Assembly (NCBI GenBank): GCA_947478395.1
Contig: CANJVR010000001.1
Span: forward strand, 224,001-288,000
Source of the DNA: Opitutia bacterium
Lineage (GTDB): Bacteria > Verrucomicrobiota > Verrucomicrobiia > Opitutales > Opitutaceae
Length of the DNA: 64,000 nucleotides
Reading direction: 5' to 3'
Numbering within the stretch: position 1 is the stretch's first letter; each line of letters opens with the position of its first letter. Both the position numbers and the translations under genes were made by a program. This document shows, in pieces, positions 1 through 64,000 of the stretch. The notes beneath the pieces are model-generated. The model saw only the letters and a list, made by a program, of their open reading frames with translations, was not told the DNA's origin and ran no database searches.

Positions 1-600
1 GGCGCCGAAGTCGAGGCCCGCGCCCGGCGGGAACTCGCCGGATATTATGCACACATCACGGCGACCGACCGCGCCCTCGGACGTCTCGTGGCCGCGCTCG
101 ACGACGAGGCCGTCCTCCGGGGCCGCCCCGCACCGGTCGTGGTGTTCACGTCCGTTCACGGCGACATGCACGGTGCGCATGGTTATTTTCGGAAAGGCTG
201 GCCGTACGAGGAAAGTGTGCGCGTGCCATTGTTAGTGCGGGAGACGAAACCGCCGGGCGTGCGGTGCGGCATTTCGAGTTCGGCGTTGGTTTCACTGGTG
301 GATCTGCCGGCGATGACCCGGGCGTGGGCCGGGCACCCAAACGCCCAAACTCCGGCCGCGGAACCCGAAACGGACATGCGCCGCATTTCCATGCCGTCGG
401 TCGTCGCGCTGCCGCATCAGTGCGATCGCATCTGGCGCGGCCACCGCAGCGCGGCGCGAAAACTCATTCTCGATGAGCGGGGCGAGCCCTGGCTGTTTTT
501 TGATTTGAAAGAGGACCCGCTCGAAACGCGAAACCTCGCCAACGATCCGGCGTACCGCGCCGAAATTCAAAGCGGACGCGCACGAATTCTAGCCGGGTAA
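1..600 (+). CDS. Sulfatase-family hydrolase, C-terminal part (5' end outside window)
   Basis: Frame open from base 1 (..LAGYYAHITATDRALGRLV..); sulfatase motifs FTSxHG, KGWPYEESVRVPL, LFFDLKEDPLETRNLA. Confidence 0.85.
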   Translation, partial: GAEVEARARRELAGYYAHITATDRALGRLVAALDDEAVLRGRPAPVVVFTSVHGDMHGAHGYFRKGWPYEESVRVPLLVRETKPPGVRCGISSSALVSLVDLPAMTRAWAGHPNAQTPAAEPETDMRRISMPSVVALPHQCDRIWRGHRSAARKLILDERGEPWLFFDLKEDPLETRNLANDPAYRAEIQSGRARILAG

Positions 601-608
601 ACGGGGAG

Positions 609-621
609 CGACTGGTTCGGC
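609..621 (-). repeat. Truncated attC remnant (R'' box and spacer only)
   Basis: Minus strand GCCGAAC-CAGTCGC matches the start of the other attC sites, then similarity stops just before the sulfatase stop codon. Confidence 0.6.
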
Positions 622-628
622 TCTGGTT

Positions 629-927
629 TCACGGATTCGCATTCAGTTGCACCTCGATCCTGCGTTCGACCCGATCACGAAGAACCGTAACGACCGTCCG
701 CTTCCCAGCGTACCGAGGGAGAAGGTCCAGCAGCTGCTGCGGCGATAAAATCGGGATATCGTCCAGCGCGATCACGACATCGCCGGCGAGAACATTGGCC
801 CGGAAAGCCGGCGAATCGTCTATCACCCGCTTAACCAAAGCGCCTGTGTTCCGCTGCAGGCTTTTTCGCATCTCTTCGCGCAGCCCGAAAGAAGCGCGGT
901 CGCAAATAGGAAGACGGTTTTCTTCAT
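629..927 (-). pseudogene. Cassette 17: PDZ-domain lipoprotein, frameshifted/internally deleted
   Basis: ATG at 927 gives lipoprotein signal MKKTVFLFATALLSGC, then stops after 34 aa; the PDZ part (GALVKRVIDDSPAFRANVLAGDVV) is in another frame (ORF 629..871). Confidence 0.7.
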
Positions 928-934
928 AATTTTC

Positions 935-995
935 GGCTAACGTTCAAGATGCGCCACGGCCACGCGCGGCCGTGGGCTTTAGCGTTTGGTTAGGC
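935..995 (-). repeat. attC site 1 (divergent loop variant)
   Basis: + strand GGCTAAC...GTTAGGC, 61 bp, central CACGGCC/GGCCGTG stem. Confidence 0.85.
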
Positions 996-1272
996 TGTTT
1001 TCATTTTCAACGGCCCGCCGCAATACTGGGCCCATCAGAATCCAAGCCGATCCGCCGCTGAGGCAAAATAGCGCCACCCCATTCGCCAGGAGATTCAGCC
1101 AAAATGAACTTTGCCGTGGGAAGATAATCGCTGCGATGCGATCCGACAAAAACCACGAGCAAATCATCGTCCCGAGAACCGTCGAAAGAAAGGAGGACTT
1201 ACGCCGAACCTCAGTCGCGAGCCGCTTCCGTTCGACTTCGGGAATATCCCGATATTTTACCCGCGTGGTCAT
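979..1272 (-). CDS. Cassette 16: small membrane protein, hypothetical
   Basis: 97 aa, two hydrophobic segments, fills the inter-attC space. Confidence 0.7.
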   Translation of the reverse strand: MTTRVKYRDIPEVERKRLATEVRRKSSFLSTVLGTMICSWFLSDRIAAIIFPRQSSFWLNLLANGVALFCLSGGSAWILMGPVLRRAVENENSLTKR

Positions 1273-1281
1273 CGCATTTTT

Positions 1282-1342
1282 CCCGAGCGTTCAAGCTGAG
1301 CCCCGGCCGCTCGGGGCCGTTGGCTTTGGCGTCTGGTTAGCC
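1282..1342 (-). repeat. attC site 2 (loop A; core GTT mutated to GCT)
   Basis: CCCGAGCgttcaagctgagccccggccgctcggggccgttggc...GTTAGCC. Confidence 0.9.
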
Positions 1343-1345
1343 TTT

Positions 1346-1561
1346 TTAGAGCACAGCGATGAATTCATCGGCGGTAACACCAGCTTGGCGCAGTACACCA
1401 GAAAGCGTGCCTATCTTCACTTCACGATGCAAAGGGACTACGCAGCCAACCGAACCGCGGCGAAGCATAACATGGCTGCCCTTTTGACGTAATTGCTGAA
1501 AGCCGAGTCTTTCAAGGGCTCGTACGATTTCGGACCCAGAAAGATGCGGAAGCTTAGGCCC
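1346..1561 (-). CDS. hicA: Cassette 15: HicA-family toxin; expected start codon reads GGG (possible pseudogene); absent from ORF track
   Basis: Manual translation (G)PKLPHLSGSEIVRALERLGFQQLRQKGSHVMLRRGSVGCVVPLHREVKIGTLSGVLRQAGVTADEFIAVL; RQKGSH and VPxH motifs; overlaps hicB stop. Confidence 0.85.
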   Translation of the reverse strand, partial: GPKLPHLSGSEIVRALERLGFQQLRQKGSHVMLRRGSVGCVVPLHREVKIGTLSGVLRQAGVTADEFIAVL

Positions 1562-1760
1562 CGATCGCTACCTCGAACGTGGTCAAAAGCGCGCTTCCCG
1601 CGACAGGAACCGAAAACTCGGACAGATAAAGCTCCGTCGCCTCACGCAGATTTTCGAGCGCCTGACGCAGATCTTCGCCTTGAGTCGTGGTGCCGGTTTC
1701 TGGATTGAGAGCGACGAATCCGCCTTCCTCGGCGGGCGTGAGAACTGCGGTGAGAGTCAT
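1554..1760 (-). CDS. hicB: Cassette 15: HicB-family antitoxin (short form)
   Basis: 68 aa, EEGGFVA..TQGEDLRQALENLREATELYL signature. Confidence 0.88.
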   Translation of the reverse strand: MTLTAVLTPAEEGGFVALNPETGTTTQGEDLRQALENLREATELYLSEFSVPVAGSALLTTFEVAIGA

Positions 1761-1806
1761 AAGCTCAACTTGGCGGAGAAAGATGTGCCGTCAATCGGTC
1801 CTTTCC

Positions 1807-1867
1807 GACTGACGTTCAAGCTGAGCCCCGGCCGCTCGGGGCCGTTGGATCTGGCGGCTGGTTAGGC
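1807..1867 (-). repeat. attC site 3 (loop A; core GTT mutated to GTC)
   Basis: GACTGACgttcaagctgagcc...GTTAGGC. Confidence 0.9.
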
Positions 1868-2124
1868 TTTTTTCTCATCGTGGAATCGCCCCAACGCCAC
1901 CGAGGCGACTCGCCTTTCCAATAGCAGAACACGATCAAGACCGCAGCCAGCGCCGCACTGTAGGTTGCAAAAAACAACGGGTGTTTCTCAGCCGCGGGTG
2001 CGCCCGCCGCGAGCGCGACAAAAAACGCGCCCATCACGAGCCAACCCTGCCAACGCGCGGGCAGGCCCCAGCCGTAACCATAGGTCTTTGCAGGAAACCA
2101 AGCTTCGTCTTTTGGGAGGGACAT
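1816..2124 (-). CDS. Cassette 14: small membrane protein, reads through attC
   Basis: WFPAKTYGYGWGLPARWQGW N-terminus, two TM segments, attC-encoded tail PNQPPDPTAPSGRGSA. Confidence 0.8.
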   Translation of the reverse strand: MSLPKDEAWFPAKTYGYGWGLPARWQGWLVMGAFFVALAAGAPAAEKHPLFFATYSAALAAVLIVFCYWKGESPRWRWGDSTMRKKPNQPPDPTAPSGRGSA

Positions 2125-2138
2125 AAAATATTTCTGGA

Positions 2139-2200
2139 GCCGAACGTTTCAAGCTGAGCCCCGGCCGGCTGCGGCCGTTGGCTCTGGCGGCTGGTTAGCC
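2139..2200 (-). repeat. attC site 4 (loop B)
   Basis: GCCGAAC...ccggctgcggcc...GTTAGCC, 62 bp. Confidence 0.92.
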
Positions 2201-2494
2201 TTTTTCTTCGAGCGCATCCCGAATCCATTTGGGATCGCGCCTGCAATCCAGCACGCGGAACACGACGGCTTCTCCGGAGGTAGTTCGGTAATAAACGGCG
2301 AAGGGAAAACGCTGGGCCAACAAACGATGAAACCCAAATCGCACACCGTGAATTCCAGTATGGAGCGTCAGTGAGTCGATCTCGGCGAAGAGACTGTCGA
2401 AGAAATAATCTCCCACCCCGGGTTCTTGATGATCGTAGAAAATTCTAGCAGACGCCAGATCCTCCAATGCCGAGCGCAGAAGCCTAACCTTCAT
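2195..2494 (-). CDS. Cassette 13: RelE/ParE-family toxin
   Basis: 99 aa, ALEDL..FY..G..F, RFPFAVYY, VLDCRRDP; ATGA overlap with upstream antitoxin. Confidence 0.88.
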   Translation of the reverse strand: MKVRLLRSALEDLASARIFYDHQEPGVGDYFFDSLFAEIDSLTLHTGIHGVRFGFHRLLAQRFPFAVYYRTTSGEAVVFRVLDCRRDPKWIRDALEEKG

Positions 2495-2706
2495 TCAAAA
2501 CGGCGCCGCAGCTCTTTCTTCGCGTCAGCCCATTCGAGCACCTCAATCCGACCAGCTGCGAAATCCGTCTCGGTTTTTTTAAGCGCTTCTTGATGCCGCG
2601 CGGGACTCTCAAAACTGCTCTCGTCGCCCGCAATATCGCTCCAGAGCGCTTCTATGATGCGGAGCTTTTCGTCAGGTGGAAGCTTGCGAAGTTCGGCGAG
2701 ACTCAC
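2491..2706 (-). CDS. Cassette 13: addiction-module antitoxin
   Basis: 71 aa, LPPDEKLRIIEALWSDI ... WADAKKEL. Confidence 0.85.
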   Translation of the reverse strand: MSLAELRKLPPDEKLRIIEALWSDIAGDESSFESPARHQEALKKTETDFAAGRIEVLEWADAKKELRRRFE

Positions 2707-2752
2707 GACCCAAAACTAGTGGGCTAAACCGTGCCCGCAAGGGTTCTTTCTT

Positions 2753-2813
2753 GGCTAACGTTCAAGCTGATCCCCGGCCGCTCGGGGCCGTTGGCTCTGG
2801 CGGCTGGTTCGGC
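2753..2813 (-). repeat. attC site 5 (loop A)
   Basis: GGCTAAC...GTTCGGC, 61 bp. Confidence 0.92.
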
Positions 2814-3211
2814 TCCCTTTTCTTTTCGAAGCAGGCCCAGAGCAACAGTCCGTAAGCGAGCGCCCATAGGTAGTACCCGATTTGGATCCCCCACTCCCTC
2901 TGGGAACTGGACGCGAATGAGTAGGCGTTCATTGCGAACCAGGAAAGCACATGAACTAACATCAAGGTAGCGAGAATCCGATTGAAGACGCCACCACCAG
3001 CACGGGTAAAGGATAGCGCGGCAAGAACCACGAAGGCCAAATTCGTCAGGGCGAAAGCAGAGTAATACGGACTTTTAATAGGCTCTTTGCACAACAAGCC
3101 CCAGCACATCTCTTCGCACCGGAAGCCCGTGTAATCATGATACGCAGGCAGAAAGTGCGATGCGCCGAACACCAAAAGAGCAATGACCGCGATGATCGGA
3201 CTTATTTTCAT
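2762..3211 (-). CDS. Cassette 12: membrane protein, reads through attC
   Basis: 149 aa, about four hydrophobic segments, IGYYLW motif, attC-encoded tail. Confidence 0.75.
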   Translation of the reverse strand: MKISPIIAVIALLVFGASHFLPAYHDYTGFRCEEMCWGLLCKEPIKSPYYSAFALTNLAFVVLAALSFTRAGGGVFNRILATLMLVHVLSWFAMNAYSFASSSQREWGIQIGYYLWALAYGLLLWACFEKKREPNQPPEPTAPSGRGSA

Positions 3212-3272
3212 ACCTAATGTTCAAGCTGAGCCCCGGCCGGCTGCGGCCGTTGGCTCTGGCGACTGGTTAGCC
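3212..3272 (-). repeat. attC site 6 (loop B; core GTT mutated to ATT)
   Basis: ACCTAATgttcaagctgagcc...GTTAGCC. Confidence 0.9.
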
Positions 3273-3437
3273 CGTTTTTCGATCCAGTAGCAATGTACGA
3301 ATCTTGTTTGGATTATGGGTGGCGCGGAGCGTTCGCCGCACGATCCGTGACAGACTTGAGCGTTGGCTGTAGCGGCTCGTTGGCCCGTTTGGGGGCTTGA
3401 GTCAAAGTGCGCGTGGGAATTTGTTGGTGGAAACGCG

Positions 3438-3764
3438 ATGACGAAACCCACCTGCCCGGAATGTACGATGGAAGAAGTGATCAGCCATGCCGAGCGCTGG
3501 GAATGTGCGACGTGCGGTCATGAATGGCCGAAGCAGGCAGTGCCTGAGGTGGCGCGCGTGGTGAAAGATGCGCACGGCAATGTGCTGACCGACGGCGATA
3601 GTGTGGTCCTGATAAAAGACCTGAAGCTGCGGAGTTCGTCAGGCGTGCTGAAGCAGGGAGCAAAGGCGAAGAACATCCGCTTGGTGGAGGGCGATCACGA
3701 AATCGACTGCAAGATCGACGGCACCGCGATCGCACTCAAAGCGTGTTTTGTGAAGAAGGCTTGA
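3438..3764 (+). CDS. Cassette 11: PhnA/YjdM zinc-ribbon protein, inverted relative to the array
   Basis: CPEC..CATCGHEW zinc ribbon and VKDAHGNVLTDGDSVVLIKDLK..IRLVEGDHEIDCKIDG..LKACFVKKA. Confidence 0.9.
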   Translation: MTKPTCPECTMEEVISHAERWECATCGHEWPKQAVPEVARVVKDAHGNVLTDGDSVVLIKDLKLRSSSGVLKQGAKAKNIRLVEGDHEIDCKIDGTAIALKACFVKKA

Positions 3765-3779
3765 GTGATCGAATTTCAG

Positions 3780-3820
3780 GCCGAACGTTTCAAGCTGAGC
3801 CGCTGAGCGCCTGGTTAGGC
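3780..3820 (-). repeat. attC site 7, internally deleted (41 bp)
   Basis: GCCGAACgtttcaagctgagcc joined to ..gcgcctgGTTAGGC; central stem-loop missing. Confidence 0.8.
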
Positions 3821-4276
3821 TGTCTGGTTTTCATCTAAAACTAAACGAAATGGCGTCATGGTAGATTTCGTAAATCCCGATCGCTCATAGAATTTTATGG
3901 CGGAATAATTCACGCTATCGGTCAACAATGTAACCCTCCCACAACCGCCATCGCGCGCCTGCAAAATTGCTGCCGCCAAAATAAGATTACCGAAGCCTTT
4001 GCCTCTGTGTTCCGGCGAAACAACCATATCTTCAAGTATCGCCACTTTCTGACCCATAAAAGTGCTTACAGTGTAAAGTATACTCACCATTCCAACAATT
4101 TCACCTTCGACACAACCAACTATAATATGCCCGTAAACTGGGTTTTCTAAAATCAACCTAAGGCCAGCTGCTTGACGCATCGCATCGGCCCTGAACTCGG
4201 CTTCTTGCTCAAAAAGCAGTTTAAGCAGTGCGCAAAGATTGGGCACATCGTCGAGGGTGGCGAAGCGGGTCTTCAT
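3815..4276 (-). CDS. Cassette 10: GNAT-family N-acetyltransferase
   Basis: VVSPEHRGKGFG acetyl-CoA motif A and NYSAIKFYERSGF motif B; AT-rich sequence. Confidence 0.9.
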   Translation of the reverse strand: MKTRFATLDDVPNLCALLKLLFEQEAEFRADAMRQAAGLRLILENPVYGHIIVGCVEGEIVGMVSILYTVSTFMGQKVAILEDMVVSPEHRGKGFGNLILAAAILQARDGGCGRVTLLTDSVNYSAIKFYERSGFTKSTMTPFRLVLDENQTA

Positions 4277-4281
4277 TTTTT

Positions 4282-4341
4282 GCCTAAAGTTCAAGCTGAG
4301 CCCCGGCCGCACGGGGCCGTGGCTCTGGCGTCTGGTTCGGC
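4282..4341 (-). repeat. attC site 8 (loop A variant; core GTT mutated to TTT)
   Basis: GCCTAAAgttcaagctgagcc...GTTCGGC, 60 bp. Confidence 0.88.
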
Positions 4342-4348
4342 TCTTTTT

Positions 4349-4711
4349 TCATTCGGGCCGTGGCGGCAGAGATGCGAGCAGCTTGGTCTCCTCCTCGGGA
4401 AAAGTGAGTGCGTATTTTTCTTTGTATTCGCGGATCTGCCATAACACCTGGACATCACCAGGGCGCTTGTATCCGAGCGCATCAAACCACTTCACCGACG
4501 TAGGCAGTGTGCTTTCGAGCATCGTCAAAACCTGCTCCGGATTATTTTTTCGCAGGAGCTTCGCGTGCACGAGGTGCTCTCCGACGACCGATACACTGAG
4601 ATTCTGAAGGACCGCAGTCGGTCCTTTGGCGATGACTATCCAACTGACACCCGCCCCAGCGACGGCGCCGACAAGACTTGATACTAGCGCGACTACAATT
4701 GTGGAACGCAT
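4349..4711 (-). CDS. Cassette 9: hypothetical protein with N-terminal hydrophobic anchor
   Basis: ATG at 4711 just after the attC core; fills the cassette. Confidence 0.7.
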   Translation of the reverse strand: MRSTIVVALVSSLVGAVAGAGVSWIVIAKGPTAVLQNLSVSVVGEHLVHAKLLRKNNPEQVLTMLESTLPTSVKWFDALGYKRPGDVQVLWQIREYKEKYALTFPEEETKLLASLPPRPE

Positions 4712-4723
4712 AAAATAAATTTC

Positions 4724-4783
4724 CGCCAACATTCAAGCTGAGCCAAGGCCGCTCGGGGCCGTGGCGCTGGCGTCTGGTTGGGC
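4724..4783 (-). repeat. attC site 9 (loop A, several substitutions)
   Basis: CGCCAACattcaagctgagcc...GTTGGGC, 60 bp. Confidence 0.88.
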
Positions 4784-4793
4784 TTCTGGTTCA

Positions 4794-4982
4794 TCAGGTG
4801 AATCGGAAAACTAGTCCGGGGAAAAGAAGTCCGCAGACAGCGAGCATCGCGCCACAGAGCATCACGAGATACGCCAGCATATACTTCCATTTTGCTTCGT
4901 CTTTCCTCTTCCGCATTCGCGCAAAGAAGATCGCACCAACGATGAAGAGGAGGCTGCCAATCGCGATATCTTGTGGGTTCAT
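4794..4982 (-). CDS. Cassette 8: small two-TM membrane protein
   Basis: MNPQDIAIGSLLFIVGAIFF..; 62 aa, TM-basic loop-TM. Confidence 0.7.
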   Translation of the reverse strand: MNPQDIAIGSLLFIVGAIFFARMRKRKDEAKWKYMLAYLVMLCGAMLAVCGLLFPGLVFRFT

Positions 4983-4995
4983 GGGGGTCTTTTTT

Positions 4996-5056
4996 GCCCA
5001 ACGTTCAAGCTGAGCCACGGCCGCTCGGGGCCGTTGGCTCTGGCGTCTGGTTCGGC
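4996..5056 (-). repeat. attC site 10 (loop A)
   Basis: GCCCAAC...GTTCGGC, 61 bp. Confidence 0.93.
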
Positions 5057-5304
5057 TCTTTATTCTTTCTAAAACCAGAGATCAGGAGAAATCGCAGAAT
5101 GCCAATCCCGCCGATGGAAAGCACGAGGCCAACAACTACGAGGCTCTTGCGGAACCAGCCATCATGACCATCCCCAAGCCAAAGAAGCGCCACGCCAACT
5201 AAGTGGACTGCCGATCCGACACCAAACATCCTCCAGGTTCTTCGCTTTTGAACACGCCGTTGCTCCGCCTCTTCCTCACTCTTCAAAGCGCCAGTTGTGG
5301 TCAT
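5005..5304 (-). CDS. Cassette 7: two-TM membrane protein, reads through attC
   Basis: 99 aa, tail EPNQTPEPTAPSGRGSA. Confidence 0.75.
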   Translation of the reverse strand: MTTTGALKSEEEAEQRRVQKRRTWRMFGVGSAVHLVGVALLWLGDGHDGWFRKSLVVVGLVLSIGGIGILRFLLISGFRKNKEPNQTPEPTAPSGRGSA

Positions 5305-5316
5305 AGGGTTTTCTTT

Positions 5317-5377
5317 GCCGAACGTTCAAGATGAGCCACGGCCGGCTGCGGCCGTTGGCTCTGGCGTCTGGTTAGGC
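5317..5377 (-). repeat. attC site 11 (loop B)
   Basis: GCCGAAC...GTTAGGC, 61 bp. Confidence 0.93.
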
Positions 5378-5970
5378 TCTTTTTTCGGTCGAAGGATGAT
5401 CCACTCCACCAAAAGAAGGTTTGGCACCCAACAGAGCCAACCCAGCGCTGGATAAAAAGAATCGAAGGGGAGACCTAACGCGAAGAAAACGCCGAGGTAG
5501 ATCCGGAGCGTAACGGCCGCGAAGGTAAGGGCAAAGCAGCGGATCGCCCACATCCGGTGATCCTCATAATCCCGCTCCCAAACCGCGAGCAACGCCCTGT
5601 AGCCGGTGTAGAGCCACAGCAGCGCGAGAACCGCAAAGCCGAGCTTCGACACCAGGCCTCCGTAGGCAACGAACGCCATCGCCAATCCTGTGACTCCTCC
5701 GAAAAGAACGGCCGAAAAGTAGGCGTAGCCGATCTTCCGATGGATCGCACGACGCTCTCGCACCGCCGGCAAAAACTGGAACGGTCCGGTCACCAATGCG
5801 ACGACCGAACAGAACACGTGGGCCAGGATTCTCACTCGATGCGCCGCATAGACCGACTTCATCGCGGGCGCTACCGTTGCGCCAGGCGTGAGCACACCGT
5901 AGGAGTAAATGGCATAGCCCGCCACGCCGAGACACAGGAGAAGCACAACAGAGAACGTAAGCTTCTTCAT
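5326..5970 (-). CDS. Cassette 6: DUF2306-like membrane protein, reads through attC
   Basis: GPFQF..HRKIGYAY, HRMWAIRCFALTFAAVTLR, WLCWVPNLLLVEW motifs. Confidence 0.85.
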   Translation of the reverse strand: MKKLTFSVVLLLCLGVAGYAIYSYGVLTPGATVAPAMKSVYAAHRVRILAHVFCSVVALVTGPFQFLPAVRERRAIHRKIGYAYFSAVLFGGVTGLAMAFVAYGGLVSKLGFAVLALLWLYTGYRALLAVWERDYEDHRMWAIRCFALTFAAVTLRIYLGVFFALGLPFDSFYPALGWLCWVPNLLLVEWIILRPKKEPNQTPEPTAAAGRGSS

Positions 5971-5973
5971 TTT

Positions 5974-6034
5974 GCCTAACGTTCAAGATGAGCCACGGCC
6001 GCTCGGGGCCGTTGGCTCTGGCGTCTGGTTGGGC
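5974..6034 (-). repeat. attC site 12 (loop A)
   Basis: GCCTAAC...GTTGGGC, 61 bp. Confidence 0.93.
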
Positions 6035-6037
6035 CTC

Positions 6038-6331
6038 TTATTTTCGCATGATTCCAAAGCGAGGATGGCGCTTGTGGTGGCGAAGGACAAGGACGCGAAC
6101 TCCCGAGGAAACTTCTCGAAAGAGGAGATGATAAGGAAATGTCGCCATATTGGCTCGGCGTAATCCGTGTGGCGCTGGATGAAATCGTCGCGGCTCGCGC
6201 GCCACTTCTCCAACCAAAGTATCCAGCTCCGAGAAAAATCGGTCAGCCAACGGAGCTCCGCCTTCTTCCTCGTAGTACCTGAGAACCGCTCGCACATCCT
6301 TCTGAACGAGCCGATGAAAGATAAGCCCCAT
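6038..6331 (-). CDS. Cassette 5: RelE/ParE-family toxin
   Basis: 97 aa, YYEEEGG.LADRF, FPYHLLFR, VLRHHKRHP. Confidence 0.88.
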   Translation of the reverse strand: MGLIFHRLVQKDVRAVLRYYEEEGGAPLADRFFSELDTLVGEVAREPRRFHPAPHGLRRANMATFPYHLLFREVSSGVRVLVLRHHKRHPRFGIMRK

Positions 6332-6334
6332 CGC

Positions 6335-6547
6335 TTACCGACCCAACTCTTGCTTCAAAGTAGACCACTCCACGCCGGACGCAGGGTCTGATTCTAATTC
6401 TGCATCCCTGCGAAGCGCCTCGGCGATCCCTTCGTCTTCGTCGGATAGGACGCCCGGAAGAGTCTGCAATAGATCCGACGCGAGCACAGCCCGCTCAGCG
6501 TCAGGCAGACTCATGACTTCTTTCGTGAGTTCTTGTAACCGCGTCAT
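6335..6547 (-). CDS. Cassette 5: addiction-module antitoxin
   Basis: 70 aa, LPDAERAVLASDLLQTL..EALRRDAEL. Confidence 0.85.
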   Translation of the reverse strand: MTRLQELTKEVMSLPDAERAVLASDLLQTLPGVLSDEDEGIAEALRRDAELESDPASGVEWSTLKQELGR

Positions 6548-6591
6548 GCCTCGACTGTGAGCTCAGATGTTCCGGACGCCACTCTTTCTTT

Positions 6592-6652
6592 GCCCAACGT
6601 TCAAGATAAGCCACGGCCGGCTGCGGCCGTTGGCTCTGGCGTCTGGTTCGGC
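6592..6652 (-). repeat. attC site 13 (loop B)
   Basis: GCCCAAC...GTTCGGC, 61 bp. Confidence 0.93.
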
Positions 6653-6655
6653 TCT

Positions 6656-7030
6656 TCAGGTTTTGCAGTCATTCGGAAAATGGTCAGCGAAATCTCCGAT
6701 CACTCTCAACTCATCGGGCTCGCACAGGCGTGGAAGCTTATTCGATGGGTGCCTCTCCTTCCACAAACGGAGGATATCGTAGTAATATGGGTCCGCGCAT
6801 CCGACACCGACTACGAACGCGCCTTCATCCTCAGCCGCGTGAACCACAGGCACGATAAGCCAAACCGTGAAGCCAATGTGCCGATTGCGGAAACCGAGCC
6901 ACCGAATCTTCTCAAGGGGGCGACTAAAATCTAAGAAATAAGGTCCTTCAGCGGTGAAACACCCCGTCTTACTTACCGCATAGTCGTCCGGACGACTATG
7001 AACCCTAAACAGCTGAATTCGCATGGGCAT
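6656..7030 (-). CDS. Cassette 4: hypothetical protein
   Basis: 124 aa ORF filling the cassette; no family recognised. Confidence 0.7.
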   Translation of the reverse strand: MPMRIQLFRVHSRPDDYAVSKTGCFTAEGPYFLDFSRPLEKIRWLGFRNRHIGFTVWLIVPVVHAAEDEGAFVVGVGCADPYYYDILRLWKERHPSNKLPRLCEPDELRVIGDFADHFPNDCKT

Positions 7031-7042
7031 GGCGCCAGTTTT

Positions 7043-7103
7043 GCCGAACGTTCAAGATGAGCCACGGCCGCTCGGGGCCGTTGGCTCTGGCGTCTGGTTA
7101 GGC
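7043..7103 (-). repeat. attC site 14 (loop A)
   Basis: GCCGAAC...GTTAGGC, 61 bp. Confidence 0.93.
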
Positions 7104-7678
7104 TCTTTTTCTGCTTTTCGAATAATCATGATGCGCTGCAGAGCGATCGCCTGATCAAAATGATCGCTATTCTCGACCAACGATTGAAGAGCGTAGGCGC
7201 TCTCCGAACAGTCGGCGATCGCGAATAAAATAAAACCCCACGAAACGCTTAGACTAAAGAAAACGTAATAGCTATGGAGGCCTGCGAAAATCCATGAGGC
7301 TACAAAAGCGATCAGAAGATATGATCCAACTGAGTTCTGCTTTCTTGGATCAAACTGAAGACGGGCTGCGATACGGATCCCTATCGCTGATCCCGCAATA
7401 CCAAATAGAAGCCACCAATCGCGCCTGTGCAGTGCCCATAGAGAAATAAAAACTGTCGGAACGACGAGATAAAGTAGCACCAAAGCGCCGAAGATTTTTC
7501 GCCGAAACCCTCTAATCAAATGACTAGGCTCTCCAATAACACATCTAAAACCCATTGTTCGACGCTGCACGCCGGTCACAAATTCAGCGTGGGTAACGCC
7601 CCGATTCGCGTTCGCGATGCTTACTTCTTGAATCTTATTAAACTCCGATAAGAAAGCGGCGTGAGCTTGGTCGTTCAT
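7052..7678 (-). CDS. Cassette 3: four-TM membrane protein, reads through attC
   Basis: ATG at 7678; hydrophobic core; tail EPNQTPEPTAPSGRGSS. Confidence 0.75.
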   Translation of the reverse strand: MNDQAHAAFLSEFNKIQEVSIANANRGVTHAEFVTGVQRRTMGFRCVIGEPSHLIRGFRRKIFGALVLLYLVVPTVFISLWALHRRDWWLLFGIAGSAIGIRIAARLQFDPRKQNSVGSYLLIAFVASWIFAGLHSYYVFFSLSVSWGFILFAIADCSESAYALQSLVENSDHFDQAIALQRIMIIRKAEKEPNQTPEPTAPSGRGSS

Positions 7679-7688
7679 GGTCGGTTTT

Positions 7689-7749
7689 GCCCAACGTTCA
7701 AAATGAGCCACGGCCGGCTGCGGCCGTTGGCTCTGGCGTCTGGTTGAGC
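7689..7749 (-). repeat. attC site 15 (loop B)
   Basis: GCCCAAC...GTTGAGC, 61 bp. Confidence 0.93.
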
Positions 7750-7756
7750 TCTTTTT

Positions 7757-8296
7757 TCATCCGAGATTGTAGGGACGCTCTTTCTTCGCCGCGAACTCCC
7801 TCAAAAACTCCCGATCCGCATCTGTACCCGAAACAGTCATGCCCACGCCCTGCTTGATCTGCTCTTGCTCGATGAGATAGACCCGGTCACGAACGCGCTC
7901 ACTCAGATCTGCTAACGAAAACACCACGTCCTTCGCGTCGTCGTATGTGACCGAGCAAAGCAGATAGCGGTGAATGGCCTTATTCCTCTGACCGTAAGCG
8001 ACGGACAAATCATCGAAGAGAGACTGATCGATGACGCCCTCAGCCAATGCGCACTTATAAATCTCACGCTCGGGAATCATCGGATCGCCGTCTTCTTGTT
8101 TGACGAGGCGTTCGTCGATCTCAGAAGAGCGCTTTTTCAACTGTGCCTGTAGGACGAGACCCGTGCGTAACAGGCCATCAATCAAATTCGCTTGGATGAC
8201 GATGCACTCCAGGGCGGCGCGCTTCTCGAAAGCGACATTCAAGAGATGGGCGGCAGCGGCAAAGCCCTGAAGGAATCGTGAGAACGAAGGAGGCAT
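7757..8296 (-). CDS. Cassette 2: hypothetical protein, putative HEPN domain
   Basis: Helical-looking protein with RNKAIH (Rx4H) motif and upstream LECIVIQANLIDGLLR helix. Confidence 0.65.
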   Translation of the reverse strand: MPPSFSRFLQGFAAAAHLLNVAFEKRAALECIVIQANLIDGLLRTGLVLQAQLKKRSSEIDERLVKQEDGDPMIPEREIYKCALAEGVIDQSLFDDLSVAYGQRNKAIHRYLLCSVTYDDAKDVVFSLADLSERVRDRVYLIEQEQIKQGVGMTVSGTDADREFLREFAAKKERPYNLG

Positions 8297-8302
8297 TTCT
8301 TT

Positions 8303-8363
8303 GCCCAACGTTCAAGATGAGCCACGGCCGCTCGGGGCCGTTGGCTCTGGCGTCTGGTTCGGC
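8303..8363 (-). repeat. attC site 16 (loop A)
   Basis: GCCCAAC...GTTCGGC, 61 bp. Confidence 0.93.
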
Positions 8364-8367
8364 TCTT

Positions 8368-8829
8368 TTAACGACATATGCTGCTGCAGAGTCCTGCTTC
8401 CTTTAGTTTCCGGCGAATGATCGCCTTCATAAGAGAGACGGCAAGATTGAGCTCCGCGTCTCCGACCTGGTGGTCAATGAGCTTATCTTCCAAGTGACAA
8501 ACGCATCTATTTGCGGCGACCAGAACTTTCCACAACGCCTCACAATCTTCGTCGGTAGCAGGCAGGAGGATGGCCCGGACTTTGCACCTGAACTGCGGCG
8601 TGGATGGCTGTAGAGTAGTCCACTTCACGGTGTGAATGCTAATCGAGAACCGCTCACACAACGCGCGACATGTGGCTATTGCGGCGTCCATACATCCGCG
8701 GTAAATCCTACCTTCTTTGTCGTGTCCGACGGCGCTTTTGTAGTCGGCCACATCAGCAAATGACTCCAGGACACACCAGCGATGGTCGAGATGGGGGACT
8801 TCGTCAGCTGAGATTTTACTCTTCTTCAT
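8368..8829 (-). CDS. Cassette 1: hypothetical protein, possible divergent HEPN-like fold
   Basis: 153 aa, DAAIATCRAL helix and ANRCVCHL motif. Confidence 0.6.
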   Translation of the reverse strand: MKKSKISADEVPHLDHRWCVLESFADVADYKSAVGHDKEGRIYRGCMDAAIATCRALCERFSISIHTVKWTTLQPSTPQFRCKVRAILLPATDEDCEALWKVLVAANRCVCHLEDKLIDHQVGDAELNLAVSLMKAIIRRKLKEAGLCSSICR

Positions 8830-8835
8830 GTCTTT

Positions 8836-8875
8836 GCCGAACAGTGTTATTCACCCGAACTAGGTTTGTTACTGC
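8836..8875 (-). other. Putative attI recombination site
   Basis: Minus strand cagTAACaaacctaGTTCGGGtgaaTAACactGTTCGGC; core GTTCGGC is complementary to R'' of attC16 and lacks the rest of an attC. Confidence 0.7.
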
Positions 8876-9204
8876 TACACAGCGGTGAAAGGCGGGGGAC
8901 GCTAGGCATGATGTTCTTTATGACCGTGTCCGCGCGCTGGATTACTCTTCCTCCCAGTTGAAGCGCCGCTGCCGCGAGCCAGACGCGCGCGGGTATCGCA
9001 AGCAACCTCAATGCCGAAAAGAACGGCCGCCGCTTTCGTTTTTTAAATCGGGTCAGTACGTACGATCAAATCGAACGGACTGCTCGCGCCGGTTTTGGGG
9101 TTTGAGTTGGGGGTGCGGCGAGGGGGCGCGGGGTGCGGAAGGGCATCGCGCTGCGGCACTCCCGAACAGGGGGCTGGGCTGGGCGGACGTAGGAAAGCTG
9201 AGGC

Positions 9205-9230
9205 CGGCAGGCAGGGACGCCTGCCGCTAC
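9205..9230. repeat. Solo half of GTAG-type REP
   Basis: cggcaggcagggacgcctgccgctac, same arm as at 25525, 49766 and 63186. Confidence 0.8.
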
Positions 9231-9321
9231 GTAGAGCGGGGACGGAGACACGCTCACCGCTCAAAAATTGCAGGGACGCGCCGGTTGAATACTCAGCCCA
9301 CGTCCAGCGGGCGGGCTTACG

Positions 9322-10926
9322 TCACTTCGCGGCTAGACCGGGGGCGGCGCGGAAGGTCGCGAGACACGCGCCACTCGTCGTGTCCCAAATGCGGACTTCA
9401 CCGTCGTAACCGGCCGTCACGAGTCGGTTCGCGGCGGCATCGCAATCGAGCGCATAAACCCAGTCGTGATGGCCGACGTAGGCCCGGATTTCTTTCATCG
9501 TCGCGAGATCAAATTGTTTCACCCCGCCATCGGCCGAGGCGGCGAACACCTGGCCACCGCTCACCGCCAGCGCGAACACTTCCTGCTTGAAGCCGTGCTC
9601 CAGGTAACGCGCGTGACCCTTTTTCGCGAAACGGTTTTCCATGTCGGCGGCCGTGCCATTTTCGTCGCGGGCTTTTTCCGGCTCCCAGATTTGAATCCAC
9701 GCGCCTTTCCCGGCGCTCACCGCCACGGCGGGATCGGCGGTGAACTTCACGTTGTACACCGGATTTTGGCCCGCGTACGTCCCGATCATTTGATTGTGGC
9801 CGTTATAGGCGGTGAAGAGTTCGCCGGTTTCCTCCGCGTAGATTTTCACGGTCTTGTCCTTGCTCGCGCTCGCGACGAAACGGTTGTCGGCGCTGAAACT
9901 CACGCCGGTCACCCAGTCGGAGTGCAACTTCATGTTCCAGAGGCGACGGCCATCAGCCGCATCGTACACGCGCACGGTTTGGTCGGCCGCGCCGGCGGCG
10001 ATACGCTGGCCGTCGGCGCGAAAAACAGCGGAAAGCACCACGTCGTCAAAGGTATCGAGCACGCGGATTTTCTGCCCGCTGGCGGCGTCGAGGAGCGTGA
10101 GTTCGCCGTAATCGCCGGGCGTGCCGCCGCCGACGAGCAGCTGGCGTCCGTCGTGACTGAACGCGAGCGTCTGGATGCGTTGCGGGAGATGTCCGAGGCG
10201 ACGCGCGAGCCGGCCGGTGGTCGTGTCCCAGATGGTGACTTCGTGATAACCGCCGACGGCGACTTCACGGCCGCCGGGCGCGAGGGCGACGGCGAGCACG
10301 GGGACGGAGAGACGGTAGACGTCGGGCGCGGCGGGGTGTTCGCGCGGGCCGAGCATTGATTTCAAGGCGAGCTTGCGATCGGGGCCGTCGAATTTCGCGC
10401 CCTGCTCGATCCAGTTTTTGACGAGTGCGATTTGCGCCGGGGTCAGGGCATCGTCTTCGAACGGCATGCGTTCGTCTTCGGCGGTCGCGGTGATACGGGC
10501 AAAAAATTCGGATTTGTCCGCGTGGCCCGGCTCGATCGCGGCGCCGTTGGAGCCGCCGCGCATCATCTGCTCGAACGTGTGGAGGCGGAGGCTGCCGGAA
10601 TCCTTGCGCTCGCCGTGGCAGCTGATGCAGCGCTTGACGACGATGGGGGCGACGTCGCGCACGAAACTGACCTCCGCGGCGGGCGCGAGCGGAGCGAGCG
10701 CGGCGGGCGCAAGGACGCCGAGCAGGCGCCGCCAGTTTTGAGTTTTGGGTTTTGAGTTTTGAGTTGGCGCGCGCGGGGTCGGAGTTGGGAGTTCCGGGTT
10801 CCGAGTTCCGAATTCCGAGTTCCGGGTTGGAAGGCACTCGCGTTCACCGCGACGCCGAATTCCGAATGCCCAACTCAAAACCCAAAACCCGAAACTCAAA
10901 ACCCCGCCATTCTGATCCGTGTTCAT
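9322..10926 (-). CDS. Planctomycete-type cytochrome c domain plus WD40-repeat protein
   Basis: VSFVRDVAPI..CISCHG, RMP..WIEQGA, then multiple GH..WD-like repeats. Confidence 0.88.
   Translation of the reverse strand: MNTDQNGGVLSFGFWVLSWAFGIRRRGERECLPTRNSEFGTRNPELPTPTPRAPTQNSKPKTQNWRRLLGVLAPAALAPLAPAAEVSFVRDVAPIVVKRCISCHGERKDSGSLRLHTFEQMMRGGSNGAAIEPGHADKSEFFARITATAEDERMPFEDDALTPAQIALVKNWIEQGAKFDGPDRKLALKSMLGPREHPAAPDVYRLSVPVLAVALAPGGREVAVGGYHEVTIWDTTTGRLARRLGHLPQRIQTLAFSHDGRQLLVGGGTPGDYGELTLLDAASGQKIRVLDTFDDVVLSAVFRADGQRIAAGAADQTVRVYDAADGRRLWNMKLHSDWVTGVSFSADNRFVASASKDKTVKIYAEETGELFTAYNGHNQMIGTYAGQNPVYNVKFTADPAVAVSAGKGAWIQIWEPEKARDENGTAADMENRFAKKGHARYLEHGFKQEVFALAVSGGQVFAASADGGVKQFDLATMKEIRAYVGHHDWVYALDCDAAANRLVTAGYDGEVRIWDTTSGACLATFRAAPGLAAK
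10735..10902. repeat. 168-bp palindromic heptamer-repeat element inside CDS N-terminus
   Basis: 32-nt inverted arms (30/32 match) of GTTTTGA-like heptamers with inner GTTCCGA-like heptamers; related hairpins at ~28048-28143 and ~50251-50338. Confidence 0.8.
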
Positions 10927-10935
10927 GGTGGTGGC

Positions 10936-13900
10936 TTAGTGTTGAAACAGAAACTCGCGGGTGTTCAGGACCGACCAGAGCAGGTCCATGACGGCGTCGC
11001 CGCGTTTGGTCGCAGTCGCGATGAAGGTCCGGCCGGACTGGCGTTCCGGGGCGCTGGGAAAGCGCGCGAGGGCGGATAGGTAAAGTTCATCGAGCAATTG
11101 CGCGTCATCGAGCCGGTCGTAAGCGGTCCCGCCGGACGACGCGGCCTGGTGCACCATTGCGCCGTTCAACAATTCCAATGCCTGCAAAAGCGTGGGCGAA
11201 GTCGCCCGTTCGCAGCTGCACGCGGTCTCGCGCTTGGGCTGGCCGAAGGCGACCATGAACGGCATCGACTCCGGATAAGGCCGCTGCGTCGCGTACTCGA
11301 GGTGCTGTTGCTGCGCGGAGAGCCGCTGCTGAATCCCGCGGAATGTTTCATCCATCTCCGGATAAAATCCGTGAATGCTTTCGCGTTCGGCGGCGCTGCG
11401 CTGATCGGCGGGCTTCGCGAGCGCGGCGAAAAGCTGCGGCAAGATCGGCATGGTACTCGCGGCGGCTTCGGGCGCGGCGGCGACAACTGCGGGCACGCCG
11501 GCAACCGGTACCACCGCGGCATCGGCATCCGCGACCACGGCCGCGACGGCTTCGACAGCGGGCGCATCGGATTTCGCCGGCGCGGTGCCCGCGACGGTGG
11601 CGGTGTTGGCCAGCTTCGAACCATCGACGCGGAAACGGAACTGCGCCTCGTCCTGGCGGCTGGTGAATTTCATCACCAGGTTGTTTACGCCTGGTGCGAG
11701 CTCGAGCTGGATCTTGCGCTCGCCCATGAGCGACTGGCGCAGCGCGGGTTTGCCGTTGAGCCAGAGCGGTCCGCTGCCGCGGGCGGTGACTTGGAGCGTG
11801 CGGGCCTCGCGCGAATAAATCTGGCGGGCGAGATAGACGGCGGAATCCTTCGGACAATCGATGGTGTAGATTGGACTCGGATCGTTCCATTCCGGATGCA
11901 TGCGCCAGTGCCGCAGGCCGTCGTCGAATACGGCGGTGAAATCCAACGGGCCCTTTTCCGGACCGAATTCCTGCTCGCGCGACTCCTGCCGATTCGAGCC
12001 GACGAACGGCCCGACCGCATACCAGCTGCCCAGCCACAGGTCGCGCGCGGCGACGTCGGCCGTGGCGCGTTCCAGCCAGGTGGGGAAATCTTTTTCCAAC
12101 GCCGCGCGGCGCTCATCGAGCGCGGTGCGGTTGACCGCGATCTGCTCCGGCAACGCCTCCATCGGCGAAAGCGTGCGGGCGGCGAGGCCGACGGCGTCCT
12201 TGAGTTGCTCGGCCGTCAACAGGCGCGGCCGGGCGTGCGAAAAGAGCAGTTCGTCGGAATCGTTGAACGCGGTGGTTTCGATCGCGCGCTGGTAAGTCTG
12301 GCTGTTGCAGATCAGGCGGACGATCGCTTTGCGGCGGTAGCCGCCTTTCACGAACTCGCGCGCGAGGGCATCGAGGAGCGGACCGTTGGCGGGTGGATTC
12401 GAGGAGCGGAAATCGTCGACGGGATCGACGATGCCGCGGCCGAGCAGGTGCGCCCAAATGCGGTTCACTTCGACGCGGGCGAAGAAAGGATTTTCCGGTG
12501 CGGTCAGCCACGCCGCGAATTGCGGGCGACGATCGGGCGCGGTGTCGATCGCGCCGGCCGGCTCGCCCCACGGACGCACCGCGAGTTTCGTCGTGGGGTG
12601 TTCGGTCTCGCCCGTCGTCGCGAGGCGGACAACACCTTGGTCAACGACGGTGCGCGCGAACACGGCGCCGAGGCTGTAGTAGTCGCGCATCGTCCATTTT
12701 TCGTACGGATGGTTGTGGCACTTCGCGCACTCGAGCCGGGAGCCGAGGAAAAGTTGCGCGGTCATCTCGGTGCGTTCCTGCGCGCCCGGAATCGCGACGA
12801 AGAAATTGGCCTCGGGCACATCGCGCGTATCGCCGGAAGCGGTGAGGAGTTGGCGGGCGAACACGTCGTAGGGCCGATCCTCGCGCTGGGCCGTCACGAG
12901 CCATTCGGAAAACGCCTCGGCGCGGCCGTCCTTCAAGCGCGACTTCGAGACGCGCATCAAGTCGGCTTCCTTCAGCGCCCAGAAACGGGCGAACGCATCG
13001 CCGGCCAGCAACGTGTCGATCAGCTTGGCGCGTTTGTGCGGAGAAGCGTCCGCGATAAAAGCCCGCGCTTCGGCGGCGCCGGGGATCAGGCCGGTGAGAT
13101 CGAGATAAAGGCGGCGGACAAACGTCGCATCGTCGCAGGTGTCGGCCGGCAGGTATTGCAGCTGGCGGAGCTTCGCATTGACCAGCGTGTCGATGAAGTT
13201 TTTCTCGGCGGGCGCCTGCCACGCAAAATTCGGGACATTCTCGATGACGGTGAAATAGACCGACTGCACTTCGGCGAGATAACGCACGCTCACGGCGGCC
13301 TGCCCGCGATGCCGGCCGGTGACGAGGCCCTTCGGGTCGACGGTGGCGATATCCTGGCTCGACGTATCGTAGGTCGCGATCGGAGTGACGTCGCGCACGG
13401 AGCCATCCGAAAAATACGCGAGCACGCTCAGTTGCTGCGTGAGGTATGGCGCGGTCAGGACGCGCTCGGGACCGGGATGCACGACGATGCGCTCGCATTC
13501 GACGGCGGGCAGATCGACGTTGGCGCCCTCGGAGATCCACGTGAGGAGCGTCTGATAAGGTGTCTCGCCGTGGCGGAGCCGTTTGCCGCCGACGTGGGCG
13601 AGCTCCATGAGCGGCTTGCGCAGGAGAAGACTCTCCTCGGGTTGCAAGAGATCGAGGCGCCGGCTGAAACCGTCGCGCGTGAGCGAACGCCGGTCGATGG
13701 TCGGATCGTAGCCGAACAGCGAGAGCGCAAAACCGGCCTTGCCCTGCGGCGAGCCGTGGCACGAGCCGGTGGCGCAGCCCTGCTTGGTGAGGATCGCCAT
13801 CGTCTCAAATTTGAAGAGGACCGGATCGGGCGCGGCGCTGTTGCGCACGGTGGCGGGGACTTGGACGGAGCGGCCGTTCCACGTCACGGTGAGCGAGGCC

Positions 13901-14307
13901 TGACCATCGCCGGCGGCGCTGGCCTGGGCGTGATCGATGTGAACGACCTTTTCGTTGCTGCTGCGAATCTGGGCGAGTGGCGTGACGTCGCGCGCTTCGC
14001 CATCGATCATGGCGGTGACGACCAATTGGCGGGCATCGCGGTGACTGTTGAGCGTGAGCGCCGCGGGATAGACCTCGAGCGGCGCGGAGGGTTTCTGCGC
14101 CGGGAGTTGGGCGTTGTCTCCGGCGGCGGTAGCGGTGAGCGCGAACGTGGCGGCCGAGCAGCAAAGTAGCGCGCGGCGGAACATCGTGCCCAAAGCACGG
14201 GAAAATGGGGATGGGGTGCCCTCACCCCACTTCGAGGTCGCTGGTTGAATCACGTTTTGGGAGGCAAGCGCAGCCCGCCGATAGTTTTCGTTGGCGGCAT
14301 CCATCAT
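10936..14307 (-). CDS. DUF1549/DUF1553 (PSCyt2/PSD1) protein with Ig-like domains
   Basis: GCATGSCHG, FVRRLYLDLTG, LECAKCHNHPYEKW, NRIWAHLLGRGIVDPVDD, WSVLNTREFLFQH; ATG 14307 overlaps upstream TGA (alternative start 14184). Confidence 0.9.
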   Translation of the reverse strand: MMDAANENYRRAALASQNVIQPATSKWGEGTPSPFSRALGTMFRRALLCCSAATFALTATAAGDNAQLPAQKPSAPLEVYPAALTLNSHRDARQLVVTAMIDGEARDVTPLAQIRSSNEKVVHIDHAQASAAGDGQASLTVTWNGRSVQVPATVRNSAAPDPVLFKFETMAILTKQGCATGSCHGSPQGKAGFALSLFGYDPTIDRRSLTRDGFSRRLDLLQPEESLLLRKPLMELAHVGGKRLRHGETPYQTLLTWISEGANVDLPAVECERIVVHPGPERVLTAPYLTQQLSVLAYFSDGSVRDVTPIATYDTSSQDIATVDPKGLVTGRHRGQAAVSVRYLAEVQSVYFTVIENVPNFAWQAPAEKNFIDTLVNAKLRQLQYLPADTCDDATFVRRLYLDLTGLIPGAAEARAFIADASPHKRAKLIDTLLAGDAFARFWALKEADLMRVSKSRLKDGRAEAFSEWLVTAQREDRPYDVFARQLLTASGDTRDVPEANFFVAIPGAQERTEMTAQLFLGSRLECAKCHNHPYEKWTMRDYYSLGAVFARTVVDQGVVRLATTGETEHPTTKLAVRPWGEPAGAIDTAPDRRPQFAAWLTAPENPFFARVEVNRIWAHLLGRGIVDPVDDFRSSNPPANGPLLDALAREFVKGGYRRKAIVRLICNSQTYQRAIETTAFNDSDELLFSHARPRLLTAEQLKDAVGLAARTLSPMEALPEQIAVNRTALDERRAALEKDFPTWLERATADVAARDLWLGSWYAVGPFVGSNRQESREQEFGPEKGPLDFTAVFDDGLRHWRMHPEWNDPSPIYTIDCPKDSAVYLARQIYSREARTLQVTARGSGPLWLNGKPALRQSLMGERKIQLELAPGVNNLVMKFTSRQDEAQFRFRVDGSKLANTATVAGTAPAKSDAPAVEAVAAVVADADAAVVPVAGVPAVVAAAPEAAASTMPILPQLFAALAKPADQRSAAERESIHGFYPEMDETFRGIQQRLSAQQQHLEYATQRPYPESMPFMVAFGQPKRETACSCERATSPTLLQALELLNGAMVHQAASSGGTAYDRLDDAQLLDELYLSALARFPSAPERQSGRTFIATATKRGDAVMDLLWSVLNTREFLFQH

Positions 14308-15743
14308 ACAAATAGCTCCGGGATCGGTTTGCCCTTGGCCGCGAGCATGATTGGGCGGTTGTTCGGCGTGTGGAGGGGAACGCTGCGGTCGATGCCGAGC
14401 TTTTCGTAGATCGTCGCCGCGTAATCCTCGATCGTGTACGCGGTGGAATTCGTGATGTAGCCGCCGTCGCGGTCGGTGGAGCCGACGACCTGGCCGCCGG
14501 GTACGCCCGCGCCGGCAAAGGCAAAACTGAACGCGTGCGTCCAGTGATCGCGGCCCTGGCGGTCGTTGATCTTCGGCGTGCGGCCGAATTCGGTGACGAA
14601 GCAGACCAGCGTGTCCTCCAACAATCCGCGTTGATCCATATCTTCGATGAGCGCGGCGAACGCCTGGTCGGTCGAACCCATCATCGGCCACGTGCCGATG
14701 CCCCAGCGACCGGCGCCGGGACCGCCGTTGGGAATGTTGGTGTGACCGGTCGAGTAGATCGCGTCGTGGTGATCCCAGTTCATGTTCGTGCCGCCGTCGT
14801 AAGACTTGTCCTTGCCGTCGACCCACGATTGGCGCGGCTCGCGGACGTCGACCGTCACGAAGCGCACGCCGGACTCGATGAGTTTGCGCCCGAGGAGGTA
14901 GCACTGACCGCGGTGACCGTTGCCGTAGGCGGCGCGCATCTGCGGCGACTCGCGTTCGAGGTCGAAGGCCTCGCGCGTCTTCGGATTCGTCAGCATGTTT
15001 TCCGCCTGTTCGAGCAGCGCGTGCATGGCCTCGACATCCTTGACGTGGCCGCCGTGGGCGAAACCGACGTCGAGGTTGCTCAGCAAATCGCGGCGGCGCA
15101 GAAAACGCTCCGGGGAAATATCGGCGAGCAGCCCGAGATTGGGCACGCGCCATTTCGGATCGGCGAGATTGCCGCCGGTCTTGAACACGGCGTAGCCCGG
15201 CGGGAGAAAACCGGAACGCGATGTCGACGCCTGTTCGCTGGTGCCGGGCACGAGGATATTGCTCGGCAGAAATTCGGAGCGCGTGCCCATGATCGAGGCG
15301 ACGACGGAGCTGATGTCGGGCATCTCGACGGCGCCGCCCGGGGCTTCACCGGAGAAAATATATTGCGAGCCCTTCGGGTGGGAATCGCCGATCCCGGGCG
15401 TCGGCTGCGTCATGCAGCGCACGACCGTGAGTTTGTTCGCGACCTTGGCCGTTTTGGCGAGGAGTTCGGTGAACTGCATCCCGGGCACGACCGTGGAAAT
15501 CGGCTTGAATGGACTGCGATGTTCGGCGGGCGCGTCGGGCTTGGGATCGAACGTGTCGATGTGCGATACACCGCCCTGTTCGAAAATCACGAGCACCTGT
15601 TTGGCGCGGCCCTTGCGGGCACCCGCGGGGGGCGTGGCCGCGAAGATCGAAGGGAGAGTGGCGTACCCGGCAAGGTGCGCCATACCGCCGAGACCGAGGC
15701 CAATGAAACTACGACGGCGAAGCAAGGGGACGTGGGAATGCAT
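14304..15743 (-). CDS. DUF1501 domain protein (Tat-like RR leader)
   Basis: RRSFI leader, GGVSHIDTFDPKP, WDHH, EFGRTPKIN..GRDHW. Confidence 0.92.
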   Translation of the reverse strand: MHSHVPLLRRRSFIGLGLGGMAHLAGYATLPSIFAATPPAGARKGRAKQVLVIFEQGGVSHIDTFDPKPDAPAEHRSPFKPISTVVPGMQFTELLAKTAKVANKLTVVRCMTQPTPGIGDSHPKGSQYIFSGEAPGGAVEMPDISSVVASIMGTRSEFLPSNILVPGTSEQASTSRSGFLPPGYAVFKTGGNLADPKWRVPNLGLLADISPERFLRRRDLLSNLDVGFAHGGHVKDVEAMHALLEQAENMLTNPKTREAFDLERESPQMRAAYGNGHRGQCYLLGRKLIESGVRFVTVDVREPRQSWVDGKDKSYDGGTNMNWDHHDAIYSTGHTNIPNGGPGAGRWGIGTWPMMGSTDQAFAALIEDMDQRGLLEDTLVCFVTEFGRTPKINDRQGRDHWTHAFSFAFAGAGVPGGQVVGSTDRDGGYITNSTAYTIEDYAATIYEKLGIDRSVPLHTPNNRPIMLAAKGKPIPELFV

Positions 15744-15965
15744 CGGTGGGGAATTCGCGGATGCAACTTTCGCATCAGCGACGCAAAAATCTCGCCGGTG
15801 TAATTATCAAGGCAAGCGGAATGGGACGCGCGTGTTTCGCACGGGCGGAGCCGGTTGGGAAAAATCGTGAGACTCAATCGGTCGCAGCGATCCAGCGCCC
15901 AGCGCCGGCCCGACTAAAAGATCCCCTCGCTTGCTTACGCCAGCGCCGGCGTAATGTGCTTAACC

Positions 15966-16829
15966 ATGCGGCGTCACCCCACAGCTAGGCGCCCACTTGT
16001 CGTTTCGATTTTTGGCCTCGTTGCGATCCTGCTTTGCACGTTGGAGTCCCGGGCCGAAACCGCATCGGCCCCCGATGCGACGCCCGCCGGCCAAACCGGC
16101 GACACTCCCTCGTCGAAGGAACGCACCATCGCCGACCTCAAGCTCGCGCTCCGGTGGGTCGAGGCCGGCACGTTCACGATGGGCAGCGATAACGAGGAGC
16201 CCTCGCGCAACAAGGCGGAGGGCCCGCGCATGCAGGTCACGTTGACCAAAGGATTCTGGCTCGGCCGGACCGAAGTGACGCAAGCGCAGTACGAAGCCAT
16301 CGTGGGGACGAACCCCAGTACCTTCAAAACCCTCGGGCCCGATGCGCCGGTCGAATGCGTTTCGTGGCTGGATGCGATGGCGTTTTGCGCAAAATTAAAC
16401 GAACGCGAGCGCGCCGCCGGCCGTTTGCCGGCGGGCTACGCCTACACGCTGCCCACGGAAGCAGAGTGGGAGTATGCGCACCGCTCGGGCACAACCGGAA
16501 ATTATCCAGGCGAACCGAATGCCATGGCGTGGACCAAGGAAAATAGCGGTGAGACCACGCACGTCGTCGCTACAAAGCAGCCGAACGCATGGGGCTTTTA
16601 CGACCTGGCCGGAAATGTTCTGGAATGGTGCTACGACTGGTACGGCGACTATCCGGGCGGCGCGGTGACCGATCCCAAAGGACCGGGCCGCGGTTTTTAT
16701 CGGATGGCCCGTGGCGGGAGTTGGCGGATGGACGTCGAGGTGGGCCGGTCCGCCGCCAGAGCCGGAGGATCGGAGGGCCGCGTCGACTACACGATCGGGT
16801 TCCGGCTTGCGCTTTGCGCGGCGAGATAA
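15966..16829 (+). CDS. FGE-sulfatase (SUMF1/EgtB/PvdO) domain protein, secreted
   Basis: FTMGS, TEVTQAQY, LPTEAEWEYA, PNAWGFYDLAGNVLEW, RGGSW..IGFRL. Confidence 0.92.
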   Translation: MRRHPTARRPLVVSIFGLVAILLCTLESRAETASAPDATPAGQTGDTPSSKERTIADLKLALRWVEAGTFTMGSDNEEPSRNKAEGPRMQVTLTKGFWLGRTEVTQAQYEAIVGTNPSTFKTLGPDAPVECVSWLDAMAFCAKLNERERAAGRLPAGYAYTLPTEAEWEYAHRSGTTGNYPGEPNAMAWTKENSGETTHVVATKQPNAWGFYDLAGNVLEWCYDWYGDYPGGAVTDPKGPGRGFYRMARGGSWRMDVEVGRSAARAGGSEGRVDYTIGFRLALCAAR

Positions 16830-17017
16830 GCGGCGCGCGAACTGAGGGCACGCTCGCCCCGCAGACGCCCCAAAATAGCCAGCGGCGGCGACGGCGTCAC
16901 CGGGCGCTTAGGGGCACCCCAAAAACGGACGAAGCCAGGAAAATTTTCCTGATTTTTCTGGCCAACCTGACAGACTCCGGCGCCCCTATCATAGCTCTAA
17001 GAAATTTTGATTTAATT

Positions 17018-20000
17018 ATGAACACTGCCCCCACGCTTCATAGCCGTCTCGCCGCGCTTGCAGTTCTAATCTCAGCCCTCGCACTCCCGGCCCAACCGGC
17101 CGCCGATCCGATGGCCGACAGCTTCAAAAATCCCCCCGATGCCGCCAAGCCGCGCGCGTGGTGGCATTGGACCGCGAGCAACGTCACCAAGGAAGGCATC
17201 ACGAAGGATCTCGAGTGGATGAAACGCGTCGGCATCGCGGGCTTCATGCTCGCCGACGTGAGCTCGTCGGGTCCCAGCCGCCAGCTCGTCGAAACGAAGA
17301 TTCCTTTCGGCACGCCGGAGTGGTTCGACGCGGTCCGCCACGCTGCGGCCGAAGCCGACCGGCTCGGCTTGGAGATGACCATTTTTAGTTCGCCCGGCTG
17401 GAGCGAAACGGGCGGACCCTGGGTCAAGCCCGAGCAGGCGATGAAGAAATTCGTGTGGAGTGAAACCGCCGTAAAGGGCCCGACAAAATTTTCCGGCAAA
17501 CTCGCCGCCCCGCCGAACAACATCGGCCAAATCCGCAACACGGGCGCGAGCTACTACACCAGCGATTCGACCGACCAACCGTACTACGCCGACAGCTCCG
17601 TCGTGGCCTACCGCACGCCCGCCGCCGAAGGCGACGCGACCGCCGCGCAGCCGATCGTCACGACCCACAACGGTCCCATCGACGGCTCGGCGCTCCTCGA
17701 CGACCAGCTCAATACCTTGCTCACGATTCCCGCGCCCAAGGATGGCAGCCCGGCGTGGGTGCAATTCGAGTTTCCGCAGCCATTCCTCTCGCGCGCGATC
17801 ACGCTCGGCGGCCGCGGCGGCAGTGCCAACGGCATTCCCGTCGGCCGCGTGCTCGCGAGCGATGACGGAAAAACGTTTCGCACGCTCGTGACGTTGCCCG
17901 GCACCCAACTCTACCGCCAAGGCATGGTGCGCACGTATGCGTTTCCCGCGACCACCGCGAAATTCTACCGCATCGAAATGACCGGCGCGCCCATCGGGCC
18001 CGCGCCTACCATGAGCCAGGCGCCAACCGCACCTGCCGCGCAATACGTCCTGAGCGAAGCAATCCTGCACCGCGGCGCGCGCGTGCAACGTTGGGAGGAA
18101 AAGGCCGGATTCAGTTTCCTCTTCGAATACGATTCAGTGCCGACCCTCGATGCGCCGGTCGATGCGACCGTGCCCGCGCGCGAGGTCGTCGATCTCACGG
18201 CGAAAATGAAACCCGACGGCTCGCTCGACTGGGATGTGCCATCCGGCAACTGGACGATTCTTCGTCTGGGCTTTTCGCTGACTGGCGCAAAAAACCGCCC
18301 CACCACGCCCGCCGGCTCCGGCTACGAAGCCGACAAACTCAGCCGCGCCCACATGGAGGCATACGTTCGCGGTTACTTCGATCCGCTCGCAAAAGCGCTG
18401 GGACCGCTGTTCGGAAAAAGTCTGCGCTACGTGATGATGGACAGCTGGGAGGCCGGTACGAACAACTGGACCGATGAGATGACCGCGCAGTTTCGTGCAC
18501 GGCGCGGTTACGATCCCACGCCGTACGTGCCCGCGCTGACGGGACGCATCGTCGAGAACGGCGATGTCAGCGACCGTTTCCTGTGGGATTTTCGCCGCAC
18601 GCTGGCCGATCTGTGGGCCGACGCGCACTACGGCGTCATGGCCGAGAAATTGCGCGAACGCGGCGTCGGCATTTATGCGGAGGCAGCCGGCGTCTCGCTC
18701 GAAATGCCCGAGGACACGCTGCTCAACAAAAGCAAAGTCGAAATCCCCATGGGCGAATTTTGGGTGCGCGATCTGCATCCGCGGCTGATGTACGTGCAGG
18801 ACGTGCGCGGCGCGGCGTCGGCCTCCCACGTTTACGGCAAACCGCTGGTCGCCTCGGAAGCGTTCACCGGCGGCGGTTACGAATCGCCCTACACGTTGAA
18901 AAAGGTCGCCGACTACTGGCTCGCGCAGGGCATCAACCGCCTCGTCCTCCACACCTCCGCGCACCAACCGCTCGATACCAAACCCGGCAACACGATGGTC
19001 GGCACGCATCTCAACCGAAACATCACGTGGGCCGAGCAGGCCGCGCCGTTCTTCACGTACCTCGCGCGCGAATGTCACATGCTGCAGCAAGGCAAGTTCG
19101 TCGCCGACCTCGCATACCTGCTGGACGAAGGCGCGCCCTCGACGCCGCCGATCTGGGCGGGCGGCACGCGGCCAACGCCGCCCGAAGGGTTCGACTTCGA
19201 TTTCATCAACGCCGATGTGCTGCTCAACCGCATGAGCGTGGCCGACGACGGCCGTCTCGTGCTGCCCGATGGCATGAGTTATCGCGCGCTCGTTCTCCCG
19301 ACCACGGATCGCATGCGTCCTGAATTGCTGAAAAAAATTGCTGAGCTCGTTCGCGGCGGAGCGCTGCTGATCGGGCCGAAGCCCACGCGCTCACCAAGCC
19401 TCGCCCGCTTTCCCGCCGCCGATGCCGAAGTGCAGACGATCGCCGCCGATATCTGGGGCGATCTCGACGGCGCGAGCCGCACGATCCGCATCGTGGGCAA
19501 AGGTCGCGTCGTCTGGGGCTGGACGCCCGCCGAAGCGCTCGCCGCCGCGAAGATTCAGAAAGATTTCGAGTATGCACGCGGCCTGGACGCCGAACTCGCC
19601 TGGCTGCACCGCCGGACGGACGACGCGGACATCTACTACGTCGCGAACACGACCGACCGCGCGCAAAACTTCGAGGCGCGTTTCCGCGTCGCGGGACGGG
19701 CCGTTGAACTGTGGCACCCCGATTCCGGCGTCACCGAACCCGCCAGCTACAGCATCACGGATGATCGCACCGTTGTACCGTTGCAGTTGGGCGAACGTGA
19801 ATCGGTCTTCGTCGTTTTCCGCGGACCGGCCAACGGAAATTCGCGCCGCCTGCCGGCCTCGACGATCGCGGGCCTCGGCGCCATCGAGGGGGCTTGGGAT
19901 GTTTCGTTTCCCGCGAAGCTCGGCGCGCCGGCGCGGATTCAGTTGCCGGCGCTCAGTTCGCTGACGACGCAGACCGATCCCGGCGTGAAATATTTTTCCG

Positions 20001-20395
20001 GGACCGCGACGTACACGAAGACGTTTACCGCTCCGCCCGAGTGGATGCGGACCAACGCGATCACTTACCTCGATCTCGGCCGCGTGGGTGAAATCGCAGA
20101 GATCACGCTCAACGGCCAGGCGCTCGGCGAGGTGTGGAAGGCGCCGTTCCGTGTCGACGTGACCGGCAAGCTTCGCAGCGGTGAAAATCGGCTGGAGATC
20201 AAAGTCACCAACCAGTGGACCAACCGCATCGCGGGCGACCAGCTGTTGCCTGAGGCGCAAAAGATTCTCGTCGGCGTCACGCCGGCCGCGGGTCGCGCCG
20301 GCGGCCTTAGCGGCATCGGAAACGCCGCGCCCACGCTGCCTGAATCCGGATTGCTCGGACCGGTCACGCTCCTCGTCAAAACTTCCATCCCGTGA
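17018..20395 (+). CDS. Glycoside hydrolase family 106 (alpha-L-rhamnosidase-like)
   Basis: Signal peptide; AKPRAWWHW..ITKDLEWMKRVGIAG, GWSETGGPWV, DSWEAG, IPMGEFW, SGLLGPV. Confidence 0.9.
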   Translation: MNTAPTLHSRLAALAVLISALALPAQPAADPMADSFKNPPDAAKPRAWWHWTASNVTKEGITKDLEWMKRVGIAGFMLADVSSSGPSRQLVETKIPFGTPEWFDAVRHAAAEADRLGLEMTIFSSPGWSETGGPWVKPEQAMKKFVWSETAVKGPTKFSGKLAAPPNNIGQIRNTGASYYTSDSTDQPYYADSSVVAYRTPAAEGDATAAQPIVTTHNGPIDGSALLDDQLNTLLTIPAPKDGSPAWVQFEFPQPFLSRAITLGGRGGSANGIPVGRVLASDDGKTFRTLVTLPGTQLYRQGMVRTYAFPATTAKFYRIEMTGAPIGPAPTMSQAPTAPAAQYVLSEAILHRGARVQRWEEKAGFSFLFEYDSVPTLDAPVDATVPAREVVDLTAKMKPDGSLDWDVPSGNWTILRLGFSLTGAKNRPTTPAGSGYEADKLSRAHMEAYVRGYFDPLAKALGPLFGKSLRYVMMDSWEAGTNNWTDEMTAQFRARRGYDPTPYVPALTGRIVENGDVSDRFLWDFRRTLADLWADAHYGVMAEKLRERGVGIYAEAAGVSLEMPEDTLLNKSKVEIPMGEFWVRDLHPRLMYVQDVRGAASASHVYGKPLVASEAFTGGGYESPYTLKKVADYWLAQGINRLVLHTSAHQPLDTKPGNTMVGTHLNRNITWAEQAAPFFTYLARECHMLQQGKFVADLAYLLDEGAPSTPPIWAGGTRPTPPEGFDFDFINADVLLNRMSVADDGRLVLPDGMSYRALVLPTTDRMRPELLKKIAELVRGGALLIGPKPTRSPSLARFPAADAEVQTIAADIWGDLDGASRTIRIVGKGRVVWGWTPAEALAAAKIQKDFEYARGLDAELAWLHRRTDDADIYYVANTTDRAQNFEARFRVAGRAVELWHPDSGVTEPASYSITDDRTVVPLQLGERESVFVVFRGPANGNSRRLPASTIAGLGAIEGAWDVSFPAKLGAPARIQLPALSSLTTQTDPGVKYFSGTATYTKTFTAPPEWMRTNAITYLDLGRVGEIAEITLNGQALGEVWKAPFRVDVTGKLRSGENRLEIKVTNQWTNRIAGDQLLPEAQKILVGVTPAAGRAGGLSGIGNAAPTLPESGLLGPVTLLVKTSIP

Positions 20396-21717
20396 AGCTT
20401 CGTCGGCGGTCCTTCATCGTCCCGTCGCTCGCGCTCGCCCGTTTGGCGTGCGCGCAGATCGTCGACTCGGAGCCGGCGACCGTCGCGAACATTCCCGTTA
20501 ACTACACGGAGGCGAAAACCGGCACCTACACGTTACCCGATCCGCTCAAATTCGCCGACGGCTCACCCGTGGCCGATGCGAAGACGTGGATGGAAAAGCG
20601 CCGGCCCGAACTGCTGAAGCTCATCGAGGAAAACCAATTCGGCCGCGTACCGCCGAAGCCAGATTCCATGGCCTACGATGCCTTCGACCAGGGCACACCT
20701 GCCTTCGGCGGCAAGGCGCTCCGCAAGCAGGTCAGACTTTTCTTCCCCTCAAGTCGGACCAATCACTGGGTGGATGTTCTCCTCTATTTGCCGGCTAATG
20801 CGACCGGTCCGGTCCCCGTCCTGCTCAACTTCGGCTGGACCGCCAACAATCTCGCGGTCCCCGATGATCCCGGAGTCAGAGTCGGTGGATTGATCCCAGC
20901 GAACCCGCGACCCGAACCGTACTTTCGGGTCCCGGCGACACCGACGCCCGGTCCGTCACGCGGGCCCGGTCGCAATCTCGATCCGATGCAGGTGGTCGAG
21001 CGCGGTTACGGTTGGGCTATTTTCAACTACAACGACATCGACCCCGATGTGCCCAACGCGATCGCGGCGGGCGTTCGCGCCGCCTTTCTGAAGCTAGGTC
21101 AGGCTGAACCCGCGCCCGACGAGTGGGGCTCCATCGCCGCGTGGAGCTGGGGCGCGAGCCGCATCATCGACTGGCTCGAAGCCGAGCCCAAAATCGACGC
21201 CAAACGCATCGCCATCACCGGAGCTTCCCGCCTCGGCAAAACGGCCTTGTGGACCGCGGCGCGCGACGAACGCGTGGCCTGCGTGATCGCGAGCGTTTCC
21301 GGCGAAGGCGGGGCCGCTCTCAGTCGGCGCGATTATGGCGAGACCGTCGCGCATCTGGTCGCACCGACGCGTTACCCTTATCAGTTCGCGCAGAATTATC
21401 AGAAATGGGCCGGACGAGCGAACGAGATGCCGTGGGACGCGCACACGATCATCGCGCTCGTGGCCCCGCGGCCGATCCTGCTCCAAACCGGGAGCACCGA
21501 CAAATGGTCCGATCCGTACGGCGAGTTTCTCGCGGCGAAAGCGGCCACGCCGGTGTTCGCACTGCTCGGTAAAAAAGGCATCGAGGAATATTCGCTCCCC
21601 GCGACGGGCAAACCGCTCATGCATACGCTGGGCTACCTGATGCACGACGGCCCGCACGGCGTCATGCCGGCCGACTGGCCGATGTTTCTGGATTTCCTGG
21701 ACGCGCATTTGAAGTAG
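20392..21717 (+). CDS. CE15 glucuronoyl esterase-like protein
   Basis: YTLPDPL, WGSIAAWSWGASR, catalytic GASRLGK, ALVAPRP, D.WSDPYGEF. Confidence 0.88.
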   Translation: MKLRRRSFIVPSLALARLACAQIVDSEPATVANIPVNYTEAKTGTYTLPDPLKFADGSPVADAKTWMEKRRPELLKLIEENQFGRVPPKPDSMAYDAFDQGTPAFGGKALRKQVRLFFPSSRTNHWVDVLLYLPANATGPVPVLLNFGWTANNLAVPDDPGVRVGGLIPANPRPEPYFRVPATPTPGPSRGPGRNLDPMQVVERGYGWAIFNYNDIDPDVPNAIAAGVRAAFLKLGQAEPAPDEWGSIAAWSWGASRIIDWLEAEPKIDAKRIAITGASRLGKTALWTAARDERVACVIASVSGEGGAALSRRDYGETVAHLVAPTRYPYQFAQNYQKWAGRANEMPWDAHTIIALVAPRPILLQTGSTDKWSDPYGEFLAAKAATPVFALLGKKGIEEYSLPATGKPLMHTLGYLMHDGPHGVMPADWPMFLDFLDAHLK

Positions 21718-21822
21718 GTGGGGCTTCGCCCCGTTGATGCGCGAGGCGGGTCCGAGACGCCGCCCGACGCGGGCGACGGAAAATCTTGAGCGAACTTATG
21801 CGCACCGCATCGTCGTGGGGCC

Positions 21823-23475
21823 ATGCGTTACCCCACCCCGGCTAGTCCTTTCACGTCGCTTCGTTCCCTTCGTCGCCTTGCGCTCGCCGTGGCGATCGCC
21901 GGATCGATTTTTTCCCCACTGACGCGCGCCGCATCCGCCGGCGCCGTCGGGATTTTCGCGACGCACGCCGATATCGGCCTCACACCCACGGCCGGCAGCG
22001 CGGTGTTCGATGCCGCCAAGAAATCCTACACCGTCACGGGTGGCGGCAATAACATCTGGGCCAAGGTCGATGCGTTCCACTTCGCGTGGAAACAACTTTC
22101 GGGCGACGTGAGTTTCTCCGCCGACATCGAATTTCTGCCCAACACCGCGGGCGTGTCCGATCCGCATCGGAAGGCCTGCCTGATGATTCGCCAGAGCCTC
22201 GACGCCGATGCCGCGTACATCGACGCGGCGCTGCACGGCAACGGACTCACGGCGCTGCAGTTCCGCGACGCCAAGGGCGGGCCGACGCGCGAGGTCATGA
22301 GCAACATCATCGGACCCGTCCGCCTGCGCATCGAAAAACGCGGCGATGTCTTCACCCTCTTTCTGGGCCAGGCCGGCGAGGATCCGAAATACTCCGGCGC
22401 CTCGTACAATCTGAAATTCACGGAGCCGTTCTACATCGGCCTCGCGGTCGGAGCCCACAACGGCAACGACACGTCGACCATGGTCGAGGCCGTCACGTTT
22501 TCGAACGTCGAGTTGAAGACGAACCTGCCGGCCGGCACGCCCAAACTTTACAGCACGCTGGAGACGCAGGTCTCGAATCCCGTCAACGCGAACGGCACGC
22601 AGAACACCGATCGCTGCGTCCTCTACGTGACCGAGGGCAGCATCGAAGGCCCGGTCTGGCTGCCCGACAACAGCGGGGTCGTCTTCAGTCGCGGTGGAAA
22701 ATTAATGCGCCTGCCGATGAAAGTCCCGGCCCGCGCCGCGCGTGGTGCCGCCGGCACGCCGCCACCGCCCGCGCCGGTCCTAGGCGCTTCTCCGCTCGCG
22801 GACGGCGCGCCCGTCGCGATCGACACCGGCAAGGTCACCGGCATCAGCCGCACGCACGGCCTGTCGCCCGATGGCACCCAGATTATTTTCGTCGATCATC
22901 CGCCGGGAAATCCTCGTCCGCCGGCCAACACGTTCATCGTTCCGATCGCGGGCGGCACGCCGCGCCTGCTCACGCCCACTACCGGCGCAGGATCGTCGCT
23001 CGCGCCGGATGGAAAATTATTCGCCTTCGACACCGACACCGTGGCGGACATCTACACGATTCCCACCGACGGCAGCGGGCCCGCGACGCGGCTGACGAAC
23101 GGCCAAGGCCAAAAAAATTACGGCCCGCAATTTTCGCACGACGGCAGTTTCATCCTGTTCTGCTCCGATCGTAGTGGCTCGATGCAAATCTGGCGGATGA
23201 AGCCCGACGGTTCCGAGCCGACGCAGGTCACGCATGACGACAACGCCAACTGGTTTCCCCGGATATCCTCGAACGACGCCTCCGCGCTCGTCGTGTCGTA
23301 TCCGAAATCCGTGGTCGGCGATCCGGCGAACAGCCTCGTTCAACTCCGTCGGGTCAACCTCGCCAACGGCACGATCGATCTGATGGCCCGCGTCACCGGC
23401 GGTCCCGCCTCAGCGCCCACGTGGTCGCCCACGAATACGCAGATCACCTTCGTGAGTTATCAAATGGTGTATTGA
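21823..23475 (+). CDS. Secreted TolB-like/PD40-repeat protein with N-terminal beta-sandwich
   Basis: GGNNIWAKVDAFHFAW, HRKACLMIRQSLD, SDRSGSMQIWRMKPDGS, NWFPRIS. Confidence 0.8.
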   Translation: MRYPTPASPFTSLRSLRRLALAVAIAGSIFSPLTRAASAGAVGIFATHADIGLTPTAGSAVFDAAKKSYTVTGGGNNIWAKVDAFHFAWKQLSGDVSFSADIEFLPNTAGVSDPHRKACLMIRQSLDADAAYIDAALHGNGLTALQFRDAKGGPTREVMSNIIGPVRLRIEKRGDVFTLFLGQAGEDPKYSGASYNLKFTEPFYIGLAVGAHNGNDTSTMVEAVTFSNVELKTNLPAGTPKLYSTLETQVSNPVNANGTQNTDRCVLYVTEGSIEGPVWLPDNSGVVFSRGGKLMRLPMKVPARAARGAAGTPPPPAPVLGASPLADGAPVAIDTGKVTGISRTHGLSPDGTQIIFVDHPPGNPRPPANTFIVPIAGGTPRLLTPTTGAGSSLAPDGKLFAFDTDTVADIYTIPTDGSGPATRLTNGQGQKNYGPQFSHDGSFILFCSDRSGSMQIWRMKPDGSEPTQVTHDDNANWFPRISSNDASALVVSYPKSVVGDPANSLVQLRRVNLANGTIDLMARVTGGPASAPTWSPTNTQITFVSYQMVY

Positions 23476-23494
23476 ATTCAGAAGCGCGAACCGC

Positions 23495-23585
23495 GGTAGG
23501 GCGGGTTATCCTTAACCCGCCGCTGCGACTCAGCTCACAGAAAAAGCGATGCCCAACCGGCGCGTTAGGGATAACGCGCCCTACC
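23495..23585. repeat. GTAG REP doublet (second family)
   Basis: ggtagggcgggttatccttaacccgccg ... cggcgcgttagggataacgcgccctacc. Confidence 0.75.
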
Positions 23586-23630
23586 TTTCGAGCGCCCCGA
23601 TCTACGCCCCAAATTTAACCCCCACTCCCC

Positions 23631-25364
23631 ATGAATCCCACCCCATGCCTCCCGCGCGCCGCACTCGCGACGCTCATTTTCAGCATCGCCGCAGCCGGCC
23701 TTTCTGCCGCCACCGCGCCCAGCCCAGTCGTGATTCTTCCGAGCGTGACCTACAAACCTTCCGAGGTGATCACGCTGTGGCCTGGCCTGCCACCCGGCGA
23801 TAAACCCGGTATGGGGCCTGAGTATATTCTTCCCGAGCGCCCGCGGCCCTTCGATCAGATCACCGACATCTCGGTCCCCACCCTTTCCGTCTTCCTCCCG
23901 CCGGCGGCGATAAACACCGGCACCGCGATCCTCGTGATTCCAGGCGGTGGACTCGAACGCCTCGCGCTCGAACACGAGGGCTTCGAGATCGCCGAATGGC
24001 TGAACTCGAAGGGCATCGCCGCCTTCATGCTCAAATACCGCGTGCCGCCGCGCGATCCCGCCGCCCGCTGGAAGGTCGGCTTGCAGGACGCGCAGCGCGC
24101 GATGGGTATTATTCATTCCCGCGCCGCCGAGTGGCACGTGGACGACGACGCGATCGGAACCATTGGTTTCTCCGCCGGTGGCGAAATCAACGTCCTCCTT
24201 TCCGTCCACCACAGCGAACCGCGCCAATATCCTCTCGTCGACGCCGCCGATAAATTTTCCACCCGGCCGGATTTCAACATCGTGATGTACGGCGGCGGTT
24301 ACACGAACAACGCGACCAATTCGCTGCGCGAAGATGTCGCCTCGCGCATCAACGCGACCACGCCACCGATGTTTATCGTTCACGCCTTCGACGACGCGTC
24401 GCTCTCATCGATCATCCTCATGAACGCGCTCAAGCGGGCCAACATCGCGTCCGAACTGCACATCTTCGGCGCGGGCGGTCACGGCTTCGGCATTCGCGGC
24501 ACGGGTCTGCCCGTGGGCCACTGGTCCGAGCTGTGTCTGAACTGGCTCGAATGGCAGGGCTACCTCGACGTGGTGCCGGTGAGAAAATTGGCGCGCGACT
24601 TGTTCAAAGCGCGGACCGGTGGCGCGGCCAGCCTCCCGAGTTTCAGTGCCGCGTTGCCCAAGGCGGATCTCAATCAGGCCTTCGCGGTACAGCGTCGGTT
24701 CGTCGGTCTCACGCTCCGCGCCGGTGACGAAGTCGCCGGCTACACGGGGGCGTTTACCACCGCGGCGGCGCAGAAAGCCGTGAAGCTCAGCCAACCGGTG
24801 CACGGCGTTTTACTGAAGTCCGGCCGCATCGACGCCAAACCCGGCACCGCCGTCGTCGTTGCAGTGAAACAGCCGGTGCGCGTTGAAGCCCAAATCGGAT
24901 ATGTGATGGGCTTCGACATCGGCACGAAACTCGTCGTCCCCCGCCAGGCGCTCACAACCGTCGAAATGATGGTGCCCGTGGTCGAATTGCCGGGCACTGG
25001 AGCGCCACTGAAAAACGGCCTGATCACCGGCAATCCGCTCGATGCCGTCGCCGAAAACCTCGGCGCGAACCGCTTCATCGTTGGACCGGCCGTCGCCCCG
25101 AAGTTGGTGGGGAATACCGATGCGCTCGCGGTCACGCTCAATCGCAACGGGCAGAAAATTTCCGCCGCCACCGGAGCGGACGCGAAGGACGGACAGGGCC
25201 GGATGCTGATGACGTTGATCAACCAGATCATCGACCAAGGTCGCGTTATCCATCGCGGTGACATCATTCTCTCCGGTCCGCTCGGCGGCGTGCAGTCCGG
25301 TGAAAAGGGAAATTACACCGCGGAATTCGGCGCGCTTGGCAGCGTGGCCTTCACGCTCGAGTGA
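23631..25364 (+). CDS. Alpha/beta-hydrolase (carbohydrate esterase-like) fused to 2-keto-4-pentenoate hydratase/FAH-like domain
   Basis: PGGG oxyanion, GFSAGG nucleophile, GGHGFG; C-terminal AFAVQRR..VAGY, PVHGVL, GDIILSG, FGALGSV. Confidence 0.82.
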   Translation: MNPTPCLPRAALATLIFSIAAAGLSAATAPSPVVILPSVTYKPSEVITLWPGLPPGDKPGMGPEYILPERPRPFDQITDISVPTLSVFLPPAAINTGTAILVIPGGGLERLALEHEGFEIAEWLNSKGIAAFMLKYRVPPRDPAARWKVGLQDAQRAMGIIHSRAAEWHVDDDAIGTIGFSAGGEINVLLSVHHSEPRQYPLVDAADKFSTRPDFNIVMYGGGYTNNATNSLREDVASRINATTPPMFIVHAFDDASLSSIILMNALKRANIASELHIFGAGGHGFGIRGTGLPVGHWSELCLNWLEWQGYLDVVPVRKLARDLFKARTGGAASLPSFSAALPKADLNQAFAVQRRFVGLTLRAGDEVAGYTGAFTTAAAQKAVKLSQPVHGVLLKSGRIDAKPGTAVVVAVKQPVRVEAQIGYVMGFDIGTKLVVPRQALTTVEMMVPVVELPGTGAPLKNGLITGNPLDAVAENLGANRFIVGPAVAPKLVGNTDALAVTLNRNGQKISAATGADAKDGQGRMLMTLINQIIDQGRVIHRGDIILSGPLGGVQSGEKGNYTAEFGALGSVAFTLE

Positions 25365-25480
25365 ACGGGGCGGCACGCGCGATTCTGATCGGGACGAGGA
25401 GAGCGAGCGAGGCCTGAGCCCAACCCGCCCTGCGGGCCCTCGTCTCCTCGAGCGGTTTGAGGTTTCCTTGGCTGTATTGT

Positions 25481-25550
25481 GTAGCGGCAGGCGTCTCTGC
25501 CTGCCGAAGCGAGTACGCCGAACCCGGCAGGCAGGGACGCCTGCCGCTAC
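25481..25550. repeat. 70-bp GTAG REP doublet (REPIN/MITE core)
   Basis: gtagcggcaggcgtctctgcctgccg-N18-cggcaggcagggacgcctgccgctac. Confidence 0.85.
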
Positions 25551-25645
25551 GTCGTTAACCGCTGGGCCTATAAGTGTTCCCCGGCTTGTCCGCAGCTCCA
25601 GGAATCTTTGTGACTTTTGGTGGCCAACCTGCCGAAACTTTTCGG

Positions 25646-26455
25646 CTACTTTTTCCGCGTCAGTTCCAGATACGCGTCCGCGTAGCGCTGGCCGAGTTTC
25701 CGGTACGAGTCGGAATCGAAATGAGTCTTGTCGCCTTTGTCCGTGAGTCCTTCGGAACTCACGAAGGCCGTGTGCGGAACTTTTTTCGGCAGATCGCGCG
25801 TGGCCTGATCGACCGGCGCCTTGAACTCATTGCGCGGCTCGATGCCATAGAACGTCCCGAGTTGGCCGGCGATGAACGGCACCTCCGGCGCATTTAGATC
25901 CCGCCGCAGACGCGCGATCAGATCGTGCAACTTCACTTCATACGCGGCCGCGAGCCCGACCTTTGAATCAGACTCGCCCTGATGCCAGAGGATGCCCTTG
26001 AGCGTGCCGGCCGGCAGCGCGAGCTTTGCGCGGACCATGGTGTCGTCCCACGGATGCGTTTTGGTTTCAGGATACAACACGCCCGGCAGCCACGAATCGA
26101 TCGGCGAACCCCCGACCGCGCAGGGAATCAACCCGATGGTCACCGTCGGGTCGGCCTTCAACAACGCCAGAGCGAAACTGCGACCGAGCCCAACGCCCGC
26201 AGCGGGTTTATCGAAATGCATCGGATCGACGGCAGGCACCCACTGGCCGTCTTTGTTCAACATCAACACGCGCGGGTTCGGCACTTGATCGGCGGGCGTA
26301 ACGACGCCGCGGCCGGCCATGTTCGACTGACCCACGAGCAAGAAGAGGTGAAATTTTTCCTTCGACGGCAGCGCCGGCGCTTGGGCGCGGGCGAACGGTG
26401 TAAGCAGGCCGACGGTTAAGATCGTCAGGCAGACAATGAGGGGATGGGAGGACAT
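25646..26455 (-). CDS. SASA/CE6-family carbohydrate acetylesterase
   Basis: GQSNMAGRG, GLIPCAVGGS, WHQGESD, DKTHF. Confidence 0.9.
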   Translation of the reverse strand: MSSHPLIVCLTILTVGLLTPFARAQAPALPSKEKFHLFLLVGQSNMAGRGVVTPADQVPNPRVLMLNKDGQWVPAVDPMHFDKPAAGVGLGRSFALALLKADPTVTIGLIPCAVGGSPIDSWLPGVLYPETKTHPWDDTMVRAKLALPAGTLKGILWHQGESDSKVGLAAAYEVKLHDLIARLRRDLNAPEVPFIAGQLGTFYGIEPRNEFKAPVDQATRDLPKKVPHTAFVSSEGLTDKGDKTHFDSDSYRKLGQRYADAYLELTRKK

Positions 26456-26560
26456 GGGGTGAAAAGCGGAAAGAAGCGTTAGATTTAAATGATGATTTCC
26501 GAAGTAGCGCGAGGCTTTAGCCCGTGTTCCGATAGCCAAACCGCGGGCTGAGGCACCGCG

Positions 26561-27046
26561 CTACTTTCGTTCGGCCAGAAGTTCGTCGATCAGCGGAGCG
26601 AGCGGAATAAAACGGCGCACCAGATCGGCCACGTCTTCGGCGAGGCGTTTATCATCTAGCTCGATCCACCCCTGTATCAGCGTCTGCGGGCCGAAATCAA
26701 CCGACACGTTCGGCCAACTTTGGGCCGAAGGAGCGAACCGCTTCCGAAACGCCTCGGCAAATTTCCGGCTTTCGAGGCGGTACGCGCTAAGACGCCGTAA
26801 CTTCAGCGCATGAATGTTATAAAACACCCGGTTCGCACTTACGCCCTTCGGTTCGATCCACACCGAAAAGAAAATGCCGATGTCGGTGGGTATCGCCGGT
26901 TTTTCGAGCCACCCGGGTTTCGCGACTTTCAGCGCGGCGGAGTCGACCCATTCGCCAACGTGGGCCTCAAGCTGCGCTTGCTTGAGCGCGACTCGCATCT
27001 GGCGGGCGGCAATTTCAAATTTTTCGAGATAGGATTTCGTCAACAC
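26561..27046 (-). CDS. Hypothetical protein
   Basis: 161 aa, plausible composition (YNIHALKLR, WPNVSVDFGPQTL). Confidence 0.7.
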   Translation of the reverse strand: MLTKSYLEKFEIAARQMRVALKQAQLEAHVGEWVDSAALKVAKPGWLEKPAIPTDIGIFFSVWIEPKGVSANRVFYNIHALKLRRLSAYRLESRKFAEAFRKRFAPSAQSWPNVSVDFGPQTLIQGWIELDDKRLAEDVADLVRRFIPLAPLIDELLAERK

Positions 27047-27092
27047 GTTTTCATTTCATGAAGCCCGGTTTTTTGAACGCGTCGAAGCCCAC

Positions 27093-28037
27093 TCACCGAT
27101 TGCGCGGGTGAAACTTCGTATGCTGCTCAAGCAGGCGCGACGATTCCACGGCGGTATAAATCTGCGTCGTCGCGATGCTCGCGTGGCCCAGCATTTCTTG
27201 AATCCCCCGCAGATCCGCGCCGCCGCCGAGCAGATGCGTTGCGAACGAATGCCGCAGCGCGTGCGGCTTCACGACCTTCGTGATTCCGGCGCGGCGCGCG
27301 TGTTTTTTCACGATGTACCAAAGGGTGATCCGCGAAAGCGCGCCGCCGCGGGTGCTCAGGAAAAGCTGGCTGCCCGTGCGCGATTTCACGAAATGCGGAC
27401 GGCCGGAAATCACATACGTGGCGATCGCGTCCCGGGCGCGTCCCCCGATGGGCACGACGCGTTCCTTCGAACCTTTGCCGAAGACGCGCAGAAAACCCTG
27501 CTCCAGATCGATCTGTTGCAACATCACCGCCGCGAGTTCCGAGACGCGCAGGCCACTCGAATAAAAAAGCTCGAGCATCGCGCGATCGCGCAACGACGCC
27601 GGATCACCGCCATTCGGCGCCGTGAGCAGACGGATGATTTCCTCGGGCGTGAGCGTTTCAGGCAGACGGCGTCCTAGCTTCGGTCCGGCGAGCAACGCCG
27701 TGAAATCATCGTCGATAATTTTCTCCCTCACCAGGTAACGCGTGAACATCCGCAACGCGGTGAGTTTGCGGGCAAGACTCGCGGGCGCGGCGGCACCGCG
27801 ACTGAGGTGATGCAGCCATTCGCCGGCCCGGGTCGCCGTCGTCGTGCGCCAGCCAGCGACTCCGGCCTGCGCCAGAAATTTCGCGCACTGGTCGAGATCG
27901 CGTTGGTAATTTTCGCGCGTGTGACGCGAGAGCCCGCGCTCAAGATCAATGAACGCAATGAAGCCATCGATGTCCGAGGCAAACGCCGGCGGAGCCTTGC
28001 TCAGGGCGGCGGAGCGAGACTTGGCAGGACGGGGCAT
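27093..28037 (-). CDS. xerD: Site-specific tyrosine recombinase XerD
   Basis: ERGLSRHT..Y..DL N-domain, LRDRAMLELFYSSGLRVSEL, GKGSKER, HALRHSFATHLL, MLGHASIATTQIYT. Confidence 0.9.
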   Translation of the reverse strand: MPRPAKSRSAALSKAPPAFASDIDGFIAFIDLERGLSRHTRENYQRDLDQCAKFLAQAGVAGWRTTTATRAGEWLHHLSRGAAAPASLARKLTALRMFTRYLVREKIIDDDFTALLAGPKLGRRLPETLTPEEIIRLLTAPNGGDPASLRDRAMLELFYSSGLRVSELAAVMLQQIDLEQGFLRVFGKGSKERVVPIGGRARDAIATYVISGRPHFVKSRTGSQLFLSTRGGALSRITLWYIVKKHARRAGITKVVKPHALRHSFATHLLGGGADLRGIQEMLGHASIATTQIYTAVESSRLLEQHTKFHPRNR

Positions 28038-28175
28038 GACAAGGCCTTGAGTTTTGATTTTTGGGTTCCGCGTTTTGAGTTTCTGCAACCGGCGAGGCAG
28101 GCTGGCCTTTCAACCCGAAACTCGAAACTCAGAACTCTAAACTGAAAGCGGTGGAGGCTTCAGCCTCGCGCTAAT

Positions 28176-28436
28176 TTAATAGCGCCGACGCATCGGCGGA
28201 CGCGGGAGCGGATTCGCCTCTTTCATGCGGAAGGTGATGCGCGCCTTTTCCAAATCGTACGGGCTCATCTCCATCTTCACGTTGTCGCCCGCGGCGATCT
28301 TGATGAAATTCTTGCGGAGCTTGCCCGAGATGTGCGCGAGCACCATGTGGCCGTTGGCCAGCTGCACCTTGAACATCGTGCCCGGGAGCACCGTGATAAC
28401 TTTCCCCTCAACTTCGATCGCGTCGTTCTCAGGCAT
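28176..28436 (-). CDS. infA: Translation initiation factor IF-1
   Basis: [40 protein letters not shown]. Confidence 0.96.
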
Positions 28437-28563
28437 GGATTACGAGGAGTTGAGGAATCGAGAGGGACGTCATGGATGAGTGCGCGAGTGCTGCGTAAAG
28501 CATACTTGTAAGCGGTAAAGCCCCCGCGTAAGTCAAGGTTTTCCTCCGCGACGCACCTCATTC

Positions 28564-29091
28564 ATGACCGATCCCGCCCGCCCTCTGCCCGCCTGCCCAT
28601 TCGAGAAGCGGTTTCCCTCTCAGCTCGCGCGCGACGATGCGTTTTTCATGTCGCTCGCGTTCAATCAGGCTGTCGACGCCTGGCGCGTCGACGAAGTTCC
28701 GATCGGCGCCGTGATTGAAATCGGCGGAGAAATCGTCGCGGCGGCGCACAACACCGTCGCCGCCTCCAACGATCCGACGGCCCACGCCGAGATGCTCGCC
28801 CTCACTCAAGCCGCCGCGAAGCTCGGCAACTGGCGGCTGGAAGGCGCGACGGTTTATGTGACCAAGGAGCCCTGTCCGATGTGCTCCGGCGCAATGCTGA
28901 TGTCACGGGTGAAACGCGTCTGTTACGCGGTGCCCGATCCGAAAATGGGCTGTCTCGGCGGCGCCACCAATTTGAACGATCTCCCTCGGGTGAATCATCA
29001 TCTCGAGCTCACCGCCGGCGGCGTGCTCGAATCAGAGTGCCGCGAATTACTGCAGGCATTTTTTCGCATGAAGCGACGCGAAGAGATTTAG
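28564..29091 (+). CDS. tadA: tRNA adenosine(34) deaminase
   Basis: EVPIGAV, DPTAHAEM, EPCPMCSGA. Confidence 0.92.
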   Translation: MTDPARPLPACPFEKRFPSQLARDDAFFMSLAFNQAVDAWRVDEVPIGAVIEIGGEIVAAAHNTVAASNDPTAHAEMLALTQAAAKLGNWRLEGATVYVTKEPCPMCSGAMLMSRVKRVCYAVPDPKMGCLGGATNLNDLPRVNHHLELTAGGVLESECRELLQAFFRMKRREEI

Positions 29092-29263
29092 CGGCCAAGG
29101 GTAATGGGGGCGTGACGCCCTCAACCCGCGATAGGGTGGCACCGTTGGCGCTGTCGATCGCGCGTGAGGGCACCCGCCCCCGATTCGGGCCCAGCCTTCG
29201 ACCGGCTCACGTTTCACCCGACGTCCGCACCAAAGATGGTTCCGCTTCCCGCCCACCCGCGCA

Positions 29264-29289
29264 CGAGGGAATGTCACTTAATAGGTGAC
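29264..29289. repeat. 26-bp palindromic motif, copy 1
   Basis: cgagggaatgtcacttaataggtgac, identical at 48691-48716. Confidence 0.75.
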
Positions 29290-29415
29290 ATGTTTGGTCG
29301 GTCGAAGGGCGGGCAGCCAGCGACATGAAAGGCGAAAGTTGACGCGTACCCGCACCGGTGCCTCTGTTTGCGGTCTGCTTCGTTTCTTATTTTAGAAATC
29401 AAATCATCCAATCCC

Positions 29416-30048
29416 ATGGCTTACACGCTTCCCGCCCTGCCCTACGCCCTCGACGCCCTCGTTCCGCACATCGATGCGAAGACGATGGAAATTCATCACG
29501 GTAAACATCACCAAGCCTACATCACCAACGCCAACAACCTGCTCAAGGACTCGCCCGATCTCGCCGCGCTCGACGTGAACGCGCTGATCGCCGATCTGAG
29601 CAAAGTGCCGGATGCGATCCGCGGCGGCGTGCGCAACAACGCCGGCGGCCACAGCAATCACTCGTTTTTCTGGACCATCATGGGCCCCGGCAAAGGTGGC
29701 GCGCCCAAAGGCACGCTCGCCGCGGCGATCGAAGCGCAGCTCGGCGGCTTCGCCAAATTCAAGGAAGACTTCGCGAAAGCTGGCGCCACGCGCTTCGGCT
29801 CAGGCTGGGCCTGGCTCATCGTCGGCGCCGACAAAAAACTTTCCATCGGCTCGACCGCCAACCAGGACAGCCCGCTGATGGGCAAGGCCGTCGCCGGCAT
29901 CGAAGGCAAACCCGTCATCGCCCTCGATGTCTGGGAGCACGCCTACTATCTCAATTACCAAAATCGCCGTCCGGATTACATCACCGCGTTCTGGAACGTC
30001 GTCGACTGGGACGCGGCCGAGGCGAACTACGCCGCCGCAACAAAGTAA
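29416..30048 (+). CDS. sodA: Fe/Mn superoxide dismutase (Mn-type signature)
   Basis: [35 protein letters not shown]. Confidence 0.93.
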
Positions 30049-30072
30049 GTCACCGCATCAATCTAAGAGTCC

Positions 30073-30102
30073 AAGCCGCGCCGATTTTCGGCGCGGCTTT
30101 TT
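30073..30102 (+). terminator. Rho-independent terminator after sod
   Basis: aagccgcgccga-tt-ttcggcgcggctt hairpin followed by a T run. Confidence 0.85.
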
Positions 30103-30450
30103 CGTGCGCCGCGATGTAGGCCAGCGCGCAGACCGCAATGCGGGTCGTTGCATCGGATATCGCCCCCGACCCAGAAAACGATTCACCCGCCCACCCGATT
30201 CTTTGCCCGGTTTTGGATTCGGCGTGGTTTAGTTCGAGAGCCAGCGGCCCGCGCGATGACGTCACGCTGCTCCGCCCTCACGCCGACGACGGCTCCGAAA
30301 TCGTCTTCACTGAACTCGCCAGCGCCCTGTCGCGCATTTCCACCACTCCGGTGATGTATCCGCGGGCAGGAAAGTGCTGACGAGGTGGTATATTCGCCAC
30401 CGAACTTTTGCGCTTCTTTGCCGAAACTTTCCGGCATCTTTTAGCGCGGA

Positions 30451-31941
30451 TCACTTCCCCACCGCCGCCGCAGCATCCCCCTCGATCGCAACATCGATTC
30501 GGCGTCCACGCGCCGTATGTTTGCTGATGCTGCTGCCGTCGCCCGATCGCAGCCCCCAGAACGTGAGCGACGATACAATCGTAATCGTACCCAGCGCGAA
30601 GAAAGCCTTGTGCAGGGCCGGTACCGCCTGGGCGGCGTCGGATTGATTCACGTGACCGAGAAAATAGCCGGCGAAGAGCGAGCCAAACGCCACGCCGAAA
30701 CTCAGCGAGAGTTGCTGCGCGGTACTCGCGATACTGCCGGCTTTGCTCGCGTCGCGATCGGAAACGTCGGCGTACACGAGCGAATTCATGGCCGTAAACT
30801 GCAGCGACGCGAAAAAGCCCTGCGCAAGGCTCAACCACAAAATCCCCCACTCCGGCGTGGCGGGGCCGATCTGCGTGAACACCATCATCGTCAGCCCGAG
30901 CAGCACCGTGTTGCCGATTAAAATCGTGCGATGCCCGAGCCGCTTGAGAATCGGCGCGCTGATCAATTTCATGCCCATCGCCGCGAGCGCCTGCGGCATC
31001 GTCAGCAAACCGGCTTTCCAAGCCGGATAGCCGAGGCCGATCTGATATAAAAGCGGCAAGAGAAAGGGCATGCCGCCGAAGCCGAGGCGGGTCACGAAGC
31101 CGCCGATGACCGCGACCCGAAAGGTCCGCACCTTGAGCAGATCAAGCTTGAGCAGCGGCGCATCGTCACGTTGCGCGTGCCAGCTGTACGCCGCGAGCAA
31201 CAGCAGCGAAATCACGAGGAGGAATACAATGGGCCCCGGCGCGAGCGAGTGTTCGCCGAAGACTTCGAGGACGTAGGAAAGCAACGCAATCCCAGCGCCG
31301 AAGAGCACGAAGCCGGCGCGATCGAGCGGGGCGACGTCGGCGTCACGAAAGTCCGGCATGTAGCGCTCGATCATCCACAGCCCCACAAGCGCGAGTGGAA
31401 TGTTGACGAAGAAAATCATCCGCCACGACAGCCAGTGCACAATCAACCCGCCGGCGAACGGTCCGAGCAACGGACCCAGCAGCGCGGGAATGATGACGTA
31501 GTTCATCGTCCGCAGGAGTTCGGACCGCGGAAACGCACGCAACAACGCGAGCCGACCGACCGGCGTCATCATCGCGCCGCCGATGCCTTGGAGGATCCGC
31601 GCGGCCACGAGCAGAGGAACGTTGGGCGCGAGCCCGCAGAAAAACGATCCCGCCATGAAAAGAATCACCGCGAGTTTGAACACGCGGCGCGTGCCGAAGC
31701 GGTCGGCCATCCAGCCGCTGATGGGAATAAAGACCGCCAGGGCCAGCGTGTAACTGGTGAGCACGCCCTTCAGGCTCAGCGGCTGGACCCCGAGATTCGC
31801 GGCCATCGTGGGCACCGCGGTGTTCACGATGGTCGCGTCGAGATTCTCCATGAAGAGCGCAACCGCGACGAGCCACGGCAGAAATTTTCGGGTCTCGGCG
31901 GAGACCTCGCTGCTCGTGGTGGCTGCGCCGGTGGACATCAT
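30451..31941 (-). CDS. MFS drug:H+ antiporter (DHA2, EmrB/QacA-like)
   Basis: FMENLDATIVNTAVP, GWMADRFGTRR, GPLLGPFAGG, WRMIFFVNIP. Confidence 0.92.
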   Translation of the reverse strand: MMSTGAATTSSEVSAETRKFLPWLVAVALFMENLDATIVNTAVPTMAANLGVQPLSLKGVLTSYTLALAVFIPISGWMADRFGTRRVFKLAVILFMAGSFFCGLAPNVPLLVAARILQGIGGAMMTPVGRLALLRAFPRSELLRTMNYVIIPALLGPLLGPFAGGLIVHWLSWRMIFFVNIPLALVGLWMIERYMPDFRDADVAPLDRAGFVLFGAGIALLSYVLEVFGEHSLAPGPIVFLLVISLLLLAAYSWHAQRDDAPLLKLDLLKVRTFRVAVIGGFVTRLGFGGMPFLLPLLYQIGLGYPAWKAGLLTMPQALAAMGMKLISAPILKRLGHRTILIGNTVLLGLTMMVFTQIGPATPEWGILWLSLAQGFFASLQFTAMNSLVYADVSDRDASKAGSIASTAQQLSLSFGVAFGSLFAGYFLGHVNQSDAAQAVPALHKAFFALGTITIVSSLTFWGLRSGDGSSISKHTARGRRIDVAIEGDAAAAVGK

Positions 31942-32087
31942 TGCGGATAAGATAGCGACCGATGACGGCGGCATTCGCAAACGAATCGGCGGCGGCGTGA
32001 GTAAGGTTTTTTCTTGAGTAGCGCGGTGCTTTCGCGCGCGGTCAGCACCCGCGACGCCAGCTGAAGCCTCGCGCCACCTCGGCACCC

Positions 32088-32549
32088 ATGATCAAACAAA
32101 TCGCTCATCTGTGTTTCAAAACAAGCCGGCTCGAAGCCATGACGGCATTTTATCGGGACGCCCTTGGCGCTACGGTGACGTTCCATTATCGCGCGAAGGA
32201 TGGACGACCGATCGGCACCTATTTCGCGTGGGGCCAGAATACCTTTCTGGAAATTTTCGACCACGCCGACGCGCACCGGCGGAGCAATTCACCGCAGCCA
32301 CTCGAGCCGCTGGAAGAACCACGCGACGCGTGGCTCATGCGCTACAATCATTTTTGTTTTCAGGTCGAGGACCTCAATGCATTCGTCGCCCTGATCGAAT
32401 CGCGCGGCGTAACGGTGACCGGTCGCAAGATTGGCAACGACCGTTCACACCAGGCCTGGATCAAAGATCCCGACGGCAATCTGATTGAGCTCCAGGAATA
32501 CACCGCGGGAAGCCGCCAGTTTACCGGCGAGGATTTCCAGGAGGCGTGA
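32088..32549 (+). CDS. VOC/glyoxalase family protein
   Basis: IAHLCF..FYRDALG, NHFCFQVED, DPDGNLIEL. Confidence 0.9.
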   Translation: MIKQIAHLCFKTSRLEAMTAFYRDALGATVTFHYRAKDGRPIGTYFAWGQNTFLEIFDHADAHRRSNSPQPLEPLEEPRDAWLMRYNHFCFQVEDLNAFVALIESRGVTVTGRKIGNDRSHQAWIKDPDGNLIELQEYTAGSRQFTGEDFQEA

Positions 32550-32593
32550 GGGCGGCGTAATCAGCCCGAGCCCAGAATTCACGGATTGCCCCG

Positions 32594-32703
32594 GTGGGCG
32601 GGGTGCCCTCACCCCGCTTGGAAGCGCGGCCGCATGGTCGTAAAGCGGCCGCGGGCGCCCGCGCTCCCAGAGAGCATTTGCGGGGTGAAGGTACCCCGCC
32701 CCA
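32594..32703. repeat. REP doublet, GGGGTGCCCTCACCCC family
   Basis: gtgggcggggtgccctcaccccgc ... gcggggtgaaggtaccccgcccca; relatives at 46520, 29105, 14211. Confidence 0.78.
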
Positions 32704-32734
32704 AAAAATACGAGCGGGAAAAAACCGAAACGCC

Positions 32735-34150
32735 TCAGGGTGTTTTCGGCGCATCGGCCGGCGCTCCGGGTGCACCCGGAGCTGCAGCGGCGCCGCCACG
32801 CGCACCACGTCCGCCGCGACCGCTGGCGTCAGGCGGCAGATCGAAATTCGCGGGGAGCGGCTCAGGATGCTTCGGATCGAAATTACCGAAATCATCCATG
32901 ATGAATTTCGCCAGCGGCAGATTGGCCTGCTTGATCCCAAGCACGATGCACTTCGACTGAAGATAGGCGCCGTATTCGACGTGGTGGGTGCGGTCGCCGA
33001 ACTGCTTGGTGCCTTCGGCTCCGAGGGCGATGTTCAGCTCCACGCCCATGGAATTCAGGTCGATGCCGGGCACGCCGACTTCCTGCGCGACAGCCATCGC
33101 GGCGGCGGCGTAGGTGCCGAGAATTTCATTTTTGTCGACCACATCGCGCCGGGCGGACGGCGAAGCGACGATGGGGAACGCGCCTTTTTTACGGGCGTCG
33201 GCGACGAACTGCCGCAGTAATTCCTTATAGGTCGTCGCCGCCGGCGCATAGGTCTCCGAAAAATCTTGGTTCGGATAAATATTCTGCGGGCCGCTGTTCT
33301 TCGAATCGTTGGTGCCGAATTCGATGATCACGTAGTCGCCGGGCTTGATGGAATCCAACACCTTTTCCCAGCGACGCTCCTTGAGGAAGCCCTTCAGCGT
33401 TTCGCCGGACTCGGCGTGATTCGCCACGGCGACGCCGGGTTTAAACCAACGGGTCGCCATCTGGCCCCAACTGGCGCCGCCGCCGCCTTGATCCGTGACC
33501 GTCGAATCGCCGAGAATGAAGAGCGTGATGGCGTCATCGACCTTTTGAATTTCGATGGCTGCAACCGCGGGATGCGAATCGCTGAACGCGAGCGTCAGCT
33601 TATCGTCCCAGTGACGCGCGATGGCCTCACGCGTCGTGAGATTCATTTCGCGGCTGTCCAGATTCACCTCGCCGCCCGTGGAAATTTTCGGCCCGCGTAC
33701 GTTGACCGTGAAGGTCCGCGTTTCAAATTTTCCGGCGGCGGTGCGGACCCGTTCAGCGACCAAGCGGCGCGTCTCAGCTTTAACGGTGGTGATGGCATCC
33801 GCGGCCGGATCGCCGAGCGTGAGCGTCACCCGGTAGTTGCCTTCGGGGACCTTGACGGAGAACAAAAACGGTTGCGCCGAAGTGACTGCGCCGCGTTGGA
33901 GTGGACTCCCGGTGGTGGACGGGACTGGAGTCACCGGCGTGCCGGGTTCGAAACCGTAGACGACGTCTTTTGAATACGTCGTCGTGGGAGCAACGAGCGT
34001 GTAACCGGGCGCGGCTTTTTCGGCGCCAAATTGAAATTTGAAGGACGTCGCGGGAACGGCCGCCGCGGCGTGAAGCGCGGAGGAGGCAACGAACGGCAGG
34101 AGCGATAAGAACGAAACCAGCCAGGAACGGAGACGGGAGGGGAATGACAT
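32735..34150 (-). CDS. Rhamnogalacturonan acetylesterase (CE12, SGNH) with N-terminal beta-sandwich
   Basis: GDSTVTDQ, SWGQM, NHAESG, FGTND, DRTH. Confidence 0.88.
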   Translation of the reverse strand: MSFPSRLRSWLVSFLSLLPFVASSALHAAAAVPATSFKFQFGAEKAAPGYTLVAPTTTYSKDVVYGFEPGTPVTPVPSTTGSPLQRGAVTSAQPFLFSVKVPEGNYRVTLTLGDPAADAITTVKAETRRLVAERVRTAAGKFETRTFTVNVRGPKISTGGEVNLDSREMNLTTREAIARHWDDKLTLAFSDSHPAVAAIEIQKVDDAITLFILGDSTVTDQGGGGASWGQMATRWFKPGVAVANHAESGETLKGFLKERRWEKVLDSIKPGDYVIIEFGTNDSKNSGPQNIYPNQDFSETYAPAATTYKELLRQFVADARKKGAFPIVASPSARRDVVDKNEILGTYAAAAMAVAQEVGVPGIDLNSMGVELNIALGAEGTKQFGDRTHHVEYGAYLQSKCIVLGIKQANLPLAKFIMDDFGNFDPKHPEPLPANFDLPPDASGRGGRGARGGAAAAPGAPGAPADAPKTP

Positions 34151-34265
34151 GATAAAGGGTGAGTCAGGGATTTTAAGTTAAAGATTTTTTGCCGCAGAAC
34201 GTCCAGCGCTCGGACCCAGCGCTCGCGGAGAACAACATGCTACGAGCTGCAGTGCCGTCGAAACA

Positions 34266-35204
34266 TCACGGCGCGTTCTGGCTAAGGTAATTCGCCGCAG
34301 CGGGCGCGACGGCTTTTCCTTTTTCGGAAAGGAGCGGGAGAAACGGGCTGGCCTTGAATGCCTTCAAGCCGGAGACGATCGACTCGGCCACGATTTCGGC
34401 TCCAGGCACGTAGGTGTGGTTGTGATCGCTGTAGAGCGCGTTCACGGCCTCACGGCCCATCTTCTCGTAGCGGTCGGCGCAGAGGTTCGTCAGGTCGAGC
34501 ACCGGTAGGTGCAGTTTCACGCCGAGGTCCTTAGTCCACTGCGTGTATTGTCCGCGCGACGTCCCGCGCTCGATGCGGTCTTCCTTGGGGTCGTAGTCCG
34601 CCGGTAGCGGCCCGATGGGCGTGGCGTCGTTGAATTTAACCTTCGGATTCGTCCAAATGTTACGCGTTGTGACGGTGAGAAAATAAACCTGCGCGCCCTT
34701 TTCGCGGGCGACGCTGGCCATCGTGGACATGTACCAACCGTAGGTGTGCGCGGTCTCGACGGTGCCGTCGGGCCGGGAGAGCTGGACCGTTTCATCGCCG
34801 ATGCCCGGAATGGAACCGCGCGCTGAGACCGTTTGCGGCGGACCGCCATCGTTGATGCCAAAAACCAGCAGCACGAAATCGCCCGCTTTAATCTGGGGCG
34901 CGACGCTCGGCCAATCGCCCGGGTTGTTAAAGTAGGTGCGGCTCGAGGTGCCCGCATGAGCGACATTGGCGACCGTGGCTTTTGACGCGGCGAAGTAATC
35001 GGCCAGCGGCGTGCCCCACCCCGCCCAAGGCTGACCGTTCTTGCCCTTGCCGGAATTTCGCGCGGTCGAATCGCCGAGCACAAAAATAGTAGGAGTGGCC
35101 GCGGTCGGCTTCTCGGCCGCGACAATCCCGCTAGAACTAAAAACGAAGGAGAGCGCGGCGAAAGCCAGCAGCGCGCGGCGGACGGGGAAGGCGGAATGCA
35201 ACAT
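34266..35204 (-). CDS. Rhamnogalacturonan acetylesterase-like SGNH hydrolase (CE12)
   Basis: GDSTA, GWG, AGTSSRTY, FGINDGG, DHNHT. Confidence 0.88.
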   Translation of the reverse strand: MLHSAFPVRRALLAFAALSFVFSSSGIVAAEKPTAATPTIFVLGDSTARNSGKGKNGQPWAGWGTPLADYFAASKATVANVAHAGTSSRTYFNNPGDWPSVAPQIKAGDFVLLVFGINDGGPPQTVSARGSIPGIGDETVQLSRPDGTVETAHTYGWYMSTMASVAREKGAQVYFLTVTTRNIWTNPKVKFNDATPIGPLPADYDPKEDRIERGTSRGQYTQWTKDLGVKLHLPVLDLTNLCADRYEKMGREAVNALYSDHNHTYVPGAEIVAESIVSGLKAFKASPFLPLLSEKGKAVAPAAANYLSQNAP

Positions 35205-35490
35205 GGGGAAATAAGGACGGAGGTGAAAGACCGCAGTCTGACGCGCGATGCGCCAATGCGATGCGGGGCATACTCTCACGAAGCCGACGGTGAGCAAATC
35301 TGTTTGAGCCGACTAGGGTCGATCAGTCCAGAAACGGGGGCGCGGGGTAGGTTCTGGGTAGTCGAGCCAGCCGTGCACATGGGCACCTCCGGTTTCCATG
35401 CGACGTACGCTGCCGGGAAAACTCGATCGACGACAGCACGATCAACCTGCGTTTCACCCGAAAAGCATTTCCCCAGCTCGCCGCCGGCGC

Positions 35491-36558
35491 CTACCTCACG
35501 GTCGCGGGCGCCGCGGCCTGCGGAATTTCCTTTTCGTACTTCGTCCAGTCGTTGACGAGTTCGTGGACAACCACGCTGCCGACGCGATGAGCCGCTTCCA
35601 ACGAGGGAATAAAAGCTGAAAGCTTTTTACCGAAGAGACTCTCTTCCGCTGTGCCTCCCGGCCATTGCATGTCGAAATTACTCGCCGTCCGCAGCACGAG
35701 CAGCCGGCGCACGTCTGCTCTGCCCGCGCGCGTCAGCCAAGTCAGTGCCTGCGCAGTCCCAGTGTCCTCCATCGCGGTCGTGGTGTAGTGGGCCTGGCCG
35801 TCGGTGTGGTAACTGACCCATTCATTGGCCCAGGCGTTGAGCAGTTTCCCGTGCCAGAAGGTCATCGATGCGAGGTTGTCGCCCTTGAGCACGAACGGTG
35901 GGCGCTGGGCATTCGGGAAGCCTTTGTACAATTCGCGGCGTTGCTGCATCTCGGGCGTATCCTTCAGCGCAATCGCTTTCGTCCGCTCGTAGGCCCAGTT
36001 CACCAAACCGGCGTCGAGGTGAAACGCTTGCCCGTTGTCGGCCGTGTTGCGCGGCTGCTCGTACGGTTTTTTCCGGTCGAACGGCACATAACCCGTCGGC
36101 CAGTCAGCCGGCATCTCGCGCGGATCGATCTCGTGACCGAGGTCGCCGTCGACGAGCCACTCCGCCCACGCCGCGCTCCCGAGCGACGCCTTGGCGGGAT
36201 CGACGCCAGCGATGCCCGCCACGAGCCAGTAACTGCGGCTGAGATCGAAGCGCGGATCGGAACCGAGCGCCATGATCGTCGCCGCCGAACGCGCGGTGCC
36301 CATCCCGGTGACGATGCCGATGACGGTGCCATCGGCGTTGCTGCGCACATCGTGAAATGCCGCGGGGAGCGGATAGACTTTGTCCAGTTTCTCGCGCTCG
36401 ACCCAATATTGAAATTCACCCGGGGCGTCGCCGGTGTCCTGACCCACTTCGAACATCGTCACAACGACCACGCGTGGTCGCAACGGCGGCTCCGCGGCCG
36501 CGAGCCGCGAAAACCCGAGAAGAGCGACCAGGGCAAAAAAAACGGAGCAGCGAAGCAT
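35491..36558 (-). CDS. Purine nucleoside permease (NUP) family protein
   Basis: MFEVGQDTGDAPGEFQYW, DPRFDLSRSYWLVAGIAG, AMEDTG, LRTASNF. Confidence 0.88.
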   Translation of the reverse strand: MLRCSVFFALVALLGFSRLAAAEPPLRPRVVVVTMFEVGQDTGDAPGEFQYWVEREKLDKVYPLPAAFHDVRSNADGTVIGIVTGMGTARSAATIMALGSDPRFDLSRSYWLVAGIAGVDPAKASLGSAAWAEWLVDGDLGHEIDPREMPADWPTGYVPFDRKKPYEQPRNTADNGQAFHLDAGLVNWAYERTKAIALKDTPEMQQRRELYKGFPNAQRPPFVLKGDNLASMTFWHGKLLNAWANEWVSYHTDGQAHYTTTAMEDTGTAQALTWLTRAGRADVRRLLVLRTASNFDMQWPGGTAEESLFGKKLSAFIPSLEAAHRVGSVVVHELVNDWTKYEKEIPQAAAPATVR

Positions 36559-36720
36559 CGGGATTCAAAGCAGGAGACGGGCCACCAAACTGGCAAGAGA
36601 GCACCTACGCCGCGCTGTAACGGCAACCAGGGTCGAGTGGACCTGAAAATTTTAATGGTCCGCCGGCTGAGTCCCGTCTTGCGGAGGGCCCGGGCGATCC
36701 GTCTGACTAAAAACATGGCC

Positions 36721-36960
36721 ATGGAATTCGGTTGGTGGGAAAAAAATCCTGAAGAAGGAAAGTTTCAGGTCGTCGCGCGCATCCACGGCGGCAACATTCA
36801 GTGGACGCGTAAGGCTGGCCATTTTCAGCCGTGGCTCACGCACCTGCCCTCCGAGGAAAACTGGGAGCGGCTCCTGACCGAGGCCAACCGCCGCGTCCCC
36901 CGCCGCCTGATTTCACCGAAGCAATTCGCGGACATCCAGCGCATCTTCGACGCGCGTTAG
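36721..36960 (+). CDS. Small hypothetical protein
   Basis: MEFGWWEKNPEEGKFQV..RRVPRRLISPKQF; host-like codon usage (3' end of ORF 35665..36960). Confidence 0.7.
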   Translation: MEFGWWEKNPEEGKFQVVARIHGGNIQWTRKAGHFQPWLTHLPSEENWERLLTEANRRVPRRLISPKQFADIQRIFDAR

Positions 36961-36993
36961 CGAAGCTGCACCCCAAGCGTAGCCGCTAACGAC

Positions 36994-37063
36994 GTAGCGG
37001 CAGGCGTCCCGGCCTGCCGGGTTCGGCGGCCTCGTTTCGGCAGGCAGGGACGCCTGCCGCTCC
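36994..37063. repeat. 70-bp GTAG REP doublet
   Basis: Same family as 25481, reverse orientation judged by its flanks. Confidence 0.85.
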
Positions 37064-37184
37064 ACCAAACGGTCGCGGGAAAACTTAAACCGTCCTCGGT
37101 TTTTTGCCGACGGAATACCCGGTAAAATTTCTTCCGTGTATTTCGCGTAGCCCGTGGGTCACTCCGGTTCCATTCCTCACGATT

Positions 37185-37712
37185 TTAAGCGCCACCTGCG
37201 CCGAGATAATCCGTGACGACCCTTTCCCAAATCAACCGAAACGCCGGGGTGAACTCCACCGGTTTTTCCTGCATCCAGGCCGTGACGTCCGCGATCGAAA
37301 ACCATCCGCCCCGTTCGATCTCATGGGCATCGAGCACAAACGGTCCGAGGTGGTTTAGCCGGTAAACCCAGAGGAATTCCCAGCCGGTACGCGCACACGC
37401 CTCGACCCGAAACCACCGCGTCAACGTTCCTTCCGCCACGAACAATCCGATCTCCTCTCCGAGTTCCCGCCGGGCTGCCGCATCGTAGTCCTCACCGCTA
37501 TCCAGATGTCCCGAGCACGTCGCGTCCCAACATCCGGGCGACATGTCTTTTCGCATCGACCGCTTTTGCAAAAAGGTCCGACCTGCTCCGTCAAACACCA
37601 GCACATGCACCGCCCGGTGCCAGAGCCCCTGCGCGTGCACGTCCCGCCGCGATGCCCGCCCGATCACCACGTCGCTCGCATTCACCACATCGAAGAATTC
37701 CTCGTTCGTCAT
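37185..37712 (-). CDS. NUDIX hydrolase (IDI-like subfamily)
   Basis: HRAVHV, LQKRS..KD..PG.WD, GHLDSGEDYDAAARRELGEEIG Nudix box. Confidence 0.9.
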   Translation of the reverse strand: MTNEEFFDVVNASDVVIGRASRRDVHAQGLWHRAVHVLVFDGAGRTFLQKRSMRKDMSPGCWDATCSGHLDSGEDYDAAARRELGEEIGLFVAEGTLTRWFRVEACARTGWEFLWVYRLNHLGPFVLDAHEIERGGWFSIADVTAWMQEKPVEFTPAFRLIWERVVTDYLGAGGA

Positions 37713-37852
37713 CCCGCTGTCTTCGCAGGGCCTCCGCCACCGTGCAACTCCGGCATGGGCCGCGCGACCGCTCCCGGGCCCCAACGGGCGCGCCCCCATC
37801 CTTTACTTTCCAGGCCGTTCGTGTGCAGTCCTCGTCTTTACGCCCACTCATC

Positions 37853-38290
37853 ATGCCGAAAATCGAAGTCAGCACTGTCGCCGAGATCCTCAAAAAAAAT
37901 CACCTCGATCCCAAACTCCTCCGGGCCGTGATCGAGGAAATGAACCTCGCCGTGCAGCCCGAGCCCGGCGAAGACGAGAAGCCACCGGCCGTGAAGAAGC
38001 AGTTCGTGATCCTGGTGAGCGATCCCGAGGGCCGCTTTCCGAAAAACGATTTCGTCGGCTGGGTCCTCCAGATTCCCGACACTGAGAGCGTCGCCACCAC
38101 GCAGGATCGTATTTTCCGCAGCGTGTACGACTACAACGTCACCAAAAAAGGCCGCCTCTACCCCGCCAAAACCGTGGGCGAAGCCCTTGAAAATATTCCC
38201 GCCAAGTTTTTCAAGGAAGCCGATGTCTGGGTGAAGTCGAAAACGCCCGTCTTGGTGCTGAAAACCGACAACCAGATTCCGAAGGAATAA
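37853..38290 (+). CDS. Hypothetical protein
   Basis: 145 aa from MPKIEV; host-like codon usage. Confidence 0.75.
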   Translation: MPKIEVSTVAEILKKNHLDPKLLRAVIEEMNLAVQPEPGEDEKPPAVKKQFVILVSDPEGRFPKNDFVGWVLQIPDTESVATTQDRIFRSVYDYNVTKKGRLYPAKTVGEALENIPAKFFKEADVWVKSKTPVLVLKTDNQIPKE

Positions 38291-38327
38291 ACGCCTGGCC
38301 CGAAACGGCAGCGACGTTGCGAATGCA

Positions 38328-39182
38328 GTGAAGAATTTCCCCGGAAATCGCCGCCCTTCACCGCGCTGGGTGCTGGTTGCCACCAGTCTCGCGCTGCTCT
38401 GCGGCTGCGGCAAAAGAACCGACGCTTCAACCGCGCAACCCGCGAGCGCGAACATCGCGGTTCCACCGCCGTCCAACGACGCAGAACTTCCAAATTACAC
38501 GCTACAAGCCGTCGCCGTTTACCCGCACGATTCCACCGCCTTCACCCAGGGGCTCGTCTACCTGAAGGGCGTGCTGTTCGAAACCACCGGTCTCAACGGG
38601 CGCTCCTCGTTGCGCAAAGTCGATCTGCCGACCGGACGCGTCCTGCAGATCTCAAACCTGTCCTCCCAGTATTTCGGCGAGGGCATGACGGTCATCGGCG
38701 ACAAGATTTTTCAGATCACCTGGCAGAGCCAAAAGGGTTTCGTCTACGACCTCTCCTCTTTTGCCGTGGAAAAGGAGTTCTCCTACACGGGTGAGGGCTG
38801 GGGTCTCACGACCGATGGAAAGGTTCTCATTTTAAGCGATGGGACGAACGTGCTTCGCTTCATCGATCCCGCCACGTTCAAGGTTCTGCGCACGGTCAGC
38901 GTGTTCCATCGCGGGCTGCCTTTAAAAAATCTCAACGAACTCGAATTCATCAAGGGTGAGATCTTCGCGAACGTCTGGCAGACCAACACGATCGTCCGTA
39001 TCGATCCCGCCAACGGAAATCTCCTCGGCACCATCGACTGCGCCGGTCTGCTCTCGCCCGAGGATTATCGCGGGCGCCCCGATGTGTTGAACGGTATCGC
39101 GTACGATGCCGCCGGCGACCGACTTTTTGTCACCGGCAAACTGTGGCCCAAACTTTTCGAGGTAAAACTGAAGGGAAATTGA
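38328..39182 (+). CDS. Glutaminyl-peptide cyclotransferase (lipoprotein)
   Basis: YPHD..AFTQGL, FGEGMT, GEGWGLT, LNELE, DVLNGIAYD, TGKLWP. Confidence 0.93.
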   Translation: MKNFPGNRRPSPRWVLVATSLALLCGCGKRTDASTAQPASANIAVPPPSNDAELPNYTLQAVAVYPHDSTAFTQGLVYLKGVLFETTGLNGRSSLRKVDLPTGRVLQISNLSSQYFGEGMTVIGDKIFQITWQSQKGFVYDLSSFAVEKEFSYTGEGWGLTTDGKVLILSDGTNVLRFIDPATFKVLRTVSVFHRGLPLKNLNELEFIKGEIFANVWQTNTIVRIDPANGNLLGTIDCAGLLSPEDYRGRPDVLNGIAYDAAGDRLFVTGKLWPKLFEVKLKGN

Positions 39183-39424
39183 GTTTCGCGCACCACGGTG
39201 TCGCTTGCGGGAGCAGCCGAAAAAGCCCCCCGCCCGATCGGGCGCCACTCCCAACAGGGAATTTCCAGGATCAAGGTTAGCCGGGCCGAATTGATTCTCC
39301 TTTTAAGGGGTATGGCGTGCAGCGAAGGGGGTTTCGGTTGTGCCATCCAAGCCCACGAAACCGCGTTTGCGTTTTTGAACGGGGCCGGGGCTAATACGCG
39401 CCTTTCGCTCAACCTTTCGCGCCC

Positions 39425-40570
39425 GTGCCCGAACCAAAATATTCTCCGCCACCGCCTCTCCTTTATGCCGCCACCGAGCGTAGCGCTGATGTCCTCTACT
39501 TCGGACGCGTCTCTGTTCCCGATCCGTTCATCGCCTTTGCGGCCCATGGCAAAAAATATGCGGTCGTCAGTGCCCTTGAATTCGGCCGCGTAAAACGCGA
39601 ATCCGCCTTTGATCGCGTTCTGCCCCTCGAACTTTACCTCCAAAAGGCCCGCGCCACCTGGCCCGACGGCAAGCCCGGCCCCGCCGAGGTCATTTGTCTG
39701 CTCGCCCGCGAACTGAAACAAACGGCCTTTACTGTTCCCCAGGATTTCCCCGCGGGCCTCTACGAAAAACTGCTCAAGCTCGGCCTCGATCTCGCCATCG
39801 CCAGCGGTCCGCTTTTCCCAGCGCGCGAAATCAAAACTCCCGTCGAAATCGCCGCCCTCCGCGAGGGCAACCGTTGCAGCGCCCTGGGTCTCGCCGCGGC
39901 CGAACGCGTGCTGCGGGCGAGCAAAATCAAGGGACGCTCCCTGCTCTACGAGGGTAAGCCGTTGACCAGCGAACGCCTGAAATTCGCCATCGAAGTCGCC
40001 TGCCTCGAAGGCGGCGCGATCTCAGCCAATACCATCGCCGCCGGTGGCGATCAGGGCTGCGATCCCCACGAACGCGGCTCGGGTCCGCTGCGCCCCAACG
40101 AACTTATCATCGTCGATATTTTCCCCCGCGTTGCGGCAACAGGTTATCACGGTGACATGACCCGCACGTTTCTCCGCGGACGCGCCAGCGATGCCCAGCG
40201 CGCGCTCGTCTCCGCCGTCCGCACCGCGCAGCTCGCTGCATTGAAAAAAATCCGCGCCGACGTTTCGGGCCGCGCGGTCCACGAAGCTGTGGTCACCACT
40301 TTTACTTCGCTCGGTTACGAAACCAAAAGCACCCCGAGCGGTTCAGTCGGATTTTTCCACGGCACCGGCCATGGCCTAGGCTTGGATATCCACGAATCGC
40401 CCGGATTGAGCAGCCGCTACGATTCTCCTTTGCCCTGCGGCACCGTGGTCACGGTCGAGCCCGGACTCTACTATCCCGGCCTCGGCGCCTGTCGGATCGA
40501 AGACGTGGTCCAAGTCACCGCCACCAAGCCGAAATTCCTCTCAAAATTTCACTACGACTGGGAATTCTAA
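39425..40570 (+). CDS. Xaa-Pro peptidase (M24B)
   Basis: DIFPR, GYHGDMTRT, HGTGHGLGLDIHE, TVEPGLY, RIEDVV. Confidence 0.92.
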   Translation: MPEPKYSPPPPLLYAATERSADVLYFGRVSVPDPFIAFAAHGKKYAVVSALEFGRVKRESAFDRVLPLELYLQKARATWPDGKPGPAEVICLLARELKQTAFTVPQDFPAGLYEKLLKLGLDLAIASGPLFPAREIKTPVEIAALREGNRCSALGLAAAERVLRASKIKGRSLLYEGKPLTSERLKFAIEVACLEGGAISANTIAAGGDQGCDPHERGSGPLRPNELIIVDIFPRVAATGYHGDMTRTFLRGRASDAQRALVSAVRTAQLAALKKIRADVSGRAVHEAVVTTFTSLGYETKSTPSGSVGFFHGTGHGLGLDIHESPGLSSRYDSPLPCGTVVTVEPGLYYPGLGACRIEDVVQVTATKPKFLSKFHYDWEF

Positions 40571-40624
40571 ATTTAGCCCGGCCTTCGATCCTCCCGCTTT
40601 TTCATTCCGTCCACCGACGACTTC

Positions 40625-41599
40625 ATGAAATCCCTGTCCGCTCTGCTCAAAAAAATTTCCGCCCTTCGCATCCTCGTGATTGGCGACGTCATGCTCGACT
40701 GTTACCTCTGGGGAGACGCCACGCGGATCTCGCCTGAAGCGCCCGTTCCGGTCGTCGATATCACGCGCGAATACACCACCGCCGGTGGTGCGGCCAACGT
40801 AGCCCTTAACCTCGCCTCGCTCGGGGCACGTTGCACGGTCGCAGGTTATTTCGGCGACGATCCCGCCGGCCGTACCCTGGCCGCGACCCTCGAGGAGAAA
40901 AAAATCGCCACGTTGCCCACGCCCGGCACCGGCCAGACGATCGTGAAAACGCGCGTGCTCGTGCAACGCCAGCAACTTTGCCGCCTCGATCGCGAATCTC
41001 CTCCGACCGCTTATGCCGTCTCGGCCGCCGCCGCGGAAAAAGTCCTTGCCGCCGCCATTCGCACGCACGACGCCGTCATTTTTTCCGACTACGCCAAAGG
41101 CCTGCTATCCGACGAGCTCGTCGCCCGCGTGACCGCCCTCGCCCGTGACGCCGGCCAGCTCATCGCCCTCGACCCGAAGCCCAAGCACGCCCTCGCGTTT
41201 CACGGGCTCGATCTGATCACGCCCAACAAACGTGAAGCCCTCGAACTCGCCGGTATCACCCCGGTGCCCCATCAACCGTTTCCCGCCGCAGAAGTCTGCG
41301 CGCGACTCCACGAGCGCTTTGCCACGAAACACTTGGTGATCACGCTCGGTGAGGACGGCATGCTACTGAGCACGAACGGAAAGATTCTGAAGACGATTCC
41401 GACGGCTGCGCGCGAAGTGTACGACGTATCCGGCGCGGGCGACACCGCGCTCGCCGCGCTCGTCCTCGCGCTCGCCGCCGGCGCGACCCTCGAGACCGCC
41501 GCCCACTTTGCCAACGCCGCCGCGGGCGTTGTCGTCGGCAAGCTCGGTACCGCCACTGTCACGCCCAAGGAGCTGGTGGCCTACCTCAAACACAGCTGA
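40625..41599 (+). CDS. rfaE1: D-glycero-beta-D-manno-heptose-7-phosphate kinase (PfkB family)
   Basis: GDVMLD..RISPEAPVPV, GGAANVA, SDYAKG, DVSGAGDT, VVGKLGT. Confidence 0.92.
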   Translation: MKSLSALLKKISALRILVIGDVMLDCYLWGDATRISPEAPVPVVDITREYTTAGGAANVALNLASLGARCTVAGYFGDDPAGRTLAATLEEKKIATLPTPGTGQTIVKTRVLVQRQQLCRLDRESPPTAYAVSAAAAEKVLAAAIRTHDAVIFSDYAKGLLSDELVARVTALARDAGQLIALDPKPKHALAFHGLDLITPNKREALELAGITPVPHQPFPAAEVCARLHERFATKHLVITLGEDGMLLSTNGKILKTIPTAAREVYDVSGAGDTALAALVLALAAGATLETAAHFANAAAGVVVGKLGTATVTPKELVAYLKHS

Positions 41600-41602
41600 C
41601 CC

Positions 41603-42169
41603 TTGAGCACCGACCATCGAGAGTCGAAGATCGAAAATTCGCGCCGCGCCCTGTTCCTCGATCGCGACGGCACGCTGATCGTCGACAAGGTTTATCTATC
41701 TGATCCCGCGGGTATCGATGTCATCACCGGCGTGCCGGCCGCTCTGCGCCGCGCGCGCGAACTGGGCTATCTGCTATTCCTGTTCACCAACCAATCCGGC
41801 ATCGGGCGTGGTTTGCACACGCTGGACGACACACTGCGCGTCAATGCGCGCATGGAGGAAATGCTGGGACTCACTTCGCCCGTCTTTACCGCCACCTGCA
41901 TCGCCCCGGAAGTGCCGCCGCAACCGATCGTCTACCGCAAGCCTTCGCCGCGTTTTATTCTCGAGCAGGTAGCCCAGCACCAACTCGATCCCGACCAATG
42001 CTGGATGGTCGGCGACTCCGCCGCAGACATCGGCGCTGCGCTCGCCGCGAAAATCAAGGTCGCCGCCGTCCGCACCGGCAAAATCGATCCGGCGACACTC
42101 ACCATCGTCGCCGAGCATAAAATCCCGGTCTTCGAAACCTTCGCGGACTTTGTCGCGACGCTCCGTTAA
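41603..42169 (+). CDS. gmhB: Heptose 1,7-bisphosphate phosphatase (HAD IIIA)
   Basis: FLDRDGTL, TNQSGIGRG, RKPSP, MVGD; follows rfaE1. Confidence 0.85.
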   Translation: MSTDHRESKIENSRRALFLDRDGTLIVDKVYLSDPAGIDVITGVPAALRRARELGYLLFLFTNQSGIGRGLHTLDDTLRVNARMEEMLGLTSPVFTATCIAPEVPPQPIVYRKPSPRFILEQVAQHQLDPDQCWMVGDSAADIGAALAAKIKVAAVRTGKIDPATLTIVAEHKIPVFETFADFVATLR

Positions 42170-42302
42170 TCGAACAAGTCCCCGTCCGATAAACCGCCAA
42201 TCGACGCTCATCATCGCTAATTCCGAAAATCCATCGGAAACGATTCTTTGGTTTTCATTAGCGGCCATTAGCGAAAATTAGCGGTTAAAAAACCTCCCCC
42301 TG

Positions 42303-43199
42303 ATGCCCGAACTCGCCGAGGTCGAATTTTTCCGTAAACGCTGGGATCAGGCCGCGCATGGGGCCCGCATCCTTCGCGTCCACACCCACGACACGAAGAA
42401 ACTTTTTCGCAGCGCGCCCGCCGCTACCCTGCACGCTGCGCTCACCCACGCCACGCTCACGAGCTCGGCCGCCGCGGCGAAGCAGATGCTTTTCGGCTTT
42501 GTGACCGCTGAAAAAAACCAGGCTTGGCTCGGCCTTCATCTCGGCATGACGGGCGCACTTTCCGTTGCGCCCACCACGCACGTCCCGCGCAAACACGATC
42601 ATCTCGTGCTCTTCACGGATCGTCAGGCGCTCGTGTTTTCCGATCCGCGCATGTTCGGCAAAATCGAATTTAACGTCGGTCCCGAAGCGCCGGGCTGGTG
42701 GACGAAAATCGCGCCCGCATTGTGCTCCGCCCCATTCACGGTTGCGACGGTCGCCGATTTTCTGCGGCGCCGCGGCCGGGCGCCGATCAAGGCGGTGTTG
42801 CTGATGCAGGAGCGATTCCCCGGGATCGGCAATTGGATGGCCGACGAAATTCTCTGGCGCGCCGCGATCCATCCCGCCCGCCTCGCCGGATCGCTCGGTC
42901 CCGCAGACGTCCGCCTCCTCTGGCGCGAATGCCGCCACGTCGCACGTCTCGCGCTCACCGCCATCGCGGGCCGCGGGAAAAAGCTTCCGCCCGATCTCAA
43001 CGTCAACATCCCCGACAGCTGGCTCTTCAATCATCGCTGGCAAAAAGGCGGCCTCTGCCCAATCACCAAAAAGCCGCTCGCCCGGGCGGAAATCGGCGGC
43101 CGGACTTCCTGCTGGTCGCCCGCCCGACAGAAACTGGGAGCGCGGCCATCCTCGGCCGTATTGTCCCGCAAGCGGCCAAGGGCGGCCGTCCTTTCATGA
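42303..43199 (+). CDS. mutM: Fpg/Nei family DNA glycosylase
   Basis: [38 protein letters not shown]. Confidence 0.88.
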
Positions 43200-43948
43200 C
43201 GACCGCAAAAAAAATCCGCCTCGACGAACTGCTCGTCGCCCGCGGCCTCGCTGAAACCCGCTCGCAGGCCAAGGCACTCGTGATGGCCGGCCGGGTCCGC
43301 CGCGGCACAGAACGCCTGGACAAACCGGGTCAGGATTTTCCCGCGGACGCCGAACTTTCGGTCGAACAACCGCCGCGTTTTGTCAGCCGCGGCGGCGAAA
43401 AACTGGCGGCGGCGCTCGCGGCGTTTGCCCTCGATCTCCGGGGCGCGCACGTGCTCGACGTCGGAGCCTCGACCGGCGGTTTCACCGACTGCGCGCTGCA
43501 ATCCGGCGCGGCCGATGTGGTCTGCGTCGACGTGGGCCGCGCCCAACTTCACGCCAAACTCCGAGCCGATCCGCGTGTGACCAATTTCGAAAAGGTCAAC
43601 GCCCGCCATCTCTCCACCGGCGATCTGCCGCGCGATGCCTTTGATGCCGTCGTCATGGACCTCTCATTCATTTCGCTGAAGGTTGTGCTTCCCGCGGTCT
43701 GGCCGTTCGTACGTCCGGGTGGCGTGCTGGTCGCGCTGGTCAAACCGCAGTTCGAAGCCGGGAAAGCCGAAGTCGACAAGGGGCGCGGGATCATTCGCGA
43801 CCCCGCCGTGCAACAAGCCGTCCTCGACGATGTCCGCACTTTCGCACTCACCCTGCTTCGCGGGGCCGGACTCATCGGTACGATCGATTCGCCGATCACG
43901 GGCACCGATGGCAATCGGGAGTTTCTGCTGGGGCTCCGCCGCAGTTAG
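43196..43948 (+). CDS. tlyA: TlyA family rRNA methyltransferase
   Basis: RLDELLV S4 domain, [40 protein letters not shown]. Confidence 0.93.
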
Positions 43949-44059
43949 ATTCGAAATGTGAGCGGGGTGCCCACATTAGAACTCGGTCGCAGCCGCCCTT
44001 CGCCCTCACCCGTTGACACCACTCCGCGCCGCTTTTTGTCTTCGCTTTCCCACCCGCCC

Positions 44060-45508
44060 ATGAGTCCCGCCGAATCTCCCTTTGAAATCATCGAACTCGA
44101 ACGGCTTTTGCAAAAGCCGAACAGCGATCCGACGGGGCTCGCGGGATTTTTCAACGCCGGGGAAATTCTTGTCTCCCGCGTACCCGCCCGCCTCGACGTG
44201 ATGGGCGGCATTGCGGACTACTCAGGGGCCAACGTCTGCGAAGCCGTGCTCGGACGCGGCACCCTCATCGCGTTGCAGTCCCGCACCGACCGCACGCTTC
44301 GCATCCGCACCGTGCAAACGGGCCGCACAAGCCTGCCCATCGAAACGCGCATCCCCCTCGATTATTTTCAGCAAGGCGACGGCCTCGCCTCGTACGCTCA
44401 TGTGCGCGAGGTCTGCCAGGCCAACCCGCTCGCCGGTTGGGCCGCGTACGTCGGCGGCAGTATTTTTACGCTGCTCAAAGAGGAGGGCATCCGGATGCCG
44501 TACGGTTTTAGCCTGATGTTGCTCAGCGCGGTCCCGATGAACGTCGGCATCGGCAGCTCTGCCGCGACGGAAGTCGCCGTGCTCGCCGGCGTGAGCGCTC
44601 ACCTCGGCCTCGCGCTCAGCGGCGACCGTCTCGCGCAACTCGGACAGATGGCCGAAAATCATGTCGTCGGCGCACCGTGTGGCATCATGGACCAAATCGC
44701 GGTGGCGCTTGGCCGGCGCGGCAAACTCACGCACATCCTCTGTCGCCCCGGTGCCGTCATGGGCGAAGTCGAAATTCCGCGCGGCACCGGCTTTGTTGGC
44801 ATCAACTCGATGGTCCGCCACTCCGTCGCCGGGAGTCCGTACTCCGACACGCGCATCGGGGCGTTCATGGGCAAACGTATCATCAACGACCTCCGCGCCC
44901 GGCAGGGTCGCACGGCGGTGAACTATCTGACTGAGCTCACGCCCGAAGAGTTTGCCCGCGACTATCGTTCCATTCTGCCGGAGACGATTGAGGGCGCGGC
45001 GTTCATCGCCCAGCACAAGACGCACGACGACTCGGTGACGACCATTCAACCGGGCGCCAGCTATCGCGTGGCCGGACCCACCACACACCCGGTCGAGGAG
45101 AACGACCGCGTCCTGCGCTTCATGGACGCGTTACGCGCCGGCGCCACCGGAGACGAAGCGGCGCTCACCCTAGCAGGGGAATTGATGTACGGCGCACACG
45201 CGAGTTATCGGGACAACTGTCATCTGTCCGTGGACGAAGTGGATTTCCTCGTGGAAAGCGTGCGCCGGCTCGGCGTGAAAAAAGGGCTTTACGGCGCCAA
45301 AATCACCGGCGGCGGCACCGGCGGCACCGTGGCGGTATTCGGCAAACTGGATGCACTGCAGGAACACATCCCGGCGATCGCGCTGGAATACTCGCGCCGC
45401 ATCGGCCGCATGCCGGACATCTTCGAAGGCACTTCGCCAGGCGCCTGTGAGTTCGGCGCGCGCCGGTATCACTTCGGCCCGAAAGGCTGGCAACGGCTCG
45501 GCGCCTGA
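44060..45508 (+). CDS. GHMP sugar kinase, L-arabinokinase/galactokinase-like
   Basis: PARLDVMGGIADYSG, PMNVGIGSSAA, ENHVVGAPCGIMDQ, GAKITGGGTGG. Confidence 0.88.
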   Translation: MSPAESPFEIIELERLLQKPNSDPTGLAGFFNAGEILVSRVPARLDVMGGIADYSGANVCEAVLGRGTLIALQSRTDRTLRIRTVQTGRTSLPIETRIPLDYFQQGDGLASYAHVREVCQANPLAGWAAYVGGSIFTLLKEEGIRMPYGFSLMLLSAVPMNVGIGSSAATEVAVLAGVSAHLGLALSGDRLAQLGQMAENHVVGAPCGIMDQIAVALGRRGKLTHILCRPGAVMGEVEIPRGTGFVGINSMVRHSVAGSPYSDTRIGAFMGKRIINDLRARQGRTAVNYLTELTPEEFARDYRSILPETIEGAAFIAQHKTHDDSVTTIQPGASYRVAGPTTHPVEENDRVLRFMDALRAGATGDEAALTLAGELMYGAHASYRDNCHLSVDEVDFLVESVRRLGVKKGLYGAKITGGGTGGTVAVFGKLDALQEHIPAIALEYSRRIGRMPDIFEGTSPGACEFGARRYHFGPKGWQRLGA

Positions 45509-45613
45509 GCGACCAAGCCGGAGCTCACAAAAGAACGGAAAGAATCAAAAGAAGACTCGCTCAAGCCACCCGAGCCTTAGCTTCTTTCAGTTCTTCGGTT
45601 AAAAACGCTTCTC

Positions 45614-46507
45614 ATGCCCGCCATCCGCAAAGCTGTCGTCCCCGCTGCCGGCCTCGGCACGCGTCACTTCCCCGCGTCGCATGCGGTAATGAAGGAGTTG
45701 TTTCCCGTCGTCGGCCCCGACGGTATCAACCGCGCGCTGATCCACTATCATCTGATCGAACTCGCCGCGGCGGGCATCGAGGAAATCTGTATCATCGTTC
45801 AGCCCGGTGACGACGTCACCATCCGGCGTTATTTCGAAGGCCCGGGCGACGCGTACCTCAAACGCCTCGCCAAATATCCCGCCCTGCTCGAGGAAGCGCA
45901 GCGCATGAGGACCTGGGTCGACCGTCTGCATTTTCGCGAACAGAAAACCCAGGAAGGCTATGGCCACGCTGTTTTCCAAACTTCAGATTTTGCCGCGGGC
46001 GAGCCGGTCCTGCTTTGTCTCGGCGATCACCTCTTTCGCGGCGCACCCGACTCACCGCATATCGCACTCGTGCGGGCCGCTGAGCAGGCGGGAGGCAAAA
46101 GCGTCTCCGCCGTGAACCGCATCGGCCCGGCTGAGTTGCGCGGCTTCGGCACCATCGCCGGCCGCCGCCGCACCGGGCAGCCGGAGCTGATCGACGTCGA
46201 TCTCATCATCGAAAAGCCCGATATCGCAACCGCCCGCGGCCGACTGCGCGTCGATGGACTCGGTGACGACGAGTTCCTCGGTTGGTTCGGCATGCACGTG
46301 CTCGCGCCGTCCATCTACGACGTGCTCGCCCGCATGATCCGCGACAACGTACGCGATGGCGGTGAGTTCCAGCTCACGCGCGCGCAGGAGTTGCAACGTC
46401 AGGCCGACGGCTACCTCGCGCTCGAAATCACACGCGGACGGCGTTTCGATTTCGGCATTCCGGACGATTTCGTCACGGCCTTGCAGGCGTTTCGCCGGGC
46501 GGATTGA
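45614..46507 (+). CDS. Sugar-1-phosphate nucleotidyltransferase (GalU-like)
   Basis: KAVVPAAGLGTR..KEL, Q..QEGYGHAV, IEKP, GEFQLT. Confidence 0.88.
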   Translation: MPAIRKAVVPAAGLGTRHFPASHAVMKELFPVVGPDGINRALIHYHLIELAAAGIEEICIIVQPGDDVTIRRYFEGPGDAYLKRLAKYPALLEEAQRMRTWVDRLHFREQKTQEGYGHAVFQTSDFAAGEPVLLCLGDHLFRGAPDSPHIALVRAAEQAGGKSVSAVNRIGPAELRGFGTIAGRRRTGQPELIDVDLIIEKPDIATARGRLRVDGLGDDEFLGWFGMHVLAPSIYDVLARMIRDNVRDGGEFQLTRAQELQRQADGYLALEITRGRRFDFGIPDDFVTALQAFRRAD

Positions 46508-46519
46508 GCGGACGTCACT

Positions 46520-46596
46520 GTGGGCGGGGTGCCCTCACCCCGCGAGCGACGTTACAGCTCGGCGAGGCTTTTAAGGGTGAGGCCACCCCGCCTCCA
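46520..46596. repeat. REP doublet, GGGGTGCCCTCACCCC family
   Basis: gtgggcggggtgccctcaccccgc ... gggtgaggccaccccgcctcca. Confidence 0.75.
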
Positions 46597-46735
46597 TTCA
46601 ACCAAGCGGCCTTTCTCGCTTCGACTCCGAGCCGTAACCCCCGCTTGATTTTTTCCCGCGCTCGCTAGAATGGCGGGCTCTTCAGACTCTTGGGTCTGTC
46701 CATCCATCGCCAATCACTCTTTAAACCACCCTTCC

Positions 46736-48577
46736 ATGTCCACCGCCACGCCGCAAAAATTCGAGTTCCAAGCCGAGATCAAACAGCTGCTCGATATCGT
46801 CATCCACTCGCTTTACACGGAGAAGGAAATCTTCGTTCGCGAACTGGTTTCCAACGCCTCCGACGCCTTGGAAAAACTGCGCCACACGCAGATCACCGAG
46901 AAGGATATCTTCGACGACAAGGCCGAGCTGGAGATCAACCTCACGACCGACGACAAGGCAAAGACCCTCACGATTCAGGATTTCGGCATCGGCATGACGC
47001 GAGCCGAGCTGATCGAAAATCTCGGAACCATCGCCCATTCCGGTTCAAAACAATTCCTGAAAGCCCTCGGCGAGGGCGGCGCCAAGGGCGCCAATCTGAT
47101 CGGCCAGTTCGGCGTCGGCTTCTACTCCGCGTTCATGGTCGCGAAATCCGTCAAAGTTTATTCACACTCATGGCGGGCGAGCGAACCCGGTCACGTGTGG
47201 ACCAGCGATGGCTCGGGTAGCTACGAGATCGAGGAGGCGGCCGATCTTCGCCGCGGCAGCAAGATCGTGATCGAGTTGAAGGACGACTGCGCCGACTTCG
47301 CCGAGGAATGGAAGATCAAGGAAATCCTCGAGCGTTACAGCGCGTTCGTGTCGGTGCCCATCAATCTTAACGGCAAACGCATCAACACCGTCCAAGCCCT
47401 GTGGCTGCGCTCGAAAAACGAGGTCAAGGACGAGGAATACACCGAGTTCTACAAATTCCAGGCCCACGCTCACGACGAGCCCCGTCTGCGGCTGCACTTC
47501 AGCGCCGACGCACCGCTCTCGATCAACGCGCTGCTTTTCGTGCCGCAGAGCAACACCGAGAAATTCGGCATGGCGCGCAGCGAACCGGCCATTTCTCTTT
47601 ACTGCCGCAAGGTGCTGATCGACGCGAAACCCAAGGACTTGCTGCCCGAGTGGCTGCGCTTCCTTAAAGGTGTGGTCGATAGTGAAGACCTGCCGCTCAA
47701 CATTTCCCGCGAGACGATGCAGGACCGCTCGTTGATCGAAAAGTTAAACAAGGTCATCACGAAGCGTTTCCTCAAATTCCTTGCTGACGAATCGAGCGCG
47801 CGGCCCGACGCCTACAACGAGTTCTACGCCGAATTCGGTGTCTTCCTGAAGGAGGGCGCCGCGCTCGACTTCACGCATAAGGAGCAGCTGACCAAATTAC
47901 TCCGCTACGAATCGTCGCTCACCGAAAAGGGGAAGACCACCGCCCTCACCGACTACGTTTCTCGGATGGGCGCAGACCAAAAGGAGATTTTTTATCTCGT
48001 CGGTCCCAATCGCACCGCAATCGAAAGCGGTCCCTACCTCGAAGGCTTCAAGGCCCGCAATCTCGAGGTGTTATTCTGCTACGAGCCCGTCGATGAATAC
48101 GTGATGAACAACGTCCGCGAATTCGACGGCAAGAAGCTCACCGCCGCCGATCATGCCGACGTAAAGCTCGCGGACCTGCCGAAACCGGAAGGCGCGCTCA
48201 GCGAGGACGAAACCCAAAAACTCACCACGTGGCTAAAAGAAACGCTCGGCGAACGCGTCGCCGAAGTGAAAGCCAGCGACCGCCTCGTCGACTCACCGGC
48301 CCTTGCGATCAACTCCGATAAATTCATGTCGCCCCAAATGCGCCGGATGATGAAGGCGATGAAGAAAGACGGCGCGGACGAACCCGTGAAAGTGAACTTG
48401 GAGATCAATCCTCGTTCGGCGGTGATGAAACGCCTGGCCGAAACCCACGTTTCCTCGCCCGAAAAAGCGAAGCTCGTGGCCGAGCAGATCCTCGACAACG
48501 CCCTCATCTCGGCCGGACTTCTGGACGACGCTACGCCGATGGTCGCGCGACTCTACAAATTGCTGGAGAGCGTCTAA
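46736..48577 (+). CDS. htpG: Chaperone HtpG (Hsp90)
   Basis: FQAEIKQLL, RELVSNASDA, IGQFGVGFYSAF, DLPLNISRE. Confidence 0.97.
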   Translation: MSTATPQKFEFQAEIKQLLDIVIHSLYTEKEIFVRELVSNASDALEKLRHTQITEKDIFDDKAELEINLTTDDKAKTLTIQDFGIGMTRAELIENLGTIAHSGSKQFLKALGEGGAKGANLIGQFGVGFYSAFMVAKSVKVYSHSWRASEPGHVWTSDGSGSYEIEEAADLRRGSKIVIELKDDCADFAEEWKIKEILERYSAFVSVPINLNGKRINTVQALWLRSKNEVKDEEYTEFYKFQAHAHDEPRLRLHFSADAPLSINALLFVPQSNTEKFGMARSEPAISLYCRKVLIDAKPKDLLPEWLRFLKGVVDSEDLPLNISRETMQDRSLIEKLNKVITKRFLKFLADESSARPDAYNEFYAEFGVFLKEGAALDFTHKEQLTKLLRYESSLTEKGKTTALTDYVSRMGADQKEIFYLVGPNRTAIESGPYLEGFKARNLEVLFCYEPVDEYVMNNVREFDGKKLTAADHADVKLADLPKPEGALSEDETQKLTTWLKETLGERVAEVKASDRLVDSPALAINSDKFMSPQMRRMMKAMKKDGADEPVKVNLEINPRSAVMKRLAETHVSSPEKAKLVAEQILDNALISAGLLDDATPMVARLYKLLESV

Positions 48578-48690
48578 ATTACTCGCCCATCGGCTCCACC
48601 CTTCAATTGATCGACCACTTCGGGTAAATCGAGACCGAGAAAAGCAAAGTCACGAAGCCGAGAGCCGCGCCGTTTCCGCCAGGTTTGCAC

Positions 48691-48716
48691 CGAGGGAATG
48701 TCACTTAATAGGTGAC
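48691..48716. repeat. 26-bp palindromic motif, copy 2
   Basis: Identical to 29264-29289. Confidence 0.75.
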
Positions 48717-48859
48717 GTTCACGGCGGGCTCCGAGAACGAACGTCGCGCTCCCGACGACCGAGGAACGACGAATTGGATCGCGGGCGAATTCGCTCCCTT
48801 CTAATCCGTCTCCCCGCTTGCGGAGGGGCCGAACGACCGCAACTATTGGCGAACTAGCG

Positions 48860-49693
48860 ATGTACGGATACGAATCTTCAGACGAACATCAGCCCGTGAC
48901 CTGGTTCCGCGGTCATCCGGTATACGCTGCGCATCTCATCGTAGTTGGGTTCGTCGCGTCGATGCTGGTCACGACGTTTTTTGCGCTCTTCAAGATCGAT
49001 CCCCTGCTCGACTGGCTCACGTTCACGAGCGCCGAAGTACTCAAGGGGCAGATCTGGCGCGTCTTCACGTACGGACTGGTGAATCCGCCCCGTCTGCAGT
49101 TCGCCATCGATATGGCGATGATCGTGTGGTTTGGCCGCGAGGTGGAACGGTTTCTGGGGCGGCGGCCTTTTTTCATGCTGTACGCGGGGCTTTATCTGCT
49201 TTCGCCGCTGCTCTTCACCGCGATCGGACCCTGGCGATCCCTGTCGCTGGCAGGTGAAACGGGCGCTTTCGCCCTCTTCATCGCGTTCGCGACGCTGTAC
49301 CCAAGCGTTCCGCTGCTCTTCAATATTCTCGCCCAGTGGATGGCGTTGATCCTGTTCGGGCTCTTCAGCCTGATGGCCTTGGCGGCCCGCGACGGCGTCG
49401 GCCTGCTGTCCCTTTGGGTCACCAGCGGATTCGCTTTCGGTTTCGTACGTTTCCAACAAGGAAGATTTAATCTTCCGACGCTTTCCTTCCTTCGGCCCAA
49501 ACCGAAATTGCGCCTGGTGCCGGATTTGGAACCGACGAAAAAGCCAGCGAGCGCAGACCGAGACAAGGCATCGGCCATGGCGGAAGTCGACGCGCTGCTC
49601 GACAAGATCGCACGCTCGGGGATTTCGAGCCTTACCGCAAAGGAACGCGCCAAGCTCGACGCCGCGGCGCAAGTGACAAAGCGCCGCCGCTAA
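48860..49693 (+). CDS. Rhomboid-like membrane protein with C-terminal soluble tail
   Basis: GQIWRVFTY, FGREVE, FATLYP; tail EVDALLDKIARSGISSLTAKER. Confidence 0.82.
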   Translation: MYGYESSDEHQPVTWFRGHPVYAAHLIVVGFVASMLVTTFFALFKIDPLLDWLTFTSAEVLKGQIWRVFTYGLVNPPRLQFAIDMAMIVWFGREVERFLGRRPFFMLYAGLYLLSPLLFTAIGPWRSLSLAGETGAFALFIAFATLYPSVPLLFNILAQWMALILFGLFSLMALAARDGVGLLSLWVTSGFAFGFVRFQQGRFNLPTLSFLRPKPKLRLVPDLEPTKKPASADRDKASAMAEVDALLDKIARSGISSLTAKERAKLDAAAQVTKRRR

Positions 49694-49721
49694 GCGGTCT
49701 AATTTTCCGTGGCCGCTCCAT

Positions 49722-49791
49722 GAAGCGGCTGGCGTCTCTGCCTACCAGGTTCAGTGTTCTCACAACGGCAGGCAGGGACGCCTGCCGCTAC
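49722..49791. repeat. 70-bp GTAG REP doublet (left arm degenerate)
   Basis: Same family as 25481. Confidence 0.8.
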
Positions 49792-49865
49792 GCTGTTAGC
49801 CGCTACGTTTTGGGTTAATCCGGCTTTAGCTAGACTCTGAGGCATCGGCCCCGCGCCCTTCGCCG

Positions 49866-50234
49866 TCAGCGCTTGCGCGTCCGCTTTTTCGGCGACCAGA
49901 CCGCCGTCACCACCGAACTGACGCCGCCTCGGCCTTTCCAGTCGGCGATGATGGTGAGCTCGCGCGGCGCCAGCACCGCTCCGAGGTCGTCGCAAATCTT
50001 GTTCGTCACCGCTTCGAAGAAAATGCCCTTATTGCGGAAAGCATGGAAATAAAGTTTCAGCGATTTCAGCTCCACGCACACTTTGTCAGCGACGTAACGC
50101 ACCGTAATCGCCGCGAAGTCCGGATGCCCGGTCATGGGGCATACCGAGGTAAACTCGTGATGGGTATGCGCGATCACGTAATCGCGATGCGGCGCAGGAC
50201 TGGGAAAAGTTTCGAGGATCTTTGGATCGGCCAT
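49866..50234 (-). CDS. queF: preQ1 synthase (short QueF)
   Basis: EFTSVCPMTGHPDFA, VELKSLKLY, RGG. Confidence 0.93.
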   Translation of the reverse strand: MADPKILETFPSPAPHRDYVIAHTHHEFTSVCPMTGHPDFAAITVRYVADKVCVELKSLKLYFHAFRNKGIFFEAVTNKICDDLGAVLAPRELTIIADWKGRGGVSSVVTAVWSPKKRTRKR

Positions 50235-50354
50235 GGCGTGTAGAGAAATCGAGTCTTGGGTTTTTGGTTTTGAGTTGTCGAGCGGCGAACACAGGGGAAG
50301 TCGCAAGCCGTGACCAACCCAAAACGCGAAACTCAAAAGCGCCCCCTCCAGCGA

Positions 50355-51926
50355 CTACGTCGCCGTCTCGGTGAACCGCGATTCGCGGATGACCGTGATC
50401 TTAATCGTGCTAGGATACTGGAGCTCGTTCTCGATTCGCGCACGCAGCTCCTTCGCGATCTCGCGCGCGCGATCATCGGTTACCTGGTTCGGCGCCACCA
50501 CGACGCGGATTTCACGACCAGCCTGAATTGCAAACGCCTGCTGTACGCCTTCGACCGCGAGCGCCAGTTTCTCCAGGCGATCAAGCCGCTGGATATAGCT
50601 CGTCATCGATTCTGCCCGGGCCCCGGGGCGCGTCGCTGAGATCGTGTCCGCGAGAATTGTCAGACCGGCGTAGATCGTCTCGGGCTTTACTTCCTCATGA
50701 TGAGCCGCGACGGCGTTGATCACGATCGGTGTTTCACCGTAACGCTTGATGAATTCCGCCCCGATGGTCGCGTGGCTGCCTTCGTGTTCGCCCGGCATGG
50801 CCTTGCCGATGTCGTGCAGCAGACCGGCACGTTTAGCGAGATTCGGATCGAGACCGAGTTCACTGGCAATCAGCGAGGCTAGAAACGCGGTCTCAACCGA
50901 GTGATCGAGCACGTTCTGATTATAAGAGAAACGGTATTTCAGTTTGCCGAGCAGCTTGATGATCTCGGGATGCAGGCCGTTGATATTGAGTTTTGTCACG
51001 GCGTCTTCGCCCGCCTGCGTCGTCACCAACTCGATCTCGTCGCGGGCGCGCTGCACAAATTCCTCGATGCTCGACGGGTGGATGCGTCCGTCCTTGACCA
51101 GCGCATCGAGTGCGGAACGAGCGATTTCGCGACGCACGGGATCGAATGACGAGAGCAACACCAGCTGCGGTGATTCGTCGATCAGGAGCGTCACGCCCGT
51201 GGCGGCCTCGAAGGCTTTGATGTTGCGCCCCTCGCGGCCGATGATGCGCCCTTTCATCTCCTCGGTCGGCAGAGGGACGAGGGTCGCGGTCAGATCGTTG
51301 TTCGGCTTGCTGGCGATGCGCTGCATCGAGGCAATCATGATCCGGCGCGCATCCGTTTGCAGTTCCTGTTCGGATTTCTCGAGGGTCGCCCGACGCAGCG
51401 CGCGCAGCTCGTCCTGACATTCGAGCATGACCTCTTCCCGGAGCGTGCGCCGGATTTCCTCGGCGTCCATTTGTGAAACGCCCTCCAGCCGTTTGCGCAC
51501 ACTTTTCGACAAAGCACGGATCGCATCGCGCGCCTGCTTCACCGCCGAGGTCTCGCGATTGATCCGCTCCTGGCGCTGCTCCAACTGGTAGTCCAGCAAC
51601 GCGAGCGACTCCTCGTGGGCGCGGATTTCGCGCAGACGAACGTCCGACTCAATCTCGCGCCGGTCGAACTCCCGGTTCAGGTCGGCGCGTTTTTCCGCGA
51701 TCTCGCCCTCGGCCTTTTGCTTTAATTCCTCGGCGCCGACGGCTGCCTCGCGACGCGCGAACTCAATCAATTCAGCCGCCTGCTCGTGCGCGACGTTTCG
51801 CCGGTTCCGCGCGAAAACCCAAACCCCCGAAAAACCGAGCAATACGCCGACGAAAATGGAGAGCGAAAACGACCGGTTGAACGTGTCACTTTCAGCAATC
51901 AGGAAGGCGAAGTCGGCTGCGCTCAC
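50355..51926 (-). CDS. rny: Ribonuclease Y
   Basis: TM anchor, coiled coil, KH MKGRIIGREGRNI, HD AGLLHDIGKA, RPGAR, AIQAGREIRV; start GTG 51926 approximate. Confidence 0.95.
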   Translation of the reverse strand: MSAADFAFLIAESDTFNRSFSLSIFVGVLLGFSGVWVFARNRRNVAHEQAAELIEFARREAAVGAEELKQKAEGEIAEKRADLNREFDRREIESDVRLREIRAHEESLALLDYQLEQRQERINRETSAVKQARDAIRALSKSVRKRLEGVSQMDAEEIRRTLREEVMLECQDELRALRRATLEKSEQELQTDARRIMIASMQRIASKPNNDLTATLVPLPTEEMKGRIIGREGRNIKAFEAATGVTLLIDESPQLVLLSSFDPVRREIARSALDALVKDGRIHPSSIEEFVQRARDEIELVTTQAGEDAVTKLNINGLHPEIIKLLGKLKYRFSYNQNVLDHSVETAFLASLIASELGLDPNLAKRAGLLHDIGKAMPGEHEGSHATIGAEFIKRYGETPIVINAVAAHHEEVKPETIYAGLTILADTISATRPGARAESMTSYIQRLDRLEKLALAVEGVQQAFAIQAGREIRVVVAPNQVTDDRAREIAKELRARIENELQYPSTIKITVIRESRFTETAT

Positions 51927-52413
51927 TGACGTCAAGTTGCGGGAAATTAGGGGCCGCCTACCAAAGCTCAAGTCTTTCTCCGGCCCAAATGGGCGGGAGA
52001 CCGCGAGTCGAAAAGTTGGTCGCGCAATCCTTAATCAGCCGGCTCATTTCCGCTCTCGCGGCGCCGGGCATGACCACGCGATTCCACGCCATCGCTCCCG
52101 CCAATCCGAGATACCAAAAGTTCCACGACACGACTCTGCAGCGGCCCACAGGGCGGACATGGCAAAGGTCGCAACCGGCTGGACCAAAGCGGGGCCAGAT
52201 GGACTGTGCTCGTGAGCGCGTACTTCGGCTTGGTGATCGAAGGCCCGACGGGCGCGATGGTGTTTTGGGCGGGGGTGAAATTGGCCGCCGCTGGAAGCTC
52301 AGCGAAATAAAATTAGATCGAAACGCACGATTCCGGCGACGCAGCCTTGCCGGATTGGATGGAACTGGTTTCTGCTGGGTGGTCGTAACTTTCGCTTAAC
52401 CGGCCGCCGATTC

Positions 52414-53676
52414 ATGAACCTCGCCTCACCCCTCGTCTACCTCGGGGTCTTTAAGACCACGACGCGGTCGCGTTGGGATGTGCTTACGCCGCTGGCGATC
52501 CTCGGTTTGAGCCTGTTCGGGGTCGCGTTTATTTATTCGGCGCAGCTTCATGCCCACGGCCAGGATTGGATCAAACAAATGGCGTTTCTCGGTTTGGGCG
52601 CGGCGATTTACATCGCGGTTTCGCTGATCGACTACCGCTTTTGGCTGAGTGTCGCGCACTGGTTTTACGTCGTCTGCCTGATTCCGTTGGTCGTGGTGTT
52701 GTTCTTTTCGAGTTCGAGCTCCAGCGCTTGGGGTGCCTCGCGTTGGATCAACTTGGGGTTTTTCCACTATCAGCCGTCGGAAACCGCGAAGATCGCCGTG
52801 CTGTTGATCACGGCGAGCATCCTCATTCGCTCGAAAATCGGCACGATCGCCCAGTCGCTGGGCACGCTGGGGAAATTGGCCCTTGCGGTGGGCGTACCCA
52901 TGTTCCTTATCTGGCGACAACCGGACCTCAAGTCGTTGATCGTCCTGCCTCCGATGGTGTTTTCCATGCTCTATGTTTCCCAGCTTTCCGCGCGTTTTTT
53001 CGCGGCGGCGCTCGGGGCGTTTGTGCTACTGATGGCGATCGTCGGCTGGGATTGCTACCGCTACGTCCAGTTTACGGAAGCGAATGACTACGTTTTCGCA
53101 CCCGACTCAAAGACTCATCGCGAAGTCGTGACAGGCAAGTATCAGGGCCATTCGTGGGTCCCCCTCCTGGATTATCAACGGAACCGGATCCTGACGTATA
53201 TCGCGCCCAACAAGATCGATCCACGCGGCGTAGGAGTAACCTACAATCTCAACCAATCGCTGATCTCAGTCGGCTCCGGCGGCCTGACGGGCAAGGGCTG
53301 GCAGCAAGGTCCGCAGGCGCAGCTCGGCTATCTCCCGCCGACCATCGCCCACAATGATTTTATTTTTTCAGTCATTTCCGAAGAACTCGGTTTTTTGGGA
53401 AGCATCACGGTTCTCGGTCTGTTTGGTCTCGTGTTGTTCAATGGCATCCGCATCGCCGGTCTCTCCCGAGACCGTTTCGGCACCCTGCTCGCCTTAGGCG
53501 TCACGGTGCTGTTCATGGTGCATGTGTTCGTGAACATCGCGATGACCATCGGACTCGTGCCCATCACGGGCATACCGCTTCCTTTCATTAGCTACGGTGG
53601 CTCCTTTGTGCTCAGTTGCTGCTTGCTGCAAGGACTGGTCCAGAGCGTCTATCGCTTCCGAAAGGACTTCGCATGA
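52414..53676 (+). CDS. rodA: Rod shape-determining protein RodA (SEDS)
   Basis: GASRWI, QPSETAK, QPD, YQRNRI, GSGGLTGKG, HNDFIF, GIPLPFISYGGS. Confidence 0.92.
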   Translation: MNLASPLVYLGVFKTTTRSRWDVLTPLAILGLSLFGVAFIYSAQLHAHGQDWIKQMAFLGLGAAIYIAVSLIDYRFWLSVAHWFYVVCLIPLVVVLFFSSSSSSAWGASRWINLGFFHYQPSETAKIAVLLITASILIRSKIGTIAQSLGTLGKLALAVGVPMFLIWRQPDLKSLIVLPPMVFSMLYVSQLSARFFAAALGAFVLLMAIVGWDCYRYVQFTEANDYVFAPDSKTHREVVTGKYQGHSWVPLLDYQRNRILTYIAPNKIDPRGVGVTYNLNQSLISVGSGGLTGKGWQQGPQAQLGYLPPTIAHNDFIFSVISEELGFLGSITVLGLFGLVLFNGIRIAGLSRDRFGTLLALGVTVLFMVHVFVNIAMTIGLVPITGIPLPFISYGGSFVLSCCLLQGLVQSVYRFRKDFA

Positions 53677-53778
53677 AAACCGAAGATTCTTCCCGCGATA
53701 CTGACCGCTCTGCCGGAATTTCCTGCGCCGCAACCGCCCCACATCGGTGCCCCGGGCCCAACCCGCATAGCACCCACC

Positions 53779-55533
53779 ATGAGCGATCAATCGCAATCAC
53801 CCCAGAATCCCGACGGCCCAACGGACGTCGCCCAAAAATATGACGCCGAACTGGCCAATCCCCCGCCCATCGGCGAAACGGTTCACGTCAGTTCCGCGGA
53901 CCTAAAAGCCGGCGCCTCCGAGCGCGCCAAGCAACGCCCCCTGCTGCAAAAAATCCTCGCGGTGTTCCAGAAAGAGAAAAGCTCCTACCGCGAGCTCATC
54001 ATCAATTCGGAGCCCCTCGAAAAGCGGGTCGCGCTCCTCGTCGATGGACGTCTCGAAAAATTCGACATCGAGCGCGAGTCCGACAACCGGATGGTCGGCG
54101 GCATCTACAAGGGAAAAATCAAGAATCTTGATCCCGGCCTCAAGGCCGCCTTCGTCGACATCGGGTACACGAAGAACGCGTTTCTTCACTACTGGGACAT
54201 GCTCCCGGCGGCGACCGATTCCAACATCGAGGTCGTTCGCGTTAACAAAAAGAAGAACGCCCCGCCGCGTCCGGCCGAGCCCACGGTCAAGGACATCCCG
54301 AGCATGTACCCGCCCGGGAGCGAGATCATCATTCAGGTCACCAAGGGCCCCATCGGCACGAAGGGACCGCGCACGACCACCAATCTTTCGATCCCTGGCC
54401 GTTACCTGATCCTTACGCCGTTCTCCGATGGCTGCGGTATTTCCCGCAAAATCGAAGCTCCACTCGAGCGCAAACGGCTGAAGACGCTGATCAACGAGCT
54501 CACGCTACCTGAAGGCGTGGGCGTGATTGTGCGCACGGCCGGCGAAGGGAAAAAATCCCGCTACTTCGTCCGCGATCTGCACATTCTGTTAAAAACGTGG
54601 GAAGGCATTCAGGCCAAGATGCTCAGCGACAAGGCGCCGGCCTGCCTGTATCAGGAACCCGACGTCGTCGAGCGCACCGTACGCGATTTCCTCACCGAGG
54701 AAGTCGACCGCGTCCTCATCGACAGCAAGGAAGACCACGAGCGCACCCAGCAACTCGTCGGCCTGATTTCGAAACGCGCCGCCACCAAGATCGCGTTCTA
54801 CAAGGACAGCATTCCGATCTTCGAACGCTTCAACATCGAGCGTCAGATCGAGCAGACAGGCCAGCGCAAGGTCCCGCTCCCGTCCGGCGGTGAAATTATC
54901 ATCGACGAAACCGAGGCCCTGATCGCGGTCGACGTTAACACGGGCTCGCACAAGAACCGCGGCGGCGACGAGAAAAACGTCATCTACGCCGTGAATCTGG
55001 AGGCCGCGACCGAGATCGCCCGCCAGATCAGGCTCCGGAATCTCGGCGGCCTGATCATCATGGACTTCATCGACATGAAAGAGCGGCGCCACCGCAACGC
55101 CGTGTACGAGAAAATGGTCGAGCTCATGTCGACCGACAAAGCCAAGAATCACATCCTGCCCATCTCGCAGCTCGGCATCATGCAGATGACCCGCCAGCGT
55201 CAGCAGGAAAGTCTTTCGGCCAATCTTTACACCGAATGTCCGTACTGCCGCGGTCGCGGTATCGTGAAGAGTGCGACGACGATGTCGGTCGAGTTGCAAC
55301 GCCGCCTCTCGTCGATCGCGCGTCGCCTCCAGATCCGCAACGACGGCAAGGAATATTCCCTGCGCGTGCTGGTGCATCCGAGCATTCTCGAACGACTCCG
55401 CAGCGAAGACGCCGATCTGCTCGTGCGCGCCGAGAAACTGTACGGGGTGAAACTGGCGTTCCGCGCCGACCCGAACTACCATCTCGAGCACTTCAAGATC
55501 ATCAACGCCACGACGGGCGAGGAATACAGATAG
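53779..55533 (+). CDS. Rne/Rng family ribonuclease
   Basis: IYKGKI..AAFVDIG S1 domain, [39 protein letters not shown]. Confidence 0.94.
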
Positions 55534-55562
55534 ACTGCGATCGCCAATTCCTACTTACGATC

Positions 55563-55592
55563 AAGCGGCCCGACACTGGGCCGCTTTTTTTT
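55563..55592 (+). terminator. Rho-independent terminator
   Basis: aagcggccc-gacact-gggccgctt followed by a T run. Confidence 0.88.
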
Positions 55593-55617
55593 CAATCAAT
55601 CCCTGAAAAGTCACAAC

Positions 55618-58290
55618 GTGTCGTTCCGCGATTTCATTCCGGCGTTTGTGAATCGCCCGGGGCGGCGAGGTATTTTGCTAACTGCGGCCCTCGCCGTAAG
55701 CATTATCACTCGGTTGAATGGTGCTGAAAAGAACGACGACAGCGTGGTCTTGCTTCCCGCGGTCGAAGTGAAATCCGACAAGATCGTGCTTATGCCGGAA
55801 TTCGAAGTTGAGGCGGCCCTACTTCCTCAGCCTTGGCGCTATGCCACGATTGAGGGTTTCGAGATCCTCAGCGATCGGAGCGACGCTCGCACAAAGTCAT
55901 TTGCGATCGATTTCGCCGCCTTCCTCCATTTCATCCGGCAAGTCTGTCCAGAGCTGTTACTCCCTGCAGGAACAAAGCTGAGCGTGATTCTCGCGAGCCC
56001 GTCTCGTTACGCAGAGTTAACCCCGCTCTTCCCCTCTCCCCTCGGTTATGCAGAACGTCCATGGGGCGTTCTGGCTCGCTCTCAAGACACTGCTATATTG
56101 GCAGTGCGGTACGCTAGTCCTGATCCTCCGCGCCCGGAGAGAGATTCGGAAGAGCGCGACACGCTCATCCACGCGCAAGCCGCCTATTTCAACGATCCGG
56201 CACTTGTTGTCTATCGTCGCGCGATTCGATCGGGTGCTCCGCCGAACACTCCGTTCACGACTGCGGTTGGACAGAGCCGCCCTTTCCTCGCGTCCGGACA
56301 ACCCTTCTTAAAAACCGGCGTAGTCGCCGTCCTCGCTGGAATGTCCAGCGCCGTCGACGGAGAATTCACTTTTCACGATCAAATGAATCGGTGGGCGCAT
56401 TATTTCCCCGGCGCTCCTGGGTGGCAGAGATCCCTTCCTGTCTCGACCCTGCCTCCGATCGAAAATCTTTTCTCAACTGACATCGATTCTCCGGCTTGGT
56501 CAAGTCCTCTGCATCGGCTGTTACGAGACGCTTTCTGTCATTGGCATTTGCTGGCCGAAGGCCCGCAGCATGCCCGCGCATTTATCGATTTTCTAGCTCG
56601 GGCGGGTCCGGGACCGATCTCACCCGAACAGTTTTATCAGACATTCGGCCGTGACCTTCCGGTTATGAAAACCGTGCTGCTGAGCTACGCCAACCCACTG
56701 ACGAGTAATTTGGTCCGTGGTCTCCCATCGTCTAATTTCTGGAATCGCTTGCCGGTGAAATTGGCTGAAGACGTCAAAAAAACCTACACCTCGCGCCCGG
56801 CCACGCCGGAGGAGAGCGCGCGCATCCGGGCGGACTATCTGCGCCTAGTCGGCAAATCTGACGAGGCTCAACGCGCGCTTACACCTCGTTTCCGTCGGAA
56901 ACAGCTCAACGATCACATCTGGATAACGACCGGCTTGATGATGATGGAGCGCCGCAATGCCGTCGAAGCGAAGCGCAGCTTCGAAGCGGCCATCGCGCTG
57001 GGCACGAGCCGTCCTCTTCCCTACGTCGAACTGGCGGATCTTGAACTAAAGATTGCGCGGCTTCGGTTCGGCGACCGTTTGCTTACTCCGACGGAGGCGA
57101 GCCCCATTATCGCTTTGCTGCAGGAAGCTGCCGCTCGTCCTCCGGTCCTCCGTGAAACCGCTGCTCTGCTTGGTGAAGTACTTTTTCGCACTCAAAGCCC
57201 GACGCCGGAGTCGTGGGCCGATTTATTGGAAACCTCCGCGAAATGCTGGCCGTATGATACATCGCTTCTCTTGCGCTCCGCGTCACGGCTAGCGGAAAGC
57301 GGACACACATTGGGGTCGAAACGATTATTCGCCGCGGCCCGAGCCGGGACGCTCGACCCACTCGTTCTCGCGCAGATTGGTGAGGCCGAAATACAAATCG
57401 ATCATCCACGCACGAGGCCAGCAACGAACGTGGACCCGGCCTCGCCGCCGACCGCCGCGCAGGGCGATGCCACGCGATTGCCTGAAGGTGACGAGCGCAA
57501 CTTCACCATCCCGAAGCTTAGTCTGGAGATGGTCCATGTGCCGCCAGGGAAATTCCTAATGGGAAGCTCGCCGGACAATCCCTATTTCGTTCCCGACCAG
57601 TCGCCGATCACCGCGGTGGTCCTTCGCCACGGTTTTTGGATCGGTAAATACGAAATCACCCAGCGCCAATGGCACGACGTCATGGGCACAACCGTGGACG
57701 ATCAGCGCGAGTTGGAATGCTTCGATCTCCCTCCAAATGGAAGAGGTGCAACGTTTCCCATGTATAATGTCTCTTGGAATGAGGCCGTGGAATTTTGTCG
57801 TCGCCTTACACTCCAGGAGCGCGCCGGGAATAGAATTTCTCCAAAACAAGAGTACCGCCTGCCGACCGAAGCCCAGTGGGAATATGCCTGTCGCGCCGGA
57901 TCACCCAAATCGCTCCCTGACAAACCGAACGAGGTCGGATGGCTCCCCGTGTCGCTTCCATCGCGATGGCCGGTTCCCTTCAACACGGCTCTCTACGTTG
58001 CAGACACTCACCCGGTCGGAAGCAAAAAACCCAATGCTTGGGGCTTGCACGATATGTACGGCAACGTTTCTGAATGGTGCCGGGACTGGTACGCACCCTC
58101 GCTTCAAGGCGGTGCCGTTATTGATCCCACCGGTCCTTCGGACGGAGTCTTTCGCGTTGTCCGGGGCGGCAGTTCGTGGGGCGTCGAAACGGGCATTCCG
58201 ATTATCGGTGCCGCGGTACGCAGCAAAGATCTTCCCACGGCACGATTTGCCCGGGGTTTCCGCTTGGTGCTCGAAACAGTAAGCGAATAA
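55618..58290 (+). CDS. Large secreted protein with C-terminal FGE-sulfatase domain
   Basis: C-terminal FLMGS, YEITQ, LPTEAQWEYACRAG, PNAWGLHDMYGNVSEW, RGGS..GFRLV; N-terminal ~620 aa unassigned. Confidence 0.82.
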   Translation: MSFRDFIPAFVNRPGRRGILLTAALAVSIITRLNGAEKNDDSVVLLPAVEVKSDKIVLMPEFEVEAALLPQPWRYATIEGFEILSDRSDARTKSFAIDFAAFLHFIRQVCPELLLPAGTKLSVILASPSRYAELTPLFPSPLGYAERPWGVLARSQDTAILAVRYASPDPPRPERDSEERDTLIHAQAAYFNDPALVVYRRAIRSGAPPNTPFTTAVGQSRPFLASGQPFLKTGVVAVLAGMSSAVDGEFTFHDQMNRWAHYFPGAPGWQRSLPVSTLPPIENLFSTDIDSPAWSSPLHRLLRDAFCHWHLLAEGPQHARAFIDFLARAGPGPISPEQFYQTFGRDLPVMKTVLLSYANPLTSNLVRGLPSSNFWNRLPVKLAEDVKKTYTSRPATPEESARIRADYLRLVGKSDEAQRALTPRFRRKQLNDHIWITTGLMMMERRNAVEAKRSFEAAIALGTSRPLPYVELADLELKIARLRFGDRLLTPTEASPIIALLQEAAARPPVLRETAALLGEVLFRTQSPTPESWADLLETSAKCWPYDTSLLLRSASRLAESGHTLGSKRLFAAARAGTLDPLVLAQIGEAEIQIDHPRTRPATNVDPASPPTAAQGDATRLPEGDERNFTIPKLSLEMVHVPPGKFLMGSSPDNPYFVPDQSPITAVVLRHGFWIGKYEITQRQWHDVMGTTVDDQRELECFDLPPNGRGATFPMYNVSWNEAVEFCRRLTLQERAGNRISPKQEYRLPTEAQWEYACRAGSPKSLPDKPNEVGWLPVSLPSRWPVPFNTALYVADTHPVGSKKPNAWGLHDMYGNVSEWCRDWYAPSLQGGAVIDPTGPSDGVFRVVRGGSSWGVETGIPIIGAAVRSKDLPTARFARGFRLVLETVSE

Positions 58291-58678
58291 TTTTCCTCGC
58301 CGGGTGTGGCCCGATTTCCTGCTTGGCGGAAATCAGACCGGCAGTTTGAAAATCCGCCCGAGCTGGCGTCGGGCAACGGCCGATCGGAACCTTCATGCGC
58401 TCCATTCTCATTCTCCTCCACAAAAACTGCACGAACTTGTTCCTCAACTAGGCCGCCGTGTCGCTCATGTTCATCATTCCGTTCGCGATGATTTATCTGT
58501 TCGGCCAAATCTTCGCGTGAATCGCAAGGACTCCGGCCCCAACGGCATTCCGCTCGCCGTGATCAACGCCAGCACCAACCCCGCCGGCCGTCGTCAGCGG
58601 CGGCACTCCTTCTGACCGTAGCGAGGTAGTGATCGAATTTTACCTCAATCGATAGGCGGGGCCGGTTTTAGAACTGCT

Positions 58679-59686
58679 CTACGGTTCGAGGCTCGAGATG
58701 TAAGCGCTGAGCGCGAGCATGTCGTCGTTGGTCAGGTTTGCCACGACGATTTTCATCAAGGCCGTGGACGCTCCGGTGCGCGTGCCATTCTGCACATCGT
58801 AAAGCTGCCGCATCAAATAACTCGGCGAACGACCGGCCAGCCGCGGGACGTCACCCAGTCCTTTCAACGCCGGCCCATGGCAAATCGTGCATTGCTGCGT
58901 TTTGCCACCACCCGTCGCCACCAGTTCGGCGCCACGCTTGAGGCTGCCCACCGGCACATAAACTTCATATGGCGTCCGCGAATCGCGTAGTTCGAACCGA
59001 TCCAATTCGACGGGCACTTCGATGATGCGATTGCCGATTGGTTCCATGCCACCGCCCGGCGCTTTTGCGAGAATGGAACCGGCCACGAACGTTTTCGGGA
59101 CCATTTCCGCCTCGACGACTTTCATGAATGTCTGCGGTTTCAGCGCGGCGAAATATTCCGCCGCTGCTTCGGCCTCGTCCTCGGTCGCCGCCTTACCGAT
59201 GAGGATCATATTATTCTGCGGCCCGCGTTTGGGCTCGGCGCCCGGCCGATCGCCGTTCTTGAACGCGAGAACTTGCTGTTTGATGTACGCCACGGGCAGA
59301 CCGGCAATGCTGGCGTTTTCAGGCCGGCCCGCGCCCGTGGGCAAATGACAAAACGCACACGCCCACACCGCCGGCTCGCGGCCCTGGTTCACGATGGCGG
59401 GCATCGCGGGATGCTCCTCCGGATGCCAGTCGGGCACCGCCGGGCCATGGGCTTTGAGTTGCTGATTAGTGAGCGAGACCGACGCGTTGGGTACATGCTT
59501 CGGAGTTTCATCAACGGGCGCCGCTGGGGAGCGAGCCGGCGGAGGCGTGCCGGGAGCGGCCGGCGCCCGAGGTGGATTCGGCGGCGCGACCGGGAACGCC
59601 CAAGTCGGCAGTTCAGCCGCCGTGAGAGCAACCGACAACGTGGCAAAGGCGACAAACGCCGCGGGGACGACTGCGAATATTCTCAT
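58679..59686 (-). CDS. Diheme cytochrome c (c4/c553-like)
   Basis: Signal peptide, CAFCH and CTICH heme motifs, PRLAGRSPSYL. Confidence 0.9.
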   Translation of the reverse strand: MRIFAVVPAAFVAFATLSVALTAAELPTWAFPVAPPNPPRAPAAPGTPPPARSPAAPVDETPKHVPNASVSLTNQQLKAHGPAVPDWHPEEHPAMPAIVNQGREPAVWACAFCHLPTGAGRPENASIAGLPVAYIKQQVLAFKNGDRPGAEPKRGPQNNMILIGKAATEDEAEAAAEYFAALKPQTFMKVVEAEMVPKTFVAGSILAKAPGGGMEPIGNRIIEVPVELDRFELRDSRTPYEVYVPVGSLKRGAELVATGGGKTQQCTICHGPALKGLGDVPRLAGRSPSYLMRQLYDVQNGTRTGASTALMKIVVANLTNDDMLALSAYISSLEP

Positions 59687-59967
59687 GGGTAAATAGTTCA
59701 GGGAAACGGTTTGCGCCGGGTTTGGCCACGGCGACATCGGGGTAAAGTGAGCGGGAGAAAATCCCGGTGCATCAGAAAGTGTCCACGCAAAAAAGCCGCT
59801 CCACAACCGCCTCCGCGCGCACCGCGGCCGCGATTCACAAACTGCCCTCGACTCCAGTCCGTGTCTCGCCTCCCGGCACGCGGTCTGAAGCATCGCACGA
59901 CTCTCCCGTCGCCAGCTGTTTCCCGTCTCGCACCCGAAAGAAAATTCTCTCTAGCTCGTGATCCGCC

Positions 59968-61296
<1,329 letters not shown>

Positions 61297-61389
61297 GGTC
61301 CATCGAAAGCGCCGTCGTCTGCAAGGCGCCGACGAAATTTCGGCAGGAGGTCTGCGCTCACCAAGTCGATCGCCCCGCTCCAAACGACC

Positions 61390-61803
61390 ATGAAGTCCTC
61401 CCTGTTCGTCCTCGCGGCCCTCGCGTTGCTTGGCGGCTGCTCCTCGCTTTCCGCCCGCAAAGTCGTCGACCTGAAGCGCTACAAACACGTCTACGTTGAA
61501 CATCGGCTCGCAGACAATCACCGCATCGATGAACAGATTGTCGCAGAGCTAAAATCGTTGGGCTGCGACGCGTCGTGCGGTGTACTCACCATGAAGCCCG
61601 ACAATGCCGAGGCGATCGTTAGCTACGACGATCGGTGGGCGTGGGATTTCAAAAACTACATCATCGAATTTAGACTTTTTGTCCGCGATGCGCGCGCCGA
61701 CAAGCCCGTCGCCGAGGGTTATTATCACCAAGCCGGGCTGACGACCAAATCATCCGAGCAGGTCGTCCATCACGTGCTGACCGAGTTGCTCAACCCAAGC
61801 TGA
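61390..61803 (+). CDS. Hypothetical lipoprotein
   Basis: LLGGC lipobox; YDDRWAWDF motif. Confidence 0.78.
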   Translation: MKSSLFVLAALALLGGCSSLSARKVVDLKRYKHVYVEHRLADNHRIDEQIVAELKSLGCDASCGVLTMKPDNAEAIVSYDDRWAWDFKNYIIEFRLFVRDARADKPVAEGYYHQAGLTTKSSEQVVHHVLTELLNPS

Positions 61804-61874
61804 TCCGGCGGCCCGTTTACGGTCATTCCCGTCCGCGGCGCACCTCCACTTTCACCCGTCCGTATTTTCTCATC

Positions 61875-63110
61875 ATGCGTCTGACCTTTAGTCTGCTCTT
61901 CGCGCTTTTTCCGGTCGCCGTTCAAGCGGCAGTCGTCGGAATGAATCCGCCCGCACCGCCGCTCACGATCGAGCGGATCGCCACGTTGCCGGCCGAACAA
62001 CAGCCGGCGTGGCGCGATTACCTCGTCCGTTCCGAGCGGTCCCTCGCGACCGACGCCCGTTTCTACGCCGAGGAAATAAAATCGGCGGGTCTCAAAGAAC
62101 CGCTCGTTCCGCCCCACGGCGGCGGCCTGAAAATTGATCACAACGCCCCATGGTACGGCACAGAGGAGGCGCGCCGCGTCGCGGAAAACCTGGTCTCGTT
62201 TCAAACTCCCGCTGGCGGTTGGAATAAAAACACCGACATGACCGTTGGACCGCGCCGTACCGGAGAGCGGTCCGGGTACGAAGCCGGCTACATCGGCACC
62301 TTCGACAACGACGCCACGATCACGCCGCTGCGGTTTCTCGCCCACACCATCACGGCCAGCCGTTCACCGGCAACCAACTCCACCATTCGCGCCGCGTTTC
62401 TGCACGGGCTCGACTATGTTTTTGCCGCGCAGTTTCCCAACGGGGGATGGCCCCAAGTCTGGCCGCTGGAAGGCGGTTACCATGACATGGTGACCTTCAA
62501 CGATGGAGCGATGGTCAACATCCTAACGCTGTTGCAAGACATCGCCGCCGGCCGCGACGAATTCTCGTTCGTGCCCAAGGAACTTCGTGCTCGCGCCGCC
62601 GCCAGTTTTGCGCGCGGACTCGACTGCATTCTCGCCACCCAGATCGTCACGGCCGGACGTCGCACCGTGTGGTGCCAGCAACACGACCCGCTGACCCTTG
62701 CGCCCACCTCGGCGCGCAACTACGAGATGCCCGCTCAGGCCGCGGGTGAAAGCGCGGGCATCGCGCTTTTTCTCATGACGCTTCCCACCCCCGATGGTGC
62801 GGTTGTCACGGCGGTCAAATCCGCGGCGAGCTGGTTCGAAAAAACCGTGCTCCATGACGTGCAGTTCAAGCCGACCGGCGATGGCACCGGCCGTCACCTC
62901 AACCCGGTGCCCGGTGCCACGCCGCTGTGGCCGCGTTACAGCGAAATTGGCAGCGACCGTCCGCTCTTTGGCGACCGCGACAAAACCATTCACGACTCCG
63001 TGGAGGAGATTTCAAAGGAACGCCGCGATGGCTACGCTTGGTACGGCGATACCCCCAAACGCGCCCTCGAGCACTTCGCGGCGTGGCGCAAAATGCACGG
63101 CGCGAACTAG
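61875..63110 (+). CDS. pelA: Pectate lyase, PL10 (PelA-type)
   Basis: GGWNKN, TFDNDAT, Q.PNGGWPQ, TFNDGAM, WCQQHD, ARNYE, ERRDGYAWY. Confidence 0.92.
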   Translation: MRLTFSLLFALFPVAVQAAVVGMNPPAPPLTIERIATLPAEQQPAWRDYLVRSERSLATDARFYAEEIKSAGLKEPLVPPHGGGLKIDHNAPWYGTEEARRVAENLVSFQTPAGGWNKNTDMTVGPRRTGERSGYEAGYIGTFDNDATITPLRFLAHTITASRSPATNSTIRAAFLHGLDYVFAAQFPNGGWPQVWPLEGGYHDMVTFNDGAMVNILTLLQDIAAGRDEFSFVPKELRARAAASFARGLDCILATQIVTAGRRTVWCQQHDPLTLAPTSARNYEMPAQAAGESAGIALFLMTLPTPDGAVVTAVKSAASWFEKTVLHDVQFKPTGDGTGRHLNPVPGATPLWPRYSEIGSDRPLFGDRDKTIHDSVEEISKERRDGYAWYGDTPKRALEHFAAWRKMHGAN

Positions 63111-63248
63111 AGCGGTTTGAATTTTTCCGCGGCCGTGTAGCGTAGCGGTAGGCGTCTCTGCCTGCCGGTTTCGGCGTCATCGTTTCGGCAGGCAGGGACG
63201 CCTGCCGCTACGTCGCCAACGGTTAGGCTTTCGGTTAAACCGCTCGAG
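63107..63248. mobile_element. 142-bp MITE-like element with 70-bp REP doublet core (63142-63211)
   Basis: Terminal inverted repeats ctagagcggttt / aaaccgctcgag (11/12). Confidence 0.65.
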
Positions 63249-63459
63249 TTTTCTCCAGAGGCACCGTGGCGCGGCGTGACGTTGGTGCCGTTTCAACTCA
63301 CGGCACCAGCATGAGCCCGACAGGGATCTGGTCGCTGCGTCGTTTATTGTAATCGAGGAGGCTTTCTCCCCAGCCGTTGAAATACTGCAGCTGGAGGCGC
63401 CCGCCCGAGCCTCTGAGCAAATCCTCAAACGCCCACGAAGCGTTCAACTCCATGCTGCC

Positions 63460-63774
63460 TTAACCCGAGCCCGCGCCTTTGCGCAGGTAGGCGGTGAACT
63501 TAAAATCGTCGCTAGGCTCGGCGCTGATCAGCCATTCGACGTAACCACGATAGCGGGACAGATCGGGATTTTCATCCTTGTTGAGATAAGCGATCGCGCG
63601 GGGAGCGACCGAGAACTCCCAGTTGCGCCACTTGAGCCACGACGCGATGGGCTGCACGTAAATCGAATTAAAGCGACGCGAGGTCTTGACGGACTGCCCG
63701 TTGGATTCGTGCTGGGCGCCGGCTTGCAAGCCCAGCCGATCGATCCACGCCGGCTACAAGCCGGGCCAGTTCAT
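63460..63774 (-). pseudogene. Hypothetical gene with in-frame TAG at codon 7
   Basis: ATG 63774 overlaps the crcB stop (ATGA) and is in frame with ORF 63460..63729; TAG at 63754-63756. Confidence 0.4.
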
Positions 63775-64000
63775 GAGCTGACCGCGCTGCGGGCGTTGCA
63801 GGCGGCGCCCGCGAGATGACCGAGCCACACGGCGACGAGGCAGAGACCGACTGAACCGGCCACATTGCCGCCAGCGCGCAGCCACGCGCCCGCGCGCGCC
63901 AGTTCCAAAGTCTGCAAGCTAAACGAAGAAAACGTGGTGAACCCACCGAGCACCCCGGTCATGAAAAAATGCCGACCCGTGGCGGCCACCGGCGCCCGGC
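63771..64000 (-). CDS. crcB: Fluoride channel CrcB/Fluc, C-terminal part
   Basis: [17 protein letters not shown] signature. Confidence 0.92.

Follow-up and report, generated by a model that had tools for sequence, protein, structure and literature searches.

A sedentary integron array without a cis integrase in a freshwater Opitutaceae genome, with two attC loop types and a private stem allele

The window analysed here, a stretch of 64,000 nucleotides, belongs to the genome (98.8% complete, nine assembled contigs) of a freshwater bacterium of the family Opitutaceae and contains, at positions 935–8363, an integron-type array of 16 attC sites (s1–s16, counted towards attI). The bottom strand of the sites corresponds to the + strand of the window, and the cassettes run along the − strand (Table 1). 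The probable HicB-like partner of the HicA toxin has a sole match, to DUF7387, which lies below cut-off. The array is without any match in Rfam, PADLOC matched none of the nine proteins, and no further complete attC was detected elsewhere in this genome at the score used. Degenerate attC pieces lie at C7:109590-110720 of the same genome.

Table 1 Features of the attC array and its surroundings (positions in the window).
Feature	Position	Strand	Remarks
attI core, R box and conserved 12-base motif (8840-8851)	8836..8851	-	motif shared with intI-linked loci; no adjoining intI
attC s16	8303..8363	-	loop A, family-standard arms
attC s15	7689..7749	-	loop B
attC s14	7043..7103	-	loop A
attC s13	6592..6652	-	loop B
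ParE toxin and addiction-module antitoxin, cassette of s12	6038..6547	-	PF05016 E 2.4e-9, PF09720 E 3.4e-6
attC s12	5974..6034	-	loop A; different neighbour in run X14
attC s11	5317..5377	-	loop B; DUF2306 cassette, ORF 5326-5970
attC s10	4996..5056	-	loop A, intermediate stem; cassette abuts attI in run X9
attC s9	4724..4783	-	loop A, decayed; one-base loss in common with s8
attC s8	4282..4341	-	loop A' (X9 and X14 have plain A); private stem C
attC s7	3780..3820	-	lacks its centre; 22-base left-arm identity with s4, R' box and an extra T included
YjdM/PhnA-domain gene, reverse orientation, within s6 cassette	3438..3764	+	PF03831 E 1.9e-28
attC s6	3212..3272	-	loop B, private stem C
attC s5	2753..2813	-	loop A, private stem C; misfold predicted
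ParE-like toxin and addiction-module antitoxin, cassette of s4	2195..2706	-	PF09720 E 1.7e-11; PF05016 E 0.0013, below cut-off
attC s4	2139..2200	-	loop B, private stem C
attC s3	1807..1867	-	loop A, private stem C; misfold predicted
HicA toxin and probable HicB-like partner, between s2 and s3	1346..1760	-	PF07927 E 3.5e-16
attC s2	1282..1342	-	loop A, private stem C
attC s1	935..995	-	other loop, diverged
17th attC, truncated half (R'' arm only)	608..625	-	array terminus after PDZ-domain cassette (629-871)

An attC site is defined by the bottom-strand boxes R' (RYYYAAC) and R'' (GTTRRRY) (PMC5027507). In the array, the AAC/GTT core pairs in 14–15 of the 15 aligned sites, with a fourth R-box base that is often C or G and boxes that are decayed in s2, s3, s6 and s8. 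The elements of the attC hairpin (L boxes, extrahelical bases, an unpaired central spacer and a VTS) are present as well, and 85% of the hairpin cells are paired, compared with 20–47% in slid controls, with two bulged T residues on the R'' arm (the hairpin model was drawn from these same sequences, and covariation was no higher than in shuffles). Folding predictions gave the full structure for s15 and s1, the upper hairpin for s16, s4 and s6, and a misfold for s3 and s5. Moreover, the start of an attC-bounded cassette matches the R'' box of its own site exactly in six of the eight proximal cassettes and in one of the eight distal ones. By box, hairpin and cassette boundary, then, these are attC sites, and their recombination by IntI as a folded bottom strand is putative.

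The attI core motif is identical upstream of intI in 10 of the 16 intI-linked loci with attC on that strand, and its 12-base part occurs as a single copy in this genome. No protein here exceeds the TIGR02249 cut-off, no intI remnant was found beside attI using the IntI proteins of 17 relatives, and these proteins match just two Xer-like recombinase genes in the genome (27–38% identity). A search for a Pc promoter returned one weak sigma-70-like match, overlapping the start of the first cassette, and none upstream. As regards a complete integron, attI is present and an intI next to it is absent; as regards a CALIN, the locus has at least two attC sites and no neighbouring intI. With the genome at 98.8% completeness, an intI in its unassembled remainder is conceivable. 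On sequence grounds, we assign it to the sedentary integron arrays, with attI retained and no integrase in cis.

The sections of Cury et al. 2016 (PMC4889954) on CALINs, clusters of attC sites lacking an integron integrase, describe their cassettes as still mobilisable by integrases elsewhere. The present array resembles the CALINs of those sections in its two or more attC sites, in the absence of intI nearby or in the genome, and in cassettes mostly without known families; unlike them, it retains a recognisable attI core, and it is both larger (16 sites; more than 10 occur in 6.6% of CALINs) and more homogeneous than average. With the VCR arrays of the sedentary chromosomal integrons of Vibrio, as portrayed in the relevant parts of Boucher et al. 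2006 (PMC1382264), it shares homogeneous attC sites, TA cassettes, a leader end that varies and a distal part that is conserved, whereas here there is no integrase and the sites are short (61 bases), with two discrete loop types. Arrays of the same family (such as G376, G298, G038 and G048) have the same arm family, the attI core and identical A-type sites, but their VTS are either of many mixed types or long, and follow one another in random order; loop B was seen solely in loci fetched for B.

All 16 sites lie at the positions and in the loop order reported in the initial annotation. From the attI end, the loops read A, B, A, B, A, B, A (s16 to s10), A (s9), A' (s8), a deleted centre (s7), B, A, B, A, A (s6 to s2) and another type (s1). 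As the reverse complement of A differs from B, the idea that B is an inverted A loop was rejected. The alternation, for which a chance probability of 1.6% had been quoted, is real in this array and weaker than that figure, with exact values of 0.03–0.10 that are post hoc. Permuting the 14 typed sites exactly, the switch count has p = 0.028 when s7 is left out; treating s7 as a break gives 0.050, and assigning it loop A or loop B gives 0.042 or 0.098, respectively; the longest alternating run has p = 0.03–0.08, and permutation inside the two stem blocks gives p = 0.038 (28/735). By themselves, the seven sites s10–s16 alternate perfectly (p = 0.029). Six lag-2 attC pairs share at least 40 identical bases against 1.17 expected, with none of 20,000 permutations as high, a statistic that compounds the stem block with the alternation.

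Such an order could record ordered local templating, as the initial annotation had suggested, with each new attC taking its stem from the latest site and its loop from the one before. The perfect alternation of s10–s16 speaks for this rule, as do the frequency of loop B (5 of 16 sites, yet very rare outside the lineage) and the position of the array as a lag-2 outlier among 46 (identical VTS, z = 4.2, next 2.7; it is also the outlier in neighbour arm similarity, z = 4.6, next 2.6). In related arrays, however, which are not exact analogues since no other array with A and B types alone was found, loop or VTS order is random: the 21 multi-type arrays (464 sites) hold 141 same-type neighbours against 139.9 expected and 129 same-type pairs at lag 2 against 134.1, whereas alternation as strong as here would yield about 64 same-type neighbours (hand calculation). 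Neither a lag-1 nor a lag-2 signal appeared across 45 arrays and 758 sites, where adjacency is blurred because the site detector misses attC sites (s4 and s7 in this array); L086, L089 and L095 are a single array and were counted once, and four of the five G121 loci are without an array of at least eight sites (L137 was recovered and is not multi-type). Templating in order also sits badly with the AAA and AA runs of this array, with the order other-A-A-A-B at locus L097, and with the A/B-type neighbour pairs elsewhere, six of nine being AA (in loci chosen for A or B). Furthermore, the proximal arms are family standard: those of s11–s16 are the commonest form in the family and accompany loop A at 15 sites and loop B at two in other loci, so that s11–s16, as family-wide A and B types on standard arms, require no local template. 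Outside the array, the exact B pattern has three matches in genome contigs, of which one is not attC, and 16 in those from metagenomes, of which six are not; no locus has more than one. We therefore regard ordered templating as very improbable; since the alternation is real here, yet absent from related arrays, the ABABAB order of the newer sites is most likely chance (about 3–10% for one array).

Survivor bias would be another route to the same order: near-identical neighbours (AA or BB) would recombine or slip and lose the cassette between them, leaving ABAB except where a TA module protects the cassette. In simulations, deletion that favours nearest neighbours raises the chance of at least 10 switches from 0.035 to values of up to 0.82, but the effect is small (0.01–0.11) where distance dependence is weak or A has a higher share. 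The most identical neighbouring pair, s2–s3 (36 bp), is the sole one with at least 30 identical bases and flanks the HicA module, in line with the resistance of TA cassettes to loss described in the pertinent part of PMC11023631. Long identity between neighbours is nevertheless not in short supply elsewhere (66 against 61.7 expected at 40 bp; 24 against 28.7 at 50 bp), and the proximal block appears young, which makes such a bias distinctly unlikely as the source of the pattern.

Sequencing runs of lake strains bear on both the order and the mobility of the sites. Contigs of run X3, possibly the source of this DNA and thus not an independent witness, are without differences over 2160–3249, 3232–5040, 5355–6007, 6001–6638 (which connects the A loop of s12 with the B loop of s13) and 7716–8325. 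Since none of the matching pieces covers the array from end to end, the site order as a whole rests on the assembly; an assembly artefact is an unlikely source of that order, given the agreement of the X3 contigs over the matched pieces and the presence of most of the distal sites in strains from three other studies. Within the strain comparison (4 of the 20 listed runs, with uncovered stretches in X9, X14 and X18 counted only where a contig joins across), the s11–s16 block differs: a contig of run X9 joins cassette 10 straight to attI at its core (joint 5311 to 8831), and in run X14 (record 8) cassette 12 and its A site, moved as one unit, stand beside another neighbour. In this single case the loop type moved with its cassette and not with position, which argues against ordered templating. 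Among 400 genomes of the family, no close orthologous cassette exceeded 81% DNA identity, and homologues of 49–82% protein identity, which have other attC types, remnants or no attC, are too distant for testing loop inheritance.

The stems fall into two blocks. Sites s11–s16 (and s1) carry GAT/AAT with stem A, s2–s6 and s8 carry GCT with stem C, and s9 and s10 are intermediate. This clustering (p = 0.0014 for GCT, 0.003 for stem C) is independent of the loop (Fisher p = 1.0), all four loop–stem haplotypes being present, as had been noted from the start; the drift along the array proposed at that time fits worse than two blocks with a boundary at s8–s10. Within the s2–s8 block, stem C spans both loop types and is private, as none of 945 other sites of the same form carries it (a VTS starting with C occurs in 2 of the 945); most integrase-linked relatives, in contrast, are without such an allele block. 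Same-genus matches to stem C (G236:C295 and G170:C145) were discounted because they lack attC arms. Stem C disrupts one stem pair, and both A sites folded with it (s3 and s5) are predicted to misfold, so that it is unlikely to derive from active donors. Exact R-box matching, frequent in the proximal cassettes and rare in the distal ones, reaches 565 of 679 elsewhere, and of the eight distal cassettes, five are mismatched at the variable fourth base, whereas the figure elsewhere is 62 of 679 (p = 0.0003; p = 0.001 against the distal-third rate). The 22-base identity between s4 and s7 runs across the IntI crossover point.

In our best reading, which we hold to be probable, ordinary capture of finished cassettes was followed by short-tract conversion among old sites. 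The newer layer (s11–s16) would consist of finished cassettes inserted at attI and drawn from a lineage pool whose only attC types in circulation are two short ones, A and B; the inserting IntI may have acted in trans or have since been lost, loop type would be a fixed property of each cassette, and cassette loss between identical neighbours perhaps helped the ABABAB order. In the older layer (s2–s8), short recombination or gene-conversion tracts would have transferred the left (L'/R') arm from one site to another after insertion, stopping before the four-base loop difference, and may thereby have spread the private stem base across both loop types and exchanged R' boxes. Of the local templating or conversion first proposed, copying among attC sites is thus supported for the old block, and the ordered rule is not. 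The outlier position of the array among the 46 and its excess of long lag-2 identities count against this reading, and a conversion tract of about 21 bases is short for RecA. A part of PMC1382264 had earlier put forward gene conversion as a force that homogenises attC sites.

The old block might instead have arrived by batch capture without later conversion, from a donor lineage with recombined A/B templates and stem C, followed by point decay. One template recombination would suffice for all four haplotypes, and distal thirds of arrays elsewhere also match their R boxes less well (183 of 234, against 187 of 220 in proximal thirds). Since an allele at L043 is clustered as strongly as the stem C block, and 1 of 41 other arrays also has five fourth-base mismatches in eight junctions, ageing or batch capture can supply part of the pattern. 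We nonetheless consider batch capture unlikely, because the mismatches focus on the allelic fourth base (5/8), the s4–s7 identity spans the crossover point, and stem C, predicted to impair folding, was found in no potential donor. A milder form of the original idea, in which conversion is confined to the arm (about 21 bases), ends at the hairpin loop and would lock old cassettes by spreading a misfolding allele, is quite possible, if short of probable, and likelier than ordered building within the array.

How cassettes gain their attC is given as unresolved in the relevant parts of PMC4889954 and PMC8618304, which would have lent importance to a positional rule. If attC sites were built or rewritten in order within the array, with the arm from a near neighbour and the loop from two sites back, which we think highly unlikely, the array would be a direct record of the cassette-making step, kept because no cis integrase reshuffles it. 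The positional rule fails in the relatives tested, and the remaining significance is modest: the array offers a small natural case in which attC conversion, proposed in 2006, would leave signs open to testing (a private allele shared by both loop types and swapped R boxes), together with turnover of the leader end at attI without a cis integrase.

The window (C1:224001-288000 of the host genome, G000) carries a repeat with the anatomy of attC sites as defined in PMC5027507: R boxes, a stem of L boxes in which two T are bulged, a central spacer and a short terminal part, the VTS. With the sites numbered from the far end (s1) to the one nearest attI (s16), a re-reading of all 16 returned the order of the two loop types, A and B, and the stem variants along the array just as the initial annotation had described them. 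The cassette genes on the - strand comprise three toxin-antitoxin modules, a GNAT, a DUF2306 and a PDZ protein, together with many ORFs that match no family; a YjdM gene lies among them in reverse. In G000 the HicA frame lacks a start codon, which may leave the toxin of this strain silent; position 1560 differs in three sequencing runs of lake strains (X9, X14 and X18), where the start codon is present. Homologues of yjdM made up most of the other matches in a search for cassette homologues among family genomes, and since no attC arms were found near yjdM at the fetched yjdM loci, the gene may be a recent capture from the chromosome.

Coordinates of features of the array and its surroundings (in the window unless a contig is named)
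Feature	Location	Remarks
61-base repeat	935-8363	16 copies
HicA frame, start	1559-1561	
yjdM/phnA gene	3272-3780	reversed within the array
Read-through cassette ORFs	2762-3211, 5005-5304, 5326-5970, others	run through own attC into a common tail peptide, whose sequence varies with loop type
attI motif	8840-8851	attI core lacking an adjacent intI at 8836-9320
REP-like inverted repeats	9197-9232, 25480-25548, 36993-37061, 49721-49789, 63141-63209	many copies genome-wide; one adjoins the place where intI would sit
Degenerate attC pieces	G000 C7:109590-110720	enclose two or three cassette-like genes; one piece inverted; tRNA-like sequence adjoining

The attI of the array is real, since its motif recurs unchanged upstream of intI in 10 of the 16 relatives' loci that have a linked intI. 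A profile search of G000 gave no intI match over the cut-off, 17 IntI proteins of relatives retrieved only two Xer-like genes (27-38% identity), and no intI remnant was found adjoining the attI; as G000 is 98.8% complete in 9 contigs, intI is best described as not found, rather than absent. Orphan attI cores of this kind are common in the family: of the 40 copies in the loci fetched, 18 lie no more than 2.5 kb from intI or a fragment of it, and the other 22 lack such a neighbour (at two of these the sequence is shorter than 2.5 kb, and one is possibly spurious). One relative, G019, has two intI-less cores (C33 and C57) and an intI on another contig, a layout suggestive of multiple satellite attI platforms that are served in trans. 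By definition the window locus is a CALIN and not a complete integron. Published work treats integrase loss and CALINs (bioRxiv 10.1101/2025.06.18.660453), the ability of other integrases to mobilise the cassettes of CALINs (PMC4889954), protection by TA modules (PMC11023631) and transformation as a route of cassette recruitment (PMC12614218).

The significance of the alternation is weak. For 9 A and 5 B sites, exact permutation gave p=0.028, rising to 0.050 with the centre-deleted s7 treated as a break in the run and to 0.098 with s7 counted as B, an origin suggested by the 22 bases over which it is identical to the B site s4; permutation inside the two stem blocks gave p=0.038, all for a single array chosen post hoc. 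The mechanism proposed for it, in which each new attC takes its stem from the latest site and its loop from the one before, failed to replicate. Of 400 family genomes searched, 186 had a match and 239 the arm pattern, and regions fetched around the best matches and largest arrays yielded 945 other sites (0 calls on reversed sequence). Across the 45 arrays of at least 8 sites (758 sites), neighbours and lag-2 sites were no different from permutation (Stouffer z -0.95 to 1.68); a single measure at lag 3 stood at 3.05, perhaps owing to block duplications of the kind found in L165, where six cassettes are duplicated in tandem. Among the 46 arrays, 21 have at least two types of at least three sites each (464 sites); these contained 141 same-type neighbours against 139.9 expected (sd 7.0) and 129 same-type lag-2 pairs against 134.1. 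Several comparison arrays come from one genome or genus and the detector overlooks some sites, but an effect as large as that in the window would have stood out clearly. We consider ordered templating very improbable. Outside subscription journals, no title or abstract opening among the papers listed dealt with alternating attC types; three of these papers use the word 'alternating' once.

Two points nonetheless weigh against a chance order: the window is an outlier (z of 4.6 for arms at lag 1 and of 4.2 for identical VTS at lag 2), and none of the relatives' arrays fetched was found to consist purely of A and B sites. The alternation could also owe something to deletion between identical neighbours: simulation permits the effect and the sole neighbouring pair with at least 30 identical bases flanks the HicA module, but a depletion of identical neighbours is not seen in other arrays.

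Among the short types of the family, A is the most frequent (30 of 76 sites of the same form, with 15 more differing by one base). The B pattern is rare: genome contigs gave 3 matches to it and metagenome contigs 16, never more than one at a locus, and 12 of them lie in real attC sites, from 10 distinct arrays. The order in L097 is other-A-A-A-B, and a contig in X9 and X14 has one more B-like site, flanked differently. Inner arms equal to the consensus of the proximal block, s11-16, occur elsewhere in 15 A and 2 B sites; the newer window sites are thus pool types, and only the richness of this lineage in B is special. A second arm type, with compensatory changes, also bears both loops (L079, L081, L085, L096, L069, L070), so loop and arm combine freely family-wide, beyond the window array. 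In G376 (L132-L136), about 150 attC arm matches have nearly invariant arms, stems of a small number of discrete types and a hypervariable centre, and two viral contigs, L098 (about 10 sites) and L099, carry sites of the window array's family. Homogeneous attC and an unknown cassette origin are described in PMC4889954, and taxon-specific attC in PMC8352920.

Whole or part of the stretch is present in 20 runs from 8 studies, 8 of these runs being a possible source of the window DNA; four were compared, and the differences are those among the matches listed, so further variants may exist. X3 contigs show none over the pieces listed. Most of the distal block recurs in X9, X14 and X18, which belong to three other studies, and the intI-less flank past attI recurs in X9 and X18. 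A 319-base X9 contig (depth 22) joins cassette 10 directly to attI (5311 to 8831), so that precisely the six alternating cassettes are missing there in this strain; a second (depth 17) runs from attI, across unknown letters, to the end of an s2-like site. In X14, cassette 12 retains its A site though its neighbour is unrelated, with five other letters (three in the gene) and no gaps. First cassettes at attI differ among lake strains with the intI-less flank (joints 5311/8831 and 1347/8833), at least two and probably three being distinct. From these contigs, the leader end turns over in whole cassettes, whereby any record of creation order would be scrambled.

As initially noted, stem variants cluster by position (p=0.0014 and 0.003), independently of loop. 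Stem C, the private stem base of s2-8, was found in this attC form in none of the 945 other sites; two same-genus look-alikes were rejected as not attC. It disrupts one stem pair, and the two A sites bearing it that were folded, s3 and s5, have a predicted fold out of register. Its presence on A and B sites requires at least one recombination between arm and loop. R boxes match in 6/8 proximal, 1/8 distal and 565/679 other cassettes, and the allelic fourth R-box base differs in 5/8 distal cassettes versus 62/679 elsewhere. Sites s8 and s9 share a one-base loss, and s4 and s7 are identical through the IntI crossover point, an identity that would be copied neither by integration nor by templating at creation. 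The R-box mismatches and this identity point to attC exchange after insertion; gene conversion among attC is described in PMC1382264. Batch capture remains a rival source of the old stem block, as distal ageing and allele blocks are also seen in some other arrays (L043, L044).

The history we regard as most probable is one in which finished A or B cassettes would have been inserted at attI by an integrase acting in trans or since lost, their order being chance, and old sites would then have exchanged left arms through short tracts of conversion, with the loop difference as their limit. The loop and stem pattern is real and belongs to an ordinary integrase-less integron array; the remaining evidence for attC conversion is modest, yet testable.
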